Shown here one piece after another: positions 1-64,000 of a DNA stretch of 64,000 bases. The notes under the pieces were generated by a model. It ran no database searches, was not told the DNA's origin, and saw only the letters and a program-made list of their open reading frames with translations. The stretch is from sequence record NC_048196.1. One strand, written 5' to 3'. Position 1 is the stretch's first letter. Each line of letters begins with the position of its first letter. This stretch comes from Escherichia phage vB_EcoM_Schickermooser. Made by a program: the position numbers and the translations under genes.

Positions 1-25
1 ACGTACACAGAATAAGGGGTAATTA

Positions 26-3000
26 ATGGCAACATTCCCAACATATCCAGCAACGTCTCTCGAACAGGGCGTAGACCTGGTTATTTTCTCATCTAACCAA
101 CTCCATGATGTTATTAATGGAAGTGCTACAGAGAGTATTGAAACAGAATCAGGGTTGATACCAACCCTGAGAAAAGCCCTTGTTGACAACTTTTTCTTTA
201 AAAGCCCATTGGATTGGGCGCAAGGCACAAACGAAACAGTTTTTAACCAACTACGTTATTTTCAGAATGGGGTATTGAGCGGTTATTATTATGCTCCTAA
301 TGCTACATTGGTAAACCCAATCCCTATGCAAGGTACTCCAGTAGGAGATAACAACTGGGTATTGTGGGGATTGAAGACAGAACAATTGGCAACAGAAGTC
401 ACACCTTGGGTATATTCTGGTGCAACGGGTTATGAAACAGTAATTAGTCCTCCTTACATCTTTGATAGTGCTATTGTTACGATCAATGGTGTTATTCAGG
501 TTCTGGGGGAAGCTTTCCGTATAGAAGATAGTAAGATCATCTTATCTGAACCTTTGGGACACGATCCTGCAACAGGACTGCCAAACAAACTTTTTGCTTA
601 TATTGGCAAAATCGTAGCTTCAGCAGATACAGATCCTAATCTAGAGAACCGTCTTGTTAGTTTAGAAACAAAAACGGAAGAACTAACAGAAAGTATGGAT
701 AAAGTCCCTCTGCAAACTATTGCTCGTAAGTATGGTTTGTTAGATGATGAGGTGGCTTACGCAACAGCAGGTCAATCGTTAACAGGGATTAAAGCTCTAT
801 ATGATCCGGTAGCGCAGTCTTCCTACACATTACCTCCTAACATTACAGGCACTTTAACATCCCTGTCTGTTTCTGGAGTAATGACTTATTCTGGAGGATC
901 TGTAGACCTTTCTGCACTGGCTGTTGAGCGTGGACAGTTTGTTCATTTGCCTACAAGCTTTGGTAATAATGTAACTCTGACAGCTAAAAATCAGACGATT
1001 GGACGTGGCGCTGGTCGTTATCGTTGGGCTGGAAGTTTACCAAAAAGTATTTTGGCTTCTGATACATTGGAGACGAGCGGAGGATTAGGTCCAAATGCAT
1101 GGGTTCTGACTAATACAGAAGGACTGTTAACCCCTCGTGGTGGAACATACAACGATTTATTCGATGTTGTCTACTTGTCCGAATTTGCTAACAATACAAC
1201 TACCTATACCACACCAGAAGCAGCTTTCCAGGCGGCACTGTTAGCAGCAAAAGCTTCGAAAAGCAAGATTCTCGATGCTTACGGTTGCGATATGACTTTC
1301 ACGACAAGCTCTTTTGATATTCAAGGTATCACTTTGCGTGGGGGTGTGTTCCGTGGTCAACGCGACTATCGTGTGCAAAATGCTACGGTAGAAGGCACAA
1401 CTTTCCGTAACTCTCGTGTTATGTATTGGGGTGGTGCTGTGCGCATGTTCGATTGTTTATGGGATGGTGCTCCTCGCGCAGGTCAAGTTGGTAGCTTGGT
1501 ATTCCAAGGCAACCCAATATCAGGTACTTTTGAAATTGATAATTGTACTTTTAAAAACGGGTTATATGGCATTCTTCAACAAGGAACAGGGGAACCAGTA
1601 ACACGTGGTGTCTTCCGTAACCTTACCTTCATGGACATGCAAGGTGATGCAATAGAACTGAACGTCATCAATAAACATTATGACGATGGTTGTGTGATTG
1701 AGAATATTTACCTGTCTAATATCGATGGAACTAATGCTCCTATTCCTCTGTCGAACTGGGGTATCGGTATCGGTGTAGCTGGTAAAGGACCATATGGTTA
1801 CGGAATTCCTGATGATCAATATTGCAAGAATATTACAATTCGTAACGTTTTTGCAAAACGTTGCCGTCAGATTGTCCACGTAGAAGTTGGTCGTAATATT
1901 TCTATCGAAAACATTCATGGCGATCCAGATCAAACCGTATCTGTTGGGACAGGTTTGGCAACTGGCGCAGTTGTAATGTATGGAAGTAAAGATTTTACGA
2001 TTGACGGTGTTTATGGAGAGCCTAAAACAGACGGTAGCACACTTGCAAGTAATATCCGTATGATTTATTTGGAGTGGGGAACTAACGCAGTTCTGGACGA
2101 AGAGGGTAATCCGGTAGTTCCGGCACAGGGTAGACCTTCAAACCCATGTTTTAACTATTCTGTTCGTAACATTCACACCAAAACTGGGCGTGTTTTTGCG
2201 GGAGTTTCCGCTGGGCCAGGTTATGAAAACAGAGTTAGCTTTGAAAATATTCGTTGCGCTGCATTGCAGTTGTTCGGTATAGCTTCTTGGCTTTCAATGT
2301 CTAACATCACCTGTAATATCTTCGATTGTGTTGGTCAACCTGAATCTGGTCCAGGAACATTTTATGATGGATTCTTCCGTAGAGAAAAATCTGTTCTTGA
2401 AATGGTTAACGTAAACTGTTACCCAGATGGCAAGACGATGGTTACTGGTCGTCCACAGTGGAGCCGTTGCCGTTACTCGGATATTCATCGTGTCAACTGT
2501 AATGTTGAAGCTAATATGTATACCAATATCGCAGGTGGTATTGGAGCTATTGTAGGGACAACGGGCAAAGTTTATTACTTAGAGCCTAATCCTAGTCGAA
2601 ACATTGATGGAATGCATTTCCCAACAGGGAAAGAGTTTGACAAAGGTGATATGATAGTCAAAGCGGATAATACGTTCTTCCTTGTAACAACAAGTGGGGC
2701 ATATATTCCAGATATCCCAGCTTTCGGTATTCGAGCTACACAGGCAGGAGATACCTTCCTGACACAGAACTTGACTCCTAACGGGACAGCAACAAATGCT
2801 TCTTGGTTGTATCATTACCCTCTGTCAGCAGGGACACGTATCCGTATTCCTGGTGCTGGCGTAGGTGGAGCAGATTTGGACACAGTTATTACTCGTGCAC
2901 CTTATCAAGATAATGATACGTGGACTAACCCAGTTAAAATAGACATTGCAGATCCAATTGTAACGCCTACAAGTGCTGGAGTTAGAATTAAAACCATACC

Positions 3001-3079
3001 TAATGATTCCAGTAATGTTTCTGTAGGTAATACTGCGGTTATTCGCCCAACGCCAGTAGTAGATGTGCCAACAACCTAA
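26..3079 (+). CDS. tail fibre / tailspike-like structural protein (1017 aa)
   Basis: Long ORF with GGGG RBS about 8 nt upstream; Gly/Thr/Asn/Val-rich beta-rich composition; first of three adjacent fibre-like genes. Assignment by composition and context only. Confidence 0.6.
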   Translation: MATFPTYPATSLEQGVDLVIFSSNQLHDVINGSATESIETESGLIPTLRKALVDNFFFKSPLDWAQGTNETVFNQLRYFQNGVLSGYYYAPNATLVNPIPMQGTPVGDNNWVLWGLKTEQLATEVTPWVYSGATGYETVISPPYIFDSAIVTINGVIQVLGEAFRIEDSKIILSEPLGHDPATGLPNKLFAYIGKIVASADTDPNLENRLVSLETKTEELTESMDKVPLQTIARKYGLLDDEVAYATAGQSLTGIKALYDPVAQSSYTLPPNITGTLTSLSVSGVMTYSGGSVDLSALAVERGQFVHLPTSFGNNVTLTAKNQTIGRGAGRYRWAGSLPKSILASDTLETSGGLGPNAWVLTNTEGLLTPRGGTYNDLFDVVYLSEFANNTTTYTTPEAAFQAALLAAKASKSKILDAYGCDMTFTTSSFDIQGITLRGGVFRGQRDYRVQNATVEGTTFRNSRVMYWGGAVRMFDCLWDGAPRAGQVGSLVFQGNPISGTFEIDNCTFKNGLYGILQQGTGEPVTRGVFRNLTFMDMQGDAIELNVINKHYDDGCVIENIYLSNIDGTNAPIPLSNWGIGIGVAGKGPYGYGIPDDQYCKNITIRNVFAKRCRQIVHVEVGRNISIENIHGDPDQTVSVGTGLATGAVVMYGSKDFTIDGVYGEPKTDGSTLASNIRMIYLEWGTNAVLDEEGNPVVPAQGRPSNPCFNYSVRNIHTKTGRVFAGVSAGPGYENRVSFENIRCAALQLFGIASWLSMSNITCNIFDCVGQPESGPGTFYDGFFRREKSVLEMVNVNCYPDGKTMVTGRPQWSRCRYSDIHRVNCNVEANMYTNIAGGIGAIVGTTGKVYYLEPNPSRNIDGMHFPTGKEFDKGDMIVKADNTFFLVTTSGAYIPDIPAFGIRATQAGDTFLTQNLTPNGTATNASWLYHYPLSAGTRIRIPGAGVGGADLDTVITRAPYQDNDTWTNPVKIDIADPIVTPTSAGVRIKTIPNDSSNVSVGNTAVIRPTPVVDVPTT

Positions 3080-3086
3080 TGGAATA

Positions 3087-3110
3087 GAGGGGGATTCCCC
3101 CTCTTCTTCC
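3087..3110 (+). terminator. hairpin GAGGGGGA-TT-TCCCCCTC followed by TTCTTCC
   Basis: Perfect 8-bp GC-rich inverted repeat immediately after stop of 26..3079; U-tract interrupted by C so may be a partial terminator. Confidence 0.5.
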
Positions 3111-3140
3111 AATAGAATGGTCTAATGATAGGAGAGATAA

Positions 3141-5165
3141 ATGAATTTAACAAGACCTAATAGTGCGATAGCCGATCTGGTAGAAGCTACTTATCGAAAA
3201 CGTCGCAGCTTTGAGGCAGGTTTTACATTACGTAATTCCCGTGAAGTTTTGCTGTTAGCAGCAGAAGGGAATTATTACCAATGGAAAGGAACTTTTCCTA
3301 AAGTGGTTCCAGCAAACTCTACGCCAGCCACCACAGGTGGTATTTCTTCCCTTGCATGGCAAAGTGTTGGGACCGCTGATGATATAGCAATTATCAATGC
3401 CAAGTTTACGGCAATGCAGCAACAAATTGATGATCTGTCGGAAACAATACCTGAAGCTGGTAAATCGGCTTATCAGATCGCACTTGATAATGGTTTTGTT
3501 GGAACAGAAGCACAGTGGCTTGCCTCTTTGAAAGGGGATACTGGTGCTCAACTTAATATTAAAGGATCATTAGCAAGTACTAGTGAACTACCATCCACAG
3601 GTAACGTTGCAGGGGATGGTTATATCGTAGGTGATGTAATCTACGCTTGGGATGGTTCTGTTTGGAAACTTATTTCTTCTCTTGGGCCAGAAGGTAAATC
3701 AGCTTACGAGGTATGGTTGGCAGATGGTAATACAGGATCTGTTTATGATTTCCTTACCTCTATAAAAGGTGATAAAGGCGATGTTGGTCCTACAGGGCCA
3801 CAGGGAGCACCTGGTGTTAACGCCAACGGTTTTGATTATCGTGGAGATTTGCCTTCTACAAGTAACTTACCACAACCTAACTCTGAAAACGTAAGCCAAG
3901 CTTATTCTATCAATGGAAATCTTTATGTCTCTAATGGGACAGCTTGGGTCAACATGGGTAATATTGTTGGTCCTCAAGGTCCACAAGGTGAGGCAGGTAA
4001 AGACGGTCTAGATGGAACAGATGGAGATGAAGGGAAATCTGCATATCAAAGTTGGCTGGATGCTGGTAATGAAGGGACAGAAGTAGATTTTATTGCCTCG
4101 CTTAAAGGTCCAAAAGGAGACAAGGGTGATCAAGGAGAGCAAGGTCCACAAGGTGAATTAGGTCCACAAGGACCAGTAGGTGCAACAGGATCAGGCTTAG
4201 AGATTATCGGGGTTCTGAACAGCGAAGCTGAACTTCCTCCGACTGGAGAAGTAGGTGACGCATATAAAATTAATAATGATTTATATGTTTGGGTCCAAGA
4301 TGCTACGGAATGGATGAATGTTGGCAGTCTTGGAGGAACATCAATTACAGCTAAAGGTCATGTTCCGAACAGTGAAGCTCTCCCTGTTTACAATAACTAT
4401 GGTGATGCTTACTTAACTGAAGACACTAGTAATCTTTACATCTATACCTACGATCAAGACACCAATTCCGCATCTTTTGTTGACATGGGAAGTATTAAAG
4501 GCGACAAAGGTGAAAAAGGGGATAAAGGAGATAAGGGTGATCCTGGAACAAACGGAACCAACGGTACTGATGGGACCAACGGTAAGGATGGCGCACAGTG
4601 GTTTGTAGCAACAACTAATCCAGTCACAGGAGACGGTGTTATCAATGATTACGCCTTCAATACTACCACTGGAGCAGTATTTAAGAAAACAGATTCTTCT
4701 ACGTGGACACTTATAGGAACTCTTCCTAGTATACCAGAAGCCCCTCAAGACGGCTTGACGTATGGTCGTTCTGATGGAAACTGGATCGAACTATCAGGAT
4801 CAGATCCTACGGAAGCTATAACACCAACTAGAGTTACAGCAGGTTTCATGGAACTTGAAACAACTACTGCCAACTCTGGAGCATCTTGGACTCCTTCTGG
4901 AACTTCCAATATGTATGTTGTTACAGTAACTGACGCTCTGACAGTTGGAGCATGGCCTGGTGTCACTGGCTCTACAAAACCTAAAGCGTTTTCAGCAATG
5001 ATTTATTTGATTCAAGATACAACGGGACACACGGTTACACTAGATGCGTCTTATGGAGCACTAAATGATACAGAAATAGCAACTACTGCTAACGCAGTAA
5101 CAATTTTGCAATTAACGTATCCTGGTGTGGGTGATATCGTGGACATGGTTGTTGTAACACGATAA
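3141..5165 (+). CDS. collagen-like repeat tail fibre protein (674 aa)
   Basis: Four G-X-Y tracts (e.g. GDKGDVGPTGPQGAPG, GPQGPQGEAGKDGLDGTDGDEG, GPKGDKGDQGEQGPQGELGPQGPVGATG, GDKGEKGDKGDKGDPGTNGTNGTDGTNGKDG), each preceded by a repeated GKSAY(Q/E)xWL module; RBS GGAGAG upstream. Confidence 0.8.
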   Translation: MNLTRPNSAIADLVEATYRKRRSFEAGFTLRNSREVLLLAAEGNYYQWKGTFPKVVPANSTPATTGGISSLAWQSVGTADDIAIINAKFTAMQQQIDDLSETIPEAGKSAYQIALDNGFVGTEAQWLASLKGDTGAQLNIKGSLASTSELPSTGNVAGDGYIVGDVIYAWDGSVWKLISSLGPEGKSAYEVWLADGNTGSVYDFLTSIKGDKGDVGPTGPQGAPGVNANGFDYRGDLPSTSNLPQPNSENVSQAYSINGNLYVSNGTAWVNMGNIVGPQGPQGEAGKDGLDGTDGDEGKSAYQSWLDAGNEGTEVDFIASLKGPKGDKGDQGEQGPQGELGPQGPVGATGSGLEIIGVLNSEAELPPTGEVGDAYKINNDLYVWVQDATEWMNVGSLGGTSITAKGHVPNSEALPVYNNYGDAYLTEDTSNLYIYTYDQDTNSASFVDMGSIKGDKGEKGDKGDKGDPGTNGTNGTDGTNGKDGAQWFVATTNPVTGDGVINDYAFNTTTGAVFKKTDSSTWTLIGTLPSIPEAPQDGLTYGRSDGNWIELSGSDPTEAITPTRVTAGFMELETTTANSGASWTPSGTSNMYVVTVTDALTVGAWPGVTGSTKPKAFSAMIYLIQDTTGHTVTLDASYGALNDTEIATTANAVTILQLTYPGVGDIVDMVVVTR

Positions 5166-5167
5166 CA

Positions 5168-5194
5168 GAAGCCCCGAAAGGGGCTTTCTTTTTA
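5168..5194 (+). terminator. rho-independent terminator (AGCCCC-GAAA-GGGGCT + TTTCTTTTT)
   Basis: 6-bp GC stem, GAAA tetraloop, T-run, directly after stop of 3141..5165. Confidence 0.8.
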
Positions 5195-5206
5195 TGGAGG
5201 GTTTAA

Positions 5207-7882
5207 ATGTTTCCAATTCCAATATTTACTATTATGACCAGCACTGGTGTCGTTCCTCTGCCAGCAGGTATTGTTAAAAAAGTAATCACTCTAGATTACC
5301 CAGATAATGCTGGCAATTCTAATAGCAGTTTAGCAATTTTGCTTAATGATGGTAGATTGTTTACTCAAGGCGCAAACCTTTTTGGTGAGATTGCAGATGG
5401 AACTCGTAGTGCACGATTCAATAATTTCCACTTAGCTTCTACTGTAGTAGCGGATGTGTTTACCGCAGATCGTTGTTTTGTTATTAAAACTAACAGTGGG
5501 GGATGGCAATATTCAGGATTGACAGCAGGGTTGGTAGGATCTATAGCAGCAGGTGGTACGGATGCATGTGTAACCACTTGGACCAGCTTTCCATCTGTAA
5601 TAACAGGGACTATCTCTTTAGCCAATCTTAAAGAGGTTAAGGGAGGATATAACAATACTCTCTGGTTAATGAATAGTGGTGTTCTTTATGGATCGGGTCA
5701 AAACACAGTAGGCAGTTTAGGTGCAAGCACTACTAACGAAGTTTCTACTCCTCGTCAGATAACAAGCGCAGCAGTTGCTTTTGATGCAGGTTACAACCAA
5801 TGTTCTTATGTCAACAATGTGGGAACCTTGCGTGTTTGTGGAGCCAGTAAAGGTTTAGCAGGTAATAATAACACAACAACAGCTTTTGTCAATGCCAAGA
5901 TATCCGCTACTGAAACAGTGTATGTCAAAGATTACATCAATACAGTTTCCCAGACAATAGTTGTAGGAGATACCTCCGGTGGCACGGGTACAGTAAACTA
6001 CTTATATGTTAGATCTAATACAGAAACAACCTACACTAAACTGGATACCTTTGCAGCAGGTTTCTCAACATGGAAGTTTCCACCAAGCCGCCACTCTTTT
6101 TTCGTTGGGATTAATAATTCCTTGTGGGCTATTGGTAAGAACTACACTGCAAACTTAGGTTTGGGGTATGATTCTGCGAGCGGAGATCCACTCCAAGTGG
6201 GAAAACCAGTTAAACCTGAAGGAGTGGGTTCTTGGGATATAAACAAGCTCACAAGCGTTCATACGCTGAATATGGATGTTACTAACCAATTAGGTTATCA
6301 AGGAACCTTTTTCGTTTATAATGGAGATATGTATTATTCCGGTATTTGGAAAGATGGGAAAGCCTCGTATCTGTTCAATAGTGGTCTAAACTATAATAAA
6401 TTCACACCAATAGCAAGCTCCGTGATTACGGGCGATATTCTGGCAACTGGCTTAACTACAGATTCTTTAGGAATTTGTATTGTAGGTGGAACTAAACAGT
6501 TGACACATTCTGTTAGCCCAGAAGGAGGTAAACTTTTCAATATTAAATACACTTCTTCTGCCCCTGCAAACATGACAATATCATCTACTGGTTTAATGAC
6601 TTTCCATGCAGAAGGTGGTTTTGATGCAGGTATGACAGCCTTAAACGCTGAAGGAACAACTTTATCAGATACCTCTGGAGGATATGCTTCAACATTGAGC
6701 GTTTACACCCCTAGCTTATCTGCGATGGATGTAGGAACAACACAAACAATGGTAGCAGAAATAACGCCAACAGGAGCAGCAAGCTTACCTGGTATGGTTG
6801 TTGAGTATTTCTCTAATGACCCTACGGTAGCAACAGTTGACCCCGTTACAGGCGTTATTACAGCGGTTGCTGATGGGGATTGTCGTATCGGTTGTAGAGC
6901 AACTTATCAAGGTGTGGTAACTGCCGAAGATAGTTCTTATCTCGCAGTGAATGCTGTGGTGATTGTGATGGACTATGATTTGACGCAAGAAACTATTCCA
7001 ACGGATGTAAAGGTCAATAGGAGTAACCGTTATGCCAGGGCTTCTGGAGATATCCTTGTACCTACAGAGAGTTCTGCTCCCGTAGCACCTTTAGAATATG
7101 TTGGTACAACTCCACAAGGTAGACGTGTTGTAGCAGCCAACCGTACACATATCTTTATCAACAATAACTTGACAACAGCTTCCCCGTGGTTGAAGACGAA
7201 CTTGACAGTCACAGCATCAACAATCAACTCTCCGGTTGGAACTACGGCTAACACTTACAAGTTAACACCTTCTACAACTTCAGGACAACATATTTTATCA
7301 GCAGTGAATACAGCCTCTGATATTACAGCAGGTAAGCACTGGGCGGCATCCGTATTCTTGAAGACAGACGGGATCACTAAAGTTAAACTCAAATTGACTT
7401 CAGGAGATGAGATTAACGAAGGGACTTATGATCTTGTAGCTGGAACATTTACAGGTGCAGATGCAAACATAATCGATATGGGGAATGGTTGGTATCGTGT
7501 AATTCTACACAAAGTGACAGTTGCCAAACAAGCATCTATAACCTATGAGATTATAGCTTTGAATGCAAGTGGATCAGACACTTTCGCAGGAGATGGTACG
7601 GCAGGTCTTATTGCTTGGGTTCCACAGCTTGAGATGGGTGATATGACAAATCCAGTTTGGGCGGGGACACCATTTGTTTGTTCTTATGCACGAGACACTA
7701 CCAGTGCTGTTACCTTCACTATTCCTAAGAATGGACATACTGGCGTGGACATTTACCACACCGATGGTACTGTGCAACGAGAGGTCTTCACTGGTACAGC
7801 TACAACTTGGATGTTGACGTTCACCGCCGCAAGTGCGGATTGGGGATCGAAGTTCATTACAGGTTTGAAATATTACGACTAA
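5207..7882 (+). CDS. tail fibre protein with Ig-like (Big_2-type) domain (891 aa)
   Basis: Ser/Thr/Gly/Asn-rich fibre-like composition; segment AEITPTGAASLPGMVVEYFSNDPTVATVDPVTGVITAVADGDCRIGCRATYQGVVTAEDSSYLAVNAVV resembles bacterial Ig-like group 2 domains; GGAGGG RBS. Confidence 0.7.
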   Translation: MFPIPIFTIMTSTGVVPLPAGIVKKVITLDYPDNAGNSNSSLAILLNDGRLFTQGANLFGEIADGTRSARFNNFHLASTVVADVFTADRCFVIKTNSGGWQYSGLTAGLVGSIAAGGTDACVTTWTSFPSVITGTISLANLKEVKGGYNNTLWLMNSGVLYGSGQNTVGSLGASTTNEVSTPRQITSAAVAFDAGYNQCSYVNNVGTLRVCGASKGLAGNNNTTTAFVNAKISATETVYVKDYINTVSQTIVVGDTSGGTGTVNYLYVRSNTETTYTKLDTFAAGFSTWKFPPSRHSFFVGINNSLWAIGKNYTANLGLGYDSASGDPLQVGKPVKPEGVGSWDINKLTSVHTLNMDVTNQLGYQGTFFVYNGDMYYSGIWKDGKASYLFNSGLNYNKFTPIASSVITGDILATGLTTDSLGICIVGGTKQLTHSVSPEGGKLFNIKYTSSAPANMTISSTGLMTFHAEGGFDAGMTALNAEGTTLSDTSGGYASTLSVYTPSLSAMDVGTTQTMVAEITPTGAASLPGMVVEYFSNDPTVATVDPVTGVITAVADGDCRIGCRATYQGVVTAEDSSYLAVNAVVIVMDYDLTQETIPTDVKVNRSNRYARASGDILVPTESSAPVAPLEYVGTTPQGRRVVAANRTHIFINNNLTTASPWLKTNLTVTASTINSPVGTTANTYKLTPSTTSGQHILSAVNTASDITAGKHWAASVFLKTDGITKVKLKLTSGDEINEGTYDLVAGTFTGADANIIDMGNGWYRVILHKVTVAKQASITYEIIALNASGSDTFAGDGTAGLIAWVPQLEMGDMTNPVWAGTPFVCSYARDTTSAVTFTIPKNGHTGVDIYHTDGTVQREVFTGTATTWMLTFTAASADWGSKFITGLKYYD

Positions 7883-7883
7883 T

Positions 7884-7918
7884 AAAAAAGGGAACCCGCA
7901 AAGGTTCCCTTTTCTTTT
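7884..7918. terminator. bidirectional rho-independent terminator (A-run, GGGAACC-CGCAAA-GGTTCCC, T-run)
   Basis: Lies between convergent genes 5207..7882 (+) and 7946..8833 (-); hairpin flanked by A-run and T-run so it can terminate both strands. Confidence 0.8.
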
Positions 7919-7945
7919 ATAAAAACTCTTTATAAATCAATAAGA

Positions 7946-8833
7946 TCAGAATGGAATATCATCGTCGAAGTCCATTGGAGGTTCTTCTTGATTACTTGGA
8001 GTTGGTTCTGGTTGTGGTTCAGGTTTCTTAACTTCTTTCTTCTCTTCTTTCTTAGGCTGTTCTGCGGAACCACGAATGGCAGCAGCAACTTTATCAGACA
8101 GAGCCAGAACTTTACGAGCAGAATCAATCAGATCTTCTACAGAGACAGTCTTGATGGTATGGTCTTTACAAGCATTGAGAATAGCGTGACCAACAGATGC
8201 CCCAAGATCATAATCATTAATATCAACGCCACGAGATTCAGCAATTTCAGATTTCAGCGTGACAGTTGCAGATTGAACAACCCCAGCGATATCGAAAGCA
8301 TCGCCTTTAACACCATTACGAATCAGTTCCAGTGCACCATTTACTGCGTGACCAGTTTCCAGACCTACAGTATCACGTTTTTTATAGGACTGCTTAGGAG
8401 CAGCATCGTTGGAACCTTTATTGCCAGAAGATTTGTTAGACTTCTGAACACCATCGGTAGACAATACTGTAATACGAGATTTTTTAGTATTGTAGTAAGT
8501 TTTACCGCCTTTATTATCAACGCGATCAATATCAATACTTACTTCTACACCTTTTTCAATAGTGATCCAATTATCACCTTCTTTGACTTGCAGGTTTTCA
8601 TAACCTTCTTTCAGTTCAATGTCACCAAGAGAAATCCAAACACCTTTCTCATCTGGTTTAGCACCTTTCTCTTTCAGAACAAGAGAAGCTCGGTGAGTTG
8701 AAACAATCGTTTTTCCTTCCCAATGGAAGGTTTTAGGTTCAGCGAATTTATCCAGTTTAACGTAGTCTACGATACCAGTTGCATAAGTTACGGTTTTGCC
8801 TTTACGATCAGTTTCAGTATTAATTACGGACAT
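7946..8833 (-). CDS. ssb: single-stranded DNA-binding protein-like (295 aa) with E. coli SSB-type acidic C-terminal tail
   Basis: C-terminus ...PSNQEEPPMDFDDDIPF matches the E. coli SSB tip (PMDFDDDIPF) as I recall it; sits next to replication genes. N-terminal domain not recognisably a canonical OB fold by eye. Confidence 0.65.
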   Translation of the reverse strand: MSVINTETDRKGKTVTYATGIVDYVKLDKFAEPKTFHWEGKTIVSTHRASLVLKEKGAKPDEKGVWISLGDIELKEGYENLQVKEGDNWITIEKGVEVSIDIDRVDNKGGKTYYNTKKSRITVLSTDGVQKSNKSSGNKGSNDAAPKQSYKKRDTVGLETGHAVNGALELIRNGVKGDAFDIAGVVQSATVTLKSEIAESRGVDINDYDLGASVGHAILNACKDHTIKTVSVEDLIDSARKVLALSDKVAAAIRGSAEQPKKEEKKEVKKPEPQPEPTPSNQEEPPMDFDDDIPF

Positions 8834-8849
8834 TATTATCTCCTCTACA

Positions 8850-9242
8850 TTACATTAATTTTGCACAGAAAGAGCGGAGTCTTTCCATATCATCTTGCTC
8901 TAACAGGTATTTACCTTTACCTATTCCAACCCCAATTTCACCATTAGGAAAATGAACTATTTGCACTGGGAAACCTCCGAGTTTAATTGTGGCAGCTTTG
9001 CCTTCTTCGTCTATAACGTTTCGGATTGTATCTTGCAGTGAAATGAATTCTTTGTTTGTAACAGTGGTTTCAATTATTTCAGATGTTTCAACACGAGCAG
9101 TTAGCTTCTTGTTTCCACCTTGAATAACCAAAATTTGAAAATAAAAAGAGTTGTCAAGACCTACAACATTTTTCTCAACTAGTGTCAAACTGGTATAGTT
9201 TCCATAAACAGTTTCAACAGCTATCTTAGAACGTTCAGTCAT
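8850..9242 (-). CDS. hypothetical protein (130 aa)
   Basis: ORF in the minus-strand gene train, tightly spaced with neighbours. Confidence 0.5.
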   Translation of the reverse strand: MTERSKIAVETVYGNYTSLTLVEKNVVGLDNSFYFQILVIQGGNKKLTARVETSEIIETTVTNKEFISLQDTIRNVIDEEGKAATIKLGGFPVQIVHFPNGEIGVGIGKGKYLLEQDDMERLRSFCAKLM

Positions 9243-9287
9243 TGAATGCTATCCTATCATAAAATGTTTAATATTGTCAAGCTTTAA

Positions 9288-9884
9288 TTACCAAGGAATA
9301 TCATCTTCTTCTTCCGATTTGGTATCTACTTGAGGTGGACGTGGAACCTTAACCTCTTTAACAAAGCGAAGATATGGGAAACGCGTAGCGATTTTAATAA
9401 CATGTTTGGCATCTTCTCTAACATCTTTGTGCAAGAAGCAGATCCCTGTTTCCAAAGTTGTTTCAAAATCTTTAGAGTAATAACAATCCTTTCCATCAAA
9501 TGCAGCCTGGCAGATGGACAGATCAAACTCATTCAGAAAGGTTGTCATTACATTTGGGTCCATAATCATAAGGTTGCAAAGCTGACCATCACGTTCAAAT
9601 TCAAAAACGTGTTTAAGACCAGTAACACCCTCGTAGTTATCAGAAGCATCTTTGTTTCCTAGTTTACGAATATTAGTTCCCATCAAAGCAGATGCAATCA
9701 AGTCTTGTATTTGCTCTTCTGATCGATGTGCAGGAAGAGACGTGTAAAAATCCAGATCACGTCCAGCAATATCAAGAATACGCCAATCACGAACAGCACC
9801 GCCAGCCAAGACAGAATTAGGATCAGCGATCTTTAATACGGTAAGAATTTCTTTGGCAATATTGATTTGTTTTGATTTAGTCAT
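9288..9884 (-). CDS. hypothetical protein (198 aa), possible pol-beta-type nucleotidyltransferase motif, acidic C-terminal DDIPW tail
   Basis: Motif LAGGAVRDWRILDIAGRDLDFY resembles the GGxVRD...DxD head of CCA/poly(A) nucleotidyltransferases; C-terminus EEEDDIPW is SSB-tail-like. Confidence 0.45.
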   Translation of the reverse strand: MTKSKQINIAKEILTVLKIADPNSVLAGGAVRDWRILDIAGRDLDFYTSLPAHRSEEQIQDLIASALMGTNIRKLGNKDASDNYEGVTGLKHVFEFERDGQLCNLMIMDPNVMTTFLNEFDLSICQAAFDGKDCYYSKDFETTLETGICFLHKDVREDAKHVIKIATRFPYLRFVKEVKVPRPPQVDTKSEEEDDIPW

Positions 9885-10095
9885 TGATACGCTCCACAGT
9901 TACTTTAACAATATCGTCCATATTAATCTCATCTCCCAAGACTTCAATAACACCTTCCTCATAAAGTCGAGCACATTCTTCCCATACTTCTGCTTCCGTC
10001 ATTCCACCTTCAATCTTATTTGCAAGACCTTTAATAACATCTTCATTTTGTTCATCAATAAGAATTGAAACATTAAAGCTCACTAGTTTACGCAT
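9877..10095 (-). CDS. hypothetical acidic protein (72 aa)
   Basis: ORF overlapping the upstream gene by 8 nt (coupling-type arrangement). Confidence 0.45.
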   Translation of the reverse strand: MRKLVSFNVSILIDEQNEDVIKGLANKIEGGMTEAEVWEECARLYEEGVIEVLGDEINMDDIVKVTVERIND

Positions 10096-10272
10096 TGTTT
10101 TCTCCTTATACCTCTAAACGGAAAGTTTCTTTAGATACAAAATCGTATCCACCTTTTTCAAGCCAGCCATTGTAAACCTCATCGGCTTGAGACTCTATCA
10201 TAAAATACCGAGTGGTAACTTCGTCTCCGACAATACGCACAATTTTATAGCAAATCATGATACCATTTCCCA

Positions 10273-10464
10273 TTAATCTTCCTCCAGATCAATTTCATTA
10301 TAACAATGTATGCAGAAACCATCATTGTGCATATGTTGTTCATAAGACATATCTTTACCACAAGACCAACAACGGATATCCCCATCGTCCCATTCACGTT
10401 CTTCTTCACCTTCAAATTCATCTGGTAGGTAAGGCATACCAAGACAATCTAAATCGTAATGCAT
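10273..10464 (-). CDS. small Cys-rich zinc-ribbon-like protein (63 aa)
   Basis: Perfect RBS AGGAGG 4 nt upstream of ATG on minus strand; CxxC...HCY pattern (CWSCGKD...CIHCYNE). Confidence 0.55.
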   Translation of the reverse strand: MHYDLDCLGMPYLPDEFEGEEEREWDDGDIRCWSCGKDMSYEQHMHNDGFCIHCYNEIDLEED

Positions 10465-10475
10465 ATCTCCTCCTA

Positions 10476-10498
10476 TAAAGGGGCAGAAGCCCCTTATA
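10476..10498 (-). terminator. intergenic hairpin GGGGC-UUCU-GCCCC after DNA polymerase gene
   Basis: 5-bp GC stem just downstream of polymerase stop, followed by UUUAUA and then the RBS of the next gene; attenuator or processing site rather than a strong terminator. Confidence 0.4.
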
Positions 10499-10512
10499 AA
10501 ACAATGAGTTAA

Positions 10513-13110
10513 CTAGTGACAGGACGCCCAGGAGTTACCCACATCATATCCGGCAGTAAGCTGAACGTTAAGATTGTAAAATTCTCCAGCCTTAGTAACA
10601 GCTAAAGCAGCAAGTTCACCTGCCCGACTATAGGCTGTAAACCATCCACCTTTGGGAGATTCATGAATGTTAGCCCAAATTTGCCCTGTCTCTTTTTCCT
10701 TATTATGCTTCCATTCTTCGACTTTAGCAAGGCATTCTTTATCAATTTTCTTTTGTTCTTCAGGATCGTCTACTTTTTTCCAACCTAATGATTCGGGTGA
10801 AAACCATTTAAATTCTACAAGGTTACGAGAAACTTCAAGCTGGGCTTCATCGTGATATGCAATCATTTGTTGTACGAAGTCTTTATTCTTCCAGTCATCT
10901 TTAAAGAAGTCAACACTTAGTCCTTCTTCTTCGATCATATCATCATAAATAACCATTGCACGTTTAGCACAGATAACCCCACCGCTTTGGAACAGAGAGT
11001 TAAGAATCGCATGAGCAGAACGAGTAGGAACCTTACGACCGTCAATACCCAAAACATATTGTTTACCAGTCTTAACCCAGAAATCGTTTAAACGTTCTTT
11101 AAGACGCGCCAATGGGAATGCAGCTTCCCAGAAAGCATCGAACACCAATTGACCTGTAAACTTATCGCTACCAATTGTTTTAGCAACCTTGTCGGCTTGT
11201 GCACCATAGGTAATACCATACTTAACAGATTTAGCAGGACTACGTTCAAATTTACGTCCAATAGTTTCAGTGATACGTTTTGCCATCATTGTGTGAACAT
11301 CATTAGGTTTCTCTAACAACAGAGCGTTACAATATTCGTGTGGCTCCGGCTCGTATCGCCAACAGTAGTGTGATTCAATTTTTGCTTCCAAAGAGTCGAA
11401 GTCGTAGCCAATCTGGAAGTATTTAGGAACCTCTACACCAAACAAGTTACGCATCTCCCATCCAAACAAAGATGTGACACGAGGAATATTAGCTACAGAC
11501 CTATGCTTCATACGAGAGGTTGCAGCATCACATGTAGCGGCTGGTGTAGGAATACGCCCATCCGCCCTTACTGCGGCTAAGAAACCTTTATCATATTCTT
11601 GGTCTTCTTCATCTTCTTCCCAATCAGCACCACCACCTAAAATAGAGTTCCTACGATGCTTATACGTTAAGTATTCTACAATCTGTGTAGCATAAGGGAA
11701 TTTCTCACCCAAAGCTTGCAGGTTAGGACAGATTTCTTTTTCCTGACCTTTGGTAAAACATGGGTTAGTCAATACTTTAAGACCGCGACCTTTACCTTTT
11801 GCTATACGCTCTTGAATCTTCCTTTCCAAGGTTTCCGGTGTGCACTCCAGATGATCACAACGGTCCTGACAAAAATTAGAAGATAAAGTTTGCTCAACGT
11901 AAGCTCGAATACCTTTCTGAAGTTCTTCCTCGCTCTTTTTAATCTTGGTGCCAGATTTAAGAGTCAAATCTTTATCTTTATATTCCGATGGTACCCAACC
12001 TAATCCTACAAGCCAGTTTTTAATATGGGTTGTATCGTTTAATGTTGCAGGGATGTGAGGATCACATAAAGGCTCATCTGCTGCAACTGGCAGTTTCCAC
12101 TCTTTCCCCAACATAACTAACCACCAATCTCCATCCCTCTCTTCCAAATGACCATCATGTTTCTTAGCAAAATTGATCATATGGTTAGTTGGTTCTAAGT
12201 TCTTTTTAATTTGCAACTTAGGTGGAATAAAAGCTTTAAGATAACCTTTTGTTGCTGGTTTAGGTGGCAAAATAGGCTCAACGAGTAAACGAAGACGCTC
12301 CATTTCTGCATCCAAAAAAGCAAGGTTCTCTTCTGCTTGCTTCATGTTAAAAGCAAACCCACGGTGTTCCTGGCGCGTGATAATGTCTGCTACACGTTGT
12401 TCAAGTTCAAATGGACCTTCCCATTTATCATAATCACCCCATTCTTCCATGAGGTAATTATATACACTTGTGTTGGCTTTGTTATCATAGATACAGTAAT
12501 AAAGCATATCCGCAGCAAAAGTCTTAAATCGATCTTCTTCTGGAATCTCTTTACGGAAATCTATTTTTACATCACCGCCTGCTTTTCGAGAAAGTGCTGC
12601 CAAGCTATGTCCTGATTTGCCCTCAATCTTTCGATCTGGGTTTAACACTTTACTCAAAATCAAAGAGTCAATAAGTTTTACCTTATTTTTGCCCCACGTG
12701 TTATATTTAACACTGTAATCTAATCCATAAAACAGTTTTGTAGCCAACCAGTCATAGTTGATACCGTTGTGTGCCACAGCCATTTCAACCAAATATTCAG
12801 GCTTGTCTTTAAAATAACCTTCATGATTAATAAAGTCTGGGAAATCTTTTAGTTGAAAATGTGTGTAATCTTGCGCCACATATTCTTTAAGAACATACGT
12901 GTATTTACCATCTGATTCTTCATAAGGACGCCCGTCAAAAATATACTTAGGGCCATCGTGGAAAGCTACTATCTCTCCTGTTTCATGGTTCTCTAAGACA
13001 ATACAGTGCATTTGAAATGTGTCTTTGAGACGATAAGGACTAGCTAAATAATCGATAGTGTCATTATTCAACAATCCGTTTGCTTCAATATCCCATGTAA
13101 ACTTACTCAC
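10513..13110 (-). CDS. DNA polymerase, family A (865 aa)
   Basis: N-terminal 3'-5' exonuclease Exo I motif DIEANGL; polymerase motif B KSVKYGITYGA and motif C AYHDEAQLEV. Confidence 0.9.
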   Translation of the reverse strand: MSKFTWDIEANGLLNNDTIDYLASPYRLKDTFQMHCIVLENHETGEIVAFHDGPKYIFDGRPYEESDGKYTYVLKEYVAQDYTHFQLKDFPDFINHEGYFKDKPEYLVEMAVAHNGINYDWLATKLFYGLDYSVKYNTWGKNKVKLIDSLILSKVLNPDRKIEGKSGHSLAALSRKAGGDVKIDFRKEIPEEDRFKTFAADMLYYCIYDNKANTSVYNYLMEEWGDYDKWEGPFELEQRVADIITRQEHRGFAFNMKQAEENLAFLDAEMERLRLLVEPILPPKPATKGYLKAFIPPKLQIKKNLEPTNHMINFAKKHDGHLEERDGDWWLVMLGKEWKLPVAADEPLCDPHIPATLNDTTHIKNWLVGLGWVPSEYKDKDLTLKSGTKIKKSEEELQKGIRAYVEQTLSSNFCQDRCDHLECTPETLERKIQERIAKGKGRGLKVLTNPCFTKGQEKEICPNLQALGEKFPYATQIVEYLTYKHRRNSILGGGADWEEDEEDQEYDKGFLAAVRADGRIPTPAATCDAATSRMKHRSVANIPRVTSLFGWEMRNLFGVEVPKYFQIGYDFDSLEAKIESHYCWRYEPEPHEYCNALLLEKPNDVHTMMAKRITETIGRKFERSPAKSVKYGITYGAQADKVAKTIGSDKFTGQLVFDAFWEAAFPLARLKERLNDFWVKTGKQYVLGIDGRKVPTRSAHAILNSLFQSGGVICAKRAMVIYDDMIEEEGLSVDFFKDDWKNKDFVQQMIAYHDEAQLEVSRNLVEFKWFSPESLGWKKVDDPEEQKKIDKECLAKVEEWKHNKEKETGQIWANIHESPKGGWFTAYSRAGELAALAVTKAGEFYNLNVQLTAGYDVGNSWASCH

Positions 13111-13904
13111 TATTCCTCCTTTCTAATGTTCTCCAGAACCCACTGAAGTTCTTTTAAACTTAAACTTCTTACTCCCGCAGTTTTACTAGCTTCGGCTTTA
13201 AGTAACGGGTAAGCCTCAATGATACGCGTTTTAAGATCAGAAGTCAAGGCTTTTAAAAAATAGGTAGATGCTTCAGATAAAGAATCTTCTTCTGATAACA
13301 CTTTACCTGCACTTGCTCCCGCTCTCCTAACGGCTATGTCGTAGTCTTTACTGTTGCCTAATACGAATAGTCGATTTTCTCCTAAAACAACGGGAGAACG
13401 CTTCTCGTTGCGTTTAATCCATACCTGGAATACACAAGGAACATCCCAAGGTTCTCCATGAAGAATAAAAGATCCTTTTGGACATTCTTCTTCGTAAAGA
13501 AGATGCATGTGGGGATTTAGTTTGTGTGCAAAAAAGATTTTTTGAAATGTGCGAGGCAAGATAAAACAAATACCACCTTCGTTATCCAACATTTCAGCAC
13601 AATGGTTAAAGAACTTAATGGCAAGACTAGCATTTTTTCCAAACGGAGGATTACCGACAAAAGCAGTTACACTACCAACAGACTCAACAGATTGAGCTAA
13701 AAAATCTGCCTCAATACAATCTTCAAACTTAGGGTCAATATCAAAAGAAGTTATGTTTTTAAAACAAGAAGAGAAAGCTCCTTCTCCCGCAGATGGTTCT
13801 ACGTAGTTAGCTTCCTCTCCAAAAATTTCTTTGATCTTATCACATAAGAACCCCGCATAAGCGGGGTTAGTGTAATATTGATCAAGTGTGTTCAACTTGC
13901 TCAA
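13110..13904 (-). CDS. DNA methyltransferase (amino-methyltransferase, NPPF motif; 264 aa)
   Basis: Motif I-like EPSAGEGAF and catalytic motif IV VGNPPFGK; start overlaps polymerase stop. Confidence 0.7.
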   Translation of the reverse strand: MSKLNTLDQYYTNPAYAGFLCDKIKEIFGEEANYVEPSAGEGAFSSCFKNITSFDIDPKFEDCIEADFLAQSVESVGSVTAFVGNPPFGKNASLAIKFFNHCAEMLDNEGGICFILPRTFQKIFFAHKLNPHMHLLYEEECPKGSFILHGEPWDVPCVFQVWIKRNEKRSPVVLGENRLFVLGNSKDYDIAVRRAGASAGKVLSEEDSLSEASTYFLKALTSDLKTRIIEAYPLLKAEASKTAGVRSLSLKELQWVLENIRKEE

Positions 13905-13913
13905 TAGTCCTCC

Positions 13914-14345
13914 TTAGTTGTTAGCGAACTCAATAGTGAGGTCAACTTTACCATCGTCAGAAATAACCATGTTTTTGGTATTTTTAAAGATGATATCTAC
14001 TTTACCTTCACTTACACGACAGAATGCAACACCATCTGCAACTTTATCGATATAATATTTGTAAGAAAGAATACCCACTTTACTACGACCAGCACCTTTT
14101 GTGAAAGAAGGGCTTACATCGAAACGGAAACCTTTAGAAGAAACAACACGGTAAGAACGTCCAGTTGGAAGATGTTCAATAACAGAGACATTGTTCTCAA
14201 CAACTTTTACAGCAAACTCTTCAGGATGATCCTCAACAATCATATGTGGGATGGCAAATGCCAACGCTTGTTTGTGTTTAATAACACCAGCACCCAGAGC
14301 ACCAGCAGCTTTAACTTTTGCATTCAGATCGATTGTCATACGCAT
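13914..14345 (-). CDS. hypothetical protein (143 aa)
   Basis: ORF between methyltransferase and primase-helicase, same strand. Confidence 0.5.
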   Translation of the reverse strand: MRMTIDLNAKVKAAGALGAGVIKHKQALAFAIPHMIVEDHPEEFAVKVVENNVSVIEHLPTGRSYRVVSSKGFRFDVSPSFTKGAGRSKVGILSYKYYIDKVADGVAFCRVSEGKVDIIFKNTKNMVISDDGKVDLTIEFANN

Positions 14346-14423
14346 TTTTACTTCTCCTCTTGTTTGGTTGATGAGACAAGTATAAGTCCCTTCCGTAAAG
14401 TTGTCAACAGGTATTTTTAATAA

Positions 14424-14439
14424 AAGGGCCGAAGCCCTT
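14424..14439 (-). terminator. intergenic hairpin AAGGGC-CGAA-GCCCTT
   Basis: 6-bp stem at the 3' end of the primase-helicase gene on the minus strand; short U-tract. Confidence 0.35.
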
Positions 14440-16216
14440 AATAGTTGCTATCCGTAGGCAAATTAGCAGGATTGTTGAAATACTGCTCTTTGTCATGCAG
14501 AGTTGCAGTTCTAATGTCATAGTAAAACTGCCCTGCCGGACCCGTTTCCGAGAACTCACGGTTTTTTAGGATAAAGCAATGAGTCGTATTGCGTTCTACA
14601 GGGTCTTCAGCGGCTTTATCTCGTTCCAAAGCCAAGGTAATACCAGCACCTTTAGCCAAGAAACTACTACCCATTGCATCGTCCTCTGTTAAGTGTTCAT
14701 TGCCACCATTAGCTGACTTCTTAACGTGTGAGATGACGATAATAGTTATAGCATACTCTTTCATGATTCGCTTCAACCATGTTGCTAACTCTTCCTGGGC
14801 TTGAACATCCATACCAGAAAGCAAATCAGAATAAGGGTCGATAACAAGAATTGTTACTCCAAAATAGATGATCATCTCCAAAACTTTTTCTTTGATAGAC
14901 TCCACATCTGCTCCACGATCATCACACACATAAAAACGTGGTGATCCATCTTCTCTTTCGTAAAAATCTAGGATTTTTTCTTTATTCTCTTCCAAGATTT
15001 GAAATTTCTCTTCCGGTGTTTTCCTGTGTAGAGGAATATGCAAGAAAGAGGACAACAGGTTACGAGAATATTTCTTATAAGTTGCTTCCAAGGACAGAAT
15101 ACCTAGGGTATGTTCTGGGTGTGCAACGATAATATGTTTGGTGATCTCGTTCACCATCAAAGTTTTACCGATACTGGTCTTTGCCAGGATGACTGTAATC
15201 TCTTCCTCTACTAAACCACCACCCAGCATATTTGCAGCAACACGCATAAAAGGAGGCAAGGTAATCATCTTGGATTCCAAGCATTCTAATGCAGCTTCAT
15301 ACAAGACATTAGAAGCATAAACACCTGCTGGGGTGTATAGACGAGCACTCCAAAAAGCTTTTACGAAATCTTTTGCACGACCTTCTTCCAGATACTGATT
15401 GGCATCCTTAAGATCCATCTGCATACGGTAGACTTTGTTACGAGGCAGCACCTTAACAATATTTTCAAATGCCTCATTACCTGCTTTGTCATTATCCATG
15501 CAAACAATAATCTTCTTAAATTTTTCAAAGAAAGGATATTGTGCCTGAACTTGTTTATACATACTGGTTTCACCAGTTGTGCCACTAACTACTGCTGGAA
15601 GTTCATATTTGTTGTCCAAGTTTTCAGACAGCATTTGATAAGCTGCCAGAGCATCGTGTTCACCACCTGTAATTACCACAGTATGAGAACGGTCTGCAAA
15701 ACGAATTTGTCCAAAAAGATCTACATCTTTACCTACTTGACCAATAGGTTTACTGAAATCTTTAGGATGAATACGACGCTTAAAACCAACCAATTCTTTA
15801 CCGATAGTAGTCGGATATAAACAACTTTCTACTACCATCTGATCCCCTTCCTGACGGTATTCATAACGAACACCATAGAAAGATGAAACTTTTTCTTTAA
15901 TGCCTCGATAACCACGTGGGTTGGTTGATGTTTCTTGAACAATTTTACGATGAATCTGTTTATTAAATTCCGAACCCACAATCTCCTCCTCTTCTTCTAA
16001 AACTTCACCATTTTCTCGTAACCATTCTACGCTAGGAATAGTGTATTCACACGCAAAGCACTTAGCACCTTTATGCTCTCCATTAGAATCTAATCCATAA
16101 ACCATCAGGTTATTACGAGAGCGATCCTTGCCATTTTTCATGCAGCGCGGACAACCTGTATGCCCTTCCTTGCTAAGATCAACATCAAATCCATATTTAG
16201 TTATAATGTGCGACAC
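14438..16216 (-). CDS. bifunctional primase-helicase (T7 gp4-like; 592 aa)
   Basis: N-terminal zinc ribbon CPRCMKNG...CFACEY; C-terminal DnaB-like helicase Walker A ILAKTSIGKT and Walker B-like VLVIDPYSDL. Confidence 0.8.
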   Translation of the reverse strand: MSHIITKYGFDVDLSKEGHTGCPRCMKNGKDRSRNNLMVYGLDSNGEHKGAKCFACEYTIPSVEWLRENGEVLEEEEEIVGSEFNKQIHRKIVQETSTNPRGYRGIKEKVSSFYGVRYEYRQEGDQMVVESCLYPTTIGKELVGFKRRIHPKDFSKPIGQVGKDVDLFGQIRFADRSHTVVITGGEHDALAAYQMLSENLDNKYELPAVVSGTTGETSMYKQVQAQYPFFEKFKKIIVCMDNDKAGNEAFENIVKVLPRNKVYRMQMDLKDANQYLEEGRAKDFVKAFWSARLYTPAGVYASNVLYEAALECLESKMITLPPFMRVAANMLGGGLVEEEITVILAKTSIGKTLMVNEITKHIIVAHPEHTLGILSLEATYKKYSRNLLSSFLHIPLHRKTPEEKFQILEENKEKILDFYEREDGSPRFYVCDDRGADVESIKEKVLEMIIYFGVTILVIDPYSDLLSGMDVQAQEELATWLKRIMKEYAITIIVISHVKKSANGGNEHLTEDDAMGSSFLAKGAGITLALERDKAAEDPVERNTTHCFILKNREFSETGPAGQFYYDIRTATLHDKEQYFNNPANLPTDSNY

Positions 16217-16228
16217 TTTGTTCTCCTG

Positions 16229-16507
16229 TTAAAATGGTTCGTTAGTCTCCATCATATATTCTGCTTCTAGTTCTTCCATATGCTTTCTAAATTGGAAAGC
16301 AATTTCTGCTACAGTTACATTTAAATCTTTTTCAAAAACTTCTGTAGAGCCTTCATAAAAACGAATACCGTCAATTAAAAGCCCTCCGTGGTAATCCCAA
16401 TCACTTTCACGAGAAAGCGGGTTAGGCTCTTCATAATAGTAATCCACCTCCACGACTAAAGCTTTCCCGTTACGAGTGGTGTATTCAAAATCAAAAGTGT
16501 TAATCAT
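16229..16507 (-). CDS. hypothetical protein (92 aa)
   Basis: ORF in gene train; start abuts downstream gene. Confidence 0.5.
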   Translation of the reverse strand: MINTFDFEYTTRNGKALVVEVDYYYEEPNPLSRESDWDYHGGLLIDGIRFYEGSTEVFEKDLNVTVAEIAFQFRKHMEELEAEYMMETNEPF

Positions 16508-17451
16508 TATAGCTCCTCAAATAAAAGTCTACGACGCTCATTCAACACATCAATGTGATAATGAGTCCTGACATACTTAGCTAATGCTAATCCTTTCTCC
16601 ATGCAAACATCGGGAGCACTTAATAAGTATTCCGTAATATCTTTCCACTCGGAAGGTGTTTCAGCAAAGAATAACAAATCTTTAAACTCTTGTGTATGAT
16701 AATTCTCACGAGGAGAACAGATCAAAGGTAAACCCTTAGCACCTGCCTCAAGAATTTTAAGATTGCTTTTTGCATTATTAAACACGTTATCAATCAATGG
16801 CGCAAGACTGATTTGATGACCATCGTAAGATTCCATGTAGTTGGCATATGGTCTTACACCTTCATAAACACAAGTTGGTGCTACATTTTCTCTGATTACA
16901 GACCATTCACGACTACTTAAAACTTCAGAATCCCTACGAAAACCACATATTGTAAGATCTTTACCAAAATCGGGCAAGATAGCCAAATCTTGTTTATGTG
17001 TTTCACTTCCAGCCCAGACTAATGGAGTTTTGGAGTAGCGATCACGGGTCAACACAAATTGACCTTCCTCGTAAGGAAGTCCATTAGGGATTATGTGCAC
17101 ATTATCATTGTATTGTGAAAGTTCAACTTGCAAGGCAGGTGTCGTAGTTGTAACAAGATCACTGTGCTCTAAAAACCATTTTAAATGTTCACGAATACCT
17201 GATTCAAAAATACCTTCTAACATGTGTCCTTTTGGAATAACTAAAGAGTCATCCAAATCCATAACCATTTTAAAGCCTAGGTTTTTAAGGGCTAAAAAGC
17301 CCTCTTTACCTTTTGTTGGCACTCCGTTAAAAACGAAAACGTTGTGTTTAGGTTGTGAAGAGAACTGCCTTGAGTAAGGCAGCACTACCCTATGGAAATC
17401 GCAGACACTATAATTGATTCCGTTACGATTGTCAAGAATTATTTGTCCCAT
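16507..17451 (-). CDS. GT-B fold glycosyltransferase-like protein, paralog 1 (314 aa)
   Basis: C-terminal KSNLKILEAGAKGLPLICS resembles the GT1/GT4 motif (LEA.A.G.P.I); paralogous to 17459..18445. Confidence 0.45.
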   Translation of the reverse strand: MGQIILDNRNGINYSVCDFHRVVLPYSRQFSSQPKHNVFVFNGVPTKGKEGFLALKNLGFKMVMDLDDSLVIPKGHMLEGIFESGIREHLKWFLEHSDLVTTTTPALQVELSQYNDNVHIIPNGLPYEEGQFVLTRDRYSKTPLVWAGSETHKQDLAILPDFGKDLTICGFRRDSEVLSSREWSVIRENVAPTCVYEGVRPYANYMESYDGHQISLAPLIDNVFNNAKSNLKILEAGAKGLPLICSPRENYHTQEFKDLLFFAETPSEWKDITEYLLSAPDVCMEKGLALAKYVRTHYHIDVLNERRRLLFEEL

Positions 17452-17458
17452 ACTTCAC

Positions 17459-18445
17459 CTACAAACTTTCAATAACCTGGCGTCGCAATTCGTTTGCATC
17501 TGCCAGATTATAATGTGTTCGAACATGTTCCGCTAAGAACAAGCCGCGATCTTCCCGATAGTTCGGATTGCGAAGAAGCTTAACAATTTCGTAATGCCAT
17601 TCTGCTTTATTCTCTGCATAAGCAACAGCGCGAGCATCTACAGGGTTAAAATAAGGTAATACCTTAGAACAAACAATCGGAATACCTTTTGCCCCAGCTT
17701 CAAGGATTTTGAGATTACTTTTACAATTATTAAAATCATTATCTACCAAAGGAGCTATAGCAATAGCATGACTTTCGTAAACACTCATGTAATTATCTAA
17801 ATCTTTTACAGCAGCTTTATATTTGGCATTTGGTAAATTTCTACGGATCTTAATCCACTCTTGCCCTGTGATACTCTGCGAAGCTTCATACCCCGCAATA
17901 GTAAGAAGTTCATCATCAAAAGTGTTAGAGACTAGTCGTAAATCAGGTTCATGACTAGCACCTCCAGCCCATACAATAGGGGTACCGGATGAACGGTCAT
18001 TTGACAAAGTAAATTGTCCGCTATCAAAAGGAAGTGCATTTCGGATTACAACAACATTTCTATTTAAATGACGGATTTTATATGCCAAATATTCCGTAGT
18101 CACAATGACCACATCAGCAAGCTTAACCATAGCCACAATAGCGTGAGTGTTTGACTCATATAAACTTGCTAAATAATGTTCTGGATTAAGTTGGTAGAAA
18201 TCATCTAAATCTACAACAATCTTAACACCTTGACGTTTCAGGGACAGAACATATTCTGCACCTTTAGAATGAATACGGTTAAACACGACAACATCTTTCT
18301 TAGGCTGAAAATTATTGTTGTTAAATGGTATAACAATACGATGATAATCACAACCGCTGTGAGGTTTTGCATCAATTTTCAGTTTAGTCCATTTTTTATT
18401 TGACATGTGCCAGTGCCTCCTCATAAGAAATTCGGATTTTCCCAT
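17459..18445 (-). CDS. GT-B fold glycosyltransferase-like protein, paralog 2 (328 aa)
   Basis: Shares KSNLKILEAGAKGIPIVCS, PIVWAG and other blocks with 16507..17451. Confidence 0.45.
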   Translation of the reverse strand: MGKSEFLMRRHWHMSNKKWTKLKIDAKPHSGCDYHRIVIPFNNNNFQPKKDVVVFNRIHSKGAEYVLSLKRQGVKIVVDLDDFYQLNPEHYLASLYESNTHAIVAMVKLADVVIVTTEYLAYKIRHLNRNVVVIRNALPFDSGQFTLSNDRSSGTPIVWAGGASHEPDLRLVSNTFDDELLTIAGYEASQSITGQEWIKIRRNLPNAKYKAAVKDLDNYMSVYESHAIAIAPLVDNDFNNCKSNLKILEAGAKGIPIVCSKVLPYFNPVDARAVAYAENKAEWHYEIVKLLRNPNYREDRGLFLAEHVRTHYNLADANELRRQVIESL

Positions 18446-19079
18446 TTTTAATATCTTCTAAAGACGCTTTATATTCTTCCCAGTTAATGCCAATAGCAGC
18501 TTCTTTCTCTTCTTTTGTCAGGTTAGCAAAAGGCATAGGATTGTTTCCAAAAACATCGTCTGGGTGGATATAAGCCATGATACGAAGTGGACAAGGTATT
18601 GCCTGAATACCCTGATTCAAACCAGCAGCTTTCAAACGGTGTACCCATTCAGCATCTTCAAAACCATAGCCGTGAGTGTAAGGGCGGAAATAACCCATCT
18701 TCTCAACAACGGCACGAGAATACATTGCAAATTGACACATTGCAAGCTCCCAGAGAATAACTTCTCCTTTACTCCCAACAACTTTATCTTTGAAATACTC
18801 CGGCATACCAAAGAAATCCCATCCTCCAGAGACAGCTTGATCTACAAAATATGTTTCCCATCCCTCCATGATTGGGTAGCAATCGTCGTCAAAAATAAAC
18901 CAATAATCATAACCTTCTTCATAAAACTGGTGCATAAGTTCATTCCTGGCGTAAGCTACACCTTTACGATCTGGATCGTTGAATACTCGAAAATCTGCAT
19001 GTGGATCTGTTACAAGATAGTCTTTAAGTGGACGGACACCTACAGTGATAACACCCACTCCGATTTTAATATTTTCCAT
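18396..19079 (-). CDS. GT-A type (DxD) glycosyltransferase-like protein (227 aa)
   Basis: GVAYARNEL and WFIFDDDCYP (DxD) motifs typical of GT-A fold enzymes; 3' end overlaps next gene by about 50 nt. Confidence 0.4.
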   Translation of the reverse strand: MENIKIGVGVITVGVRPLKDYLVTDPHADFRVFNDPDRKGVAYARNELMHQFYEEGYDYWFIFDDDCYPIMEGWETYFVDQAVSGGWDFFGMPEYFKDKVVGSKGEVILWELAMCQFAMYSRAVVEKMGYFRPYTHGYGFEDAEWVHRLKAAGLNQGIQAIPCPLRIMAYIHPDDVFGNNPMPFANLTKEEKEAAIGINWEEYKASLEDIKNGKIRISYEEALAHVK

Positions 19080-19087
19080 TTTCTCTC

Positions 19088-19651
19088 CTAGATAGTTTTA
19101 CTGTGATCGTGACAGTGTAATAAATGATGTATAGACCGTTGAGGATTTGTTTGACCTAATCTGTAAATGTGAAACAGATACATTCCCCGCATCAATCCTA
19201 ACCTCTTTCCTTTTTCATGTAAAGTGCGAGAGAAAATTAAGTCGAATTGGATAGATTTTTCTTCGAAAGGAATTTCATTCCACAATGATTTTCTAAAAAG
19301 CAAAAAGAAACCTGCCAGAGGTGTTCCGAAAGGAACTTCTTCAACACTCACTTTATGATATTCTCTTGCAATCTTAGCATATTCTATATGGTTTAGAATG
19401 TCTGGATCATCGTTAATTTGGTTAGAGAAAAGCTGATAACCACTACCTAACCTGTTACAAGTTGCACCTATTACATCAAAAGGCGGGTTTGACATAACAA
19501 GCTCTTCAAGCATAGATGGTTGATCAGGTAGGAGGAACATCGTATCGGTATCTCTTAAACACACCCAACTATCATCTGGAAGAACGGCAATAGCTTCATT
19601 GATAGCCTTGCCGATATTTCCTGTCAGATAGGGAGTAATATAATAAATCAT
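19088..19651 (-). CDS. hypothetical protein, possible DxD glycosyltransferase-like (187 aa)
   Basis: N-terminal YYITPYLTGNIGKAINEAI...CLRDTDTMF with a DTD motif; weak assignment. Confidence 0.35.
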   Translation of the reverse strand: MIYYITPYLTGNIGKAINEAIAVLPDDSWVCLRDTDTMFLLPDQPSMLEELVMSNPPFDVIGATCNRLGSGYQLFSNQINDDPDILNHIEYAKIAREYHKVSVEEVPFGTPLAGFFLLFRKSLWNEIPFEEKSIQFDLIFSRTLHEKGKRLGLMRGMYLFHIYRLGQTNPQRSIHHLLHCHDHSKTI

Positions 19652-19667
19652 TCTCCCCTCCGTTATA

Positions 19668-19859
19668 TTAACTGTCAGCTACAATCCCACGTTTAATCAT
19701 TTCTTGTTGGATTTGGATGACACGATCTCGTGCTTCCATATATTCTTTAAAAGATTCTTGTAGATGGTCACGAGCTACATCCCGTAGTTTAATCAGTTTG
19801 TCGTTTGTCACTTCTTGAAGAGAGATCTCGCCAGTTTCATTGGTCCCAAGCGTTTTCAT
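19668..19859 (-). CDS. hypothetical protein (63 aa)
   Basis: Small ORF in gene train. Confidence 0.4.
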   Translation of the reverse strand: MKTLGTNETGEISLQEVTNDKLIKLRDVARDHLQESFKEYMEARDRVIQIQQEMIKRGIVADS

Positions 19860-20115
19860 TTACAACCTCCTTAATAGCTACTGCACAGTTCTTACAAATA
19901 CATTGACCTTTGTTCTTAGAAATTTCAATGTAAGGTTCATTTTCGTTTTCTCCGCGTCGTGAATCGTATATTACAGTATTGAAGCAGACAACGCAAATGT
20001 TTTTAATAACGACATATTTTTGCACTTTTTGTTTAGTGCGAAAATTGACTTCAATGACTTCTCCCATCAGTGAATCTCCCCTAAAATGTTGTTTTGAGAC
20101 ATTACTGCGGAGCAT
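19837..20115 (-). CDS. small zinc-finger-like protein (92 aa)
   Basis: CVVCFN...CICKNC pattern (two CxxC pairs). Confidence 0.45.
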   Translation of the reverse strand: MLRSNVSKQHFRGDSLMGEVIEVNFRTKQKVQKYVVIKNICVVCFNTVIYDSRRGENENEPYIEISKNKGQCICKNCAVAIKEVVNENAWDQ

Positions 20116-20414
20116 TCTACAGCATCATGAGTCCTTGCAAAACGCTCCCACAACACAGCATCTACTTTAAGAACCATACAAGGATAAATACTGTCGTTGA
20201 TCATATCAATGCTATATTTATCTACATCCTTTTCATCTTCCATAAACAAAGTAGCGTATGCTTCCAAATGTTTACGGGTGTAGTATACGTCCTCTTCGGT
20301 AAGACCGACAACCAGGTAACTTGCTACAACAACAGTATTATCTTCTTGCATTTTAACTCCCCTTTGGTAGATAGAAACCATGCACTTTATCTCGATAAAC
20401 AAGACGCATATCAC
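20067..20414 (-). CDS. hypothetical protein (115 aa)
   Basis: ORF overlapping both neighbours; true start may be internal. Confidence 0.4.
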   Translation of the reverse strand: MICVLFIEIKCMVSIYQRGVKMQEDNTVVVASYLVVGLTEEDVYYTRKHLEAYATLFMEDEKDVDKYSIDMINDSIYPCMVLKVDAVLWERFARTHDAVECSAVMSQNNILGEIH

Positions 20415-20874
20415 GCTCCCAGTGTGTCCTTATATTCCGTTTCTTGAAGTATAGAGCACCTTTAGTAACATCTAAAACAGACCGCAATTCAGGAAAATGT
20501 TTCTCTAAATAAAGTAAACGCTCCGCTATTGCTTTTGCTTCCTGCCACTTATCTTTCTCTGTCACGTTAAAAGTTTTCGCATATGAGAATTGCCCTTTCT
20601 GGAACAAGACTCCCTTGACTGTGTTAGGGAAGTAGGCATCATTTCTTCTGTTGATTACCACATTCCCAACGGCATTCATTCCTTTTTTACCCAGACCGCG
20701 ACCTTCTGCGTAAATTGCACAAGCTAATAGAATTTTATCATTATATTGCTTTGTACATTTGTGAACTACTTTAGCGGTTTTTACGTTTGCAGCTTCGGCT
20801 TTCGCCACAACAGGTGTAAATGTAAAAGCAGTTAAGGATAGTAACGCAACTGTTACAAAGTTTTTTATCAGCAA
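20353..20874 (-). CDS. SleB-family cell wall hydrolase-like protein with N-terminal signal peptide (173 aa)
   Basis: TTG start with GGAGG RBS; hydrophobic signal-like N-terminus (VTVALLSLTAFTFTPVVAKA); central ACAIYAEGRG...VINRRND block resembles SleB-type hydrolases. Confidence 0.6.
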   Translation of the reverse strand: MLIKNFVTVALLSLTAFTFTPVVAKAEAANVKTAKVVHKCTKQYNDKILLACAIYAEGRGLGKKGMNAVGNVVINRRNDAYFPNTVKGVLFQKGQFSYAKTFNVTEKDKWQEAKAIAERLLYLEKHFPELRSVLDVTKGALYFKKRNIRTHWERDMRLVYRDKVHGFYLPKGS

Positions 20875-20906
20875 ATTTTGCCTCCTTTTTAAGTTAACGA
20901 ACTTCT

Positions 20907-20935
20907 AGTATAACACGATAGAGGCTTTATTGCAA
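20907..20935 (-). promoter_or_regulatory. sigma70-like promoter (TTGCAA-17-TATACT) for the hydrolase gene
   Basis: Minus-strand reading gives TTGCAA, 17-nt spacer, TATACT, then GGAGG RBS and the TTG start. Confidence 0.45.
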
Positions 20936-20956
20936 GAGGGGGGATTTCTCCCCCTC
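20936..20956 (-). terminator. hairpin GAGGGGG-loop-CCCCCTC downstream of TerD-like gene
   Basis: 7-bp G/C inverted repeat in the intergenic gap after stop of 20975..21577; no strong U-tract. Confidence 0.4.
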
Positions 20957-20974
20957 AAAATCATTTGTTAATTA

Positions 20975-21577
20975 TTATGGACATTCATACCATTCTTTTT
21001 TACCACCGAAGGCCATCACCACATCGCAAATATCCAGACCAGCTTTACCTACACCATATGCTTTCAGCTTCCATTCTCCATCTTCACGAACCAGGGAAGC
21101 CACGTGGCAGATTGTGTTGCCAGCTACTTCAGGAGCCAGGAAGTCAAAATCCAGAATTTCCACATTACGCTCGGAGTCGAAGATTTTAAGCATACCTTCA
21201 GAAGCATGACCAAAACGTTTCAGACCTGTATCATCATCAATAGTCAGAACAAAGGCAATCTCTTGTGCATCAGGAGAGATTTTAGCCAGAGTAATATCAA
21301 TCTGCTCCATGCTGCCAGTTCCATCACGAACATCGTCACCAGCAAAGGTAGAACGTTCAGGATCAAACTTATTAGCATAGCAAACCAGATGACGTGCAGA
21401 CAGCATTTCAGGATTGCCAGCGGCATTGTGACGACAAACCAGTGCACTTACATCCAGATCCAGTTTAGAATCAGATTTCCAAGAGAATTCCAGGCGTAGT
21501 TCTTTCAGAGCCGGAGCAACTTTCTTCAGGGAAATTTTTTCGCTAGAGCCTTTTTTCAGGGAAATTTTATCAGTCAT
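20975..21577 (-). CDS. TerD-domain protein (200 aa)
   Basis: N-terminal (K)ISLKK motifs and Ca-binding-like GDDVRDGTGSMEQIDI block as in TerD/TerE proteins; size about 190-200 aa. Confidence 0.75.
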   Translation of the reverse strand: MTDKISLKKGSSEKISLKKVAPALKELRLEFSWKSDSKLDLDVSALVCRHNAAGNPEMLSARHLVCYANKFDPERSTFAGDDVRDGTGSMEQIDITLAKISPDAQEIAFVLTIDDDTGLKRFGHASEGMLKIFDSERNVEILDFDFLAPEVAGNTICHVASLVREDGEWKLKAYGVGKAGLDICDVVMAFGGKKEWYECP

Positions 21578-21592
21578 CTTTTGTCTCCTCTA

Positions 21593-21862
21593 TTATTTAA
21601 GTGTAATACCAGTTACAGTCAATTCTACTTCCAAAAGCTTAGATGTGTTTTGGATTGCTACTAATTGTGCATGATGGTTTAGTTCTACAGCAGAATAATC
21701 ATTTTCCCCATCATCTACTTTTAAATAAACAATTACTTCACTAAGGTCTAAACCATTTTCGTCAAATGCATTTTCATAGACGAAAGTATCTCCTACATCC
21801 AAATCTTTAATGGTAAGGCATCGTTTATTTACTTTTTGCTCATCAATTTCGAAGTTTAACAC
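21593..21862 (-). CDS. hypothetical protein (89 aa), paralog of 22884..23228
   Basis: Shares DLxVGDTFxYxxAFDExGLD...VTxITLK with the 114-aa ORF. Confidence 0.5.
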   Translation of the reverse strand: MLNFEIDEQKVNKRCLTIKDLDVGDTFVYENAFDENGLDLSEVIVYLKVDDGENDYSAVELNHHAQLVAIQNTSKLLEVELTVTGITLK

Positions 21863-22091
21863 TTCTTCCTCCTAATGTTATCTCCGGTTTGTATATACGA
21901 AGAATTATAGCATTTTCATTTTCTTTGTCAACCCATTCTTCATAATCAGGCCATACATGAATCTCTACTCTACTTACAATATCTTCCATCCGCACAGTCC
22001 CAATGAAATATTCTTTGAGACTGCGCATAATGAAAGCTTCTCTCTCGCGCCAATAATTTTCTACGACTTGAGAGGCAAGCTCGTCGATCAT
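21843..22091 (-). CDS. hypothetical protein (82 aa)
   Basis: ORF overlapping both neighbours by a few codons. Confidence 0.45.
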   Translation of the reverse strand: MIDELASQVVENYWREREAFIMRSLKEYFIGTVRMEDIVSRVEIHVWPDYEEWVDKENENAIILRIYKPEITLGGRSVKLRN

Positions 22092-22882
22092 TTTTTAGCA
22101 CCTACTTTAACAACCCACTCTCCGAACTCTTCAGATAAGAGTTTGTCATAAAGCTCTGAATCTGTCAAGTCTAAATCTTTAATGCCAATAAAACCAACAT
22201 TGTCATAAGCATTTGCCAGTTCTTTCAGGAAGCTGAACTTCTCATTACCAACGCCAACCATGAACCAATAGATAGGCTTATTCTTATTCTCTTCAATAAG
22301 ACGACGAACAGCACTAGGATCACCATTCTCACCGTCTGTCTGGAAGAATACAACGCCAGGAGTAACATCAGCACCTGGTTCAGATACAGCTACAACTTTT
22401 TCACGCTCTACCGATACTGTTTCAGTTTTACCAAGCAGACGATTAAAGAAGCCTTTCTTTGGAGCCTCCTCTTGTACCACTTGTTTAGTGGTAACATATT
22501 TGGTAACAGTGCCAAAATACTCATCGTAGATATCTGCCATTACAGGGGCGTAATTTGTTCCACCTCCGATACGAACATTACGCATACATTTACCAACGTA
22601 GTCATCGTAAACGTCTGCTGTTGCTGGAGTAAGCTCTTGAGAACTCGTATTGAAGGCCCACATGTCAATTTGTTCATTATCGTCGAACAGCATACCAAAA
22701 GGAAGCAGTTTACCTACAAAATCACTCACTACCCCACGAGTATATAGACCATGCATACTACCAGAAATATCTAGAGCACATGCTACACGAAGAACAATCT
22801 TACCTTCGTTCAGGTTCTTATTCTTTTTCAGAGAGAAAGCAAGGTTTTCTTGACGTTTTTTCAGGCTGATTTTCTCGGACAT
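22088..22882 (-). CDS. von Willebrand factor A (vWA) domain protein, TerY-like (264 aa)
   Basis: MIDAS motif DISGSM after a TerD-like N-terminal KISLKK segment; sits within the Ter-like gene set. Confidence 0.7.
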   Translation of the reverse strand: MSEKISLKKRQENLAFSLKKNKNLNEGKIVLRVACALDISGSMHGLYTRGVVSDFVGKLLPFGMLFDDNEQIDMWAFNTSSQELTPATADVYDDYVGKCMRNVRIGGGTNYAPVMADIYDEYFGTVTKYVTTKQVVQEEAPKKGFFNRLLGKTETVSVEREKVVAVSEPGADVTPGVVFFQTDGENGDPSAVRRLIEENKNKPIYWFMVGVGNEKFSFLKELANAYDNVGFIGIKDLDLTDSELYDKLLSEEFGEWVVKVGAKK

Positions 22883-22883
22883 A

Positions 22884-23228
22884 TTATTTCTCCTTCTTAA
22901 GTGTAATATTGGTAACTTCTAAATCTACTTCCACCATATTTGTATCTGGTGGGATGCAATGAGTATAGCCTCGTTGTGCTAGTGATCCATTAATACAGAT
23001 CGCACTGTTTGTGGAATTTTTAATGAACACCAAGTTACGGTAGGTATCCAACCCTGCGTCTTCATAGGCATCATAATACATGAATGTGTCCCCTATGCCA
23101 AGGTCTTCGAAAGCAATAGGTAAATCCTGACACTTTTCTTCTTGAATATTGAATCTAAACACGCATACCTCCTCTACCAATTTTGAAGCCCAAATCGTAA
23201 GCTTCCTTAGTGATCTTTTGTAACTCAC
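22884..23228 (-). CDS. hypothetical protein (114 aa), paralog of 21593..21862
   Basis: Shares LGIGDTFMYYDAYEDAGLD...VTNITLK with the 89-aa ORF. Confidence 0.5.
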   Translation of the reverse strand: MSYKRSLRKLTIWASKLVEEVCVFRFNIQEEKCQDLPIAFEDLGIGDTFMYYDAYEDAGLDTYRNLVFIKNSTNSAICINGSLAQRGYTHCIPPDTNMVEVDLEVTNITLKKEK

Positions 23229-23718
23229 TTATAGGAAGTGTTACAAGAGGATCATCTTCTTCAATTTCCATCTTGTCATCTTCTGTTTCAATGAGAGTAT
23301 TATGCACTTTGTGATAAGGGTTGTCAACACGTTTAAACTTATTCTTTTCTGTGCTGAAAAAACAATCTGGATCTTCTTCGCCATCACCCCAACCTTGGTT
23401 AGGATCTCCGTCAGATTGTTCTGTAGGGATTTCACCTGTAAAATACTCTTCCAGCACCATAGCGATACCGTCCCTTGGATTCGAGGAATGCATTAAATCA
23501 CAAACCTTACCCCAATCCATAGCCCATTCGAACCGTTCACGAACGCCATTTTCATCCTCCTTTCCAGAGAAAACACAACCATAACTATCATAGTTGCCAT
23601 ACATCTCTTCAATAACAACACCATCCTTCAAAAGAAAGAGATAGCAAGGTGATCCGTCGAAAGAAGTAGAAAGGGCAGCTTTGCCCGATTCCTTACACAA
23701 AAAGCTAAAACAACCCAT
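23155..23718 (-). CDS. hypothetical acidic protein (187 aa)
   Basis: ORF with acidic Asp/Glu-rich C-terminal half; overlaps downstream ORF so start or stop may differ. Confidence 0.45.
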   Translation of the reverse strand: MGCFSFLCKESGKAALSTSFDGSPCYLFLLKDGVVIEEMYGNYDSYGCVFSGKEDENGVRERFEWAMDWGKVCDLMHSSNPRDGIAMVLEEYFTGEIPTEQSDGDPNQGWGDGEEDPDCFFSTEKNKFKRVDNPYHKVHNTLIETEDDKMEIEEDDPLVTLPISELQKITKEAYDLGFKIGRGGMRV

Positions 23719-23915
23719 TACAAACCCTCCTTCAGATTATCAAGAGCTACAGTGGTTTCACAAAATTCTCCATACGCTTTATGATGTTCTAGAAAAGCTT
23801 CAGGTCCACCCCAATCATTATCTTGTGTATTCCAACCATCAATAAAAGCATCTTCAATGATTGTGATCAGTTCCTGTCGAGTCAACGTAATGGTATCAGG
23901 TTTTGGATTATGCAT
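23718..23915 (-). CDS. hypothetical protein (65 aa)
   Basis: Small ORF in gene train. Confidence 0.4.
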   Translation of the reverse strand: MHNPKPDTITLTRQELITIIEDAFIDGWNTQDNDWGGPEAFLEHHKAYGEFCETTVALDNLKEGL

Positions 23916-24077
23916 CTTCTTTCTCCTCTAAAATATGAAACCCATAGCTACAATAGTCCTGAAAGGTTTCGTGTGCAAGATCTTCTATATCCTCTTGAGA
24001 CATATCATCTTCAATTTCGATATCCACAACCTCATTGCATCCACACCAAGCAGTTTCAATATTCACTCGTAAAGTTT

Positions 24078-24275
24078 TCATTCTTCTTCCTCATTGAAGT
24101 CAATATCTGCAAGGAGTTGAAATTTACGGAAGTTACGACAACCTTCATAAATATAACAATCACGACAAACTGCTAGAACACTTGGGGGATATATGCCTCC
24201 CATCGGTGCGAATCGTTTTTCGTCATCATAACGGACACCAATGTCTTCATCAATTATATAGATACGGATTCTCAT
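24078..24275 (-). CDS. hypothetical small Cys-containing protein (65 aa)
   Basis: Start overlaps TelA-like gene stop; CRDCYIYEGC motif. Confidence 0.4.
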   Translation of the reverse strand: MRIRIYIIDEDIGVRYDDEKRFAPMGGIYPPSVLAVCRDCYIYEGCRNFRKFQLLADIDFNEEEE

Positions 24276-25384
24276 TTACCAAGCCCTCGTTTCACAGCAG
24301 CTACCATCCCGTCTTCCAGAGATTGAACTTCATTAATATAATCAACACGAGCAGCACGGGCTTCCGTATTGATGCGGTTAGTTTCTTCCAACATCTTAAC
24401 CAAGTTTTCCTGATCGTGACGCAGAGTTTCAATATCCAACACTTGACGGTTAGCCAGTGCTGCTGCTTCGATCTGATTCTGTGTGGCAAGATCGCTACCC
24501 AGTTTAATTGCCAGGTTAAATTCATCAAGAACGTTATTCTGCGTCTCTGCTGCTTTCATTTGACGTAAGCTCTCGATATACATTGAGAAGTTAGCAGAGT
24601 AAGCAGGAATAACATTATTTACTATGTTACGCGCAGATCGCATTAAGCTTGCAGAAACTTTTTGCATACCTTGCACACGTGGTCCCATTTGGACACACAG
24701 TAGGCGCAATGCTTTTAAATCGGCAATACGAATCTCCAGAAGATCCAAAGTATCTCGGATCACTTGTCGCTGTTCTACTGCATCTTCTGGAAGAGCAGCC
24801 AAAGCTTGTTCTTCTTTTTCATAGGTTGCTGTTAGAAGCTGCATATCTCGGTTCAAACTTGCAGCATATTGTCCAATAGCTTGATGCAGTTTTTCAAGAT
24901 ATACCAAGGAATCTTCTTCTTTGCGAATATCCATTTGAAGGTTCTTTACCAACTCTTCAATACGGTTATTAACATTATCAAACTCCCCAAACAGGTCTTC
25001 TTTCATACCCATAACTTTTTTAATGAGTTTAGTAATACCTTTGCTTTGTTTAATAGAGTTTGGATCAAGTTGTTTTGCCTGTTTAATCAAAGCTGTGAGT
25101 CGTTCACTCATCTGATCGCCTTGATTACTACGTTGATGTTTTAATACCTCGGCATTCAAGGAACGCAAGGTTGTCCCTGCCTCTGCCCCGATCTCTTCGA
25201 TCTCTTGTCGGGTCATAGAAGGCAAAACTGGGACTTCTTGCGGTGCGGCTGGTGCATAAACAGGACTGGCATCTAATACGCTTGGAGCGAATACAGATTT
25301 ACTTGCATCTGTTGTTGCAGTGAATACACTCATTTCAGACTTCTTCTGACCACCAGTAGCTGCTTTTAAAAACGGACTTGTCAT
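24272..25384 (-). CDS. TelA-like (toxic anion resistance / KlaA family) protein (370 aa)
   Basis: Size, largely helical coiled-coil composition and position in a TerC/TerD/vWA neighbourhood; assignment partly contextual, no sharp motif recognised. Confidence 0.5.
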   Translation of the reverse strand: MTSPFLKAATGGQKKSEMSVFTATTDASKSVFAPSVLDASPVYAPAAPQEVPVLPSMTRQEIEEIGAEAGTTLRSLNAEVLKHQRSNQGDQMSERLTALIKQAKQLDPNSIKQSKGITKLIKKVMGMKEDLFGEFDNVNNRIEELVKNLQMDIRKEEDSLVYLEKLHQAIGQYAASLNRDMQLLTATYEKEEQALAALPEDAVEQRQVIRDTLDLLEIRIADLKALRLLCVQMGPRVQGMQKVSASLMRSARNIVNNVIPAYSANFSMYIESLRQMKAAETQNNVLDEFNLAIKLGSDLATQNQIEAAALANRQVLDIETLRHDQENLVKMLEETNRINTEARAARVDYINEVQSLEDGMVAAVKRGLGK

Positions 25385-25971
25385 TCTTCATTCTCCTCTT
25401 CTGCATCTCTTATGTATGGTGAAACACCGTATTCTTTAGCTACTTTAACCCAATCGTCCCATTTATACAACCATAATTTTCCTTCTGTTCCTTCTTTATC
25501 TGATTTTAACCACATATTAGGTTGCTTACCTGGATACATGCGATTAGGTTTACGATTATACCCTCTAACACATCTTGTCGCAAACCTATCCACCAAAACA
25601 AGAACATATTTATATTCATGGTTCAACGGCTCTTTGGAAGTAGCTTTAGGGTTTGCCCCTAATTCTGCTGCCAGTTTTTGCCAATGAGCACCGTGCCGAC
25701 TAAACTTACCCATACAACCATCAATAGCATGAGCAATTTCGTGCTTCATTGTATCCACGATCATATCTCTTGTAGAGTTCTTATGCAAGTGCCAATTTAC
25801 AACAACAATTTTATCTCGGTAGTTGCACCAACCGAAAGAGTTATTCACTTTGTTTCTAACGCAAGCTTTATATCCTGCTTCACGTAACATGTTGTAGTAA
25901 ACAGGAAAATCTTCTTTTATTTCCTGCATCACTTCCCACCACAAGAGTTGCAAGTCTCTCTCGGTATACAT
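25381..25971 (-). CDS. SprT-like zinc metallopeptidase-domain protein (196 aa)
   Basis: HExxH motif in MKHEIAHAIDGCMGKFSRHGAHWQKLAAELG, resembling SprT-like domains. Confidence 0.55.
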   Translation of the reverse strand: MYTERDLQLLWWEVMQEIKEDFPVYYNMLREAGYKACVRNKVNNSFGWCNYRDKIVVVNWHLHKNSTRDMIVDTMKHEIAHAIDGCMGKFSRHGAHWQKLAAELGANPKATSKEPLNHEYKYVLVLVDRFATRCVRGYNRKPNRMYPGKQPNMWLKSDKEGTEGKLWLYKWDDWVKVAKEYGVSPYIRDAEEENEE

Positions 25972-25974
25972 AAC

Positions 25975-26568
25975 TTACACCTTAAAAGTGAAATGCGTGG
26001 TCGTGGCTTCAAAATCAGGGCCAGATAAACGTGCACTGAAATCTGAAATATTTGTAATTAAAAAGCTTTTATGCATACCCAACACAGCCACGCTTTCAAT
26101 ATCTTCTACTAACATTTCAATCATGTTAGAAACATGGCTGAACGTAGTGTTTTGTTTTTTGATGGTGTAGAAAGAAAGATTCCCACCTGCTGTATAAGAT
26201 ACTTCTTCAAAATCTTTAATCGTATACTGTGTCCCATCAGTAAAGAAAATGGTAGCTTTATTAGTAGCACGTTTCTTGTTTTTTGGTCCTTTTTTACGTT
26301 TACTGCGAGTAGGAAAACCATTTGGGAATACCGTAGCTACAAATTCTTCAGGAGAAACCTCCTTACCGAAATCATAACCATAAGAAACAGCATCTATAAA
26401 CTCATCGTCCTCATTTTTAAAATAATGGAAATAGGGCCAATTTGAAAGATTATCAAGCATCTTATGCTCGTCCACAGCAGAGAATGTATCCCTCAAAGCG
26501 CGTGTGATTTGCAAAGCATTAGGCAACCTTTTAACACCTACGATGGAAGTACGAATAGAAATTGTCAT
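25975..26568 (-). CDS. hypothetical protein (197 aa)
   Basis: ORF in gene train. Confidence 0.5.
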   Translation of the reverse strand: MTISIRTSIVGVKRLPNALQITRALRDTFSAVDEHKMLDNLSNWPYFHYFKNEDDEFIDAVSYGYDFGKEVSPEEFVATVFPNGFPTRSKRKKGPKNKKRATNKATIFFTDGTQYTIKDFEEVSYTAGGNLSFYTIKKQNTTFSHVSNMIEMLVEDIESVAVLGMHKSFLITNISDFSARLSGPDFEATTTHFTFKV

Positions 26569-26582
26569 TGTTTTTCTCCTTA

Positions 26583-27020
26583 TTAACGTCGCTTGCTACG
26601 AGATGAACTCTTTTTACTTAAAGGGCTATTGTAAGATTTACGAGTTGTATAGCTACTATTTGTTTTAAAAGTTTGTCTCGGCTTTTCATAAGTTTTTATC
26701 TCTTGTTTAGGCTTACTATAAAAATTAGTTTTCGGTTTAGGTGTGTTATAATGTTTATTAATAATCGTTCTGTTATCGTTATAATCCCCGCCGCTACGAT
26801 TACTACTACCGCTCATCATATGTCCTAACAACATACCTGTAGCAAACTCACCAACACCGCTACTACTAGAACCGCCACCATTGTTGATAATAGTTGTATC
26901 TCCGTCAGATCCTTGTTGAGCGTATTGTTGAGGAGGTTGTTGATATTGTGTAGGATTTGTTTCATCCTCGCAAGCTGTTAAAAAGATACAACCAATTAAA
27001 ATCAGGGCTAGTTTTTTCAT
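26583..27020 (-). CDS. putative lipoprotein, Gly/Ser-rich with basic C-terminus (145 aa from internal start)
   Basis: MKKLALILIGCIFLTAC... signal peptide with lipobox LTAC; RBS GAGGAAAG upstream of internal ATG at 27020; ORF track's longer start at 27095 is less likely. Confidence 0.5.
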   Translation of the reverse strand: MKKLALILIGCIFLTACEDETNPTQYQQPPQQYAQQGSDGDTTIINNGGGSSSSGVGEFATGMLLGHMMSGSSNRSGGDYNDNRTIINKHYNTPKPKTNFYSKPKQEIKTYEKPRQTFKTNSSYTTRKSYNSPLSKKSSSRSKRR

Positions 27021-27207
27021 ATTTGCTTTCCTCGTTTTGACTATTAATACATCTGTGTTTGAAATCTCCAGAGAAGCAATAAAGCTGCTCTCCATCTCGG
27101 TATAAACTCACTTTACTGCCGTTGATTACGCTTGTCAATACAAAAATTACAACAAACAACCCTATTGCAAAACAAATATTTTCAAACACAACCAACAAGT
27201 ATTTCAT
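26962..27207 (-). CDS. hypothetical small membrane protein (81 aa)
   Basis: Hydrophobic segment FAIGLFVVIFVLTSV; overlaps lipoprotein start by about 59 nt, so extent uncertain. Confidence 0.35.
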   Translation of the reverse strand: MKYLLVVFENICFAIGLFVVIFVLTSVINGSKVSLYRDGEQLYCFSGDFKHRCINSQNEESKYEKTSPDFNWLYLFNSLRG

Positions 27208-27554
27208 TTTAAAAATACCTCATCATCAGTTTCATTATCCCAGAAGAACAAATCCCAACCATTAGGATCATTCCACTTGGCGGTTGGAGAAGTCCAAATT
27301 TGTTCGATATCAATATTCAAAACTTCGCCGTTTCGTTTTGAAACAGCCTTGGTTAATTCCCAACGAGATACAGGTTCTACCTCTCCTGAACCACTCCCAC
27401 AACAAGCTACTACATTAGGAGGAAGGTTAATTGGATCTTTGGTCACAATCATAACGCTTACCCCAGGGTAAACTTTTGAAAGATAATCTGAAACGTAATC
27501 AACATCACCAGGTAAATCCCAAACAAGTTTTTGAATTTCATCGAAATTGCTCAT
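27204..27554 (-). CDS. hypothetical protein (116 aa)
   Basis: ORF in gene train. Confidence 0.5.
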   Translation of the reverse strand: MSNFDEIQKLVWDLPGDVDYVSDYLSKVYPGVSVMIVTKDPINLPPNVVACCGSGSGEVEPVSRWELTKAVSKRNGEVLNIDIEQIWTSPTAKWNDPNGWDLFFWDNETDDEVFLK

Positions 27555-27596
27555 AAGTCTCTCCTATAAAATAGCCTCCCGAAGGAGGCTCATCTA

Positions 27597-28571
27597 TTAA
27601 ACAGCAGCTTGTTCTTTTTCAGGGAAGATAAAGCTTGCAATAACACCAAGAGCTAATGTGCCTAGAACAATCATCAGACTTACGTTAGGGGAAATATCAT
27701 GCGGAAGGAATGACCACTTGGCATGAAGTGTTTCACCGAACGGGTGATACATAAGTTTAGCACCAACAAACACCAGAACCACAGCAACAGCTTTCTCTAA
27801 GTGAACCAAATATTTCACAGCTACACTTAACACAAAGAAAAGTGCACGTAAACCAAGAACAGCCATCAGCATTGCAGAATAAACTAGCAGAGGTTCTTGT
27901 GTCACACCGATCACAGCCGGAACTGAATCAAAAGAGAAGACAATATCTGTAAGCTCAATAACAAACACACAAAGAAGAGCAGGAGTTGCATATTTAATAC
28001 CATTCTTAATGGTAATGAACTTTTCACCATCCAGTGCATTGTGCACAGGCAGAACTTTACCTACTAAACGAACAGCCCAATGCTTAGAGTAATCAATATC
28101 CTCTTCTTCGTCACAACCTTTGATGATAGCCACGGCAGACCAAGCTACAATCAAACCGAACAACACTTGGACCGACCAATGAAGGTTAAACAAAGCGGTC
28201 CCTGCTGCAACAAAAATACCTCGGAAAACAATGGCTCCTGCAATCCCCCAAAGTAAAATCTTATGTTGGAGATGTGTGCTCTTAATTCCAAAGCTTGCAA
28301 AAATTGCCATGAACACCATCAGGTTATCTACAGAAAGACTCTTTTCCAACACATAGCCGCTTAGGAAAAGCGCGGCAAACTCTTTACCATGTTCTACCCA
28401 AATGAATGCGTAATATCCTAAAGCTAAAGCAATCCAAAAAACAGACCAAAGCAAAGCAGATTTAATTCCAATTTCTTTATTCTCTTTATGACCAAAGAAA
28501 TCGATACCAATAGACAATGCTAAAATACCAACTAAAACAACTACATCAATAATTGGGAAACCAAGTTGCAT
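27597..28571 (-). CDS. TerC-family integral membrane protein (324 aa)
   Basis: Multiple TM helices; hallmark TerC blocks LEKSLSVDNLMVFMAIF and ELTDIVFSFDSVPAV. Confidence 0.8.
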   Translation of the reverse strand: MQLGFPIIDVVVLVGILALSIGIDFFGHKENKEIGIKSALLWSVFWIALALGYYAFIWVEHGKEFAALFLSGYVLEKSLSVDNLMVFMAIFASFGIKSTHLQHKILLWGIAGAIVFRGIFVAAGTALFNLHWSVQVLFGLIVAWSAVAIIKGCDEEEDIDYSKHWAVRLVGKVLPVHNALDGEKFITIKNGIKYATPALLCVFVIELTDIVFSFDSVPAVIGVTQEPLLVYSAMLMAVLGLRALFFVLSVAVKYLVHLEKAVAVVLVFVGAKLMYHPFGETLHAKWSFLPHDISPNVSLMIVLGTLALGVIASFIFPEKEQAAV

Positions 28572-28650
28572 TCTTTTCTCCTCTCTTTGCGGGGAACTAT
28601 TCCCCGCTTCATGTGATATATCTTACTCTTTTTAAGAACTATGTCAACAC

Positions 28651-28872
28651 TTATTTTGTTGAATGAGAGGAAAAGATTCCTCGTAATACAGCCAGAATAA
28701 ACGAAACACAAACCACGGTCCAGAAGGTTACTGGAACAGTGATATCTGCATGACCCATAACTTCAGCAACATAGTTGTAAGCCAGCAACAGTAACCAAGC
28801 TGGAATCAAACTAAGCATAAAAGCAATAACAAAAAAGCTTACCACTGCAACAATACCTGCAAAAACACCCAT
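28651..28872 (-). CDS. small 2-TM membrane protein (73 aa)
   Basis: Two hydrophobic helices (GIVAVVSFFVIAFMLSLIPAWLLLLAY; VTFWTVVCVSFILAVL). Confidence 0.5.
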   Translation of the reverse strand: MGVFAGIVAVVSFFVIAFMLSLIPAWLLLLAYNYVAEVMGHADITVPVTFWTVVCVSFILAVLRGIFSSHSTK

Positions 28873-28884
28873 ACTAATCTCCTC

Positions 28885-29370
28885 TTAAAGTTTATAAATA
28901 GTCACATCGTGACCAGCTTTTACTAAAGTTTCTTTGATCATGACTTCAATGATAGCCCAATTACCTCCAGCATGACCTGCACCTATCATAGGTAGACCAA
29001 TCTTATGTGCTGGCTGATCTCCTTTATCGTAATTGTGTAAGTCCATTGCCATAGCTGCAAGAGCATCATACAGCGCATCATAATCTAGTTGACGACCTTT
29101 ACTATTGTATCCATAACGATACTGTCCATAAAGGTTGTATACCATAGGGTTAGGATAATCTTCTGGTTCCCCTAAACTAAAAGAACCAAGCTTTTTCTGG
29201 TTTCCTGCTCCTGTAGCTAAATCTGCTTCGTATGCATATGGAAACGCATATTTTATTTGTGGGGCAATACCTGCCCCCATATTACACATACAGTTGCAAC
29301 AATGAGCAATAACAGTTACTTCACCTGTTTTAGCGGCATCAATAAGATTACCTGTTTTCATTTTAAGCAT
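28885..29370 (-). CDS. macro-domain (ADP-ribose binding/processing) protein (161 aa from internal start)
   Basis: LIDAAKTGEVTVIAHCCNCMCNMGAGIA and IGLPMIGAGHAGGNW resemble the two Gly-rich macro-domain motifs; RBS AAGGAG upstream of ATG at 29370; ORF-track start 29445 would overlap the upstream gene. Confidence 0.5.
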   Translation of the reverse strand: MLKMKTGNLIDAAKTGEVTVIAHCCNCMCNMGAGIAPQIKYAFPYAYEADLATGAGNQKKLGSFSLGEPEDYPNPMVYNLYGQYRYGYNSKGRQLDYDALYDALAAMAMDLHNYDKGDQPAHKIGLPMIGAGHAGGNWAIIEVMIKETLVKAGHDVTIYKL

Positions 29371-29383
29371 TTTTAGCTCCTTA

Positions 29384-30211
29384 TTACAGAATGTGTTGTT
29401 TTGTGTAACGATCCAAGAATTCAAAGTTTTCAGCATACTTTGCAATTCGATTGTAGCCTTCAGCTAAACAGCCGAAGAAAAGTTGTTCCACATAGTAGTG
29501 TGGCAATTGGCTAAGAATGATTTTGAAGTCTTCATGATTTTGGCCCATAAGATACTTAATAGGACGAACAAGGCACTGTGCATCACGTTCTTCATTAATC
29601 ATTTTAACAAACGCTTCTGGTGTATTAATGTAGTTAAAATTCAGTTTAGCTTCAGTATCTGCTTGATTACCTTCGTATTTTGCAAAATACAAGAAGTAAA
29701 CATCATTTTTAACTTGATTTTCATCAAGAATCTCAATCAGTTTGTCTTCATGCGTTCCGGTGATATTTACATCATCAATGAACACCAACTTCTTATCACC
29801 CCAGAATTCTTTGTTGCAGTAGAATGTATCCCCATCAATAAGTTTCTTACGACTAGCTTTATCCAAGAAGCCATAATCGTTAATATAACTAACTTTACGA
29901 TGAATAATATCCAGTTCTGCTGAACGACCTTGATCATATTGTGCTTGCAACATATTAAAGTAATTAATAAAATGATCTGTCATCATTGTTGCAGCATTAT
30001 GCACATGGTTATAAGGAGAAGGAATGATAACAAATTGTTCCCCAATATGTTTCATTGCCACTTGAGCAAAAAACTGAAGTGCCAATTCTTTACCCATACG
30101 ACGCGCAGCTTGGTTACTGCCAAATTTCAATTTTGAATAATCTTTGATATCAAAAGTAGCAGTTTCCAGGTCATCAAATTTATTTGCAAAAATTTGAGTT
30201 TGATTACGCAT
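29384..30211 (-). CDS. phosphoribosyltransferase (PRTase)-domain protein (275 aa)
   Basis: PRPP-binding-type motif KKLVFIDDVNITGTHEDK. Confidence 0.55.
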   Translation of the reverse strand: MRNQTQIFANKFDDLETATFDIKDYSKLKFGSNQAARRMGKELALQFFAQVAMKHIGEQFVIIPSPYNHVHNAATMMTDHFINYFNMLQAQYDQGRSAELDIIHRKVSYINDYGFLDKASRKKLIDGDTFYCNKEFWGDKKLVFIDDVNITGTHEDKLIEILDENQVKNDVYFLYFAKYEGNQADTEAKLNFNYINTPEAFVKMINEERDAQCLVRPIKYLMGQNHEDFKIILSQLPHYYVEQLFFGCLAEGYNRIAKYAENFEFLDRYTKQHIL

Positions 30212-30881
30212 TTACAATTTCTCCTCTTTTAAGTTTCTCTAGTAAGTCGTTAGGGTTCTTAATATGACAGAAGTTAATCCCTATGTCAACACATTTTCCA
30301 TCAAATTCTTCGCTGTCCCCAACATGTAAAATCTCTTCAGCCTTCAAAGGAATGCTTGAATATGTGGCGGTCCTAACAAAGAATCTAGGATCTGGTTTAC
30401 ACAACAGATGTTCGTCTGAAAAATGCATAAATTCAAAACAATTCCAACTGTCAAACATACAAGCACGACGCAAAATATCCCCAGATATGAAATTAGTATT
30501 GCTTTTAATACTAAGATCATATTTACCAGACAAGTATAGCAAACAAACTGGCAAATCTAAAGCAATATGTGGAGGAAATTTAAGAAACCATTGTTCACAC
30601 TCAAAACGCATTTGTGCAGATTCTACAGGGGTTAAACCTATCTTTCTTCCCAACATGTTCCATGCATATGCTACGCCTTCTGCACACCCATTTAGTGCAG
30701 CATTATCCATAATTTCTTTGGCATCTTTATATGCTTCTTTTGCGGCACGTTCAGACATTCTACCATATGTGGCAATAGTGTGCGTACGTGCATCTGCATA
30801 GTTTTGATTGGCAGAAATAAGAGTATTCCATACATCAAAAGAGATATGTTTTATTGTCATATTAGGCCCACCATGCATCAA
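30204..30881 (-). CDS. HAD-superfamily hydrolase-like protein (225 aa)
   Basis: Motif I-like ISFDVWNTL near N-terminus and C-terminal HVGDSEEFDGK; overlaps PRTase gene start by 8 nt. Confidence 0.45.
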   Translation of the reverse strand: MMHGGPNMTIKHISFDVWNTLISANQNYADARTHTIATYGRMSERAAKEAYKDAKEIMDNAALNGCAEGVAYAWNMLGRKIGLTPVESAQMRFECEQWFLKFPPHIALDLPVCLLYLSGKYDLSIKSNTNFISGDILRRACMFDSWNCFEFMHFSDEHLLCKPDPRFFVRTATYSSIPLKAEEILHVGDSEEFDGKCVDIGINFCHIKNPNDLLEKLKRGEIVNA

Positions 30882-31467
30882 GATTTAAGTTACTGTCTAC
30901 CACAACTTGCTCTATGTGGTAGCCTTTTATCTGTATCCCACTGTTCAAGAGCATACCATATGCCTCATTGAAACGCAACTTATCTTCTGCGGAATATAAG
31001 CGAGCATTGTAAAATCGGTAATCAAGTTCTTCAGCATTAGAAGAAATACGGAAGAAGTTTGTTTCTACTTCAGGATCACTTGCTGAAGTTTTAATGTGAA
31101 CTTCTCCGTAATTTTCTTTGCTTAGATCCATGAAAAGAACACAGGCAACATGTTTGAACATTCGTTCTAGTTTGTAACGAACAACATTGAAACCTGCATT
31201 CTCAAGTTTTTCTACACATTGCAACATTAACGTAGTGTCGAGATCGCTTTGATACTTTGTTAACATACGATCACGTTGAGACTTTGTATCCCGATGTAAA
31301 TCAATTGTTGTGCATTTGGCACCAATGATCTTAGCTGCTTTCATCAACTCTTCAGAACTAACGTTAGATAAAGTAAGATGAAAATGGGCTTTCCACACTT
31401 TTTGAGTAGGGACACCAAAAGATTTATCCCCACTATTCGGCATGTTAACTACTACACTATGTTGCAT
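30862..31467 (-). CDS. hypothetical protein (201 aa)
   Basis: ORF overlapping the HAD-like gene; no motif recognised. Confidence 0.5.
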   Translation of the reverse strand: MQHSVVVNMPNSGDKSFGVPTQKVWKAHFHLTLSNVSSEELMKAAKIIGAKCTTIDLHRDTKSQRDRMLTKYQSDLDTTLMLQCVEKLENAGFNVVRYKLERMFKHVACVLFMDLSKENYGEVHIKTSASDPEVETNFFRISSNAEELDYRFYNARLYSAEDKLRFNEAYGMLLNSGIQIKGYHIEQVVVDSNLNLDAWWA

Positions 31468-31482
31468 TACTTATCTCCTCAC

Positions 31483-31707
31483 TTAAAATGGAAGTCTTTG
31501 AAGTTCATCTCCTCCGATATCAAGTAATTTAGCAACATCTCGATCAGAAAGCAACTCTTTTCTTTGTAAAATATCCACAAGGGTTGCAAGAATCTCCTTA
31601 ACGTCTCGATCACTGTTCTTCAAAAGTTCTCCCGCTGTTCCTACCTTGTCTCCTACAGCAAAGTATGTAACCATACAACCTCCTACGCTAATCTGATTGC
31701 CAACCAC
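31483..31707 (-). CDS. hypothetical protein (74 aa)
   Basis: Small ORF overlapping nrdG 3' end. Confidence 0.4.
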   Translation of the reverse strand: MVGNQISVGGCMVTYFAVGDKVGTAGELLKNSDRDVKEILATLVDILQRKELLSDRDVAKLLDIGGDELQRLPF

Positions 31708-32158
31708 TCGCCGTTTTGGTCCATAATCTTTGATTATCTGATCCTCTGAAAGGTTTTGTGGTTGGATTGTTTATTTCATACTTTCCGTCTACAATAATGT
31801 CAACAAGATTTTTAATATACAAAGGCACTTCCTCAAAAGTATATCCTGTATACACCATTATATCTTTGCTTGACCCATAAACGTCTCTAACCTTTTCTAT
31901 AAGGTTTTTAACATTGTAAATATTCTGCGGATCTAATGGTTCTCCTCCTAAAATTGTTAAACCTTTTACAAACGGTCTTGACAAATCTTTTAAAACTTGT
32001 TCTACATTTTCGTTAGTGAACGGTTTCCCATAAGAATAAGACCAGGCTTTCTGGTTAAAACAGCCACGACAACCGTGGCTACAACCACTAACCCAGAGGG
32101 AGCACCTAACTCCCTCACCATTAATAAGATCTACAGGTTCATATCCTGCAAAATTCAA
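31688..32158 (-). CDS. nrdG: anaerobic ribonucleotide reductase activating protein (radical SAM; 156 aa)
   Basis: Radical-SAM cluster motif CSHGCRGC (CxxxCxxC) near N-terminus; immediately downstream of nrdD with 4-nt overlap. Confidence 0.8.
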   Translation of the reverse strand: MNFAGYEPVDLINGEGVRCSLWVSGCSHGCRGCFNQKAWSYSYGKPFTNENVEQVLKDLSRPFVKGLTILGGEPLDPQNIYNVKNLIEKVRDVYGSSKDIMVYTGYTFEEVPLYIKNLVDIIVDGKYEINNPTTKPFRGSDNQRLWTKTASGWQSD

Positions 32159-33969
32159 AGATGTTTCTCCCTTTGCAAAACTTCCTGCATTTTACCTTTG
32201 TTATAAGGCCGTGAATTAGGGGCAGAAAGATACCCTGATACACGTCTAACTACAGAAATAGTTTCTTCTTCATGGTTGCCACAATTAGGACACTCAAACC
32301 CTTTAGCCGTTGCCTTAAATTCTCCATGAAAACCACACTTAAAGCATTGATCCACGGGCTGATTAATACCAAAATAGTGAATATGTTCATAAGCGTAGTC
32401 TACTAAAGTCTCCAAAGCTTCTAAGTTATTCTTTAAGTTTGATGTTTCGACATAACTTATGTTACCACCATTGCTAATCTGTGCAAAACCTGCTTCATAA
32501 TCCCATTTTTCAAAAGGATTTGTTACCAACCATACAGGTTGATGAAAAGAATTAGTAAGATAGTCTCTTTCTACCAGACCTGGATATTTTTCATTTAAAG
32601 CTGTTGCAAATTTATAGCACAAGGATTCTGCTGGAGTTCCATAAAGACTAAATGCCAACTTAGATCGTTCTTTAAACACAGCACACACATCTTTCATATG
32701 TTGCAGAATGTTTTTACCTAGTTCCTTTTTATCTTTTTCCTCTGGATAAAGAATTTCCAAGGCTTCGGCAAGACCTACATAACCAATACTAATAGAAGCA
32801 TAACCACCTTCAAACAAAACACCAATTTCATCGTTGGCATTTAAACGCGCTAAAGCACCTTCCATGAAAAGAATAGGGTTTTCAGATGCTTTGGTATGTC
32901 TAATACGGTTTACACGTAGCATGTGAGCATCGTAGGCTATCTCCATATGTTTATTAAGAAGATCGGTGAAAGATTCTCCTTTACTTCTCGCTTCCGCAGC
33001 AATCAGAGGCAAGTTGATAGAAACTACTCCAAGGTTGAATCGTCCATCATATTTTTCTCCTTGTTCGGTGGCATAGTACGACAAAAAGGAACGACAACCC
33101 ATACTCGTAACGGTACCATCTGCTGATCCCGTAACTTCTTTGTTCAAAGGAACAGAAATAAAATCTGGATAAATACGATCAGCACAACATGCCAAAGCTT
33201 GTTGCTTAAGGTCGTAGTTAGGATCACTAGGTTTCATGTTAACACCTTCTTGTAAAAAGAAAATAACTTTAGGGAATACAGGCGTTACATGATCTTTGCC
33301 TAGACCGTTACTATGCACTTTAAGATAGTTAGCTGTGATCATTCTGCCAAAAACAGAGGTATCCAGACCCATACTGATTGTAATAAAAGGAGATTGTCCA
33401 TTAACACTCATTAAAGTGTTAACCTGATACAAGAGAGTTTGCATAGCGTCATATACATCTTGTTCGGTCATTTCTAGAGCTTCTTTCCTTGCATAACAAC
33501 CGTAGCGACGTTTGGTTATCTCCATGTTTTTAAGGAAACTGGCTTCAACATAAGGACTAAGACCTTTATCAATGTGAGCACACGTCTGACCTCCATACTG
33601 ACTGGAGGCAACAGCTTGGATGATTTGAGTTAGCACTGTAGTAGCTACTCCAATAGATTTTGGTTTTTCTATCTGTGCAGCACCGATCTTAAAACCATTC
33701 TCTAACATATCTTGATAATTAACAAGACAACAGTTTGTAAGAGGAGAGAGCAGATAATCCAAGTCGTGAATATGTCCAAAACCTTCTGTATGCCATTCTG
33801 ACAAGTTTTTTGGCAGTATCTGTGTCATTGCCATATGTTTGCTTAAAATCCCCGCCAAGAGATCCCTATGCGTGTTAACGAGGTGGGAAGGTTTGTTTGC
33901 ATTCTCTCTGGTGTATGTTTCTGAAGTGCGATCTAAAAAAGAAAAAACATCTTGGTACAAATCTTTCAT
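32155..33969 (-). CDS. nrdD: anaerobic ribonucleoside-triphosphate reductase (class III RNR; 604 aa)
   Basis: C-terminal Zn ribbon CFKCG...CPNCG and glycyl-radical motif RRVSGYL...NKGKMQEVLQREKHL; size matches NrdD. Confidence 0.9.
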   Translation of the reverse strand: MKDLYQDVFSFLDRTSETYTRENANKPSHLVNTHRDLLAGILSKHMAMTQILPKNLSEWHTEGFGHIHDLDYLLSPLTNCCLVNYQDMLENGFKIGAAQIEKPKSIGVATTVLTQIIQAVASSQYGGQTCAHIDKGLSPYVEASFLKNMEITKRRYGCYARKEALEMTEQDVYDAMQTLLYQVNTLMSVNGQSPFITISMGLDTSVFGRMITANYLKVHSNGLGKDHVTPVFPKVIFFLQEGVNMKPSDPNYDLKQQALACCADRIYPDFISVPLNKEVTGSADGTVTSMGCRSFLSYYATEQGEKYDGRFNLGVVSINLPLIAAEARSKGESFTDLLNKHMEIAYDAHMLRVNRIRHTKASENPILFMEGALARLNANDEIGVLFEGGYASISIGYVGLAEALEILYPEEKDKKELGKNILQHMKDVCAVFKERSKLAFSLYGTPAESLCYKFATALNEKYPGLVERDYLTNSFHQPVWLVTNPFEKWDYEAGFAQISNGGNISYVETSNLKNNLEALETLVDYAYEHIHYFGINQPVDQCFKCGFHGEFKATAKGFECPNCGNHEEETISVVRRVSGYLSAPNSRPYNKGKMQEVLQREKHL

Positions 33970-34040
33970 TATTAATCCTTATTTTGTGAGTAGAACTATT
34001 ATTCTACCTCTTCCAACCGAAAAAAGCTTTGAGGGAAATC

Positions 34041-34066
34041 AAAAAAGGCGCAAAGTGCGCCTTTAA
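34041..34066 (-). terminator. rho-independent terminator (GGCGC-loop-GCGCC with T6 run on minus strand)
   Basis: Minus-strand reading AAAGGCGCACUUUGCGCCUUUUUU directly after stop of 34073..35488. Confidence 0.75.
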
Positions 34067-34072
34067 GTTTTA

Positions 34073-35488
34073 TCATTTGGAGAGGAATTGTCTTCCCATG
34101 ATCTTACCGTTCTTCACAGCGGTCCCATCGTGTCCATTGTAATCCCAGGTTCCATCGATATTACGCAAGAAGCTATCACGAACAGTATAGGCTTTACCGT
34201 TCTCTACTTTACTTTCTTCCACAATGATTGCCATAACAAGCTTATTTTCAATTTCGGTAGTAACCGATTCTTTGATACCCTCTGTAACTTCACGATCATA
34301 TTGGATATAAACTCGCTCCTCGGTTACTTGCACGTCTACCACATTTTTAAATGTGTAGGTCTGTTGCGTAGTGTAGAGGACACGAACGACACTCTTCTTA
34401 CCTACCGGAGGCTTCTTACGAGGCTTACGGTAACGTGGTTTAGGGTTGTTAGTTGGAAGCCAACCAACAATATCCCGATCATATCCAACATGACCCCAAG
34501 TGAAATGCGTAGCCGATCCACTATCCGTAGTTCCGTCACGAAAGAGAACTTCTACGTGACCACCACAAGGGCGGTGTCCACCATTATTATAGTTGTATTT
34601 TGCCGTGCGCGGGAGAATGAAGTATTCTTTAATCGCCCACTCTTCCAGATTGTCGATATTCCAAGTGAATACTGTTCCCTTAGCAACATCTGTTTGACCA
34701 TTGTTGAAGCGAACCTGCACGAAATCTTCTGAAGGCATAACACCTGTGTTCGGCAGATATTCAAATGCAGTATCTTCCGCTACAAACTGTTCTTCCTCTT
34801 GCTCCTCAATACTTGGCACAGGCGCAGCTTCATCGTATTTCGCAGCAAACATATTTTTAAATTCTTGAGCCGTGACTTCTACAAGGCCGCGATCACCAGT
34901 AGCAGCAGAGTGTGGGCGTGGTAAATCCCCAACTTCAATATGCATTGCATCTAAGCCTGCTTGACGATCAAAGAAGATAACCTTGCGGAATTGTTTATCT
35001 TTATATTGTGGCAGTTCATACATACTTGGATCGATTGTCTTCAAACGTTCAGCATCTTCTGGCTTCCAGAAGCTTTTACCTGTTGCAAATCTAAAGTCTA
35101 CCAGTAGTTTAACAACATCTCCTAATGATAAACTATCTGCATCTACGAAAACGTCTTCGATTCCCAATAACCCTGATTTCTTAAGAATCAGATCTAACAT
35201 GTAACCTCCTGTGGTTTGTTCTGCATCTGGATAACGATCAACACTGGTGCTGGTTACACCGTTTATTTCACCAGTGGAGGCATTGTAGGAAATATATGGG
35301 AAGGTCATATCGTTCATTGCAAAATCACCTGAACAGGTTGGATCATCTTCTCCCTCCCAGCCATACACCTTCACAATACCTTCACACAATTTGTCATACA
35401 CACCAGCGCGACGTGCTGCTTCAGCAACTTCCTGTTTACGGGCAAATTTATTAATCATGATTCCTCCTGTTAATTGCCATAGATGCAC
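34073..35488 (-). CDS. hypothetical protein (471 aa)
   Basis: Long ORF; no motif recognised; true start may be the internal Met (MINKF...). Confidence 0.55.
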   Translation of the reverse strand: MHLWQLTGGIMINKFARKQEVAEAARRAGVYDKLCEGIVKVYGWEGEDDPTCSGDFAMNDMTFPYISYNASTGEINGVTSTSVDRYPDAEQTTGGYMLDLILKKSGLLGIEDVFVDADSLSLGDVVKLLVDFRFATGKSFWKPEDAERLKTIDPSMYELPQYKDKQFRKVIFFDRQAGLDAMHIEVGDLPRPHSAATGDRGLVEVTAQEFKNMFAAKYDEAAPVPSIEEQEEEQFVAEDTAFEYLPNTGVMPSEDFVQVRFNNGQTDVAKGTVFTWNIDNLEEWAIKEYFILPRTAKYNYNNGGHRPCGGHVEVLFRDGTTDSGSATHFTWGHVGYDRDIVGWLPTNNPKPRYRKPRKKPPVGKKSVVRVLYTTQQTYTFKNVVDVQVTEERVYIQYDREVTEGIKESVTTEIENKLVMAIIVEESKVENGKAYTVRDSFLRNIDGTWDYNGHDGTAVKNGKIMGRQFLSK

Positions 35489-36005
35489 GAGGTTCGGCTA
35501 TGGCTGTTGCATAAATATATGGATGACCTTGTGGAGAAGTTCTCATCCCAAACGAACCTAATTCTAACCCATACATATCTTCCACGTCAAGACCAATATC
35601 TGTCTCTATGATTTGAGTTTGAACTTTGTAATACGTCCAAAAGAAATAGCGCATAGTTTCGGCATATTCTTTGACGGACGCTCCTGGATAAAACTCAATA
35701 ATTTCCAACTTTAAGAAAATGTTAAAATGAGCATCATCCAACTCTTCTTCTGTTCGGTAGCAAGGTGTTAGAGCCATATAAGGATGATCTGTTGAAAATT
35801 CAAACCCATCTTTCTCCATCTGAAGGAAAGACTGCTCTGCACTAGCTACGTAGAACTTACCATTAGGATGCCCCAAGGGGCGATCCTCTTTACCTTCTGG
35901 TAATGTATATGCAAGGATATCCGCATCTACAAGATAAGGGACTTCCAACATCTCCGCAAATCGCCCGTAGTAATCAATAGCTTGAGCAATAACAGCTACG
36001 TTCAT
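35451..36005 (-). CDS. hypothetical protein (184 aa)
   Basis: ORF in gene train. Confidence 0.5.
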   Translation of the reverse strand: MNVAVIAQAIDYYGRFAEMLEVPYLVDADILAYTLPEGKEDRPLGHPNGKFYVASAEQSFLQMEKDGFEFSTDHPYMALTPCYRTEEELDDAHFNIFLKLEIIEFYPGASVKEYAETMRYFFWTYYKVQTQIIETDIGLDVEDMYGLELGSFGMRTSPQGHPYIYATAIAEPRASMAINRRNHD

Positions 36006-36253
36006 GATCTTCCTCCTGTGCGGAAAGCGCGTTTAGTAATGTTGGACATAATGATTAAATCTTGTAAAGTCATATCTGGGAACTGTTGTTCTAAAACTCC
36101 CTCAACAGCACCTATAATATCTGATAATTCAACAAGTTGCATTATTTTGCAATCCTGTTCAACAGCATCAAAAAGTTCTTCTACTTCCTCTTTAATCTTT
36201 TCTATGCTGCCATAAGGTTGTTTCTTAATGTCTGTTATGTGATACCCCGCCAT
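36002..36253 (-). CDS. hypothetical protein (83 aa)
   Basis: Start overlaps helicase stop (coupling-type). Confidence 0.45.
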   Translation of the reverse strand: MAGYHITDIKKQPYGSIEKIKEEVEELFDAVEQDCKIMQLVELSDIIGAVEGVLEQQFPDMTLQDLIIMSNITKRAFRTGGRS

Positions 36254-37846
36254 TTAACGATCCTCTCTGATTTGATTAATCTTACGAGCAAGGGCAGCTA
36301 TAAGCTTATCTTCTTCGGATACAGGAGCCGTGCTCTTACCTAAACGATGCATGTCTAGAATCTCTTGAACAGTCCGGTTCCATTGTAGACATTTAATACA
36401 ACGTGTATGTGCAACATACAGAAGGTTTCGTTCTGATTCTTCAAGACCTACCCACTCACCCTTCTTATCATAATTAGAAGGGAAGTCATTTGCAACAATA
36501 ACCTGATCCCATTCCAAACCTTTTGATTTGTGGGCTGTAGTTAAAGTAACTTTAGCCGTTGGAGAGTTACGGTGCATACGTAAAGTGTATGCAATATTAT
36601 TAGCTTTACCAGAAACAACAATGTTTAAAAGTCGTTTTGCATCAGGATCTGATTCTGCACACTCTACAAATTCTTCCCAAGAAGTGTAAGGTAGAACTGT
36701 CTCATGCTTAACTTTGTCCAAATCACCTCTACGTAAAGCATTAACACTATCAACCATAGAAATGAAATCTTTGGTATCTACGTTAATAATAATCTCTTCT
36801 CCGTTAGCGATTCGGTCCATAGCTTCGAGCAACAGAGTCAAATTCTTACGGAAAATAATGGTGTAAGGTTTACTATAATCTACTACATCAGAATGAAAAC
36901 TTCCAGTGACAGTATCATAACCTTTGCCTACCAGCGGATGCTTCAGAGGTGAGCGATCAGAAAGGATCGCATTGGCAATGTCCGCAACTTTAGGACCAAA
37001 GCGAAAACAAGCTGTCAGAGGCAACTCAACCCCATATGTAGCCGTTTGCTTCATCATGTTCTGGCTTCCACGGAACTGATAAATACTCTGAAATTCATCA
37101 CCCACAACAACAATACGTTTAGCCGATTTAGCATTGCGAAGGATAGACAGGAATGCAGGGTTAACATCCTGGAATTCATCTCCAAAAATAATATCGTATC
37201 CTAAATCTTCTTTACTCAATTCAAAGAGTTTCACATAGGTGTCATGAGTCATAATGGTTTCTGATTTAGGATCAATACGCTCACGCCAAAGTTGCTTCGC
37301 ATATTTAACAACTTCATTAATAAGTTTTTGTTCGTTGATGTTCTTACGTTTAAGATCTGACATATGCACTTTAGGAAAATGTTTATGTCCAATATGTTCA
37401 TCGTCAGAAAACTCATATTTAGCTAAAGTTTGTTTTACCATTAGCCCGATCATTGCACGAGTCAGTAGCACTTTACCATTCTTATCAATCAAATTCTGAA
37501 TCTTGAATTTTTTGGCAATCTCACTACCAGTTCCAGCTACGTTAACATATTGACCTTCTGGACGAGACAATTTGTGTCGAAGGTTTTGTGGAAGACGTTG
37601 GTAACAGATTGAATGTAGCGTTCGGCACATAACGTTAGGCGGCATTTTACGTCGAGCTTCCTCTGCCATACTTTTGTTAAACGCCAAGTATAGAATACTA
37701 TCATTTGTGCCATTAGCCAACATATATAGTGTTGACGTTTTACCTGATCCAGATTTAGCTTGAATTGTAACGAAACGATTTTCTTTATACCCGCTTTCAA
37801 TAGCGTATTGTTCCTCGGTAGGTGTAAAACTCAATTGTGTAGACAC
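36254..37846 (-). CDS. UvrD/Rep-type superfamily 1 DNA helicase (530 aa)
   Basis: Walker A AKSGSGKTSTL; Walker B IIFGDEFQD; motif III VVVGDEFQSIYQFRGS; motif VI TAHKSKGLEWDQVIV. Confidence 0.8.
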   Translation of the reverse strand: MSTQLSFTPTEEQYAIESGYKENRFVTIQAKSGSGKTSTLYMLANGTNDSILYLAFNKSMAEEARRKMPPNVMCRTLHSICYQRLPQNLRHKLSRPEGQYVNVAGTGSEIAKKFKIQNLIDKNGKVLLTRAMIGLMVKQTLAKYEFSDDEHIGHKHFPKVHMSDLKRKNINEQKLINEVVKYAKQLWRERIDPKSETIMTHDTYVKLFELSKEDLGYDIIFGDEFQDVNPAFLSILRNAKSAKRIVVVGDEFQSIYQFRGSQNMMKQTATYGVELPLTACFRFGPKVADIANAILSDRSPLKHPLVGKGYDTVTGSFHSDVVDYSKPYTIIFRKNLTLLLEAMDRIANGEEIIINVDTKDFISMVDSVNALRRGDLDKVKHETVLPYTSWEEFVECAESDPDAKRLLNIVVSGKANNIAYTLRMHRNSPTAKVTLTTAHKSKGLEWDQVIVANDFPSNYDKKGEWVGLEESERNLLYVAHTRCIKCLQWNRTVQEILDMHRLGKSTAPVSEEDKLIAALARKINQIREDR

Positions 37847-37860
37847 GTATTTCTCCTCTC

Positions 37861-38376
37861 TTAATAAAAACTCTTGACAATCCTCATCATTTCCTTAGCT
37901 CTGCTGGCATAAGGTTCTTTTAGATTAGGTGGCAAATGTGCATTAATGTACCCCATTTGTTTTTCCCATGTCCACTTATCTTTAAATCTTGGCATGGTGT
38001 CTCCTGCTAAACTGTTTTCTTTTCGTGTTTGAATAATCCAATTACATGGAAAATGCACACCACCTTTACGGAAGGGAATATAATGTCCCAATGTGAATGC
38101 CTTATTGTTCTTTAAACGTCCAGCTAAATTAAGATTAACAATAAGACTACGAAACACGTAGTATTGATAAAGATTGTCAACAGTATATACAGAGTAGTAT
38201 GCTCTAAGTGCATTATCTCTACTAAGATTACCAACATCCAAACTGCACCAGTTTAAATTACTTGGATCGTAGTTGTGATTATCAATCCATTCTTCTCTTT
38301 CCTCAAATTCTGCATTAACAGCAGACTGCCCTGCTGTAGATACAAAAAGAGAATTTGCATCAAAGAACATACTCAC
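37861..38376 (-). CDS. hypothetical protein (171 aa)
   Basis: ORF in gene train. Confidence 0.5.
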   Translation of the reverse strand: MSMFFDANSLFVSTAGQSAVNAEFEEREEWIDNHNYDPSNLNWCSLDVGNLSRDNALRAYYSVYTVDNLYQYYVFRSLIVNLNLAGRLKNNKAFTLGHYIPFRKGGVHFPCNWIIQTRKENSLAGDTMPRFKDKWTWEKQMGYINAHLPPNLKEPYASRAKEMMRIVKSFY

Positions 38377-38383
38377 TCCCCCT

Positions 38384-38737
38384 TTAGTTTACATCGTTTA
38401 GAGCATTACCAATCTTTAAGATAATAACATCATTAAGAGCTTCTTCTCCATTAAGACCAGAGAAAGCAGGAGTAACGAAAGTTACCATATAATAATGGTC
38501 TTCTTGTAGGATTGCGATAACGCCGTCTAGTTTAACATCTCCTGTGAAACGAAAAACTTTCAACTTTTGTTCTAAAGGGAGATCTCCTTCAACATTTAAA
38601 ACCATATCTCCGACACCAAACTTTTCTGCCCCGATGTAGATGTAAGCTTGGTCCTCTTTTTTATGATAATACAGTGTTGCTTGTTTGTCTTGTAGTGTTG
38701 TGATACCAAACACATCTACATCAATAATATTTTTCAA
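38384..38737 (-). CDS. hypothetical protein (117 aa)
   Basis: ORF in gene train. Confidence 0.5.
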   Translation of the reverse strand: MKNIIDVDVFGITTLQDKQATLYYHKKEDQAYIYIGAEKFGVGDMVLNVEGDLPLEQKLKVFRFTGDVKLDGVIAILQEDHYYMVTFVTPAFSGLNGEEALNDVIILKIGNALNDVN

Positions 38738-38748
38738 AAATTCTCCTC

Positions 38749-39291
38749 TTATTTTGTGTTGACCTTATTTCGCATTAACCTGTGGGATACAGAGTTGCGA
38801 GATCTGTTTAGAACCTTACCAATCCCTGCATGACTATACCCTTCACTATTTAACTTTTCAAGAATCTGGTCTTCTTCCTCTGTCCAGTAGCGGCGTTTAG
38901 CTTGTCTATCATCCACACCATACATGATAGGTTGCTTTACATCCATCACTTTTAGCAATCTGACAGCCTCTTCCGCTTTCTCTTTTTTGAAACGGAGATA
39001 AGGGATTAAATTCTCAAGCAATCTTATCACACTTTCTCTGCTGCTAACATTGATATTATACATCAAATTATCATATTTTTCAGCCCAAGCTACGCGCGAT
39101 GTGAAAGAGACAGTATATCCATAACTTTCCAACTCTTTAGCCAAATCGGTCATTTCTTCTGCCGATCTCTCGTGTTGTGTAAGGTTTACTGTGTAGGAGT
39201 CTGAAGTCTCCCTGTTTCTGCTTATAATAGACCCATCACAATCTATGCAACCTGCGTAGTAAGCATAAAACAGTTGTTCTTTTATGTCCAC
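38749..39291 (-). CDS. LAGLIDADG-like motif protein with C-terminal helix-turn-helix (180 aa)
   Basis: N-terminal YAGCIDCDGSI resembles LAGLIDADG; C-terminal EEEDQILEKLNSEGYSHAGIGKVLNRSRNSVSHRL resembles a sigma-70 region 4 / HTH. Confidence 0.4.
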   Translation of the reverse strand: MDIKEQLFYAYYAGCIDCDGSIISRNRETSDSYTVNLTQHERSAEEMTDLAKELESYGYTVSFTSRVAWAEKYDNLMYNINVSSRESVIRLLENLIPYLRFKKEKAEEAVRLLKVMDVKQPIMYGVDDRQAKRRYWTEEEDQILEKLNSEGYSHAGIGKVLNRSRNSVSHRLMRNKVNTK

Positions 39292-39295
39292 AATA

Positions 39296-39658
39296 TTAAC
39301 CTAAACACATACGTGCGATCAGACCCTGGATGAGTTTATCTGCTTCTTCGCGATCATAGTCGGTATCTTCTATACCACCATCTTCGTCACGATAAACTTT
39401 ACCTTCCAGGTACCCAGCATCGATCAAACCAATAATCAAATCGAACTGCCAGCAAGAGTTACCGAAAGGACGTTTTCCACTGAAACTGTCTTCTTCTTCC
39501 CAAAGTGTAGAGAGCAGTCGTCTGAAATATTCACGCACAGTAACAGTGCCAAGATCATCGTCTTCAAAAACAACATCTAAAGCATCTGGTTCAGCTTTCT
39601 CTACAACAGGCACATAACGTTGACCATTAATAACAACATCTACAATCGTTTCTCTCAT
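39296..39658 (-). CDS. hypothetical acidic protein (120 aa)
   Basis: ORF in gene train. Confidence 0.5.
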   Translation of the reverse strand: MRETIVDVVINGQRYVPVVEKAEPDALDVVFEDDDLGTVTVREYFRRLLSTLWEEEDSFSGKRPFGNSCWQFDLIIGLIDAGYLEGKVYRDEDGGIEDTDYDREEADKLIQGLIARMCLG

Positions 39659-40017
39659 TTTTCCTCCTTCTTGTATTCTAAGAACATGTCAACTTCATAA
39701 GCTGTCCGTTCATCAAATTTGCTAGGATCTACTAAAATAAAAAGTTGTTTATTTATATCTTGAAACTCTTTTACTACAATGTAAAGGTGTTTCTTACAAG
39801 AGAAGCTTGTTGCTTGATAAGCATCACCCCAATTATCCACACCTTTTAATGTTTCTACATACTTACATTTTATTTTATCTTTACCATCTTGGTAAAGTGC
39901 TTCACCTCCGAACCATGTGAAGAATTTAGTGCGATCTGCCCCAACCTTAAAGCCGTCACGAGCAAAAACACCAGTAGAGGCTAGTAACAGCAAGGCAAAC
40001 AGCACTTTTCTCATCAC
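39655..40017 (-). CDS. putative secreted protein (120 aa)
   Basis: N-terminal signal peptide MMRKVLFALLLLASTGVFA. Confidence 0.5.
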   Translation of the reverse strand: MMRKVLFALLLLASTGVFARDGFKVGADRTKFFTWFGGEALYQDGKDKIKCKYVETLKGVDNWGDAYQATSFSCKKHLYIVVKEFQDINKQLFILVDPSKFDERTAYEVDMFLEYKKEEK

Positions 40018-40325
40018 ATCTCCTCGTCGGACTTCAAGGCTTTAGAGAATACTACATTAAACATTTCACCGCAACCATTATTAACATAATACATGATGTA
40101 ATTATCATCTTCATCTACAGGCGCACGATACTCCAATTCATAACTATACAAATTAGAATTACTTGTGCAACCTTGTGGATACCAAAAGTAAAGTTCACCC
40201 CAAGATTCTACCCATTTAAGACCAGTCCGATCTTCAAACACCAATGTAGAAGGGTTTTCTGAATCTTTCACAGCTTCTTCATACTGTTGATGTACCATGA
40301 CTGCTAATGACAATGTACTCATCAC
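40014..40325 (-). CDS. hypothetical protein (103 aa)
   Basis: ORF; likely true start is ATG at 40322. Confidence 0.5.
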   Translation of the reverse strand: MMSTLSLAVMVHQQYEEAVKDSENPSTLVFEDRTGLKWVESWGELYFWYPQGCTSNSNLYSYELEYRAPVDEDDNYIMYYVNNGCGEMFNVVFSKALKSDEEM

Positions 40326-40495
40326 GCCTCCAAATAGTGTTTACAAATGACAAAACGCCATGTTTGTTTGTAATAGTCTCTTTTTTCAAGAGCCTCTTTG
40401 TAAGAGGGTATACGTTGCGACAGAAGCATCCATTCACAATCTGCACCCATTCTTCCATAAAGCGCGTAACGGATGTTACTTTGTTTATCTCCCAT
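40322..40495 (-). CDS. hypothetical small protein (about 57 aa; not in ORF track)
   Basis: Hand-translated: ATG at 40495 preceded by AGGAGG; stop TGA overlaps the ATG of the next gene (TGATG). Confidence 0.4.
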   Translation of the reverse strand: MGDKQSNIRYALYGRMGADCEWMLLSQRIPSYKEALEKRDYYKQTWRFVICKHYLEA

Positions 40496-40538
40496 AAATG
40501 CCTCCTTAATCTTGTTTACAAGTATACCCTCTAATTAG

Positions 40539-40736
40539 TTACACTTTTTCCCAAGTACCAAAAGCACAGGAAGGGTAGATTCCAACTTGAGGGTTTCCGT
40601 TATCATCTTTGAAAGTAAAACTGTTGTTGTCTTTATCAAGAACTGTAGAATAAATCTTACCAACAGTAACGCAGTTGGAAGCTTGACCCAGTTCAGTAAG
40701 AGTAAGACATTTCATTTTCTGTTTCTTTGTAGCCAT
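40539..40736 (-). CDS. hypothetical protein (65 aa)
   Basis: Small ORF. Confidence 0.4.
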   Translation of the reverse strand: MATKKQKMKCLTLTELGQASNCVTVGKIYSTVLDKDNNSFTFKDDNGNPQVGIYPSCAFGTWEKV

Positions 40737-40818
40737 TTATAAAGTCTCCTTAGTAAGTGAATCTTTATTCTACACAAAGAGCTTTGCACATGTCAAGTAA
40801 CTCTTTGTGAGATTAATC

Positions 40819-41088
40819 TTAATGATTGATGATGTTGATGACGATCTTAGTTTCAACCTTAGCCCAACAGGAATCTGCTTCATTAAAACGACTATTTGCA
40901 ATGTATTCTCCTGCACGAGAACCTGTTAAGCAAACTGCACCTGTATCTGTAGCTAAGTAGTAGTCCCGTTCTTGTTCATTTACTTCTGAGTTGTAGTAAT
41001 AGAAAACAGACATAGGTTCAATTTCAGATAAACGGTATAACTTTGGAACAGGGGATTTCTCGATAAACTCAACAGAAGTTTTACTCAT
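40819..41088 (-). CDS. hypothetical protein (89 aa)
   Basis: Small ORF. Confidence 0.45.
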   Translation of the reverse strand: MSKTSVEFIEKSPVPKLYRLSEIEPMSVFYYYNSEVNEQERDYYLATDTGAVCLTGSRAGEYIANSRFNEADSCWAKVETKIVINIINH

Positions 41089-41321
41089 TTGTTTTCTCCT
41101 AGATCTAAACTAATTAAGAAGTCACGAAGGATGATCATTTGTTCTGTAGATAATGATAATACACCTTCTCCATAAATATCACCAGACCATTCAGCAGTTA
41201 GATCTAGTGTACCAGTACCAGGAAACCAATCAATAGTGATCTGATTACCATTAGAGTCAGGTAGTATTTCACTGACTAACATAACACACTCTCCTATTAT
41301 TGTTCTTGATCTTACGATCAT
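41085..41321 (-). CDS. hypothetical protein (78 aa)
   Basis: Small ORF with stop overlapping next start. Confidence 0.45.
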   Translation of the reverse strand: MIVRSRTIIGECVMLVSEILPDSNGNQITIDWFPGTGTLDLTAEWSGDIYGEGVLSLSTEQMIILRDFLISLDLGENK

Positions 41322-41451
41322 CTACCGATAAGAACAAGTACTTAAATCTCTGTTCTTCGAACATCTAACGATAGAGATTAATCTATTACATAATCTATAC
41401 TCGCTATCGCTCGACCCTTCGGGGTTAGGGTAGCATATTTTTTGAAAAAAG

Positions 41452-41808
41452 TCAACACTTATTTTTGGTAAGTAGATAAATCAATTGTTCACCTGCTTCT
41501 GGTGCATATAGTGCTTTAGTATCGAAGTCAAAGAAGTGAGTGACTCCTGTTACTTTGGATGCCTGAATAGATAATCGTGCAAGCTTAAGCAGATTATCCA
41601 TTTCTGCAATCTTTGCACGAAACACTGCACGTGTAGCGTCAAAAGCTGCATGTGGCATGTATTTACGATTTAGACTACTACGTTTAAATTTACGATAATC
41701 TGCAATGATCTTGTTACGTTCTTTGTTCAAGTGCTTTACCAGTGCAGTGTATACATGTGGTTCTTTGTTAGCCATTGTTAATCTCCTCTTCATATGTTGG
41801 TAGTGCAT
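41452..41808 (-). CDS. hypothetical basic protein (118 aa)
   Basis: ORF. Confidence 0.5.
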   Translation of the reverse strand: MHYQHMKRRLTMANKEPHVYTALVKHLNKERNKIIADYRKFKRSSLNRKYMPHAAFDATRAVFRAKIAEMDNLLKLARLSIQASKVTGVTHFFDFDTKALYAPEAGEQLIYLLTKNKC

Positions 41809-41980
41809 GGTATGCGATCACAGGTGCCAAGTCAAAATAAAAATGACCATTGATAACAGCTATCGTGCCATTGCGTGTTTTGTTAACTTCACAGAATCCC
41901 TTCTTGCCGTTTGCCATGATTACAAGCCACTCTCCGATAGGAACATCCTCGGTACCAGATACTTTAATCCATCCACTCAC
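41768..41980 (-). CDS. hypothetical protein (70 aa)
   Basis: Small ORF. Confidence 0.4.
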   Translation of the reverse strand: MSGWIKVSGTEDVPIGEWLVIMANGKKGFCEVNKTRNGTIAVINGHFYFDLAPVIAYHALPTYEEEINNG

Positions 41981-42234
41981 TTTACTTCCCCTTTGTAATC
42001 GGACACTATACCAGGTCTTACTTTTGCCTTAAGATGTTTCAACTCTACCATAGGAGTTGCCACTTGTATAGGGCTAACTTCAACCTTGTAGATAGTATAT
42101 TCATAAGTCGCATATTTACCGATGGAATGCAAATACTTAATTGCGTGTTCAGGGGAATCTGCTTCAACATACCCTAAATCTTTCGTAGTACGACCTTCGG
42201 TATCGCCTTCAGTGGTTACGTGATAAAGTGTCAT
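41977..42234 (-). CDS. hypothetical protein (85 aa)
   Basis: Small ORF. Confidence 0.45.
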   Translation of the reverse strand: MTLYHVTTEGDTEGRTTKDLGYVEADSPEHAIKYLHSIGKYATYEYTIYKVEVSPIQVATPMVELKHLKAKVRPGIVSDYKGEVK

Positions 42235-42554
42235 AAAACCTCCTTCTGGTTGGCTGCTTCAATCATAACGTTAAGAGTCTCCATACCGCTTTCAACTGCT
42301 TGAGCAATCTCTTGGAACACTGTTTTCTTAAAGATGTATAAAGATCCTGCCTGTAAGCGTTGCACACAGCATAAGAGGGTTTGGTGATCCATAACAAAGT
42401 CTCCATAAGCACAATCAATTTTCCCTGTGATTGGGTTGTCTCGTGAGCGAGGATCGTATTCTAATGTGATATGCGTTACACCAGGTAAAGTAACAAACTG
42501 ACAACGGATGTTGACACGTGGTGCAATTGACACGCTAAACAAACTGTTTGACAT
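42231..42554 (-). CDS. hypothetical protein (107 aa)
   Basis: ORF. Confidence 0.5.
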   Translation of the reverse strand: MSNSLFSVSIAPRVNIRCQFVTLPGVTHITLEYDPRSRDNPITGKIDCAYGDFVMDHQTLLCCVQRLQAGSLYIFKKTVFQEIAQAVESGMETLNVMIEAANQKEVL

Positions 42555-42697
42555 TTAAACCTCCTCGTAGTAAGGCAAAGCTTTGATCAGCTGTTCTGAA
42601 GTGCCATTCTCTGTCCATGTAACCCCGTTGTCAAGAGAAACATACCCTTTCTTATCGATAAATTTACGGAGACAACCAGTGAACTTGTTTTTGTAGA

Positions 42698-43132
42698 TCA
42701 TTTCTTCTTTCCTTTCTTTAATTTGTTGTGACCTTTACCCTTATAAAGCTTGTGATTACGAGCAGATGGGTTATTTTGGTTCTCCAGTCGGCTAACAGGT
42801 GTATTCCAAAGATTTCCTGCTACAAAAGATGCTGCCACAAGTTCTTCCAGGTATACAAAATCCAAAGCAGGTATCTTTGTTTCCCTCATCTTGCGTTCTA
42901 CATTAGACAACACGCCTTCTTCCTTGCTGTCTTCTTTTTCAATTACAGACCAACCCTCTTCCTGCCAAGCTTCCCCTCTGAACCAAGTTTCCATGTTATA
43001 ACCTTGTTCGTCGAGAATAACACCATCTCGCATCTCAAACCATTCACCACCGCAAAAATAACTGTGCTCAACACGTCTACCTTCCTTCATTGCTTCTTTA
43101 GCTTCGGTCCAAGTCAGTTTGATGTTTTGCAT
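42698..43132 (-). CDS. hypothetical protein (144 aa), first gene of the minus-strand block
   Basis: GAGGAG RBS; preceded by a TTGACA-16-TAAGAT promoter on the minus strand. Confidence 0.5.
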   Translation of the reverse strand: MQNIKLTWTEAKEAMKEGRRVEHSYFCGGEWFEMRDGVILDEQGYNMETWFRGEAWQEEGWSVIEKEDSKEEGVLSNVERKMRETKIPALDFVYLEELVAASFVAGNLWNTPVSRLENQNNPSARNHKLYKGKGHNKLKKGKKK

Positions 43133-43162
43133 TTGTTTTCTCCTCTTGTTTTGTATGAGTTG

Positions 43163-43190
43163 ATCTTAACAGGACTAAAAAGCATGTCAA
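43163..43190 (-). promoter_or_regulatory. sigma70-like promoter TTGACA-16-TAAGAT driving the minus-strand block
   Basis: Minus-strand reading TTGACATGCTTTTTAGTCCTGTTAAGAT. Confidence 0.55.
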
Positions 43191-43193
43191 TAC

Positions 43194-43222
43194 TTGATCT
43201 GAAATTATTTTCAGGTATCATA
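43194..43222 (+). promoter_or_regulatory. candidate divergent plus-strand promoter (TTGATC-16/17-TATCAT)
   Basis: Weaker hexamers upstream of 43247 gene; back-to-back with the minus-strand promoter. Confidence 0.35.
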
Positions 43223-43246
43223 TATGAACATTAACAAGAGAGGTAG

Positions 43247-43540
43247 ATGATGAACATTACTTTAGCAACTAAGAATATTTCTGAGACAATTAACGGTTTT
43301 GGTGTCATTGTAGCCTTACACGGTAACAACGAGAAATGGTTGGCTTCTTTTGAAGAGGATCGTCAGCACAACATTATTTTAGATGCTCCTATAAAAGTTA
43401 TGCATATCGTTGGTGAAAGCAAAGTGCTCACTTCCTCCCGTTCAAAAGAACAAATTACAAATGAATTAGTAAAACTGCTTGACAATGTTCTTAACATGTT
43501 TGATAATGCACCCATCGATACAAAACGTGTCTTAATGTGA
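43247..43540 (+). CDS. hypothetical protein (97 aa)
   Basis: First plus-strand ORF after strand switch; AGAGG RBS. Confidence 0.5.
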   Translation: MMNITLATKNISETINGFGVIVALHGNNEKWLASFEEDRQHNIILDAPIKVMHIVGESKVLTSSRSKEQITNELVKLLDNVLNMFDNAPIDTKRVLM

Positions 43541-43552
43541 GAGGAGAACCAA

Positions 43553-43840
43553 ATGTATTATTCACAAAATGAAGTAGCAAACATTAAACTGGCAGTTGGC
43601 GATCTTATTGTGTCACCTAACTACCATTGGGATAACACAGACTTGGTTGAAGTAGTAACTCATGTTGGGTTTGAGGGTGTTGTGCTCTACACCCTGGGTG
43701 GAGGTGTTGTTGGGGAAATGGAACGTTATACAACGACCAAGAAACTGGTAAGTTCTTATCGTATGTTCTTGCATCAAGGCTCAGAAGAGTATGCAACCTT
43801 CTTGTTGAAATTGGACGCAGATCGGGAGAAGGCACGATGA
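43553..43840 (+). CDS. hypothetical protein (95 aa)
   Basis: GAGGAG RBS. Confidence 0.5.
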   Translation: MYYSQNEVANIKLAVGDLIVSPNYHWDNTDLVEVVTHVGFEGVVLYTLGGGVVGEMERYTTTKKLVSSYRMFLHQGSEEYATFLLKLDADREKAR

Positions 43841-44193
43841 AAATTGTACACGATGAAATTCAAATAGAAGAAAGTGACCTGATGGATTTGGATGCAGCTT
43901 TGGGGAAGGTAATCTATGCAGGAATTAAAGCCTTCCGTGAGAAGGCAAACAATAGCACGTTTGTCATGATCCCCACTAAACTGATGCGTGTTTTGTATCC
44001 AAATAGAAGTGCGCCGTATACAGATGAAGAAGAGGAGACAGGTAGAAGAGAGTGGTTAAATATTTTAGAAAAGATGGAGAATGCTTTTATTGATAGTGGT
44101 AATCCAGAAATCGTGTATGCTGAAGATCAAAGGAAGGCACGGTTAGAGGGCCGTCTTTTATTCGCTAGTTATTTTGATAATCTTTGGAGCTAA
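43837..44193 (+). CDS. hypothetical protein (118 aa)
   Basis: ATGA overlap with upstream gene. Confidence 0.5.
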   Translation: MKIVHDEIQIEESDLMDLDAALGKVIYAGIKAFREKANNSTFVMIPTKLMRVLYPNRSAPYTDEEEETGRREWLNILEKMENAFIDSGNPEIVYAEDQRKARLEGRLLFASYFDNLWS

Positions 44194-44372
44194 ATATGTC
44201 TGAATTCTTCACAATGGCTTTCTTAGGGATCTATCTGATTATTAGTGCTGTTGGCTTAATCATGTCTCTAATAGAGGAAATGGGAATTAAGTGGAATTGT
44301 GCATTCGGTATAGCTCTTATGCTCACTCCGGTTTGGATCTACATCTGCAAAACAGTTGAACTCATTGGTTAA
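44184..44372 (+). CDS. small membrane protein (62 aa)
   Basis: Two hydrophobic segments. Confidence 0.45.
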   Translation: MELNMSEFFTMAFLGIYLIISAVGLIMSLIEEMGIKWNCAFGIALMLTPVWIYICKTVELIG

Positions 44373-44382
44373 TGGAGGTAAT

Positions 44383-44721
44383 ATGTTTAGTAAAGAAATG
44401 AGAGAGGTGATCGCTACTCTGGTAGTAGATCATGGTGTTGAAGTTGAGCGTCACGTTTGGAAAGATGAGCCTCCTTTCTTTGATTTGGCATCACGGGCTA
44501 AAAGTCACATGTATCTCCTTGAAGATGATAAGGATTTTATTCTGCGTATGCGTTATGATCGAGAGTTTAGAATTCCTCTTGACACAGATCCTGATGATGT
44601 AGTATTGTGGTTGGCAGAGCATTTCGCATTTAACGCTCTACATGGAAGAAGTTTTGGTAATGAACGTTGGGATACTATTTGTCGTAAACATAATATTGAA
44701 CCAGAATACGGGAGTCTTTAA
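44383..44721 (+). CDS. hypothetical protein (112 aa)
   Basis: GGAGG RBS before ATG at 44383 (ORF-track start 44356 is a likely over-extension). Confidence 0.5.
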   Translation: MFSKEMREVIATLVVDHGVEVERHVWKDEPPFFDLASRAKSHMYLLEDDKDFILRMRYDREFRIPLDTDPDDVVLWLAEHFAFNALHGRSFGNERWDTICRKHNIEPEYGSL

Positions 44722-44972
44722 TGCTAAGTATCAAACCTAAAATGATTACTGAAGATCAAAAAGATTACATTTATAAATGTGGTCGGGTGTGGAAAGAATA
44801 CACTAAAGGTAATGAAGTTATTGTAGTTACGGAACATGCTATTTCTTTATCAGATCTTTTTGGTGATTATTTGCAAGTCATTAAAATTGGTATTGACAGA
44901 GGTTTGGTGCAGGTGTTAACATTATCCCAAGTTGAAGCAGAACACTTAGACAAAATCATTGTCGAGTTCTAA
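44721..44972 (+). CDS. hypothetical protein (83 aa)
   Basis: Small ORF. Confidence 0.5.
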   Translation: MLSIKPKMITEDQKDYIYKCGRVWKEYTKGNEVIVVTEHAISLSDLFGDYLQVIKIGIDRGLVQVLTLSQVEAEHLDKIIVEF

Positions 44973-44985
44973 GAGGAGAAAGAAT

Positions 44986-45150
44986 ATGATCTCTTTAGAA
45001 TCAATAGCTTTTAAGAAGGGGTATACCGCAGGGTTCAAGTTTGGTATGTTTAATAAAGTAAATCCATATTGTCCAATGACACACAAAAAGGAATTCGAAG
45101 AATGGGAAGATGGATTTTCTAAAGGCTATCAGGCAAAAGGTTGGTTGTAA
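44986..45150 (+). CDS. hypothetical protein (54 aa)
   Basis: GAGGAG RBS before ATG at 44986. Confidence 0.45.
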   Translation: MISLESIAFKKGYTAGFKFGMFNKVNPYCPMTHKKEFEEWEDGFSKGYQAKGWL

Positions 45151-45159
45151 GGAGAGAAT

Positions 45160-45324
45160 ATGATTTTAAACTTCATCATCAACTTGTGTTTGACATTGGG
45201 GTTACTCTGTGCAATAGTATCCCCTTTGGTTGGTGAATATTGTTCTGAACTGGCGATGTTTATAGTTCTTGGTGCGGCTATTGCTAATATGTTTGTCGCT
45301 GCGATTTGTATGTTGTGGGAATAG
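45160..45324 (+). CDS. small hydrophobic membrane peptide (54 aa; not in ORF track)
   Basis: Hand-translated MILNFIINLCLTLGLLCAIVSPLVGEYCSELAMFIVLGAAIANMFVAAICMLWE; GGAGAG RBS. Confidence 0.4.
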   Translation: MILNFIINLCLTLGLLCAIVSPLVGEYCSELAMFIVLGAAIANMFVAAICMLWE

Positions 45325-45335
45325 GAGGGAAGTTT

Positions 45336-45692
45336 ATGAAAAAACTAATCTTAGCCACATTGCTGGCTACCGTAAGCTTCACCACTTACGCTCAAAAATT
45401 TGTAGCAGTTAAAACAGATATTGGTAAAGATGTTGTGATCACAGGCAACAAGTTTTACTATACACCTGGGAATGGTGTTCTAGAAGAGTGTAAAGATGTT
45501 GAGGCATATACGGGAAAAGAAGATAACACGGAACGTCCTTTTTATTCGATTATAGCTACTTGCAAAAATGAAATAGTAGCTATTAAACAATACAAAGATG
45601 CCCCTGGAGGAGAGTACTTATTAGTCAAGAATATTAAGAGTGAAAAAACTGCAAAGTTTACAGTAATTATTTTAAAAGGAGAAACGTTCTAA
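45336..45692 (+). CDS. putative secreted protein (118 aa)
   Basis: GGAGGG RBS; signal peptide MKKLILATLLATVSFTTYA. Confidence 0.5.
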   Translation: MKKLILATLLATVSFTTYAQKFVAVKTDIGKDVVITGNKFYYTPGNGVLEECKDVEAYTGKEDNTERPFYSIIATCKNEIVAIKQYKDAPGGEYLLVKNIKSEKTAKFTVIILKGETF

Positions 45693-46831
45693 TGAAATAC
45701 ACTATTTTTGGAGATGTAGCTGTTGTAAATAAGGAATATGGCGTTGAAGCTAATAAACTTCCTGCTGGAGTTTGGGTTGTCAACTGCGATCCGCACGGTA
45801 ACTACTCTTTAGTGCGTGGTGAAAGTTTCTCTCTTCCGAACACTCTTTATGGGGAAACTAAAAATCGCGCCGCACATGTTATTAAAACATTTGCTCGTCG
45901 TAGTAAAGAAGGTAAAAATACTGGGGTGTTACTGACAGGGACAAAAGGCAGTGGTAAGACGATGTTAGCTAAACTGATTAGCATGTCTCTAATGTCCACA
46001 GAAGGTTTAGGTATTCCAACCATTTTGGTTACACAGCCTTACACAGATGCTGGCTTCTTAGAATTTATGAGTAAAATTACAGATCGTGCTGTTGTTTTAT
46101 TTGACGAATTTGATAAAGTGTACGCTAAGAAAGAAGATCAGGAAGCACTGTTGACCTTGTTGGATGGAACAGGAAGTGGGAATAAACTTTACATCCTCAC
46201 TAAAAATAGTGGTTATATCTCGGAATATTTTGTAAACCGTCCTAGTCGTATCTACTACAGTTTCAATTACGATAAACTGTCTAGTGAAACTATGTTAGAT
46301 TACTTGGATAAGAACTTGGTAAATAAAAAGCACGTAGATAACTTCCAACGTTTATGGGATGTTAGCACAGAGTTGTCTTTCGATGTTATTCAAGGCATTG
46401 TAGAAGAATTGAATTTCTATCCAAAAATGACTTTTAAAGAATGTCTTGAAATGATGGGTATTTCTTTAGGGAACGATGCTAAATGGAATGTGGCTTCTAT
46501 CGTAGCTAATGGCAAAACCTTGAAGGTGAATTGGATCAATAACTGGCACGACTTCACCCCTACTAAGTTTTTGTCGGGTGCTTGTTCCCTGAACATCTAT
46601 CTACAAAGTTTGAAAGATGATGAAGTGGAAGCAATGGAAACCAACAGTTATGTTATCCTGGATGAAGATGGTGATCCACATATTGATCTATGTGCAACGG
46701 CTGATGGTCTAACTTGTGATCTGATTGAAGGTGGTAAGATTCTGGTTATGAGCACTACACCAGGAAACACTTTGCGAGTGGTGCTGGAGCCTGTAACACA
46801 ACGTTCCACTACGCTTGGTAGCGTGTTCTAA
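45692..46831 (+). CDS. P-loop NTPase (AAA-like ATPase; 379 aa)
   Basis: Walker A GVLLTGTKGSGKTMLAKL and Walker B VVLFDEFDKV. Confidence 0.65.
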   Translation: MKYTIFGDVAVVNKEYGVEANKLPAGVWVVNCDPHGNYSLVRGESFSLPNTLYGETKNRAAHVIKTFARRSKEGKNTGVLLTGTKGSGKTMLAKLISMSLMSTEGLGIPTILVTQPYTDAGFLEFMSKITDRAVVLFDEFDKVYAKKEDQEALLTLLDGTGSGNKLYILTKNSGYISEYFVNRPSRIYYSFNYDKLSSETMLDYLDKNLVNKKHVDNFQRLWDVSTELSFDVIQGIVEELNFYPKMTFKECLEMMGISLGNDAKWNVASIVANGKTLKVNWINNWHDFTPTKFLSGACSLNIYLQSLKDDEVEAMETNSYVILDEDGDPHIDLCATADGLTCDLIEGGKILVMSTTPGNTLRVVLEPVTQRSTTLGSVF

Positions 46832-46835
46832 TAAA

Positions 46836-46860
46836 GATGCCCCGCAAGGGGCATTTGTTA
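46836..46860 (+). terminator. rho-independent terminator (ATGCCCC-GCAA-GGGGCAT + TTTGTT)
   Basis: 7-bp stem with GCAA tetraloop right after ATPase stop. Confidence 0.7.
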
Positions 46861-46919
46861 TGGAGGGATTTTAGTTATTCTTTTGTTGTAGGCTCGCACT
46901 AATAGCTAAAGGGGGAGGT

Positions 46920-48380
46920 GTGCCAAAAATAGTCACTTGGGAACAATATAAAACAGATATAAAACAAGCTTATCAAGGTAAGTCTTGGACTGTTGTAGAT
47001 TATATTGAGCCGTGGAACGGCAATAAAACTAAACTCAGATGCATCTGTGCTCTGCATGGAGAATGGAAAACAACAAGCATAAATACCGCTAAACTAGGGA
47101 GGGGTTGTCCAGAATGCGGTAGGGAGATTATAAGTAAAGCAGTATCTATAAACAAATCAAAAACCTGGGAGCAATATAAAGAAGAAGTGCAAACCACTTA
47201 CAATCAGGCAGGTAAGTTTTGGACTGTTACAGGATGGCACGGAGAATGGAAAGGATGGAATACTAAACTGGTTTGTTGTTGTGCTTTACATGGGGAGTGG
47301 AGGTCTACTTCTATATCTTCTGCGAAAAACGGGAGTGGATGCAGGAAGTGTATGGGAGAAGCAAACAGAGAAAGAACATCGATTGCATGGGAGAAACATA
47401 AAGAAGAAGTAGAAGAAGCTTATAAAGAAAAACCCTGGATTGTTAGAGGCTATGTGGAACCGTGGAACGGTTCCCGCACTAAGTTGATTTGTGAGTGTAA
47501 GGTTCATGGTCAATGGTGCACTACCACTGTAAACAGTGCTAAACAAGGGACTGGATGCTACAGTTGTCAAAGAGAAATGACGAAACAAAGGAATACTATG
47601 GAGGATAAACAACATGTTGAAGATTTTATAAAAGCTTGTCCTGATAATGTAGAGCGTAAATATTATCGTAGCGATAGAGTAGATAGATTAGGTCGTCAGG
47701 TTTACTGGATTGTAGAATGTCCTATATGTGCAGAGGATGATTATTGTAAAGAAGGCTTATGCGATAATAAATTTGAGATGAAGATGAGTCATTTGAAAAG
47801 GGGTGGCCTTCCTTGCCGTTGTTCTAAATATTATCATTACACTCCTGAACAATGGGCCTACCGTATGACCAAAGCTTGCCAGGAACGAGGGGATCAATTT
47901 ATAGGATTCATTGATAAGGTAAGCAATAACAGCAAGTTTAAATATCTATGTAGGGAGCATGGAGAGCAAACGATCACACCTACCGATTATCTCAATGGGA
48001 AAGGTTGTCCAGGCTGTAAGAACAGAAATATGCAAGAATTTTACATCAATATTATTCTTGATGAGTACGGAGAAGACACGGGAGCTTACAAGTTGGGGAT
48101 TGCAAAGGACAGTGATATCAGGATCAAAGGGCAGAATGCAAACAACAATTACTCTATGCGCCGTATAGCATTGTTCGATCTGCCGTCCTACCAAGCTTGC
48201 AGGGCGTTAGAGAGTAAGCTAAAGTCTAAGACTGATCAGATTCTACCGTCTATTGGCTGTGTAGAACGCTTGCACATGAAAGATGGTCATAGTGAAACCT
48301 TCCTGCGCGAGGATTTGGCTATCGTCTTAAGTGCTATCAACCAAGCAGGTGGAATAATGAGAGAGGAGGAAACATGTTAG
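46920..48380 (+). CDS. Cys-rich tandem-repeat protein with possible C-terminal GIY-YIG-like nuclease region (486 aa)
   Basis: GTG start with AAAGGGGGAGG RBS; three ~70-aa repeats each with WEQYK...W(T/I)V...PWNG..TKL.C.C..HGEW..T...SAK.G.GC..C; C-terminal EFYINIIL...YKLGIAKD is loosely GIY-YIG-like. Confidence 0.6.
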   Translation: MPKIVTWEQYKTDIKQAYQGKSWTVVDYIEPWNGNKTKLRCICALHGEWKTTSINTAKLGRGCPECGREIISKAVSINKSKTWEQYKEEVQTTYNQAGKFWTVTGWHGEWKGWNTKLVCCCALHGEWRSTSISSAKNGSGCRKCMGEANRERTSIAWEKHKEEVEEAYKEKPWIVRGYVEPWNGSRTKLICECKVHGQWCTTTVNSAKQGTGCYSCQREMTKQRNTMEDKQHVEDFIKACPDNVERKYYRSDRVDRLGRQVYWIVECPICAEDDYCKEGLCDNKFEMKMSHLKRGGLPCRCSKYYHYTPEQWAYRMTKACQERGDQFIGFIDKVSNNSKFKYLCREHGEQTITPTDYLNGKGCPGCKNRNMQEFYINIILDEYGEDTGAYKLGIAKDSDIRIKGQNANNNYSMRRIALFDLPSYQACRALESKLKSKTDQILPSIGCVERLHMKDGHSETFLREDLAIVLSAINQAGGIMREEETC

Positions 48381-48739
48381 TTGACGTTCAAATTATGCGC
48401 AACGAAAGAATGGACTTCTTTGAAGCAGTAGAGAAACATCTGATCAGATGGGACTATGAATTTGTTCCTGCTGGATGTGGACCAGTAGAGCATTTAGCGG
48501 AAGACGACGATGTATACATGATCATTCGTCAAGTGTACCAGACAGACCAGTGTGAAGAAACTCCCGAACTGATTTTGTTTGAGTGTAAAGATCTTGCAAA
48601 ATATTTTGACTATGGCGGAAAAGAGGGTCATAATCTCTCCAGATACAATAAACGTCTACTTATCTTAGACTACATGCGGAACAACAAACACAAACTCATC
48701 GACGCAGACGCAGTTTATGGCTACTGGTGGATGGACTAA
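48374..48739 (+). CDS. hypothetical protein (121 aa)
   Basis: GAGGAGG RBS. Confidence 0.5.
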   Translation: MLVDVQIMRNERMDFFEAVEKHLIRWDYEFVPAGCGPVEHLAEDDDVYMIIRQVYQTDQCEETPELILFECKDLAKYFDYGGKEGHNLSRYNKRLLILDYMRNNKHKLIDADAVYGYWWMD

Positions 48740-48752
48740 CAAAGGAGAAACT

Positions 48753-48932
48753 ATGGCACGTTTAGCAGATCATGAAATCTTTAAACCTATTCTGAACCAC
48801 TATGATGAACTTAAAGCAGTGTTGGATTGTTATAGAGAGGATGAAGAACGTTTGGAAGTCAATCTTAAGATAGTTCTGATGAAAGCTTTTCAAGACGGGC
48901 AAGCTAAAGTTTTAGAAGGCATGAAAAAATGA
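48753..48932 (+). CDS. hypothetical protein (59 aa)
   Basis: AGGAG RBS before ATG at 48753. Confidence 0.45.
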   Translation: MARLADHEIFKPILNHYDELKAVLDCYREDEERLEVNLKIVLMKAFQDGQAKVLEGMKK

Positions 48933-49471
48933 GAATAACTGATGAATATGTATTCTTCTTTTCACATAAAGATGTGTTTAGTAATTGGTATATTGCACCC
49001 TTTACAGAAACTGAACCAGGTTACAATGAGACTTTCTGTTGTGTTGAGCAATATATGATGTGGCGTAAGGCTTTGCTGTTCAAGGATCATGCGATTGCAG
49101 CAGCTATCCTTGATCACTCAACTATACGTGACAACGAGAGGAAACAAGCATACTACAAACGTATGGGTCGAGCGGTATCTGGTTTTAATAATAATATGTG
49201 GGAAGAGAACCGTGAGCGTATTGTTATGCGGGGCTTATGCTTGAAATATGTACAGAATCCAGATTTGTATGCAGACTTACACCTTTACCAATACAAAACG
49301 TTTGTTGAAGCAAGTCCTTACGATAAGGTTTACGGTATTGGAATGGGAATGTATGAACCAGGGGTGCTAAACCCTGCTACCTGGAAAGGGCAGAATCTTT
49401 TAGGCAAATATCATAATAAACTGATCGAAATACTTTTCCCAGACAAAATACCGCAAAGACGATATTTGTGA
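48929..49471 (+). CDS. NADAR (YbiA-like) domain protein (180 aa)
   Basis: Hallmark blocks FFFSHKDVFSNWY..PF, FCCVEQYMMWRKALLF and EASPYDKVYGIG as in YbiA/NADAR N-glycosidases. Confidence 0.75.
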   Translation: MRITDEYVFFFSHKDVFSNWYIAPFTETEPGYNETFCCVEQYMMWRKALLFKDHAIAAAILDHSTIRDNERKQAYYKRMGRAVSGFNNNMWEENRERIVMRGLCLKYVQNPDLYADLHLYQYKTFVEASPYDKVYGIGMGMYEPGVLNPATWKGQNLLGKYHNKLIEILFPDKIPQRRYL

Positions 49472-49526
49472 TATTTTAACTTTTTTCATTTTTAGAACAA
49501 AGGTGTCACTTTGTAGCACAGAAATA

Positions 49527-49562
49527 AGGCTCCTACAGCACCGTAGAGAGCCTGTTATTTTG
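49527..49562 (+). terminator. rho-independent terminator after NADAR gene
   Basis: GGCTCCTAC-AGCACC-GTAGAGAGCC stem followed by TGTTATTTTG. Confidence 0.55.
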
Positions 49563-49715
49563 TCCTATACAAACCCTTGTCTTTTTCAGTTTGCATCACT
49601 AGGATTCGATCTGAGTGGGTTCCTGAAGGTTTACCAATAAGATTAAAGGTTATATCAAATTCCCACTATCTTTTATCTCAAAAATCCCTCAAATTATTTA
49701 AACTTTTTAAGAATT

Positions 49716-49900
49716 TACAAAAGTGAAAGTTGAAAACCAAAATTTAAAGTTTAGGAAAATTATCTTAAAATGTTAGATACAAAACAAAACTCAAAAGTCA
49801 AGGAAAATTTTAAAAATTTTGCGCGCCCACAGTATTTAAAGTTTTTTTGCTTTTACAAAAATGAAAGTACAAAAGCAAAATTTAAAGTTTACAAAAATTT
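49716..49900. repeat. degenerate A-rich tandem repeats (~68-bp period, about 3 copies)
   Basis: TACAAAAGTGAAAGTTGAAAACCAAAATTTAAAGTTTAGGAAAATT recurs as TACAAAAATGAAAGTACAAAAGCAAAATTTAAAGTTTACAAAAATT, with a partial copy between. Confidence 0.6.
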
Positions 49901-49941
49901 TTATGCAGGTGAAAATGAGAAGAGTTCTCATATGGAAATGC

Positions 49942-50021
49942 AAATGATAATGATTCGCATTTAAGTTTATAAATGAGAATGATTGTCATTTACCTTATTA
50001 AATAAGAATCAATCTCATTTA
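49942..50021. repeat. three 22-bp iteron-like direct repeats at 29-bp spacing
   Basis: AAATGATAATGATTCGCATTTA (49942), AAATGAGAATGATTGTCATTTA (49971), AAATAAGAATCAATCTCATTTA (50000); each is an internal imperfect palindrome; first copy loosely resembles a Fur box. Confidence 0.65.
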
Positions 50022-50280
50022 GAGAATGACGCGCAGGGGCGGTGTTTGTCTCGCGCTCCCGTGTCCCCTCGCCATGTAATAAGAATAACAGATCCAGCCA
50101 GGAAAGCAAGCGATTATTTTATCTTTACATTTCTTTACAAATATATAGCGCCCAGCCTACCGGCGATCAACCTTCCAACCAGTGCCCCCTGGTATGTTAG
50201 CCCCGCCTTTACGCCGTGGGGGTGGCGCTTCCTCTTCTGTATGTAAAACAGTATAAGCCCGATCCCTGGGCTTGTCAAGA

Positions 50281-50544
50281 TTATTTTTTGTTTTCTTGCC
50301 AGGATAGGACACCTAACCAAAAATACATATCGCCCCGCGCCCCTGGTGGTATCTTGCTTTCCCCGCCGCCACTGCAAGCCCATAGATAACCATTTGCGAA
50401 CGTATCAAAATGATCTATTTCTTCCACCCTATGATCGCCCAGGTTGAGAACTGTTTCAACCTTTAAGCCCGTTGCGCTTGCTACCTGGTGCACCGTGCCG
50501 CCTTGCCAGCCCAATGAGTGCATAAGGTGTAATGTAGTTGTCAT
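50281..50544 (-). CDS. possible ORF (87 aa) in GC-rich intergenic segment
   Basis: Only candidate ORF in an otherwise non-coding GC-rich stretch; no convincing RBS; may not be a gene. Confidence 0.2.
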   Translation of the reverse strand: MTTTLHLMHSLGWQGGTVHQVASATGLKVETVLNLGDHRVEEIDHFDTFANGYLWACSGGGESKIPPGARGDMYFWLGVLSWQENKK

Positions 50545-50652
50545 GGTATCGCCCTTTCTTTGTTGTGCGCCCTGGTTGGCGCGGTAGAAAGATAATAGCC
50601 CTTTTCTTTATATATAGCAAGCAAAAAGAAAATAAAAAAGATTGAAAAATGG

Positions 50653-50711
50653 TTGACGTTAACCAGACGGCGGCGTAGTATTCATCTTGTAGGGCGGCAA
50701 TGGTGCCGCTC
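50653..50711 (+). promoter_or_regulatory. promoter-hairpin cassette (TTGACG-17-TAGTAT, hairpin GGGCGGCAATGGTGCCGC)
   Basis: First copy of the repeated unit; hairpin starts 8 nt after the -10 hexamer. Confidence 0.6.
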
Positions 50712-50730
50712 ACTATTTGGAGTTAAGATC

Positions 50731-50928
50731 ATGGCAACATTGCACATTGTGGCGAAAGCTGGACAAATCAACGTAGTGGTAAACGGTTTTACTGAGTTCA
50801 GTCACCCCCAGGATGATCATGAAACGGTTTTATCTTTCATTGATTCCCTGTTAGAAATGGGAGTCATTACAGAAGACCAGCACGCTACAAAATGCAAGCG
50901 CGTTAATCAAATTGCAGGAATAGAATAA
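50731..50928 (+). CDS. hypothetical small protein (65 aa)
   Basis: GGAG RBS; ORF-track N-terminal extension LVGRQWCRS is translation of the hairpin. Confidence 0.5.
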   Translation: MATLHIVAKAGQINVVVNGFTEFSHPQDDHETVLSFIDSLLEMGVITEDQHATKCKRVNQIAGIE

Positions 50929-50934
50929 AAACTA

Positions 50935-50993
50935 TTGACAACAAACAACAACCTGATAAGATGTATCACATAGGGCGGGAAGTGGTTTCCCGC
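50935..50993 (+). promoter_or_regulatory. promoter-hairpin cassette (TTGACA-16-TAAGAT, hairpin GGGCGGGAAGTGGTTTCCCGC)
   Basis: Consensus hexamers at canonical spacing; GC-rich stem-loop 8 nt downstream of -10. Confidence 0.65.
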
Positions 50994-51018
50994 TCGTAAC
51001 AGAAGAGAGATTATCATC

Positions 51019-51291
51019 ATGGCATCATATAGCGCAACAATGATCGTAGCTGGCACAACTGGTAAACCTATGAGCGGTGGCGGATCTTTCGCTAATATCA
51101 ATATTGACGGGCGTTTATCCCTGGACGCAGCGATCGCTATTGCACGGGAAACATTTAAGAAAGAATGTAATTTCAACAAGCAAGATTATCTCGGTTTCGC
51201 TATTGAAAAAACCGCGCGCTTTGTTGATTATAAAAGCCCGAAAATGGTTGATACTACACTAAAAGCGCAAGATGTAGCGTTTTTGCTTTAA
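51019..51291 (+). CDS. hypothetical small protein (90 aa)
   Basis: AGAGAG RBS; follows cassette. Confidence 0.55.
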   Translation: MASYSATMIVAGTTGKPMSGGGSFANINIDGRLSLDAAIAIARETFKKECNFNKQDYLGFAIEKTARFVDYKSPKMVDTTLKAQDVAFLL

Positions 51292-51294
51292 GGC

Positions 51295-51350
51295 TTGACA
51301 TTAACGAATAATTTGTTAATATGTTACATAAAGCGGGAATAGTTCCCGCT
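51295..51350 (+). promoter_or_regulatory. promoter-hairpin cassette (TTGACA-16-TAATAT, hairpin AGCGGGAATAGTTCCCGCT)
   Basis: Variant hairpin without the TAGGG lead. Confidence 0.6.
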
Positions 51351-51367
51351 ATTTGTAAGGTGGTAGA

Positions 51368-51625
51368 ATGTTTTACATCAAATTAAAAGGTCACGTGATC
51401 GCGTTCAAAGATAACGCTTTTTACAGATTAGCAAAATATGCGTTAATACATCCCCACTATGTTTATATAAGGGGGCGTGATGAAATAAATATCTTTGATC
51501 AAACAACATGCGAGAACATCGAGATCCGCAAGGTTGGCGTACGTGATTATCGTACATCTTTCTACCCTTGCAAGGATTCAGCAAGTCTTTTTAAAGTATG
51601 CCAATTGTTGAAAAAAGGTGGTTAA
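51368..51625 (+). CDS. hypothetical small protein (85 aa)
   Basis: AAGGTGG RBS. Confidence 0.55.
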   Translation: MFYIKLKGHVIAFKDNAFYRLAKYALIHPHYVYIRGRDEINIFDQTTCENIEIRKVGVRDYRTSFYPCKDSASLFKVCQLLKKGG

Positions 51626-51626
51626 T

Positions 51627-52184
51627 ATGGGCCGCGAATATGTGATCCAGTCTTGGGTAAAACATGAAGCAGATGATCCGCGCATCATTCCCGATCATCT
51701 TGTCGATGAATCCACGGGCTATAGCGGGGAGCAAATAGGTAACAGATTAGCACGTAGTAACGGCAACGTAAAAGCGCGTTATGTGCGCCCTGGTTGGCTG
51801 GCAAATGGTAACGCTGATTTATCCAGTGCGGAAGATGCGAGCGACGGCGCGAAAGATAATCCTTTGTACAAAGTTGATCCGGCTTTTCGTGTCCTGGATG
51901 AATACCCCAGCAAGATAGCGGCGCTTGATGAAGCACTAGAAAGTAAGCGCATCACCTGGACCGCTTACAACATGGCAAAAAACGTACTTGATGGTAAACT
52001 GATTCAAGCGGAGAGAAAATTAGCCAAAATTGCAGCCATAGCCCAGGAGGAAGACGAGGAGACAACGGAAGAGGAAGAGTACGAAGAGATCCCGCCGTTG
52101 TTGTGTGTTGATGCTTTTCCTGATTATCAGCCGACAGAGGAAGAAAAAAGGATCGCCCTAGAAAACTTTGAAAATAGTCTTTGA
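51627..52184 (+). CDS. hypothetical protein with acidic C-terminal region (185 aa)
   Basis: GGTGG RBS before ATG at 51627; acidic tract QEEDEETTEEEEYEE. Confidence 0.55.
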   Translation: MGREYVIQSWVKHEADDPRIIPDHLVDESTGYSGEQIGNRLARSNGNVKARYVRPGWLANGNADLSSAEDASDGAKDNPLYKVDPAFRVLDEYPSKIAALDEALESKRITWTAYNMAKNVLDGKLIQAERKLAKIAAIAQEEDEETTEEEEYEEIPPLLCVDAFPDYQPTEEEKRIALENFENSL

Positions 52185-52239
52185 CATATCGCCGCCACTA
52201 GCATAATATTTACCACGTAGGGCGGCAATGGTGCCGCTC
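52181..52239 (+). promoter_or_regulatory. promoter-hairpin cassette (TTGACA-17-TAATAT, hairpin GGGCGGCAATGGTGCCGC)
   Basis: -35 overlaps stop codon of upstream gene. Confidence 0.6.
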
Positions 52240-52266
52240 ATAGTGAAATTATACAAGAGGCTTACA

Positions 52267-52362
52267 ATGATTAATAAAGAAAATAGCTTGACGGTTGGAA
52301 CGATTAACGGTATCATTCTAGCCGTTCCATTTTGGATTGTAGTAGCGGCTATTATTTTCTAA
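52267..52362 (+). CDS. small hydrophobic peptide (31 aa; not in ORF track)
   Basis: Hand-translated MINKENSLTVGTINGIILAVPFWIVVAAIIF; AAGAGG RBS; sits between two cassettes. Confidence 0.4.
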   Translation: MINKENSLTVGTINGIILAVPFWIVVAAIIF

Positions 52363-52370
52363 AAATATTC

Positions 52371-52431
52371 TTGACAACGTTTTTTAATCTGATAAGATGT
52401 ATCACATAGGGCGGCGGAATACTTCCCCGCC
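52371..52431 (+). promoter_or_regulatory. promoter-hairpin cassette (TTGACA-16-TAAGAT, hairpin GGGCGGCGGAATACTTCCCCGCC)
   Basis: Same architecture. Confidence 0.65.
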
Positions 52432-52452
52432 AAAACAAAAAAGGGTAACACA

Positions 52453-52815
52453 ATGAGCAAGCAAATCAATACTATCATGTTTAATCTGGTATCTTTCCGT
52501 GAAGATATGAAAAATTTACCACGTGAAACGGTTGATATTCATGTTTCAGCTTATCGCGCCCTTATTGACATGTTACCGCTAAAACGTGATCAACATGCCG
52601 CTAACATGATGCTTAATGCTATGCTTAAAAAGATGATTCAAACGGATCTCATCCTGGCGTATGAGTATCAAGGGCGCTTATATGCTACTTACAACAAGGC
52701 GGTACCTGGTCTGGGAAGTACCGAAGAGTTGCACGGCTTAAACCTGGATCAGAACACTTGGGATAGTATGCGCCGCGTTATGGTATGGGCCGAAAGCGGT
52801 AAAATTTACGAATAA
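52453..52815 (+). CDS. hypothetical protein (120 aa)
   Basis: AAGGG RBS. Confidence 0.55.
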   Translation: MSKQINTIMFNLVSFREDMKNLPRETVDIHVSAYRALIDMLPLKRDQHAANMMLNAMLKKMIQTDLILAYEYQGRLYATYNKAVPGLGSTEELHGLNLDQNTWDSMRRVMVWAESGKIYE

Positions 52816-52820
52816 AACGG

Positions 52821-52877
52821 TTGACACTGTTTAAAATTCTGGTATAGTTTATCACGTAGGGCGGCAATGGTGCCGCC
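52821..52877 (+). promoter_or_regulatory. promoter-hairpin cassette (TTGACA-17-TATAGT, hairpin GGGCGGCAATGGTGCCGCC)
   Basis: Same architecture. Confidence 0.65.
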
Positions 52878-52897
52878 AACAATAAAAGGTTAACATC

Positions 52898-53077
52898 ATG
52901 ACTATCATTGCAAAAACTGAGATTATAGGTTTAGATTCGATCCTCCTGGCTTATGAGGAAACTTTAAAAATGTATGTAGTGACCTATGGTGATTATGTGC
53001 GTGAATACGAATACATTGATCTTGCTTTCGAATGTTACATTCGCCAGGTCAATAAAGCCTATAACGATTATCGTTAA
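52898..53077 (+). CDS. hypothetical small protein (59 aa; not in ORF track)
   Basis: Hand-translated MTIIAKTEIIGLDSILLAYEETLKMYVVTYGDYVREYEYIDLAFECYIRQVNKAYNDYR; AAGG RBS. Confidence 0.45.
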   Translation: MTIIAKTEIIGLDSILLAYEETLKMYVVTYGDYVREYEYIDLAFECYIRQVNKAYNDYR

Positions 53078-53096
53078 AAGTTTTAGTCTTATACTA

Positions 53097-53148
53097 TTGA
53101 CAATGAGTGATAGTATAAGCATAATAACTTTTATCGGGAATACTTCCC
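53097..53148 (+). promoter_or_regulatory. promoter-hairpin cassette variant (TTGACA-17-CATAAT, hairpin GGGAATACTTCCC)
   Basis: Shorter stem. Confidence 0.5.
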
Positions 53149-53173
53149 ACTAACCAAAAAAGAGAGTAATATC

Positions 53174-53539
53174 ATGGCTATTAATATCAATGTTTCCTCT
53201 TATGCTACCCTGGCTGACACGGCTAAAATTGAATTGTCCAGCATTGAGGCGGTGCATATTAGCGCCCGTCGTTGGTTTCAACAGTCCTACGGTAACACAT
53301 ATTTTTCTTTAATGGTTGACGTTGAGATCGGCGGTAAACTGATCGAGGTGGTTAACGTTCCGTTTCAATATGGCTATGGTGATCATTTTGATACCGTCGC
53401 CCTGGAAGAATTTAGCAAGGTTATCAACCTTGAGGGCAAGGAATTTTCACGCGGCGCGTATCTTTCCCGTTTTTGCCGTGACAATGGGATCACTGTATAC
53501 AGTCATGCAAGCGATGTAAAACGTAAAAAAGATTTATAA
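53174..53539 (+). CDS. hypothetical protein (121 aa)
   Basis: AGAGAG RBS. Confidence 0.55.
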   Translation: MAININVSSYATLADTAKIELSSIEAVHISARRWFQQSYGNTYFSLMVDVEIGGKLIEVVNVPFQYGYGDHFDTVALEEFSKVINLEGKEFSRGAYLSRFCRDNGITVYSHASDVKRKKDL

Positions 53540-53545
53540 AAAGCA

Positions 53546-53604
53546 TTGACAGCACGAATAAAAAGAGTAAACTGTATTACATAGAGAGCGGGAACACTTC
53601 CCGC
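53546..53604 (+). promoter_or_regulatory. promoter-hairpin cassette (TTGACA-16-TAAACT, hairpin GCGGGAACACTTCCCGC)
   Basis: Same architecture. Confidence 0.6.
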
Positions 53605-53628
53605 CTCACTGAAAAAGAGAGAAAAATC

Positions 53629-53868
53629 ATGGCTAAATCTAAAATGTACAACGGTCACAAAAACAAAACTCATTGGAATGTAAGCCTGTGGATTAATAAC
53701 GATGAGGGATTGTATCGGTTTGCACTGGGATTGATCAATGAGTGCGGTAATAAAGATCAGGCGGCTGATTTAATGTGCTACCGTTTGAAACAGGATGGAA
53801 TCACTACAACGCCAGACGGCTTTAAGTATAGTAAAACTGCAATCCGCGCCGCTATGGTTGGAATGTAA
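53629..53868 (+). CDS. hypothetical small protein (79 aa)
   Basis: AGAGAGA RBS. Confidence 0.55.
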   Translation: MAKSKMYNGHKNKTHWNVSLWINNDEGLYRFALGLINECGNKDQAADLMCYRLKQDGITTTPDGFKYSKTAIRAAMVGM

Positions 53869-53963
53869 AGGAGACATAAAAATGAAACATCGTTCGACCT
53901 ATCTCACAAAACGTTTTAGCTTAGATCATAAATTGGGCTATTACGGAAGAAATAGAAAATAAT

Positions 53964-54023
53964 TTGACAACGTTTAAAATTAGTGTAAGATGTATCACAT
54001 AGGGCGGGAAGTGGTTTCCCGCC
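53964..54023 (+). promoter_or_regulatory. promoter-hairpin cassette (TTGACA-16-TAAGAT, hairpin GGGCGGGAAGTGGTTTCCCGCC)
   Basis: Near-identical to the 50935 copy. Confidence 0.65.
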
Positions 54024-54045
54024 AACAACAGAGAGATTAAAGATT

Positions 54046-54273
54046 ATGGCTATCAATATTGTTCGCGTATCCGGCACCGTTGGCACTTCCCAGGTTGTAG
54101 CAGTTGTAACAAACAAAAAGATTAATGATGTATGTGAGATCTTGAATAAGTGGGCTATTGCTAATTTTGGGGAATATGCAAGCGTCGAGTACATCGAATC
54201 CTACCAGGTGCCAACCATCAGCCTGACCGATCTCAACGTTGATCGCCTGTTATGCCTGGATGAATTAATCTGA
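54046..54273 (+). CDS. hypothetical small protein (75 aa)
   Basis: AGAGAG RBS. Confidence 0.55.
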   Translation: MAINIVRVSGTVGTSQVVAVVTNKKINDVCEILNKWAIANFGEYASVEYIESYQVPTISLTDLNVDRLLCLDELI

Positions 54274-54282
54274 AAAAGATTG

Positions 54283-54340
54283 TTGACACGGGAAAGAAAA
54301 AGAGTAAACTGTATTACGTAGGGCGGCAATAGTGCCGCTC
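54283..54340 (+). promoter_or_regulatory. promoter-hairpin cassette (TTGACA-16-TAAACT, hairpin GGGCGGCAATAGTGCCGC)
   Basis: Same architecture. Confidence 0.65.
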
Positions 54341-54363
54341 ACAACAGAAGAGAGATTATCACG

Positions 54364-54576
54364 ATGGCTAATATCCGCACACTGTTAAAAAATGCAAGTC
54401 AAGTTTTATTTTCTGATCACGATCATTTTAATAAAGATATTACAGGCGTGAAGAATATCAAAGATGTAAAAAGTGTTATGGGTATATATTGCAATGTTAA
54501 ACGTGTTGGAACGTTCGGTGATAAAGTATTGTACCAATCAGGTGATTACAATTTTACTTTGACGATTATTTCATAA
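54364..54576 (+). CDS. hypothetical small protein (70 aa)
   Basis: AGAGAG RBS. Confidence 0.55.
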   Translation: MANIRTLLKNASQVLFSDHDHFNKDITGVKNIKDVKSVMGIYCNVKRVGTFGDKVLYQSGDYNFTLTIIS

Positions 54577-54581
54577 AACGC

Positions 54582-54643
54582 TTGCAATACTGCAAAAATA
54601 AAGTAAACTGTATTACATCAAGGCGGCGGAATGGTCCACCGCC
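54582..54643 (+). promoter_or_regulatory. promoter-hairpin cassette (TTGCAA-16-TAAACT, hairpin GGCGGCGGAATGGTCCACCGCC)
   Basis: Same architecture. Confidence 0.6.
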
Positions 54644-54667
54644 TAACAAAGAGAAGAGGAAAATATT

Positions 54668-54835
54668 ATGATCACTTTCGCTACCCGTGAAGCCGCTCGC
54701 AACGTTGCACGTAAAGTTAACGCCGCCAACCTGGGCGCTACGCTTAAAGCCCCTGTAAAAGATGAATCAGGAAAATGGATCTTCCCTGGTCTACGTCATG
54801 CTGACAAGTTAGGTACTTTAAGCCTTAAAAAATAA
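54668..54835 (+). CDS. hypothetical small basic protein (55 aa; not in ORF track)
   Basis: Hand-translated MITFATREAARNVARKVNAANLGATLKAPVKDESGKWIFPGLRHADKLGTLSLKK; AGAGGA RBS. Confidence 0.45.
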   Translation: MITFATREAARNVARKVNAANLGATLKAPVKDESGKWIFPGLRHADKLGTLSLKK

Positions 54836-54838
54836 TCG

Positions 54839-54876
54839 TTGACTTTTCGTTATAGCGCCTTATAATGGGCGCTATA
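54839..54876 (+). promoter_or_regulatory. promoter TTGACT-16-TATAAT with inverted repeat TATAGCGCC/GGCGCTATA flanking the -10
   Basis: Consensus -10 embedded between 9-bp inverted repeat arms (54851-54859 and 54868-54876); operator-like. Confidence 0.55.
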
Positions 54877-54913
54877 GAGAAGAGAAACCAATCACCAGAA
54901 AGAGAGAAAGAAA

Positions 54914-55132
54914 ATGGCAATCCGTAAAATTAAAGTTGTTTGCATTGAATCAACTGGTGGCGCTTTTGTAGTTGGTCAGAAATATAATGCGGTTTTAATG
55001 GGCATGGATTGGAAGGTTAAAGGTCTTGATGGTTACGAATACGGCACTACTCTCGGATTGCGTGGTCGAATCGGATACGTGAGCTTAGACAACAAAGAAA
55101 AATTTGTTTTCGATATTGTTGTGAGTAAATAG
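54914..55132 (+). CDS. hypothetical small protein (72 aa)
   Basis: AGAGAGA RBS. Confidence 0.55.
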   Translation: MAIRKIKVVCIESTGGAFVVGQKYNAVLMGMDWKVKGLDGYEYGTTLGLRGRIGYVSLDNKEKFVFDIVVSK

Positions 55133-55211
55133 CATGAATTGCTAAAGACTAATCTGCAAATTGCTGTATTATCAACTAATTGAAACGAAACACATAAAGA
55201 GAAAAAACATT

Positions 55212-55433
55212 ATGATCACTTTCGCTATTGTCGCCGTTGTTGCTGGTCAAGTTTACGTAAACGATACATTCACCACAGAAGACAAGGCCGCAGGAGATAT
55301 AACCGCCGTTTACAATGAGTGCAAGGCAGTAGAAAGGATGTTAGCGCCTTGTATGCTAATGAGTGAACGCCAGGACGGAATAACAGTATTTACTAACATT
55401 GAAACAGGGTACCAAATGGTAGTAACAAAATAA
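55212..55433 (+). CDS. hypothetical small protein with hydrophobic N-terminus (73 aa)
   Basis: AAGAGA RBS before ATG at 55212; N-terminus MITFA shared with 54668 ORF. Confidence 0.5.
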   Translation: MITFAIVAVVAGQVYVNDTFTTEDKAAGDITAVYNECKAVERMLAPCMLMSERQDGITVFTNIETGYQMVVTK

Positions 55434-55436
55434 AGC

Positions 55437-55493
55437 TTGACACCGATTTAATTTTTAGTAAACTGTTACACGTAGGGCGGGAATAGTTCCCGC
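55437..55493 (+). promoter_or_regulatory. promoter-hairpin cassette (TTGACA-16-TAAACT, hairpin GGGCGGGAATAGTTCCCGC)
   Basis: Same architecture. Confidence 0.65.
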
Positions 55494-55512
55494 TCAAAAA
55501 GAGAGAAAGACC

Positions 55513-55866
55513 ATGAAAGCACAAAATGCAATTAAAGAGTACATCCTTGCCGCTATCGATTTTAATGATTACGGTATTACAACCGAAAAAGAGAAGATCG
55601 CGGAATTGATGCGCCGTTTTAATTCCGAGTACTGGTACCCTGATAACCAATCACGTTTTAATTATAGTATTGTTAAAGCACTTGCATCATGGTTACAAGG
55701 TTTGCCATCAGATATCAATATCGCTTTCGAATATTGGGAAATTGATCGCTTGTTAACATCCTGGGGATACATTAAAGAGAATAGCAGCGATGATAAAATC
55801 CAACGAGAAAGGGAAAATTATTGGCTTTATATTGCAGGCGTGATCCTTGCTTGCTCTTATGAATGA
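55513..55866 (+). CDS. hypothetical protein (117 aa)
   Basis: AGAGAGA RBS. Confidence 0.55.
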   Translation: MKAQNAIKEYILAAIDFNDYGITTEKEKIAELMRRFNSEYWYPDNQSRFNYSIVKALASWLQGLPSDINIAFEYWEIDRLLTSWGYIKENSSDDKIQRERENYWLYIAGVILACSYE

Positions 55867-55872
55867 TAAACC

Positions 55873-55927
55873 TTGACAATTTTACAAAACAGTTTAAATT
55901 AACAATATAGCGGCAATGGTGCCGCTC
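55873..55927 (+). promoter_or_regulatory. promoter-hairpin cassette variant (TTGACA-17-AAATTA, hairpin AGCGGCAATGGTGCCGCT)
   Basis: Weak -10 but conserved hairpin. Confidence 0.5.
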
Positions 55928-55945
55928 ATATGAAGAGGAAACAAA

Positions 55946-56092
55946 ATGAATACATCTAATCGCGCAGAAAAAATTCAATCTTCCAAGATCCGCAAGGCCT
56001 GGAACGAGGAAGTGATCCGCAAAGGCGACAAGCGTAATAAAACAAAGCGCGGGAAGAGTGACAAATATAATTGGATGGATTTAGAGGATTAA
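55946..56092 (+). CDS. hypothetical small basic protein (48 aa; not in ORF track)
   Basis: Hand-translated MNTSNRAEKIQSSKIRKAWNEEVIRKGDKRNKTKRGKSDKYNWMDLED; GAGGAA RBS. Confidence 0.45.
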   Translation: MNTSNRAEKIQSSKIRKAWNEEVIRKGDKRNKTKRGKSDKYNWMDLED

Positions 56093-56098
56093 CATAAC

Positions 56099-56127
56099 AA
56101 GGGCGCATCAAGCGCCCTTTCTTTTTA
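56099..56127 (+). terminator. rho-independent terminator (GGGCGC-ATCAA-GCGCCC + TTTCTTTTT)
   Basis: 6-bp GC stem followed by T-run. Confidence 0.8.
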
Positions 56128-56147
56128 CATGTAGAGGATAAACAAAA

Positions 56148-56333
56148 ATGACTTTAAACGAGCTTAAAACAGCCTACAACGCAACATTAAAAATAGCCGT
56201 GCGTTACCGTGATGCGTATGGTTTTATCGCGCAGGGCGTGATCCTGGGCTTTTCTGACGATGGTTTGATCTATGTTGATGCACATCACAACAAGGTTAAA
56301 CCTGAAAACGTCATTAGCATAAAATATCTTTAA
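56148..56333 (+). CDS. hypothetical small protein (61 aa)
   Basis: GAGGA RBS. Confidence 0.5.
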   Translation: MTLNELKTAYNATLKIAVRYRDAYGFIAQGVILGFSDDGLIYVDAHHNKVKPENVISIKYL

Positions 56334-56338
56334 AAACG

Positions 56339-56395
56339 GTTGACAGCATAACCAAGTATGATAAGATGTATCACGTAGGGCGGGAATAGTTCCCG
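56339..56395 (+). promoter_or_regulatory. promoter-hairpin cassette (TTGACA-16-TAAGAT, hairpin GGGCGGGAATAGTTCCCG)
   Basis: Same architecture. Confidence 0.65.
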
Positions 56396-56418
56396 ACCAC
56401 ATAAAAGAGAAAAACATT

Positions 56419-56631
56419 ATGACCACTATCACAACAAAACAAGAAAAAATTATTACAGACATTGCCGCAGTAGCCGCTATTGCTATTATTGGTACCTACT
56501 ATGACACCGCGCGACCTTCCTCCTTACATGAGATCGCCGCCGTTGCATCAGTTGGCGTACTGTTTTACGTTGGTAAACGCTATTTATCACCAATGATTAA
56601 CAAGCTGACACCGTGGAAAAATAAAGGTTGA
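56419..56631 (+). CDS. small membrane protein (70 aa)
   Basis: AGAGA RBS; hydrophobic segment IAAVAAIAIIGTYY. Confidence 0.55.
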   Translation: MTTITTKQEKIITDIAAVAAIAIIGTYYDTARPSSLHEIAAVASVGVLFYVGKRYLSPMINKLTPWKNKG

Positions 56632-56682
56632 TCCTGTTTTATATTGTGTTATAGTTATCGTGTAGGGCGGCAATGGTGCCGC
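56628..56682 (+). promoter_or_regulatory. promoter-hairpin cassette (TTGATC-16-TATAGT, hairpin GGGCGGCAATGGTGCCGC)
   Basis: Same architecture. Confidence 0.6.
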
Positions 56683-56702
56683 GCCCCTTTGAGGATGCAA
56701 TC

Positions 56703-56987
56703 ATGCGTAAAGCTAACACCGTGCTAATGTTTTCCCTGATTAATAATGCCGCTTACTTGTCCAACATGACGCAGGAGGGTAACACATTAACGGCAACATT
56801 CACCAATAAGCTTGACCGAGTGATCATAATCTCACTGAAAACAGTTAGTAAAGGCTTTTACTCGTTAGCTTATCATTGTATCACTGACACCGACGAGACA
56901 AGCCAGGACTATAGCGCCCCTTTCCCTGAATCAATGGCACGGGAGATCATCGCCGCCGTTGTAAATGATGGTTTGTTTACTGCATAA
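56703..56987 (+). CDS. hypothetical protein (94 aa)
   Basis: GAGGA RBS before ATG at 56703; ORF-track start 56673 runs through the hairpin. Confidence 0.55.
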   Translation: MRKANTVLMFSLINNAAYLSNMTQEGNTLTATFTNKLDRVIIISLKTVSKGFYSLAYHCITDTDETSQDYSAPFPESMAREIIAAVVNDGLFTA

Positions 56988-57004
56988 AATAATTCAGAAA
57001 AGGC

Positions 57005-57061
57005 TTGCAATAATTTTCAGACCGTGTATATTTAATTCATAGGGCGGCGGGAATAGTTCCC
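57005..57061 (+). promoter_or_regulatory. promoter-hairpin cassette (TTGCAA-16-TATATT, hairpin GGCGGGAATAGTTCCC)
   Basis: Same architecture. Confidence 0.55.
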
Positions 57062-57084
57062 TAAGCAAACGAGAGGATTACACG

Positions 57085-57204
57085 ATGAGCAAGTATACAG
57101 TAGAATACACGGTAGAAAATCCGGCAGTATCCGAAGGTAAAAAGATGACATTTGCCATCAGTATAATCGCTTTCGTTATCACTATCTTATCAATCATCTT
57201 ATAA
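57085..57204 (+). CDS. small membrane peptide (39 aa; not in ORF track)
   Basis: Hand-translated MSKYTVEYTVENPAVSEGKKMTFAISIIAFVITILSIIL; GAGAGGA RBS. Confidence 0.4.
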   Translation: MSKYTVEYTVENPAVSEGKKMTFAISIIAFVITILSIIL

Positions 57205-57214
57205 GGTGCGTACT

Positions 57215-57376
57215 ATGAAAACAACAGACATTATCAAAGAGATCGCCCTTGCCGCTGACGTTGAGATCGAGGAAGTGATCGCGCTCAACCTTACAGAAAA
57301 CGATCTGCGCAACTATGAAGCGGAAAGCGTGAAAGCAAGCGGCGCGGTCCTGGCATATAATCCGGCTAACAAGTAA
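57215..57376 (+). CDS. hypothetical small acidic protein (53 aa; not in ORF track)
   Basis: Hand-translated MKTTDIIKEIALAADVEIEEVIALNLTENDLRNYEAESVKASGAVLAYNPANK; AAGG RBS. Confidence 0.4.
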   Translation: MKTTDIIKEIALAADVEIEEVIALNLTENDLRNYEAESVKASGAVLAYNPANK

Positions 57377-57385
57377 GGGGATAAC

Positions 57386-57496
57386 ATGAATCCGAAAGAT
57401 ATGCAAGCATGGAAAGGGTACGACGATCTAAGCGCCTTGCGCAATAAGTCAAGCCGTAACCTTAGACGATTGCAAGCAAAGAAAAAGAAAAAATAG
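57386..57496 (+). CDS. hypothetical small basic peptide (36 aa; not in ORF track)
   Basis: Hand-translated MNPKDMQAWKGYDDLSALRNKSSRNLRRLQAKKKKK; AAGGGG RBS. Confidence 0.35.
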   Translation: MNPKDMQAWKGYDDLSALRNKSSRNLRRLQAKKKKK

Positions 57497-57497
57497 T

Positions 57498-57555
57498 TTG
57501 ACAAGTCCGCTTAATCTGATAATATGTATCTTGTAGGGCGGCAATGGTGCCGCTC
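57498..57555 (+). promoter_or_regulatory. promoter-hairpin cassette (TTGACA-16-TAATAT, hairpin GGGCGGCAATGGTGCCGC)
   Basis: Same architecture. Confidence 0.65.
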
Positions 57556-57574
57556 ACAAGAAGAGAGAAAAATC

Positions 57575-57859
57575 ATGAAAATCACAAAAAGCCTAACTAA
57601 TTATGCAGCACGTCGCGGATTATGTTTAACCGTTGAAAACTTAGGGAAAGAAGACTTTTTGTGTTTTTGGGAGCTTGAAAACGATTGCGAGTGGATGTTT
57701 TCCTATTCTATCTGCGAAGATCAAAACGGTTGTTTGTTAACCTGGCGCGGTAATATTTATTTACCGGAAGAAATTAAAGAGGAATTACCAGGTACGATCA
57801 TGACAGAGAGACAGCTTAAGGAAATGATTAATTTTGTATGGCAAAACATTAAAAAATAA
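57575..57859 (+). CDS. hypothetical protein (94 aa)
   Basis: AGAGAGA RBS before ATG at 57575. Confidence 0.55.
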   Translation: MKITKSLTNYAARRGLCLTVENLGKEDFLCFWELENDCEWMFSYSICEDQNGCLLTWRGNIYLPEEIKEELPGTIMTERQLKEMINFVWQNIKK

Positions 57860-57860
57860 T

Positions 57861-57921
57861 TTGACAGCAGGCAAACAACGTAGTAAAGTTTACCACATAG
57901 GGCGGCGGAATGGTCCACCGC
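57861..57921 (+). promoter_or_regulatory. promoter-hairpin cassette (TTGACA-17-TAAAGT, hairpin GGGCGGCGGAATGGTCCACCGC)
   Basis: Same architecture. Confidence 0.65.
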
Positions 57922-57944
57922 TCACAACAGAAGAGAAACAAATC

Positions 57945-58115
57945 ATGATCCCGACTATGTTTTATGTATCGCGCAAAGGTCACAATATTTTTTGGTCTGA
58001 AGATTTAAATGAAGCCATGACGTTTGCCCGTGATCGTGTCGCTATCGGTGGCGTTAACATCACCGTAACCGATGAAAACGGCATTGAATACTATAACGGC
58101 AACGATGAAGAGTAA
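57945..58115 (+). CDS. hypothetical small protein (56 aa)
   Basis: AGAGA RBS before ATG at 57945. Confidence 0.5.
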   Translation: MIPTMFYVSRKGHNIFWSEDLNEAMTFARDRVAIGGVNITVTDENGIEYYNGNDEE

Positions 58116-58122
58116 TCAACAA

Positions 58123-58140
58123 GGCGGGATTAATCCCGCC
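58123..58140 (+). promoter_or_regulatory. perfect palindrome GGCGGGATTAATCCCGCC (hairpin or operator)
   Basis: 18-bp perfect palindrome between two genes; no following T-run, so not a canonical terminator. Confidence 0.45.
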
Positions 58141-58159
58141 TGTATTAAAGGGTAATATA

Positions 58160-58297
58160 ATGAAAACTTTCAACGCAACAGCCTCGACAATTGGTTATAT
58201 TATTACAGTGCAAGCCGTTGACCTGGTAGCGGCAGCAAACAAGATTAAAAAGATGATCCCAACAGGCAGCGAATTTTCCGTTTGGGAAGTAAAATAA
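58160..58297 (+). CDS. hypothetical small protein (45 aa; not in ORF track)
   Basis: Hand-translated MKTFNATASTIGYIITVQAVDLVAAANKIKKMIPTGSEFSVWEVK; AAGGG RBS. Confidence 0.4.
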   Translation: MKTFNATASTIGYIITVQAVDLVAAANKIKKMIPTGSEFSVWEVK

Positions 58298-58300
58298 ATC

Positions 58301-58358
58301 TTGACAATAGTTTATTACTTGATAGAATGTATTTCGTAGGGCGGCAATAGTGCCGCTC
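58301..58358 (+). promoter_or_regulatory. promoter-hairpin cassette (TTGACA-16-TAGAAT, hairpin GGGCGGCAATAGTGCCGC)
   Basis: Same architecture. Confidence 0.65.
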
Positions 58359-58379
58359 ACAACTAAAAGAGAAATCATC

Positions 58380-58574
58380 ATGGCGCTTAAAAAATTAACA
58401 AGCAATACTCGTTGGGATGAAATCGACGGGGAAGTATACATTTTCGCCCGTAAACCAGGTGATCAAAAATGGTCAAAGGCTTTTACTTGCCACCCTGCAA
58501 CAATAGATCTAATAAAAAGTAAAGGTTTACGTGAAGCAGTAGCAAGGAGTTTACTGATCCCTTGTAAAAAATAG
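58380..58574 (+). CDS. hypothetical small protein (64 aa)
   Basis: AAGAGA RBS before ATG at 58380. Confidence 0.55.
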   Translation: MALKKLTSNTRWDEIDGEVYIFARKPGDQKWSKAFTCHPATIDLIKSKGLREAVARSLLIPCKK

Positions 58575-58637
58575 TTTGACAATACGCGGTTATCTGGTAA
58601 AGTGTACGACATAGGGCGGGGCAATAAGGCAACGCCC
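58575..58637 (+). promoter_or_regulatory. promoter-hairpin cassette (TTGACA-17-TAAAGT, hairpin GGGCGGGGCAATAAGGCAACGCCC)
   Basis: Variant, longer hairpin. Confidence 0.55.
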
Positions 58638-58655
58638 ACTAATGAGGGTAAAATC

Positions 58656-58760
58656 ATGTTAGAGAAAATTTTCACGGTTGTAATAGTGGGCTTGGCGTTA
58701 TCGGTTGGAGTGGTTGCAACTATGGCTAATATGATCCTATCTTCCCACGGTATCGGTTAA
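58656..58760 (+). CDS. small membrane peptide (34 aa; not in ORF track)
   Basis: Hand-translated MLEKIFTVVIVGLALSVGVVATMANMILSSHGIG; GAGGG RBS. Confidence 0.4.
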   Translation: MLEKIFTVVIVGLALSVGVVATMANMILSSHGIG

Positions 58761-58770
58761 GGTGAAACAA

Positions 58771-58986
58771 ATGATCACGAACAAAACAGGCAAAACGGAA
58801 TTTTTACGCGGCTTACAAGTTGGTAAGCCTGAGATCTGGCATTGCACGAAGTCCGCGCATAATGAAATGAAAGATTTCACCGCTACTTTACAACGTGTTA
58901 AAATATCTATTACGCAGAAAAAAGCCTTGTTAGTAGTAGAAAACGAGATCCCGCAAACTATTATTATTGTCGAGCGTACAGCATGA
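58771..58986 (+). CDS. hypothetical small protein (71 aa)
   Basis: Start ATG 58771 or GTG 58762. Confidence 0.5.
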   Translation: MITNKTGKTEFLRGLQVGKPEIWHCTKSAHNEMKDFTATLQRVKISITQKKALLVVENEIPQTIIIVERTA

Positions 58987-59369
58987 AAACAGAAATCATT
59001 ATTGAAATCATCAACGGTTATAAAGAAGCCTTTATTTTTGCTGAATCAGCCAGGGATCATGAAGGTGATTTTATTGATAACTTAGACGATTATGATTTTT
59101 CTCCTGGCGCGGATGAACGGATCGCCCAGGATGTAACAGCCTTTATTAATGCTAATCTTGCCGCTATCTCTGAGGCAATGAGCGACGGCGCAACAGCCAA
59201 CCAGATCGGGAATGATTTACATTTTACCCGTAACGGTCACGGCGTAGGATTTTGGGATCGCCCTGAAATATACACCACTAACACGGCGAACCGCCTAACA
59301 AATGCAGCTAAGTTTATGCCGAACGTGTCGGCTTACATTGGTGAAGATAATTTGATTTATATTGAATAA
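58983..59369 (+). CDS. hypothetical acidic protein (128 aa)
   Basis: ATGA overlap with upstream ORF. Confidence 0.55.
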   Translation: MKTEIIIEIINGYKEAFIFAESARDHEGDFIDNLDDYDFSPGADERIAQDVTAFINANLAAISEAMSDGATANQIGNDLHFTRNGHGVGFWDRPEIYTTNTANRLTNAAKFMPNVSAYIGEDNLIYIE

Positions 59370-59375
59370 AAAGTA

Positions 59376-59433
59376 TTGACACAGATCGCCAGTGTGATAA
59401 TATTTACCACGTAGGGCGGCAATGGTGCCGCTC
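59376..59433 (+). promoter_or_regulatory. promoter-hairpin cassette (TTGACA-16-TAATAT, hairpin GGGCGGCAATGGTGCCGC)
   Basis: Same architecture. Confidence 0.65.
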
Positions 59434-59452
59434 CCCGAAAAAGGTAAACATT

Positions 59453-59644
59453 ATGAAAACTATCTCCTACCTGGAATCGAATAACATGTTTTTTGCGCCC
59501 GTTGATGAAATCATCGAGGCTTTAAACAATGAAGAGGGGATCAATGGTTTATCTTATAGCGAGCTTTTAGGAATGGTTGCAGCAAATGAAGAGCTTGCTT
59601 ACTATGTTGAAAATTTTGATGAAGCTGTAATCTTTACAAAATAA
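59453..59644 (+). CDS. hypothetical small acidic protein (63 aa)
   Basis: AAGG RBS. Confidence 0.55.
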   Translation: MKTISYLESNNMFFAPVDEIIEALNNEEGINGLSYSELLGMVAANEELAYYVENFDEAVIFTK

Positions 59645-59647
59645 TCC

Positions 59648-59704
59648 TTGATCTAATCTCTTAGATAACTTATATTTAATGCGTAGGGCGGCAATGGTGC
59701 CGCC
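59648..59704 (+). promoter_or_regulatory. promoter-hairpin cassette (TTGATC-17-TATATT, hairpin GGGCGGCAATGGTGCCGCC)
   Basis: Same architecture. Confidence 0.6.
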
Positions 59705-59722
59705 GATAATGAGGAAAACAAA

Positions 59723-60022
59723 ATGGAAACTATCGCTATTGTTACCGTAGAAAAACTGGTTGTTGGTGACGTATTCGCGTTAATGGTGCCTAACAGCAGC
59801 AAGCTGGGCGCTTATGAAGTGATGGACCATAAAAATGAATCATTTGGCGACGGTTGCACAATGGCGGTAAAATCTTTGAAGGATGGAATCACCCGCCAGG
59901 CTAACTGGCACAAAGGGAACCAGGTCGGTTTAATATCCGCTAATTTCTTGCCAGAAGAGCAAACGTTAGACCAACTATCAGGCGGTAAGACGTTAGCCGA
60001 ACTACTGGAAACAGCGATCTAA
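59723..60022 (+). CDS. hypothetical protein (99 aa)
   Basis: GAGGAA RBS. Confidence 0.55.
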   Translation: METIAIVTVEKLVVGDVFALMVPNSSKLGAYEVMDHKNESFGDGCTMAVKSLKDGITRQANWHKGNQVGLISANFLPEEQTLDQLSGGKTLAELLETAI

Positions 60023-60030
60023 TCAACAAA

Positions 60031-60046
60031 GGGGCGGCAACGCCCC
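60031..60046 (+). terminator. hairpin GGGGCG-GCAA-CGCCCC (no U-tract)
   Basis: 6-bp GC stem with GCAA tetraloop after gene stop; function uncertain. Confidence 0.35.
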
Positions 60047-60067
60047 ACATCAGGAAGGGAAAAGATT

Positions 60068-60304
60068 ATGAGTATTGCAACAGTATTAACCGCCGTTAAA
60101 ACCGCTGAATCATCCGGCTTACATGTTGAGCTTATAGATCAACCAGGTGGCGATCTCCTTGTCCAGGTTTACCCGCCGAAAGTAGGGGATGATTATTATT
60201 GGGCTTATTCTGATACGTTCGAACAAGTAGACACGAAAGCGGTAACAGCCTTTATTTTAAAAGCCGTTGAAGAAAATAACTTTCATCATAACATCAATCA
60301 ATAA
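60068..60304 (+). CDS. hypothetical protein (78 aa)
   Basis: AGGAAGGG RBS. Confidence 0.5.
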   Translation: MSIATVLTAVKTAESSGLHVELIDQPGGDLLVQVYPPKVGDDYYWAYSDTFEQVDTKAVTAFILKAVEENNFHHNINQ

Positions 60305-60339
60305 CGCCCCATTAAACGCAATAGGAAGAGGATAGACAC

Positions 60340-60630
60340 ATGAAAAAGATGATCGCAGTAGTTGCCCTGGTTGTTGGTATTAACGCGCCTGTAATGGCTA
60401 ACGATTTGCCGGAATCGATCACGTTAACCGATATCAACGCAGTAAACCGGATCGGTGTTAATTATCGCCTATGCCTTGCCGCTAAAACTTTTAAGGACGG
60501 GGAAACAGAATACCACGGATTCGAGGGAGTCCGGTGCGGTGAGCTTGCACGCGACCTTAAGGAAGATCCAGACCTTGAGGCCATACCGATGACCGTAAAC
60601 GGTAAAGCTTACGTAAACCGCCAACAATGA
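60340..60630 (+). CDS. putative secreted protein (96 aa)
   Basis: GGAAGAGG RBS; signal peptide MKKMIAVVALVVGINAPVMA. Confidence 0.55.
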   Translation: MKKMIAVVALVVGINAPVMANDLPESITLTDINAVNRIGVNYRLCLAAKTFKDGETEYHGFEGVRCGELARDLKEDPDLEAIPMTVNGKAYVNRQQ

Positions 60631-60641
60631 GAAAGGTAATC

Positions 60642-60761
60642 ATGACAATGGGGATCATAGTAGCAACGCTGGCGCTAATCCCCTTCCTGATTAGATATGT
60701 GATAGTAGATCTGGTCCTGGTTATTAGTGACCTGCTATCTTCCATCGGCACACTATTTTAA
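60642..60761 (+). CDS. small membrane peptide (39 aa; not in ORF track)
   Basis: Hand-translated MTMGIIVATLALIPFLIRYVIVDLVLVISDLLSSIGTLF; AAGG RBS. Confidence 0.4.
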   Translation: MTMGIIVATLALIPFLIRYVIVDLVLVISDLLSSIGTLF

Positions 60762-60770
60762 GGGTACATC

Positions 60771-60962
60771 ATGAACGTGGAACAAGTTAGAAAGGTATTA
60801 GCAGCGTTACGCTATCACAACTATAGCAAGGTTAAGAATGATCCTGATTATGTGGATTCAAGCCTGGAAGAAGACACATTGCAAGCTATAAGCCATATGC
60901 AAGAATTGCTTAAGCGTATGACAGAGAAAAACAGATCTGATTATATAGGTGACGAGATCTAA
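60771..60962 (+). CDS. hypothetical small protein (63 aa)
   Basis: AAGGG RBS. Confidence 0.5.
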   Translation: MNVEQVRKVLAALRYHNYSKVKNDPDYVDSSLEEDTLQAISHMQELLKRMTEKNRSDYIGDEI

Positions 60963-60968
60963 AATAGC

Positions 60969-61026
60969 TTGCACAATGTATCTGATAGTGTAAGATGTAT
61001 CACGTAGGGCGGCAATGGTGCCGCTC
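60969..61026 (+). promoter_or_regulatory. promoter-hairpin cassette (TTGCAC-16-TAAGAT, hairpin GGGCGGCAATGGTGCCGC)
   Basis: Same architecture. Confidence 0.6.
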
Positions 61027-61046
61027 ACAACTGGAAGGAAAACACC

Positions 61047-61250
61047 ATGACTACAGCTAACCGCCTGATCGCCGTCCTGAACAAAGCAAAGGCTAACCGC
61101 CTGGATGTTCAAATCAAAGAGCAAGCAAATGGCGAGATCCTTGCTACGGTGTCCGATGGCGGTTATGTATCGGAATCATTTTTATCAGGGAGCTTAGATC
61201 ATCTTGTTTGGAAATTAGAAATTACCGTGGAGGATATGCAGATCATCTAA
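61047..61250 (+). CDS. hypothetical small protein (67 aa)
   Basis: GGAAGGA RBS. Confidence 0.55.
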   Translation: MTTANRLIAVLNKAKANRLDVQIKEQANGEILATVSDGGYVSESFLSGSLDHLVWKLEITVEDMQII

Positions 61251-61255
61251 TCTTT

Positions 61256-61288
61256 ACAAAACAGGGCTTGTTTTTGTCCTGTTTTTTG
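61256..61288 (+). terminator. terminator-like hairpin AACAGG...CCTGTT followed by T6
   Basis: Inverted repeat with large loop followed by TTTTTTGTT. Confidence 0.5.
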
Positions 61289-61424
61289 TTATGCTTATTG
61301 AACGGGCGGCACTGGCAACGGGGGAGGTAATCACCGGACGACCCCGCTATATATTGATAGCTAACACCTATCAAACAACAAAACATCAAAGAGATAAACT
61401 ATCAAATCTTTACAATTCTACCTA

Positions 61425-61483
61425 TTGACACCGGATCACCCTTATATTATTATTTATCACGTAGGGCGGGAATGTTTCCCGCC
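61425..61483 (+). promoter_or_regulatory. promoter-hairpin cassette (TTGACA-17-TATTAT, hairpin GGGCGGGAATGTTTCCCGCC)
   Basis: Same architecture. Confidence 0.65.
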
Positions 61484-61501
61484 TGATTTAGGAGTCACAT
61501 C

Positions 61502-61735
61502 ATGATCGAACAAATTAAAAGCACTAAACCGAACGTTAACGGCAATGTTTCACACTTTATCGGTGATAATGAAAAAGGCACACCATACGCCGCCGTAACC
61601 GTTCAACCGAACGGGGATTATTGGTTTACCGTTTACGGATCTTATTCCTTTGGACGTTCGGCACATGATAAGATCTTGCAAGCGGTTAAGCCTACAGGGA
61701 AGAATATCACAGCAGAAAAATTTTATAAAAAATAG
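61502..61735 (+). CDS. hypothetical small protein (77 aa)
   Basis: AGGAG RBS. Confidence 0.55.
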   Translation: MIEQIKSTKPNVNGNVSHFIGDNEKGTPYAAVTVQPNGDYWFTVYGSYSFGRSAHDKILQAVKPTGKNITAEKFYKK

Positions 61736-61736
61736 C

Positions 61737-61796
61737 TTGCTTTATACACCCTGTTAACTTATAGTTATTGCGTAGGGCAAGCAATACAGCAAGCCC
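61737..61796 (+). promoter_or_regulatory. promoter-hairpin cassette variant (TTGCTT-17-TATAGT, TAGGGCAAGCAATACAGCAAGCCC)
   Basis: Degenerate copy: only a 4-bp stem remains. Confidence 0.45.
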
Positions 61797-61813
61797 ACAA
61801 AGAGGAAAAGAAG

Positions 61814-62182
61814 ATGAGCAAATCAGCAATTAAAGCAGTTGAAAAAGCGCAAGAAGTGATCGCAACGTCCACCACTGGCGCAAAGGTTAATCTCGTTGGT
61901 TATCTGACAGATGAAACTATCCGTAAAAATTGGCGCAACGCTGATTTACTGGCTTGCTTATTGATTAATAGTGTCGCTGATGCTTTCCAGTGTGAAACAG
62001 CCGAGAGCTTGGAGGAAAACTTGTTTGATAATATGGATCAAGCCATTGAAACCTATATACAGTCAAACCTGGATAGCTGGAACAGTAAAACATGGCCTGA
62101 CAGCTTACGCGATACAACTGATCAACTGATCCGCCTTGCCTTGATGGTTGAACGCGATAACGTTCACAACCGCACAAAGTAA
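61814..62182 (+). CDS. hypothetical protein (122 aa)
   Basis: AGAGGAAAAG RBS. Confidence 0.55.
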   Translation: MSKSAIKAVEKAQEVIATSTTGAKVNLVGYLTDETIRKNWRNADLLACLLINSVADAFQCETAESLEENLFDNMDQAIETYIQSNLDSWNSKTWPDSLRDTTDQLIRLALMVERDNVHNRTK

Positions 62183-62190
62183 GATTATAC

Positions 62191-62215
62191 AAGGGCGCGC
62201 ACTAAGCGCCCTTTA
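62191..62215 (+). terminator. terminator-like hairpin AAGGGCGC-GCACTAA-GCGCCCTT
   Basis: 8-bp GC-rich stem; weak U-tract; shares the GGGCGC core with terminators at 56099 and 62757. Confidence 0.55.
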
Positions 62216-62241
62216 ACGTAAAGAGATGTAAATAATGCGCT

Positions 62242-62276
62242 ATCCCCTATTGACAGGGGATCGGCGTTATATTATA
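62242..62276 (+). promoter_or_regulatory. promoter TTGACA-17-TATATT with palindrome ATCCCCT-ATTGAC-AGGGGAT spanning the -35
   Basis: Inverted repeat 62242-62261 encloses the -35 hexamer; operator-like. Confidence 0.5.
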
Positions 62277-62323
62277 TTTAACTCACTGGCAGCAAACAAC
62301 GAAATGAAACAAAGGATAACAAC

Positions 62324-62743
62324 ATGAACATTAAATCAAATAATCCGGCTTACTCTTTCGATAATGCTTTTTGTCACGGGAGCGCCGCTAAAGGCTTCGA
62401 AATTGATGGTAAGCTGGTTATTGTGAACGTTGACGGGGAAGAGGTTGCAGTATATCCGGCAAACGATGTTAAAAGCCGTTTACAGTGCCGCATGGATGTT
62501 ACCGCGTATCAGCTTGATCCGATCCGTGTAGTTGCCCTGGTCCTGGAGGAAGAGATCAAAGCAATGCATCATAGCAATAAGTTTATTGGTGACGCGCAGG
62601 ACAATATGAAAGTATGCCGCAGTAAAGTTAACGAAGCATTGAAAGAATACGGTTTTAAGGATCTGATGATTAAACGTGATGAAAAATTCCGTTTTCGTAA
62701 TGACCTGGCGAACCGGATCTACTCAATCTATGAAGCGTTATAA
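62324..62743 (+). CDS. hypothetical protein (139 aa)
   Basis: AAGG RBS; last recognisable gene before the non-coding terminal region. Confidence 0.55.
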   Translation: MNIKSNNPAYSFDNAFCHGSAAKGFEIDGKLVIVNVDGEEVAVYPANDVKSRLQCRMDVTAYQLDPIRVVALVLEEEIKAMHHSNKFIGDAQDNMKVCRSKVNEALKEYGFKDLMIKRDEKFRFRNDLANRIYSIYEAL

Positions 62744-62756
62744 TCGACAACAAAAC

Positions 62757-62786
62757 AAGGGGCGCACCAAGCGCCCTTTCTTTTTG
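62757..62786 (+). terminator. rho-independent terminator (AGGGGCGC-ACCAA-GCGCCCT + TTCTTTTT)
   Basis: Strong GC stem plus T-run immediately after the last gene. Confidence 0.8.
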
Positions 62787-63367
62787 CCCGAACAATGTTG
62801 ATAGATTCCACCTATGAAAAACCGACACAGAACAAAATTGCATAATTTGCGCTATCGAGCTAATCAACCATTAAACGAATAACCATACACCCCAGGGCAA
62901 CAGGCTGTTAGAGAGCTATTTAGAGCGGTTAAAATCGATCAACAACCAACAACAAACCATCAAAAACACGCTTTTCCTTCCTTTCCAGTGCAATGATAAC
63001 CATTATCATCTACCCTTGCGTATCTATGCAATATAAGTGCATAACTATAATGTTGATAATAGTTCGCAACAACTAACCAACCAACAACCTAAAACAATAA
63101 GCAAACTAATCATAATCAAAGGAATAATAGAAAGATGATTGATAACGATAAACAATCAAACCATGATGAATACTAAGCAAGATAACGATAACACGACAAA
63201 ACAACCAACTAACTAACGATAACAAACGAAACCATTAAAATAATAATTATTAGCAAAATAGTGCCTGAATGAAATCATTACAAAACGAATCATTCCCAGA
63301 GTCATCATTAGCACGCTATGCCGGACACATAGCGAGCTAATAATAAGCCAACTACACCCCAACAATC

Positions 63368-63422
63368 ATAACCATCGGTGATGGTTATTTCTTGTTACTG
63401 CGTAGCTTGCAATAATTGCAAG
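63368..63422. repeat. palindromes in non-coding terminal region (ATAACCATCGGTGATGGTTAT; CTTGCAATAATTGCAAG)
   Basis: 21-bp perfect palindrome at 63368-63388 and 17-bp near-palindrome at 63406-63422. Confidence 0.5.
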
Positions 63423-64000
63423 CGTAATGACGCTTACACTTATTGCGCTGGCTTATTATTAGCATTATATGTAATTACCAAGATCATAACATTAGCGCAA
63501 TAACAATAATCATTGTAATAATTATGTAAGGAAATAATTAGCATGGCAATAATTATGGGGGCAATGGGAGGATGATTATCATCATTCCGATACATTGCAC
63601 ACTATGCACATAATAGAATAAAAGTCAATAATTTTGGGGGCGAAATGTTACCGCCACAGGCGGGAATGTTGAGCAAGTTCTCTTAAACGTAAATAAAATC
63701 AGAAAATTCTTGATTTATTTTAGTTTATATGTTAATAAACGTTTAAATAATAATCATTCTCATATAAATAATAGTCCGTCTGTCATGAGCGGGATTAGTT
63801 GACATTGTTCCGTCATATGATGAAGTTGCCAAACCATTGATAAATAAGTGTTTGTGTGATTTATAATCAAGTGGCCCACCTTGTCGCTACGTTGGCATGA
63901 GCCTTGCATAAGTCATTGAATACGAATGATAATTATTCTCATTCGCATGATATTTGGGAATTGTCGCTGCGTGGACCTGACGGCCCGAAAATTCGCGTTA

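Follow-up and report, generated by a model that had tools for sequence, protein, structure and literature searches.

What are the phased palindromic repeats that lie in a gap between genes near 49.9 kb in the DNA of an Escherichia phage, and which protein reads them? The stretch analysed, here called the window, is 64,000 nucleotides of phage vB_EcoM_Schickermooser (NC_048196.1), a Phapecoctavirus and phAPEC8-like myovirus with 99.8% identity to phage nieznany. The first-pass annotation had proposed a replication origin made of an AT-rich region and iterons, and had mentioned a loose likeness of one copy to a Fur box. The reading favoured here, with a probability of roughly 0.6, is that four palindromes are binding sites for host Fur and not iterons for a phage initiator, and that, judging from the sequence, they may form an iron-dependent block at the border of an early segment of the genome.

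The neighbours of the array encode an AAA ATPase, a CapR-domain protein, a NADAR-domain protein and a conserved 87-amino-acid protein. The gene directly upstream is that of the NADAR protein (Pfam, E=3e-35) and a terminator follows it, as had been described. This terminator was missing from our own consensus-based terminator scan; by eye, the sequence shows a hairpin and then GTTATTTTG, and the depositors of phAPEC8 and ASO2A annotated a terminator at the equivalent position. The 1.2-kb gap beyond it had been called gene-free, which has to be corrected, as it holds the 87-amino-acid ORF and a conserved non-coding element of about 260 bp. The GC content falls to 21-25% across 49650-49950, and no tRNAs were found in the window. 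The features flanking the array are:

49527-49553, plus strand: intrinsic terminator closing the AAA-ATPase/CapR-domain/NADAR gene row
50021-50285, minus strand: conserved GC-rich non-coding element, directly abutting box 4 of the array
about 50075-50030, minus strand: conserved hairpin with a U-rich tail, just before box 4
-35 at 50109-50104 and -10 at 50087-50082, minus strand: possible second promoter, P2
-35 at 50278-50273 and -10 at 50255-50250, minus strand: predicted sigma-70 promoter P1, 11 of 12 consensus positions
within the P1 spacer, inside the 50021-50285 element, minus strand: terminator-like hairpin
50281-50544, minus strand: conserved 87-amino-acid ORF, function not assigned (phrog_19316, E=1.8e-57), co-oriented with P1

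A repeat search found four 21-bp palindromes with the consensus AAATGAGAATnATTCTCATTT, starting at 49913, 49942, 49971 and 50000 and therefore spaced at exactly 29/29/29 bp. The last three copies and their interval had been recognised before; the count was one short, the copy at 49913 having been missed. Tandem Repeats Finder (TRF) reports a period of 29 at 49942-50021 (2.8 copies, 78% matches, score 90). With up to three mismatches, the consensus AATGAGAATNATTCTCATT occurs six times in the window against 0.11 expected, and none of 100 shuffled sequences reached six; the palindromic repeats are real and not a product of chance. The four units, with their scores against the two matrices described below, are:

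49913-49933, no strand: Fur-like box 1, AAATGAGAAGAGTTCTCATAT; 25.0 bits with the phage matrix, 13.6 bits with the E. coli-derived matrix
49936-49962, no strand: Fur-like box 2, AAATGATAATGATTCGCATTT at 49942-49962 together with an overlapping 6-bp-shifted site from 49936; phage matrix 29.3 bits (main) and 14.1 bits (shifted)
49971-49991, no strand: Fur-like box 3, AAATGAGAATGATTGTCATTT; 31.0 bits phage matrix, 18.5 bits E. coli-derived matrix
50000-50020, no strand: Fur-like box 4, AAATAAGAATCAATCTCATTT; 28.5 bits phage matrix, 15.2 bits E. coli-derived matrix

The classical Fur box consists of three adjacent GATAAT hexamers and has the consensus GATAATGATAATCATTATC (PMC4506495). Plain counting against this 19-bp consensus was dropped as a poor discriminator, since the phage boxes match at 14-15 of 19 positions and nine unrelated window positions reach the same; 21 positions in all score at least 14/19, 12 of them in the two box zones. 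A 21-bp matrix was built solely from six phage copies and scanned over 200 kb of E. coli K-12, in which seven Fur-regulated promoter gaps (fecI, fhuA, fepB-entC, fecA, cirA, fepA-fes and fepD-entS) had been marked in advance; together these gaps make up 1,460 bp, or 0.73% of the scanned sequence. Nine of the 13 top matches fell inside the marked gaps and all seven gaps were matched, in E. coli regions that had been picked for containing Fur-regulated promoters; regulators such as ArgR, which also bind AT-rich palindromes, had no promoters in the control set. The converse test gave the same answer. Gibbs sampling of the seven E. coli gaps, with no phage input, returned the motif TAATGATAATCATTATCATTA, which correlates with the phage matrix at r = 0.87 in register and at no more than 0.42 at any shift. 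Run over the 64-kb window, it places its top eight matches precisely on the sites at 49913-50020 and 62991-63944, box 2 being the best of all at 19.0 bits, and over the whole window phage-matrix sites of at least 12 bits are confined to the array and the right-end zones. By these reciprocal tests the phage boxes match the Fur motif, an AT-rich palindrome of 19-21 bp (GATAATGATAATCATTATC or the 7-1-7 form TGATAATnATTATCA). The likeness first noticed for a single copy is strongly supported at this level, and extends to all four units.

Two details of the motif bear on this identification. Pairs of sites that overlap with a 6-bp shift are seen at 49936/49942 and 63918/63924, and phage T5 has three such pairs, at 9472/9478, 9576/9582 and 9611/9617; this fits the hexamer-repeat make-up of the classical box. 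Counting against the Fur reading, the phage consensus reads TGAGAAT and the classical box TGATAAT, with G/C in place of T/A; the E. coli fecI and fhuA Fur sites, however, likewise carry GAGAAT/ATTCTC half-sites.

The array is widely kept among relatives. Four boxes at exact 29-bp spacing are found in phAPEC8, ASO2A, ESCO5, BI-EHEC and Mt1B1_P17, and the same spacing recurs in the Vequintavirinae CR3, phiTE, 4MG and KB57 (hosts Cronobacter, Pectobacterium, Escherichia and Klebsiella), so that arrays phased at 29 bp occur across both Stephanstirmvirinae and Vequintavirinae. Conservation of phasing and repeat number had been put forward as a check in the first-pass annotation; the phasing holds in all these phages, and the count of four in the first five. 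Compared with phAPEC8 and ESCO5, this phage carries boxes 3 and 4 and their linker in inverted orientation, with the spacing kept; palindromic sites can bear such an inversion, directional iterons cannot. The motif reaches T5 as well, where blastn links the two arrays and the window-derived matrix scores the sites at 19.9-32.2 bits, the highest being palindrome G (AAATGAGAATCATTATCATTT, 32.2 bits). There it corresponds to the annotated palindromes E, G and I and direct repeat C (9472-9637), parts of ‘Repeat Region 3’, which comprises direct repeat C and palindromes E, G, H and I, is present in both terminal repeats and is a candidate injection stop signal (Davison, bioRxiv 10.1101/866236; GenBank AY587007).

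The palindromes might be thought to be purely structural, acting as hot spots of recombination or as weak hairpin terminators that work in both directions; the likeness to Fur boxes would then be an AT-rich coincidence. They do lie between convergent transcription units, and an inversion bounded by boxes has taken place. Against this, the sequence is kept across three phage lineages well beyond its symmetry, both reciprocal matrix tests pick out Fur sites, shuffled sequence yields 0.11 matches where six are observed, and the hairpins would be AU-rich with loops of 1-3 nt and without U-tracts; the idea is very improbable.

If the sites are protein-binding, the reader must be sought either in the host or in the phage. 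A tblastn search for a phage-encoded Fur returned 31 matches, and the organism tally, with the best 20 of the 31 listed, names no Stephanstirmvirinae, Vequintavirinae or Demerecviridae phage; a single 99% match, to a 1.9-kb Salmonella host fragment, confirms that the query sequence was correct. No phage of the three lineages thus appears to encode a Fur homologue and, as the motif is common to these lineages, a shared host protein is the simplest common reader. Alternatively, the boxes could be operators for a phage-encoded DNA-binding protein that prefers a Fur-like palindrome, host Fur being irrelevant. The systematic departure from the classical box at one symmetric position would be explained in this way, a dedicated higher-order complex could be the reason for the rigid 29-bp phasing, and the conserved 87-amino-acid protein is encoded beside the array; its ORF is annotated in ASO2A, phi92, W70 and others, and belongs to no Pfam family. 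However, T5-like phages have the motif and no detectable protein in common with this region: BLASTP found none shared between the ORFs at 43-64 kb and those of the T5 left terminal repeat, where the 87-amino-acid ORF is also unmatched. With no Fur-family gene found in these lineages among the tblastn matches listed, and with natural E. coli Fur sites using the same variant half-sites, a phage-encoded reader is improbable and host Fur is preferred.

The boxes occupy a stretch of about 470 bp between two terminators that face each other, one ending the plus-strand NADAR row and the other being the conserved hairpin that is predicted to end short minus-strand sigma-70 transcripts; with terminators on both flanks, the sequence predicts that the array stretch should be largely transcription-free. 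The promoter-like matches that overlap boxes (for example minus strand 49973-49944 and plus strand 63724-63751) are weak, a plus-strand candidate at 49888 is not conserved, and the Fur boxes themselves look like -10 hexamers. Such overlaps are no commoner than expected by chance. With no convincing promoter under the array, the classical mechanism of repression is not obviously applicable. In 230 Stephanstirmvirinae and Vequintavirinae records the adjoining non-coding element is conserved at 70-99% DNA identity; its alignment has a mean column identity of 70%, and five predicted pairs show compensatory changes. No Rfam family was recognised in it (the sole match was a spurious miRNA, E = 0.35), and the folding energy of the minus-strand transcript 50245-50021 is no better than that of shuffled sequence (z = 0.28).

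On the other side of the boxes lie A/T-rich direct repeats:

49690-49761, no strand: A/T-rich direct repeat copy 1, 72 nt, from the repeat search; its core AATTATTTAAASTTTTT is invariant across the subfamily in the alignment columns
49778-49811, no strand: partial, out-of-register middle copy, 34 nt, 74% identity, at spacings of 48 and 90
49828-49899, no strand: A/T-rich direct repeat copy 2, 72 nt, 82% identical to copy 1 and 138 bp downstream of it

These had been described as three degenerate A-rich repeats of 68 bp. The repeats exist, although the arrangement is looser than that, with two 72-nt copies and a 34-nt partial copy out of register, and TRF reports no 68-bp period in the window. 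The distance between the 72-nt copies, 138 bp, is 2 x 69, and in the relative phi92 TRF finds a clean 67-bp tandem repeat of the element, so the period originally given is about right. The array thus adjoins repeats of 67-69 bp that are phage-specific. The A-tracts in 49686-49912 show no 10-11-bp periodicity indicative of intrinsic curvature, 83% of shuffles doing no worse.

A rival reading of the locus is a replication origin. In such an origin the palindromes and/or the 67-69-bp repeats would bind an initiator and the 22%-GC stretch would unwind, with Fur at most an accessory architectural factor; the minus-strand P1 transcript might serve as a primer, in the manner of T4 or T7 origins. The region has the AT-richness of an unwinding element (21-25% GC over 49650-49950), direct repeats adjoining host-factor sites, a strong sigma-70 promoter (11/12 positions) aimed at the AT-rich stretch and terminators on its flanks, and the entire module is kept across two subfamilies. 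Furthermore, the origin of rV5-like phages has not been located so far, the rV5 authors having seen skew changes solely where gene orientation changes (PMC3606486), and the T5 counterpart is described by Davison as ‘reminiscent of oriC’ (10.1101/866236). Clustered repeats of about 20 bp beside an AT-rich stretch and host-factor sites are likewise the pattern of iteron origins such as lambda ori, P1 oriR and R6K gamma. The units here, however, are palindromic, tolerate inversion and match the operator of a host repressor. There is no DnaA box (TTWTNCACA) within about 6 kb of the gap (seven in the window against 10.8 expected), and no initiator-like gene was found among the neighbours listed above. 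Cumulative GC skew turns at about 8 kb and about 43 kb, where gene orientation flips, and not at 49.9 kb, although this evidence is weak because in phages skew tracks transcription. The P1 transcript appears to stop at the conserved hairpin ahead of the array, and 10.1101/866236 cites T5 origins as mapped near the genome centre, whereas the T5 array lies in the terminal repeat. The origin first proposed for this locus is therefore unlikely, and the skew plot suggested as a check does not point to it.

Beyond the array, strong copies of the box are found only in or beside the 328-bp terminal repeat:

62991-63011, no strand: weaker Fur-like box in a non-coding right-end stretch of about 1.3 kb; 19.3 bits phage matrix, 18.0 bits E. 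coli-derived matrix
63672-63999, no strand: direct terminal repeat of 328 bp, the physical genome end, holding Fur-like boxes at 63745-63765 and 63924-63944 (28.1 and 27.2 bits, phage matrix)

A terminal repeat of this length was reported for phage Schickermooser (PMC6563267), and exact 328-bp duplications of start and end in BI-EHEC, Mt1B1_P17 and WPEC1 map to 63672-63999. A long T5-style terminal repeat was considered for the oversized records and rejected, as WPEC1 (161 kb) has just the same 328-bp repeat; the interior of WPEC1 is rearranged relative to the window. With the genome end so placed, 13.98 kb separate the array from the physical right end. The array stands at the inner border of a right-terminal block of small early genes of about 14 kb, and the terminal-repeat boxes stand at its outer border. 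In relatives the distance from array to physical end is 8.9-13.4 kb, or 6-9% of the genome.

What the sequence establishes is the match to Fur boxes, together with its conservation and its place in the genome; from these we infer Fur binding, its dependence on iron and whatever the complex stops or anchors, be it incoming DNA, RNA polymerase or another target. When iron is plentiful, dimers of Fe2+-Fur would fill all four boxes. One Fur box takes up to two dimers on nearly opposite faces (PMC4506495), and since 29 bp is about 2.76 helical turns, successive boxes would be rotated by roughly a quarter turn and about 110 bp could be coated on all sides. Such an iron-dependent protein-DNA block might mark or insulate the border of the first-expressed genome segment. 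Two further considerations weigh against this. A terminator would by itself be barrier enough to transcription, which leaves unexplained why an iron-dependent protein should be needed. Host DNA is destroyed early in T5 infection, so titrating Fur off host genes would be pointless there. The T5 literature searched contained no mention of Fur or iron, nor did the literature searched link Fur to T5 or to these phages.

What the block would act on could in principle be the incoming DNA. On a T5-like scheme the genome would enter right end first and pause at about 14 kb, after the early block, with the array and repeats as a cis-acting stop or anchor. The T5 array adjoins the ‘7.9%’ nick (9661-9668) and the calculated shear point at 9618, the array here lies at a comparable distance from the end in this phage and its relatives, phage-specific direct repeats flank the array in both phages, and in both the segment so delimited is made up of small genes preceded by host-type promoters. 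Several features differ. The T5 array is inside a 10.1-kb terminal repeat, whereas here it is single-copy sequence 14 kb inward of a 328-bp repeat; T5 has paired DnaA boxes (IRD'-spacer-IRC') and a site-specific nick, neither of which was found here; and BLASTP against the T5 left terminal repeat detected no homologue of the T5 A1 and A2 proteins among the ORFs at 43-64 kb. T5 pre-early genes run both ways from promoters in the repeat, and the early genes here run toward the genome end. A cytoplasmic protein would also have to halt DNA still outside the cell, and two-step transfer in these myoviruses was not reported in the literature searched. An injection stop at this locus is thus decidedly unlikely. 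The broader proposition, that Phapecoctaviruses and perhaps the whole rV5/phi92 group enter in two T5-like steps, the right-terminal 9-14 kb first, with a Fur-read array as stop or anchor in both groups, is a long shot; were it true, genome entry would be sensitive to host iron status.

On the preferred reading, sites that pass for textbook Fur operators occur as phased arrays in virulent phages, outside any clear promoter, and are conserved in Stephanstirmvirinae, Vequintavirinae and T5-like Demerecviridae, with no shared phage protein found to read them. The palindromes at the T5 first-step-transfer boundary have been catalogued since the 1980s and, to our knowledge, no ligand has been proposed for them; read as Fur boxes, they would supply a concrete and cheaply testable candidate for a 60-year-old question, that of the injection stop. 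The rV5/phi92/phAPEC8 group is widely used in phage therapy cocktails, and a conserved non-coding control region is now identified in it. A further possibility is that infection is adjusted to the iron status of the host, which shifts sharply in the gut and in infected tissue.

Among known systems, the E. coli Fur boxes (fecI, fhuA, fepB-entC, cirA and others) resemble the phage units most directly: both are AT-rich palindromes of 19-21 bp in the same register, with the same half-site variants and 6-bp-shifted overlaps, and each motif finds the other's sites. The phage units differ in being discrete at a fixed 29 bp rather than contiguous runs of hexamers, in not lying over an identifiable promoter and in belonging to a virulent phage genome, where iron regulation is putative. 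A precedent for upstream Fur sites acting without promoter occlusion is E. coli ftnA, where Fur displaces H-NS. Like the phage array, ftnA has multiple Fur sites away from the core promoter in AT-rich DNA of the kind H-NS prefers; the phage array differs in having no identified target promoter, the A-tracts of its neighbouring repeats are not helically phased, and a role for H-NS in the phage is conjecture. In T5 the spacing is irregular (35/23/46/35 bp) where here it is fixed at 29 bp. The likeness to T5 nevertheless covers the palindrome motif itself in arrays of four to five, the non-coding setting next to lineage-specific direct repeats, and a place at the inward limit of the terminal segment that is expressed first, at 6-9% of genome length here and 7.9% in T5.

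A repeat search located four copies of a 21-bp palindrome, starting at 49913, 49942, 49971 and 50000 (boxes 1-4; together, the array), with spacings of exactly 29 bp; Tandem Repeats Finder (TRF) reported a 29-bp period at 49942-50021 with a score of 90. The repeats and the spacing described in the first-pass annotation are therefore borne out, with the correction that there are four copies and not three. The consensus, AAATGAGAATnATTCTCATTT, has 7-1-7 symmetry and differs from the Fur core, TGATAATnATTATCA, at one symmetric position; allowing up to three mismatches it matches six places in 64 kb, against 0.11 expected.

A position matrix built from the six phage copies only (the phage matrix) was applied to 200 kb of E. 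coli K-12, taken as four 50-kb segments that cover the ent/fep, fhuA, fec and cirA regions and were picked for their Fur promoters. Nine of the 13 best hits fell inside seven Fur-regulated promoter gaps that make up 0.73% of the scanned sequence; all seven were hit, and fecI ranked first. Gibbs sampling on the same seven gaps without phage input gave TAATGATAATCATTATCATTA, a motif whose in-register correlation with the phage matrix is r = 0.87 (0.42 or less out of register) and whose eight best hits in the window are at 49942, 49971, 63924, 62991, 63745, 50000, 63238 and 49913. The loose likeness to a Fur box mentioned earlier for one copy thus holds for all four, the two directions of the test being in agreement. 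Secondary sites shifted by 6 bp are found beside several boxes, which fits the hexamer-repeat make-up of Fur boxes. Plain counting against the textbook consensus of 19 bp (PMC4506495) discriminates poorly: the boxes match at 14-15 of 19 positions, and other positions in the window reach the same level. Judged by their sequence the palindromes are Fur boxes, and Fur binding to them is putative. The second-best phage-matrix hit in the 200 kb of E. coli sequence, AATTGAGAATCATTCTGAATT (19.8 bits), lies between map and rpsB (K-12 position 189,580; position 39580 of comparison locus L006), outside the gaps marked as Fur-regulated.

When 64 kb of the phage genome was scanned with the phage matrix, sites of at least 12 bits were confined to 49913-50020 and 62991-63944. 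The features at these two places are as follows.

Features around the array and at the right end (window coordinates)
49527-49553: terminator of the NADAR gene, left of the array, annotated in relatives; the A/T-rich repeats then follow
50021-50285: GC-rich non-coding element of ~260 bp, abutting box 4 on the right
~50075-50030, minus strand of the GC-rich element: hairpin with U-rich tail, just before the array
50109-50082, minus: possible second promoter, in the GC-rich element
50278-50250, minus: promoter P1, TTGACA-17-TATACT, near-consensus sigma-70 by sequence match
50273-50255: terminator-like GC hairpin followed by a T-run, within the 17-bp spacer of P1
50281-50544, minus: conserved 87-aa ORF (phrog_19316)
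62757-62779: bidirectional terminator, in the non-coding stretch before the terminal repeat
63672-63999: 328-bp direct terminal repeat of virion DNA, from exact end duplications in BI-EHEC, Mt1B1_P17 and WPEC1

The region 49400-50700 matched 141 phage records by megablast, with Escherichia phage nieznany at the top (99.8%) and phAPEC8 and its relatives at 95-98%; the window is therefore assigned to Phapecoctavirus (Stephanstirmvirinae), ~150-kb virulent myoviruses of E. coli. The 328-bp sequence is duplicated exactly at both ends of the three independent records, and the same repeat length has been given for phage Schickermooser by Korf et al. (PMC6563267). Its position puts the array 13.98 kb inside the physical right end, and the boxes at 63745 and 63924 lie within the terminal repeat. 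The corresponding distances are 12.9 kb in BI-EHEC, 13.3 kb in Mt1B1_P17 and about 8.9 kb in ESCO5, or 6-9% of the genome. Since all genes in the interval are small and on the plus strand, and most have a predicted sigma-70-type promoter of their own, the boxes bracket a terminal early-gene block.

From 50640-51020 onward the early genes form repeated cassettes of a sigma-70 promoter (for instance TTGACG-17-TAGTAT at 50653 and TTGACA-16-TAAGAT at 50935), a leader GC hairpin (for example GGGCGG...CCGCTC, labelled a terminator by some annotators) and a ribosome-binding site. Before the terminal repeat, ~0.9 kb of non-coding DNA (62744-63671) is rich in weaker Fur-like hexamer runs, at 62991, 63238, 63451, 63499 and 63568. 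Several GenBank records begin or finish in 63672-63999, or within the box at 63924. WPEC1 (PV659873.1, 161 kb) differs from the window by heavy rearrangement, its first 17 kb containing inverted and shuffled blocks, yet retains the exact terminal repeat; the record may be a mis-assembly.

The gap holding the array had been called gene-free; it contains the 87-aa ORF and the conserved GC-rich element. The NADAR gene and terminator placed upstream of it stand, the domain having been found and the terminator being annotated there in relatives. With terminators on both sides, the ~470-bp stretch holding the array should, on these predictions, remain largely untranscribed. Across 230 records from Stephanstirmvirinae and Vequintavirinae the GC-rich element keeps 70-99% DNA identity, and the surrounding genes are far less well conserved. 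When ten genera and species were aligned, neither the promoter hexamers nor long stretches inside the element varied, and compensatory changes were seen at five predicted pairs. No Rfam family matched the element and it folds no better than shuffled sequence; it is possibly a new phage small RNA, or else a site acting at the DNA level. The hairpin in the P1 spacer is kept, with differing sequence, in 10/10 aligned phages, so that the mRNA of the 87-aa ORF appears to end, and the next transcript to begin, within one short stretch. The gene row ending at the gap (45692-49471) encodes an AAA ATPase, a protein with five CapR-homology repeats (E = 1.4e-28) and the NADAR domain protein, and looks like an ADP-ribose/NAD-related counter-defence module rather than replication genes.

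The A-rich repeats to the left, previously described as about three 68-bp units, are real; in the window they consist of two 72-nt copies, 138 bp apart and 82% identical, plus a 34-nt partial copy out of register, and TRF reported no 68-bp period there. In phi92, TRF found a clean 67-bp tandem repeat at the equivalent place. Intrinsic curvature of these repeats was not supported. The presence of repeats, the very low GC of the A/T-rich stretch and a promoter directed into it are features of the region that favour the replication origin proposed in the first-pass annotation, but this reading is unlikely: no DnaA boxes were found within about 6 kb, no neighbouring gene is initiator-like, and the units are palindromic and tolerate inversion. 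The GC-skew check suggested for it showed no switch at the array, which is weak evidence; the skew tracks gene orientation (plus at 1-7.9 kb, minus at 7.9-43.1 kb, plus from 43.2 kb on), and turns near 8 and 43 kb, and the rV5 authors likewise describe changes only where gene orientation changes (PMC3606486). Furthermore, according to work cited within 10.1101/866236, T5 origins map centrally, while the T5 array is in the terminal repeat.

The number and phasing of the Fur boxes are conserved in close relatives, every Phapecoctavirus examined having four at exactly 29 bp. phiWec179 also has four, with an insertion, and the count in phi92 and alia is four or five. Boxes 3 and 4 with their 8-bp linker (49971-50020) are cleanly inverted relative to phAPEC8, ESCO5 and BI-EHEC, reading ACCTTATT in the window and AATAAGGT in those three, with the spacing kept; as the inversion is bounded by palindromic boxes, recombination between them is suggested. 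Among Vequintavirinae, CR3 has four boxes (spacings 38/29/29), phiTE three (29/29), 4MG and KB57 two each (29), and PVP-SE1, pEa_SNUABM_55 and W70 one each, flanked in every case examined by the conserved GC-rich element on one side and by direct repeats specific to the lineage on the other. At three Vequintavirinae loci (L016 2950-3460, L019 1790-2000, L024 1840-2060) promoter-like sequence directly follows the boxes (for example TTGACA...GAGAAAAT in PVP-SE1 and 4MG), directed into three or four ~85-bp direct repeats of genus-specific sequence. At least 120 IMG/VR viral contigs, from many environments, contain the perfect 21-bp palindrome; among the 120 loci retrieved, 26 have at least three boxes within 250 bp, and many of these 26 are T5-sized. 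Fixed spacings among IMG/VR arrays include 17 bp (L093), 37 bp (L038) and 29 bp (L115, L121).

T5-like phages match the window region via the array alone, and BLASTP found no proteins shared between 43-64 kb of the window and the T5 terminal repeat. A tblastn search with E. coli Fur gave matches in 31 phage records; Stephanstirmvirinae, Vequintavirinae and Demerecviridae were absent among the organisms tallied. The hosts of all these phages are Enterobacterales, to which the Fur box is common, so that the most economical assumption is a host protein that reads the boxes in all of them.

It is clear what the motif is, that it is confined to the two borders of the early block, that the array is placed between facing terminators, and that box number and 29-bp phasing are deeply conserved; all that concerns the function of the array we infer. 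Fe2+-Fur would occupy all four boxes. One Fur box can take up to two dimers, on nearly opposite faces (PMC4506495), and because 29 bp is about 2.76 turns, which would set neighbouring boxes ~90 degrees apart, the complex would cover about 110 bp on every face instead of looping it. It would then probably act as an iron-dependent nucleoprotein block at the inner border of the first-expressed segment. RNA polymerase is a possible target, though terminators are already present. Classical promoter occlusion by the boxes was not supported.

Fur boxes themselves are not new, and the palindromes of T5 have already been catalogued; identifying the one with the other appears to be unreported in the literature searched, as does the conservation of phased arrays by two myovirus subfamilies where they border the terminal early block. 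The T5 boxes fall on features annotated in AY587007 as palindromes E, G and I and direct repeat C (9472-9637). This part of the left terminal repeat is next to the '7.9%' nick (9661-9668) and to position 9618, the shear point calculated for first-step transfer (10.1101/866236); that study, which nowhere mentions Fur or iron, discusses DnaA boxes and considers the region a candidate injection stop signal. By analogy with T5, the target of the proposed Fur block may be the entering DNA itself.

Follow-up and report, generated by a model that had tools for sequence, protein, structure and literature searches.

Short, hairpin-rich non-coding transcripts made from host-type promoters at regulatory intergenic sites are known from several phages, among them lambda oop, P22 sar and pseudo-ToxI of phiTE. 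The locus described here resembles these systems in all three respects (its transcript being predicted), and differs from them in having no sequence or Rfam relationship, no overlapping sense gene and no tandem repeats. It may act as a decoy in the manner of pseudo-ToxI (PMC3475682). The pseudo-ToxI escape locus of phiTE is at 106,714-106,772 (PMC3475682). Identity of the two was rejected: the phiTE copy of our module lies at ~39.6 kb, the escape locus at 106.7 kb, and the module contains no 36-nt ToxI-like tandem repeat.

H-type pseudoknots, as in the preQ1-I riboswitch, viral frameshift knots and the T4 gene 32 leader, are resembled by the arrangement CGCC-A-CCCC-A-CGGCG-AAAAGGC-GGGG. In this candidate knot each of the two G-C stems would be 4 bp long, the first loop 1 nt and the third loop A-rich, with a Shine-Dalgarno-like sequence downstream. 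It is unlike the known knots in that no ORF follows, stem 1 never covaries, an alternative long-range partner exists and no riboswitch family is matched.

Lambda ori, T4 ori(uvsY), the T7 primary origin and ColE1 RNA II are transcription-activated or RNA-primed origins. The likeness here is of host-type promoters aimed at palindromic iterons and AT-rich repeats, and four 19-bp dyad-symmetric repeats, as in lambda ori, stand beside the module. The conserved structured block is not known as a feature of the phage origins among these, and the palindromes are also found at a second locus. Those beside the module match the 7-1-7 form (TGATAATnATTATCA) of the Fur boxes of Enterobacterales (GATAATGATAATCATTATC), but they lie outside the GC-rich segment and are putative Fur sites.

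The rV5/phAPEC8-related phages (Vequintavirinae, Stephanstirmvirinae) are in wide use, both for therapy cocktails and as members of the BASEL collection of E. coli reference phages. Next to nothing has been described of their early biology.

Composition of the segment and the 87-aa gene

The window (the whole stretch of 64,000 nucleotides analysed) reads as the reverse complement of Escherichia phage nieznany (Phapecoctavirus), and relatives have the same layout. GC content of 50023-50650 was 0.478 (47.8%) against a window mean of 0.396 (39.6%, sd 0.027, 628-bp windows), corresponding to z = 3.08. Only 0.2% of sliding windows were as high, and the maximum among all 628-bp windows of the 64 kb falls in this segment. 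The initial annotation had described the segment as more GC-rich than flanking phage DNA, which this sliding-window check bore out; the G/C runs that it quoted are present, and the flanks are as it described, with a repeat region of 28.5% GC on the left and promoter-hairpin-small-gene cassettes on the right.

The segment is a composite of one small gene (50281-50544) and a non-coding module of ~260 bp (50023-50280). The features of the gene are as follows.

50281..50544, minus strand: protein-coding gene, 87 aa, 'LGWQGGTVHQVA' family, PHROG 19316 (profile, homologues, codon pattern, AlphaFold2)
50552-50556, minus strand: ribosome-binding site AAGGG, with a 7-nt spacer to the ATG (read from the sequence)
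50620-50592, minus strand: predicted promoter TTGCTA-17-TATTAT of the gene (promoter scan)

The ORF matched PHROG 19316 with E = 1.8e-57 (residues 2-87 on profile positions 3-88 of 88). Homologues formed 25 clusters with identity down to 39%, and 15 columns of the family alignment were invariant. Substitutions were in excess at the third codon position (for example 14/6/35 against A73). The AlphaFold2 model (pLDDT 94.8) points to a small five-helix protein, to which no function was assigned: a Pfam search gave nothing above 0.095, and Foldseek against the PDB gave no significant structural neighbour (best E = 3). Against a viral library, family members alone were significant in Foldseek, with HTH_XRE matches at E of at least 0.7. 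A Cro/XRE-type helix-turn-helix identity was rejected on finding no significant sequence or fold match. The promoter of the gene diverges from the first early-cassette promoter at 50653, and a hairpin follows the stop codon (promoter/terminator scan). Homologues are annotated as tuntematon_49 and A73_39, and also form the C-terminal part of the phiTE_079 annotation. In the nieznany annotation the gene was missed.

The initial annotation had seen no convincing gene in the segment, only short overlapping ORFs without ribosome-binding sites. For 50281-50544 this was wrong: the minus-strand ORF belongs to a conserved protein family, carries AAGGG 7 nt before its ATG, and has a promoter and a hairpin after the stop. 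The segment is thus non-coding, as had been supposed of the whole of it, in 50023-50280 only.

The non-coding module and its predicted promoters

The features of the module and of its left border are listed below, from right to left.

50250..50278, minus strand: P1, predicted sigma-70 promoter TTGACA-17-TATACT (11/12), the best promoter match of the region
50143..50250, minus strand: core B, putative structured RNA module of ~95 nt (covariance-model matches)
50122..50139, no strand assigned: two direct TCTTTACA repeats, 10 bp apart (minus sense UGUAAAGA, twice), just upstream of P2 on the minus strand
50082..50110, minus strand: P2, predicted sigma-70-type promoter TTGCTT-17-TATTCT with TGn before the -10 (homologous sites in relatives)
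50026..50075, minus strand: region A, GC-rich irregular hairpin (outer-stem pairing in relatives)
49913..50018, no strand assigned: four 19-bp palindromes (AAATGAnAATGATTnnCAT) at an exact 29-bp spacing (29, 29, 29), resembling the Fur 7-1-7 box

Against Seunavirus, Mydovirus, Certrevirus and Henunavirus, 50023-50280 was the sole stretch of 6 kb that could be aligned at the DNA level. The module was present in 233 phage records, essentially once in each and mostly unannotated, and was also located by pattern search in viral and metagenome contigs. Two checks proposed in the initial annotation, a BLASTN-type comparison with host genomes and an Rfam covariance-model scan, gave no match to the module in 5,426 E. 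coli genomes and no family for the segment. When 185,579 species genomes of bacteria and archaea were scanned with a pattern, 18 matches came up, none genuinely bacterial (17 chance matches and one phage contig binned into a metagenome-assembled genome). With Rfam 15 at gathering thresholds there was no match in the whole window. At E up to 10, 49450-50750 gave six weak matches, none overlapping region A or core B; one of the six, CsrC, reaches 50051 with 11 bits against a gathering score of 61. Four distant versions of the module gave no Rfam match at E up to 1, and a tRNA/tmRNA search found none. A literature search returned no relevant transcriptomics of these phages, no mapped start for P1 or P2 and no Fur sites in lytic phages. 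The module appears to be undescribed. In many genera no other DNA nearby is conserved so well, yet most GenBank records leave the module without annotation and Rfam has no entry for it.

Protein coding in 50023-50280 was rejected for both strands. No PHROG or Pfam match was obtained at E <= 0.1 (one marginal PHROG match had E = 0.19), no ORF was conserved across relatives, and coding is excluded by the loop indels, which are not multiples of three and break the frames. In phAPEC8, a spurious plus-strand ORF (phAPEC8_00257) has been called across the module.

P1 and P2 are predicted as sigma-70 promoters from conserved hexamers 16-18 bp apart, a free spacer and a fixed position. The predicted start of P1 is at ~50242-50244, and sequence conservation begins at this site. 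Among relatives, 42 of 43 distinct upstream sequences scored 9-12 of 12 at a fixed distance; shuffled sequences mostly scored 8 or less. The P1 spacer contains a hairpin (50255-50273; terminator-like AAGCCCAGGGATCGGGCTT, then ATACTGTTTT), which is likely the terminator of the upstream 87-aa ORF. In relatives the spacers hold unconserved GC-rich hairpins, often with GNRA loops in the minus sense. P2 has a predicted start at ~50075 and sits 11-14 nt before region A, with a spacer that is not conserved. Its homologous site scored at least 9/12 in 26 of 38 distinct sequences, and an extended -10 was present in 15; typical forms had TTGCAA, TTGATC or TTGACC as the -35 and TATATT or TATTAT as the -10, separated by 16-17 nt. 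The copy in the window (nieznany) is weak, at 7/12 by hand count. The TCTTTACA repeats were kept in alignments of nearly all genera, and may be a promoter-upstream element, a protein site or part of the RNA.

The minus strand was also indicated by the pairing. Cells with G·U outnumbered those with A·C by 29:6 in the region A stem and, as a small excess, by 7:3 in core B, and GNRA loops occurred in the minus sense only. No plus-strand promoter was conserved, the -11 base of the candidate varying among A, T and G.

Pairing in core B and region A

The covariance model of core B gave 61 matches, one per locus, at 68-127 bits. Its elements are Pc, a hairpin at 50177-50197; Pa, a CCCC/GGGG helix between 50218-50222 and 50201-50204; and GGCG at 50213-50216. 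The last has two possible partners: CGCC on its upstream side (50224-50227), with which it would form an H-type pseudoknot, and CGCCG on its downstream side (50161-50165). The Shine-Dalgarno-like GGAAGGUUGAUC (AAGGU) at 50165-50176 is invariant.

In an alignment that had been fitted to the structure model, pairing in core B reached 90.8%, a level that none of 500 shuffles attained (84.8), its covariation score was 0.167 against 0.069 shuffled (again 0/500 as high), and slid controls were 15-46% paired. Covariation exceeds the controls in Pc and to some extent in Pa, whereas neither Pb nor Pb' shows it. Four of the six Pc pairs change on both sides. Among distinct sequences, pair 56:78 is never mismatched: 36 have A-U and 15 have G-C, and both forms are met inside Mydovirus as well as inside Stephanstirmvirinae. 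At pair 33:48, C-G is found in 38 sequences and A-U in 9. The top of Pc can be replaced wholesale, for example by GC-GAAA-GC or CCG-GGGA-CGG. Further analyses, RNAalifold among them, lent comparable support to core B; RNAalifold recovered Pb and Pc unaided. In Pa (stem 2), C-G changes to A-U in 9 sequences and the helix becomes CCAG:CUGG in one, while two sequences break it. Stem 1, the CGGCG helix, is invariant. Because it shows no compensatory change, the pseudoknot and the nested model are inseparable, and the downstream partner is equally supported.

Region A has an outer stem (AUGGCG/CGUCAU) and a conserved apical block (GAGACAAACACC). The outer stem was 90.7% paired against 26-59% when slid; it was no better than column shuffles (160/500), and RNAalifold returned no pairs for a consensus fold of the region. 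Region A may make up the body of an RNA started at P2, supply the 3' hairpin of one started at P1, or do both. The terminator scan listed no intrinsic terminator at region A, whose tail is UUCUCU or UUCUGC with no U run, and no canonical terminator that would end the P1 RNA.

Fold energies were not better than those of dinucleotide shuffles (z -0.6 to +0.1; core B +0.10, region A -0.11). A structured non-coding RNA, one of the possibilities raised in the initial annotation, is favoured for the left 258 bp by conserved minus-strand promoters, by covariation in a hairpin and by the signatures of G·U pairs and GNRA loops, though not by fold stability, which is not unusual.

Several other candidates were rejected. 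In a long-range CCACC:GGUGG pairing the 3' side varies without compensation. A pairing of GGCGGGGCUA with UAGCUCGCC, seen by eye, is not kept in nieznany or the pEp clade. Resemblance of GCGGGGCUAAC to GCGGGGAUAAAC, which we take to be the CRISPR type I-E repeat, was judged coincidental, as the CCAA:UUGG clade loses the likeness. A CsrA sponge or an Hfq (ARN)n site was noted as a further idea, but the GGA motifs have no positional conservation.

Proposed role of the module and competing explanations

We consider it somewhat probable that the module is an early leftward structured RNA made by host RNA polymerase, with its partner unassigned. The segment would then be a leftward (minus-strand) early transcription unit, divergent from the early-gene cassettes and read by the host sigma-70 enzyme. 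The first part of this unit would be the 87-aa helical protein gene, ending at the GC hairpin, and the second would be P1, built around that hairpin and starting an RNA at ~50243. The first ~95 nt (core B) would fold into a hairpin of variable sequence and conserved shape, together with the short CCCC:GGGG helix and a possible H-type pseudoknot with the CGCC:GGCG stem. Invariant purine-rich single strands would remain, in particular AAGGU(N)GAUC, a complement, on inspection of the sequence, to the 16S rRNA 3' end. Transcription from P1 would probably continue across the UGUAAAGA repeats as far as the hairpin of region A, and P2 could make region A separately.

Judged from the sequence by inspection, such an RNA would most likely act in trans, as a decoy or regulator of a partner conserved across Enterobacterales, either a host RNA or a host protein. 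Binding of a host partner in trans would account for a sequence that stays almost invariant while the proteins encoded beside it have diverged beyond recognition at the DNA level. A further-reaching version, which we put forward tentatively and judge rather doubtful as a whole, is that core B represents a new family of phage structured RNA, made within minutes of infection, that would bind an invariant host component of Enterobacterales and help takeover, and would work with Fur-type operators tying the early programme or the origin to host iron. In this version the component bound may be the 16S rRNA 3' end in the 30S subunit, through AGGU(N)GAUC, or RNA polymerase, as for the put RNA of phage HK022, a cis-acting antitermination RNA. 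As an early RNA, the module would join a small number of non-coding RNAs that are deeply conserved in virulent coliphages, and would be a handle on host takeover or replication initiation.

The main rival is a replication origin, since the module abuts the four Fur-box-like palindromes and an iteron array. The AT-rich iterons occupy 49480-49930. Three repeats of ~63-78 bp were found in PVP-SE1, KB57, CR8, phiTE and pEp_SNUABM_01, 72-nt and 34-nt repeat families in nieznany, and three repeats of ~65-75 bp in every genus, often with CTCGATCG and AAAAATTTTT tracts. Beside them stand one to four palindromes of 19 bp, with the 29-bp spacing in nieznany, CR8 and KB57. Direct-repeat arrays beside an AT-rich stretch make this a candidate iteron-type origin architecture. 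TGATAATNATTATCA at up to two mismatches gave 8 matches against 0.68 expected, and no shuffle reached 8. The palindromes beside the module depart from the 7-1-7 form at 1-2 positions and are kept in other genera; phage 4MG carries a perfect match (TGATAATCATTATCA). Different palindromes at the same place in one clade (L028, L040, L046, L059) suggest a phage-encoded binder rather than Fur.

As the control part of an origin, P1 and P2 would fire toward the palindromes and iterons for transcriptional activation or to make an R-loop primer, and a G-rich structured RNA would aid hybrid formation. Both promoters do aim at the region of 28.5% GC, repeats of ~65-75 bp with adjacent 19-bp palindromes occur in every genus, the minus-sense RNA would be G-rich (GC skew -0.17), and no coding target lies downstream on the minus strand. 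If this were so, the module would locate the origin for the whole phage group. We nevertheless regard it as unlikely, as activation or priming alone does not call for ~95 nt that are almost invariant and include a covarying hairpin. In loci L033/L094, L079 and L088 core B is present but neither region A nor the palindromes are, these palindromes also occur in another non-coding region (62994-63941), and no initiator gene is adjacent.

Long invariant blocks outside any helix and the unremarkable fold energies would also fit an element acting as DNA, either clustered sites at which a conserved protein binds or a signal, with a DNA hairpin, for single-strand initiation or for packaging. High primary-sequence conservation suits a protein-binding DNA site equally well, and the swaps from A-U to G-C are strand-neutral and would keep a DNA hairpin too. 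A DNA element is made quite improbable by promoter-type conservation directly upstream of both blocks, by the G·U excess and GNRA loops on one strand only, and by the start of conservation at the predicted transcription start.

RyhB is an iron-regulated small RNA of E. coli. An RNA of similar kind could be read from the plus strand, from a promoter overlapped by the Fur-like boxes rightward through region A and core B to CGCCGTGGGGGTGGCG and a T-rich site; its CCUCUUCU and CCACCUUCC stretches would mask ribosome-binding sites. The Fur-box-like palindromes are indeed just upstream, and the plus sense is pyrimidine-rich and resembles an anti-Shine-Dalgarno sequence. The terminator-like site found on this strand by the scan (50212-50227) has a stem of 4-6 pairs (the 6 of the scan include two G·T; most relatives have 4). 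The sole candidate -10 (nAGAAT, nTGAAT, nGGAAT) varies at the essential second position, and on this strand G·U pairs would turn into A·C mismatches and GNRA loops would read UUUC or UCCC. A plus-strand RNA is accordingly given very little credence.

The initial annotation had also suggested that the segment might be a remnant of horizontal acquisition or mark where the cassette array was acquired. A remnant of this kind, GC-rich and in decay, or a scar from acquisition of the array has in its favour the composition contrast with flanking DNA and nothing else, and is already refuted by conservation of the element, which is syntenic, single-copy and the best-conserved local DNA in many genera of two subfamilies, without a match in E. 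coli or a genuine one in other bacteria, half of the segment being a gene under purifying selection. What stands of the proposed acquisition boundary is its position: in all relatives the module borders the early-gene array on the left, which is conserved architecture rather than an acquisition scar.

Composition and gene content of 50023-50650

Over 49400-51000 the DNA was 99.9% identical to the reverse-complemented record of Escherichia phage nieznany (MN850598; Phapecoctavirus, Stephanstirmvirinae), which carries no annotation from the end of a gene with a Pfam NADAR match (49471) to the first early cassette gene (start ~50732). The gap is unannotated in most relatives' records. A minus-strand ORF is called in tuntematon, and phAPEC8 has an annotated plus-strand ORF (phAPEC8_00257; locus L002, 3645-3986) that spans the non-coding module and runs antisense to the 87-aa gene described below, probably an annotation error.

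The initial annotation described 50023-50650 as GC-rich and non-coding, with no convincing gene. The enrichment was confirmed: G+C was 47.8% against a window mean of 39.6% (sd 2.7%, same-size windows; z = 3.08), the richest such 628-bp stretch in the 64 kb and equalled by only 0.2% of sliding windows. The non-coding claim held for the left 258 bp (50023-50280) and failed for 50281-50544, which is a gene. Observation and interpretation thus both stood in part: the segment consists of a real gene and a new non-coding module that is deeply conserved and probably transcribed.

Features of the segment and its left flank
Left of the module, repeat region, G+C 28.5%
49913-50018, left of the module, four 19-bp palindromes at 29-bp spacing
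50023-50280, non-coding module, G+C 51.6%
50075-50026, minus strand, region A (part of the module), G+C 66.7%
Within the module, core B (proposed helices), G+C 61.5%
50278-50250, minus strand, promoter P1, TTGACA-17-TATACT, top promoter match of the region
50281-50544, minus strand, 87-aa ORF, G+C 48.5%
After its stop codon, minus strand, hairpin and T-rich tail
Before its ATG, minus strand, ribosome-binding site
Upstream region of the ORF, G+C 36.8%
50620-50592, minus strand, promoter of the 87-aa gene, TTGCTA-17-TATTAT

Over its full length the 87-aa ORF fits PHROG 19316 (E = 1.8e-57). Searched against 5.8 billion proteins, it has 25 homologue clusters, with identities as low as 39%; several come from ~140-150 kb contigs, the genome size of these phages. 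Fifteen columns of the family alignment are invariant, mostly in N-terminal LGWQGGTVHQVAxATGLxV and C-terminal FWxGV blocks. Substitutions relative to relatives were in excess at third codon positions (positions 1/2/3: 14/6/35 vs A73; 17/13/35 vs locus L032). The ORFs here had been described as lacking ribosome-binding sites; AAGGG stands 7 nt ahead of this ATG. AlphaFold2, run with the family alignment, predicted five helices (pLDDT 94.8, pTM 0.87). Structure searches of PDB and BFVD gave no significant neighbour except the protein's own family, helix-turn-helix matches falling below significance, and a Pfam search was empty. The gene is a replaceable cassette; its slot holds an unrelated ~60-aa ORF (PVP-SE1 gp201 family) in Seunavirus and Mydovirus and is empty in Erwinia phage pEp_SNUABM_01. 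The annotated phiTE_079 (locus L006, 2162-2593) starts at a far-upstream GTG, although its homology with the 87-aa family sets in at an internal Met; the called start is probably an annotation error.

Distribution and probable strand of the module

Sensitive blastn with 50000-50660 matched 233 phage records, and a second search seeded with PVP-SE1 again gave 233, essentially at one place per record. In distant genera the alignment was limited to 50000-50247 (70-83% identity), nearly always without annotation. When a 6-kb query was compared with 4-kb syntenic loci of PVP-SE1, GAP31, 4MG, KB57, CR8, POP18, phiTE and pEp_SNUABM_01, the sole substantial alignment was 49.94-50.25 kb. Uncultivated relatives with the module were added by pattern scans of IMG/VR viral contigs and metagenomes. 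Comparison with Rfam and, by BLASTN, with host genomes had been proposed in the initial annotation; Rfam scans were negative, which places the module in no described family, and no match was found among E. coli genomes. Literature searches turned up no account of it, and identity with the phiTE pseudo-ToxI was excluded, since that lies at a different locus. Only one true match came from 185,579 species genomes, a 4-kb phage contig within a metagenome-assembled genome. With essentially one copy per phage record, no E. coli match and only this phage contig from the species genomes, the module is phage-specific, single-copy and syntenic. It is always flanked on one side by the end of a rightward operon and on the other by the early cassette array. 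Hairpin-loop length changes of 1, 2, 4, 6 and 8 nt among homologues exclude coding in 50023-50280.

The contig (L121; JAEZZU010000352.1, 'MAG: Proteobacteria bacterium OH_PFB_59') matches the nieznany type near-exactly across core B and P1, with one difference (1-nt C-run length) over ~110 nt, and is most likely phage DNA wrongly binned into a bacterial MAG. Phages B15, A150 and PsgM04F, labelled Campylobacter, Pseudomonas or Acinetobacter, are 93-96% identical to these coliphages over the region, and ABPH49, of the same group of non-coli labels, ~79%; the host labels of all four look doubtful.

Of 43 distinct upstream sequences, 42 had a P1-type match (9-12/12) at constant distance from the conserved block; shuffled sequences mostly scored 8 or less. 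The P1 spacers are not conserved; they consist of GC-rich hairpins, in many of which the minus-sense loop is GAAA, GCAA or GUAA. We read these hairpins as putative terminators that belong to the upstream gene and lie inside P1. The conserved block downstream begins with ACAG at the predicted start site (~50242-50244). Two UGUAAAGA repeats separate core B from the second promoter, P2. In most genera P2 is TTGCAA or TTGATC, 16-17 nt, then TATATT or TATTAT; its -10 is frequently extended, and region A follows after 11-14 nt. The nieznany copy is weaker. No conserved plus-strand promoter was found, the lone candidate -10, beside the last palindrome, varying at the essential second base. Core B folded alike on both strands (mean -25.1 vs -24.2 kcal/mol), and its wobble cells gave a weak strand signal (7 G·U vs 3 A·C). 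The region A stem has 29 G·U vs 6 A·C cells and so, if formed, belongs to a minus-sense RNA. This excess, the two conserved promoters, the GNRA loops and the failure to find a conserved promoter on the plus strand favour the minus strand for the module.

Proposed structure of core B and region A

A covariance model trained on 30 sequences found exactly one core B in each of 61 loci (68-127 bits). Among 51 distinct sequences the proposed helices were 90.8% paired vs 84.8 ± 0.5% when shuffled, and the covariation score was 0.167 vs 0.069 (0/500 shuffles as high in both cases), a statistic that partly reflects fitting of the alignment to the model and whose shuffle control ignores phylogeny. Six pairs changed on both sides, and with partners slid by 1-3 columns only 15-46% of cells paired. 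The covariation signal resides in hairpin Pc (50177-50197). Its pair 56:78 is A-U in 36, G-C in 15 and mismatched in none, switching inside genera, and the stem top has been rebuilt in several lineages (CCAGG/CCUGG, CCGGGC/GCCAGG, GCCC-GAAG-GGGC, CCG-GGGA-CGG, GC-GAAA-GC). In place of the CCCC:GGGG of helix Pa, the pEp clade has CCAA:UUGG and L082 has CCAG:CUGG; intermediates are present, and two sequences break the helix. The GGCG segment can pair with an upstream CGCC, giving an H-type pseudoknot whose third loop is A-rich, or with a downstream CGCCG; covariation is absent from both stems and the pseudoknot and nested models score alike. RNAalifold, unaided, chose the nested version, with the AAGGU block partly paired. 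The invariant blocks AAGGU, AUCGC and GGCU are single-stranded in the proposed fold. By inspection against the known 16S sequence, bulging out the single variable base of AAGGU-N-GAUC would give 8 nt of complementarity with the 3' end of 16S rRNA, which is suggestive only.

In region A, AUGGCG, GAGACAAnCACC and CUGCnnGUCAUUC are conserved. The outer stem of region A (6 bp) was paired in 90.7% of cells vs 26-59% when slid, and was not better than column shuffles (160/500). Neither a consensus fold nor, in a terminator scan, a canonical terminator was found there.

The structured non-coding RNA suggested in the initial annotation is favoured by the Pc covariation and the conserved minus-strand promoters, but not by fold energies, which did not differ from dinucleotide shuffles for any piece on either strand. 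The module would work like a promoter-equipped small phage RNA.

Repeats, palindromes and the early array

All genera examined have three direct repeats (~63-78 bp) with AAAAATTTTT tracts (A/T) to the left of the palindromes; those of Vequintavirinae hold a GATC-bearing core, CTCGATCG.

Direct-repeat arrays
Window, 49,480-49,930
L004, 1741-1949
L006, 1582-1753
L007, 1594-1796
L008, 1732-1947
L009, 1698-1878

The AT-rich array is a candidate replication-origin iteron array. Because the arrangement of repeats and palindromes resembles iteron-type origins, the main rival to a small RNA is an origin-activating or priming transcript; however, core B is too constrained for activation or priming alone and is kept in lineages without region A and the palindromes. 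Action of the module at the DNA level is possible.

The 19-bp palindromes fit the Fur 7-1-7 box closely; the window has 8 matches to that box with ≤ 2 mismatches vs 0.68 expected, and phage 4MG carries a perfect Fur-type box, TGATAATCATTATCA. The aerobactin Fur operator has AATGAGAATCATT in common with the palindrome consensus. In a clade of uncultivated relatives (L028, L040, L046, L059) unrelated palindromes of the GTGATAGT and GTGACTAT type occupy the same position, a swap that may point to a phage protein as the binder instead of Fur.

A second long AT-rich non-coding region with A/C-rich runs (62,800-64,000) lies past the last early cassette gene, and Fur-box-like palindromes recur in it at 62994, 63054, 63748 and 63927. 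With palindromes here and at 49,913-50,018, the ~12-kb early array is bracketed by two operator-bearing non-coding regions. The second is conserved mainly within Stephanstirmvirinae; Av-05 has a single 84-bp match to it. Many GenBank records start or stop inside it, and it may be a conventional or physical genome end. The early cassettes (50,650-51,400 onward) are all built alike: the promoter is near-consensus and its -10 is extended (TTGACA-16-TAAGAT or TAATAT), and it is followed by a short, conserved GC hairpin in the 5' untranslated region (e.g. GGGCGGGAAGTGGTTTCCCGCTC), a ribosome-binding site and a small ORF.
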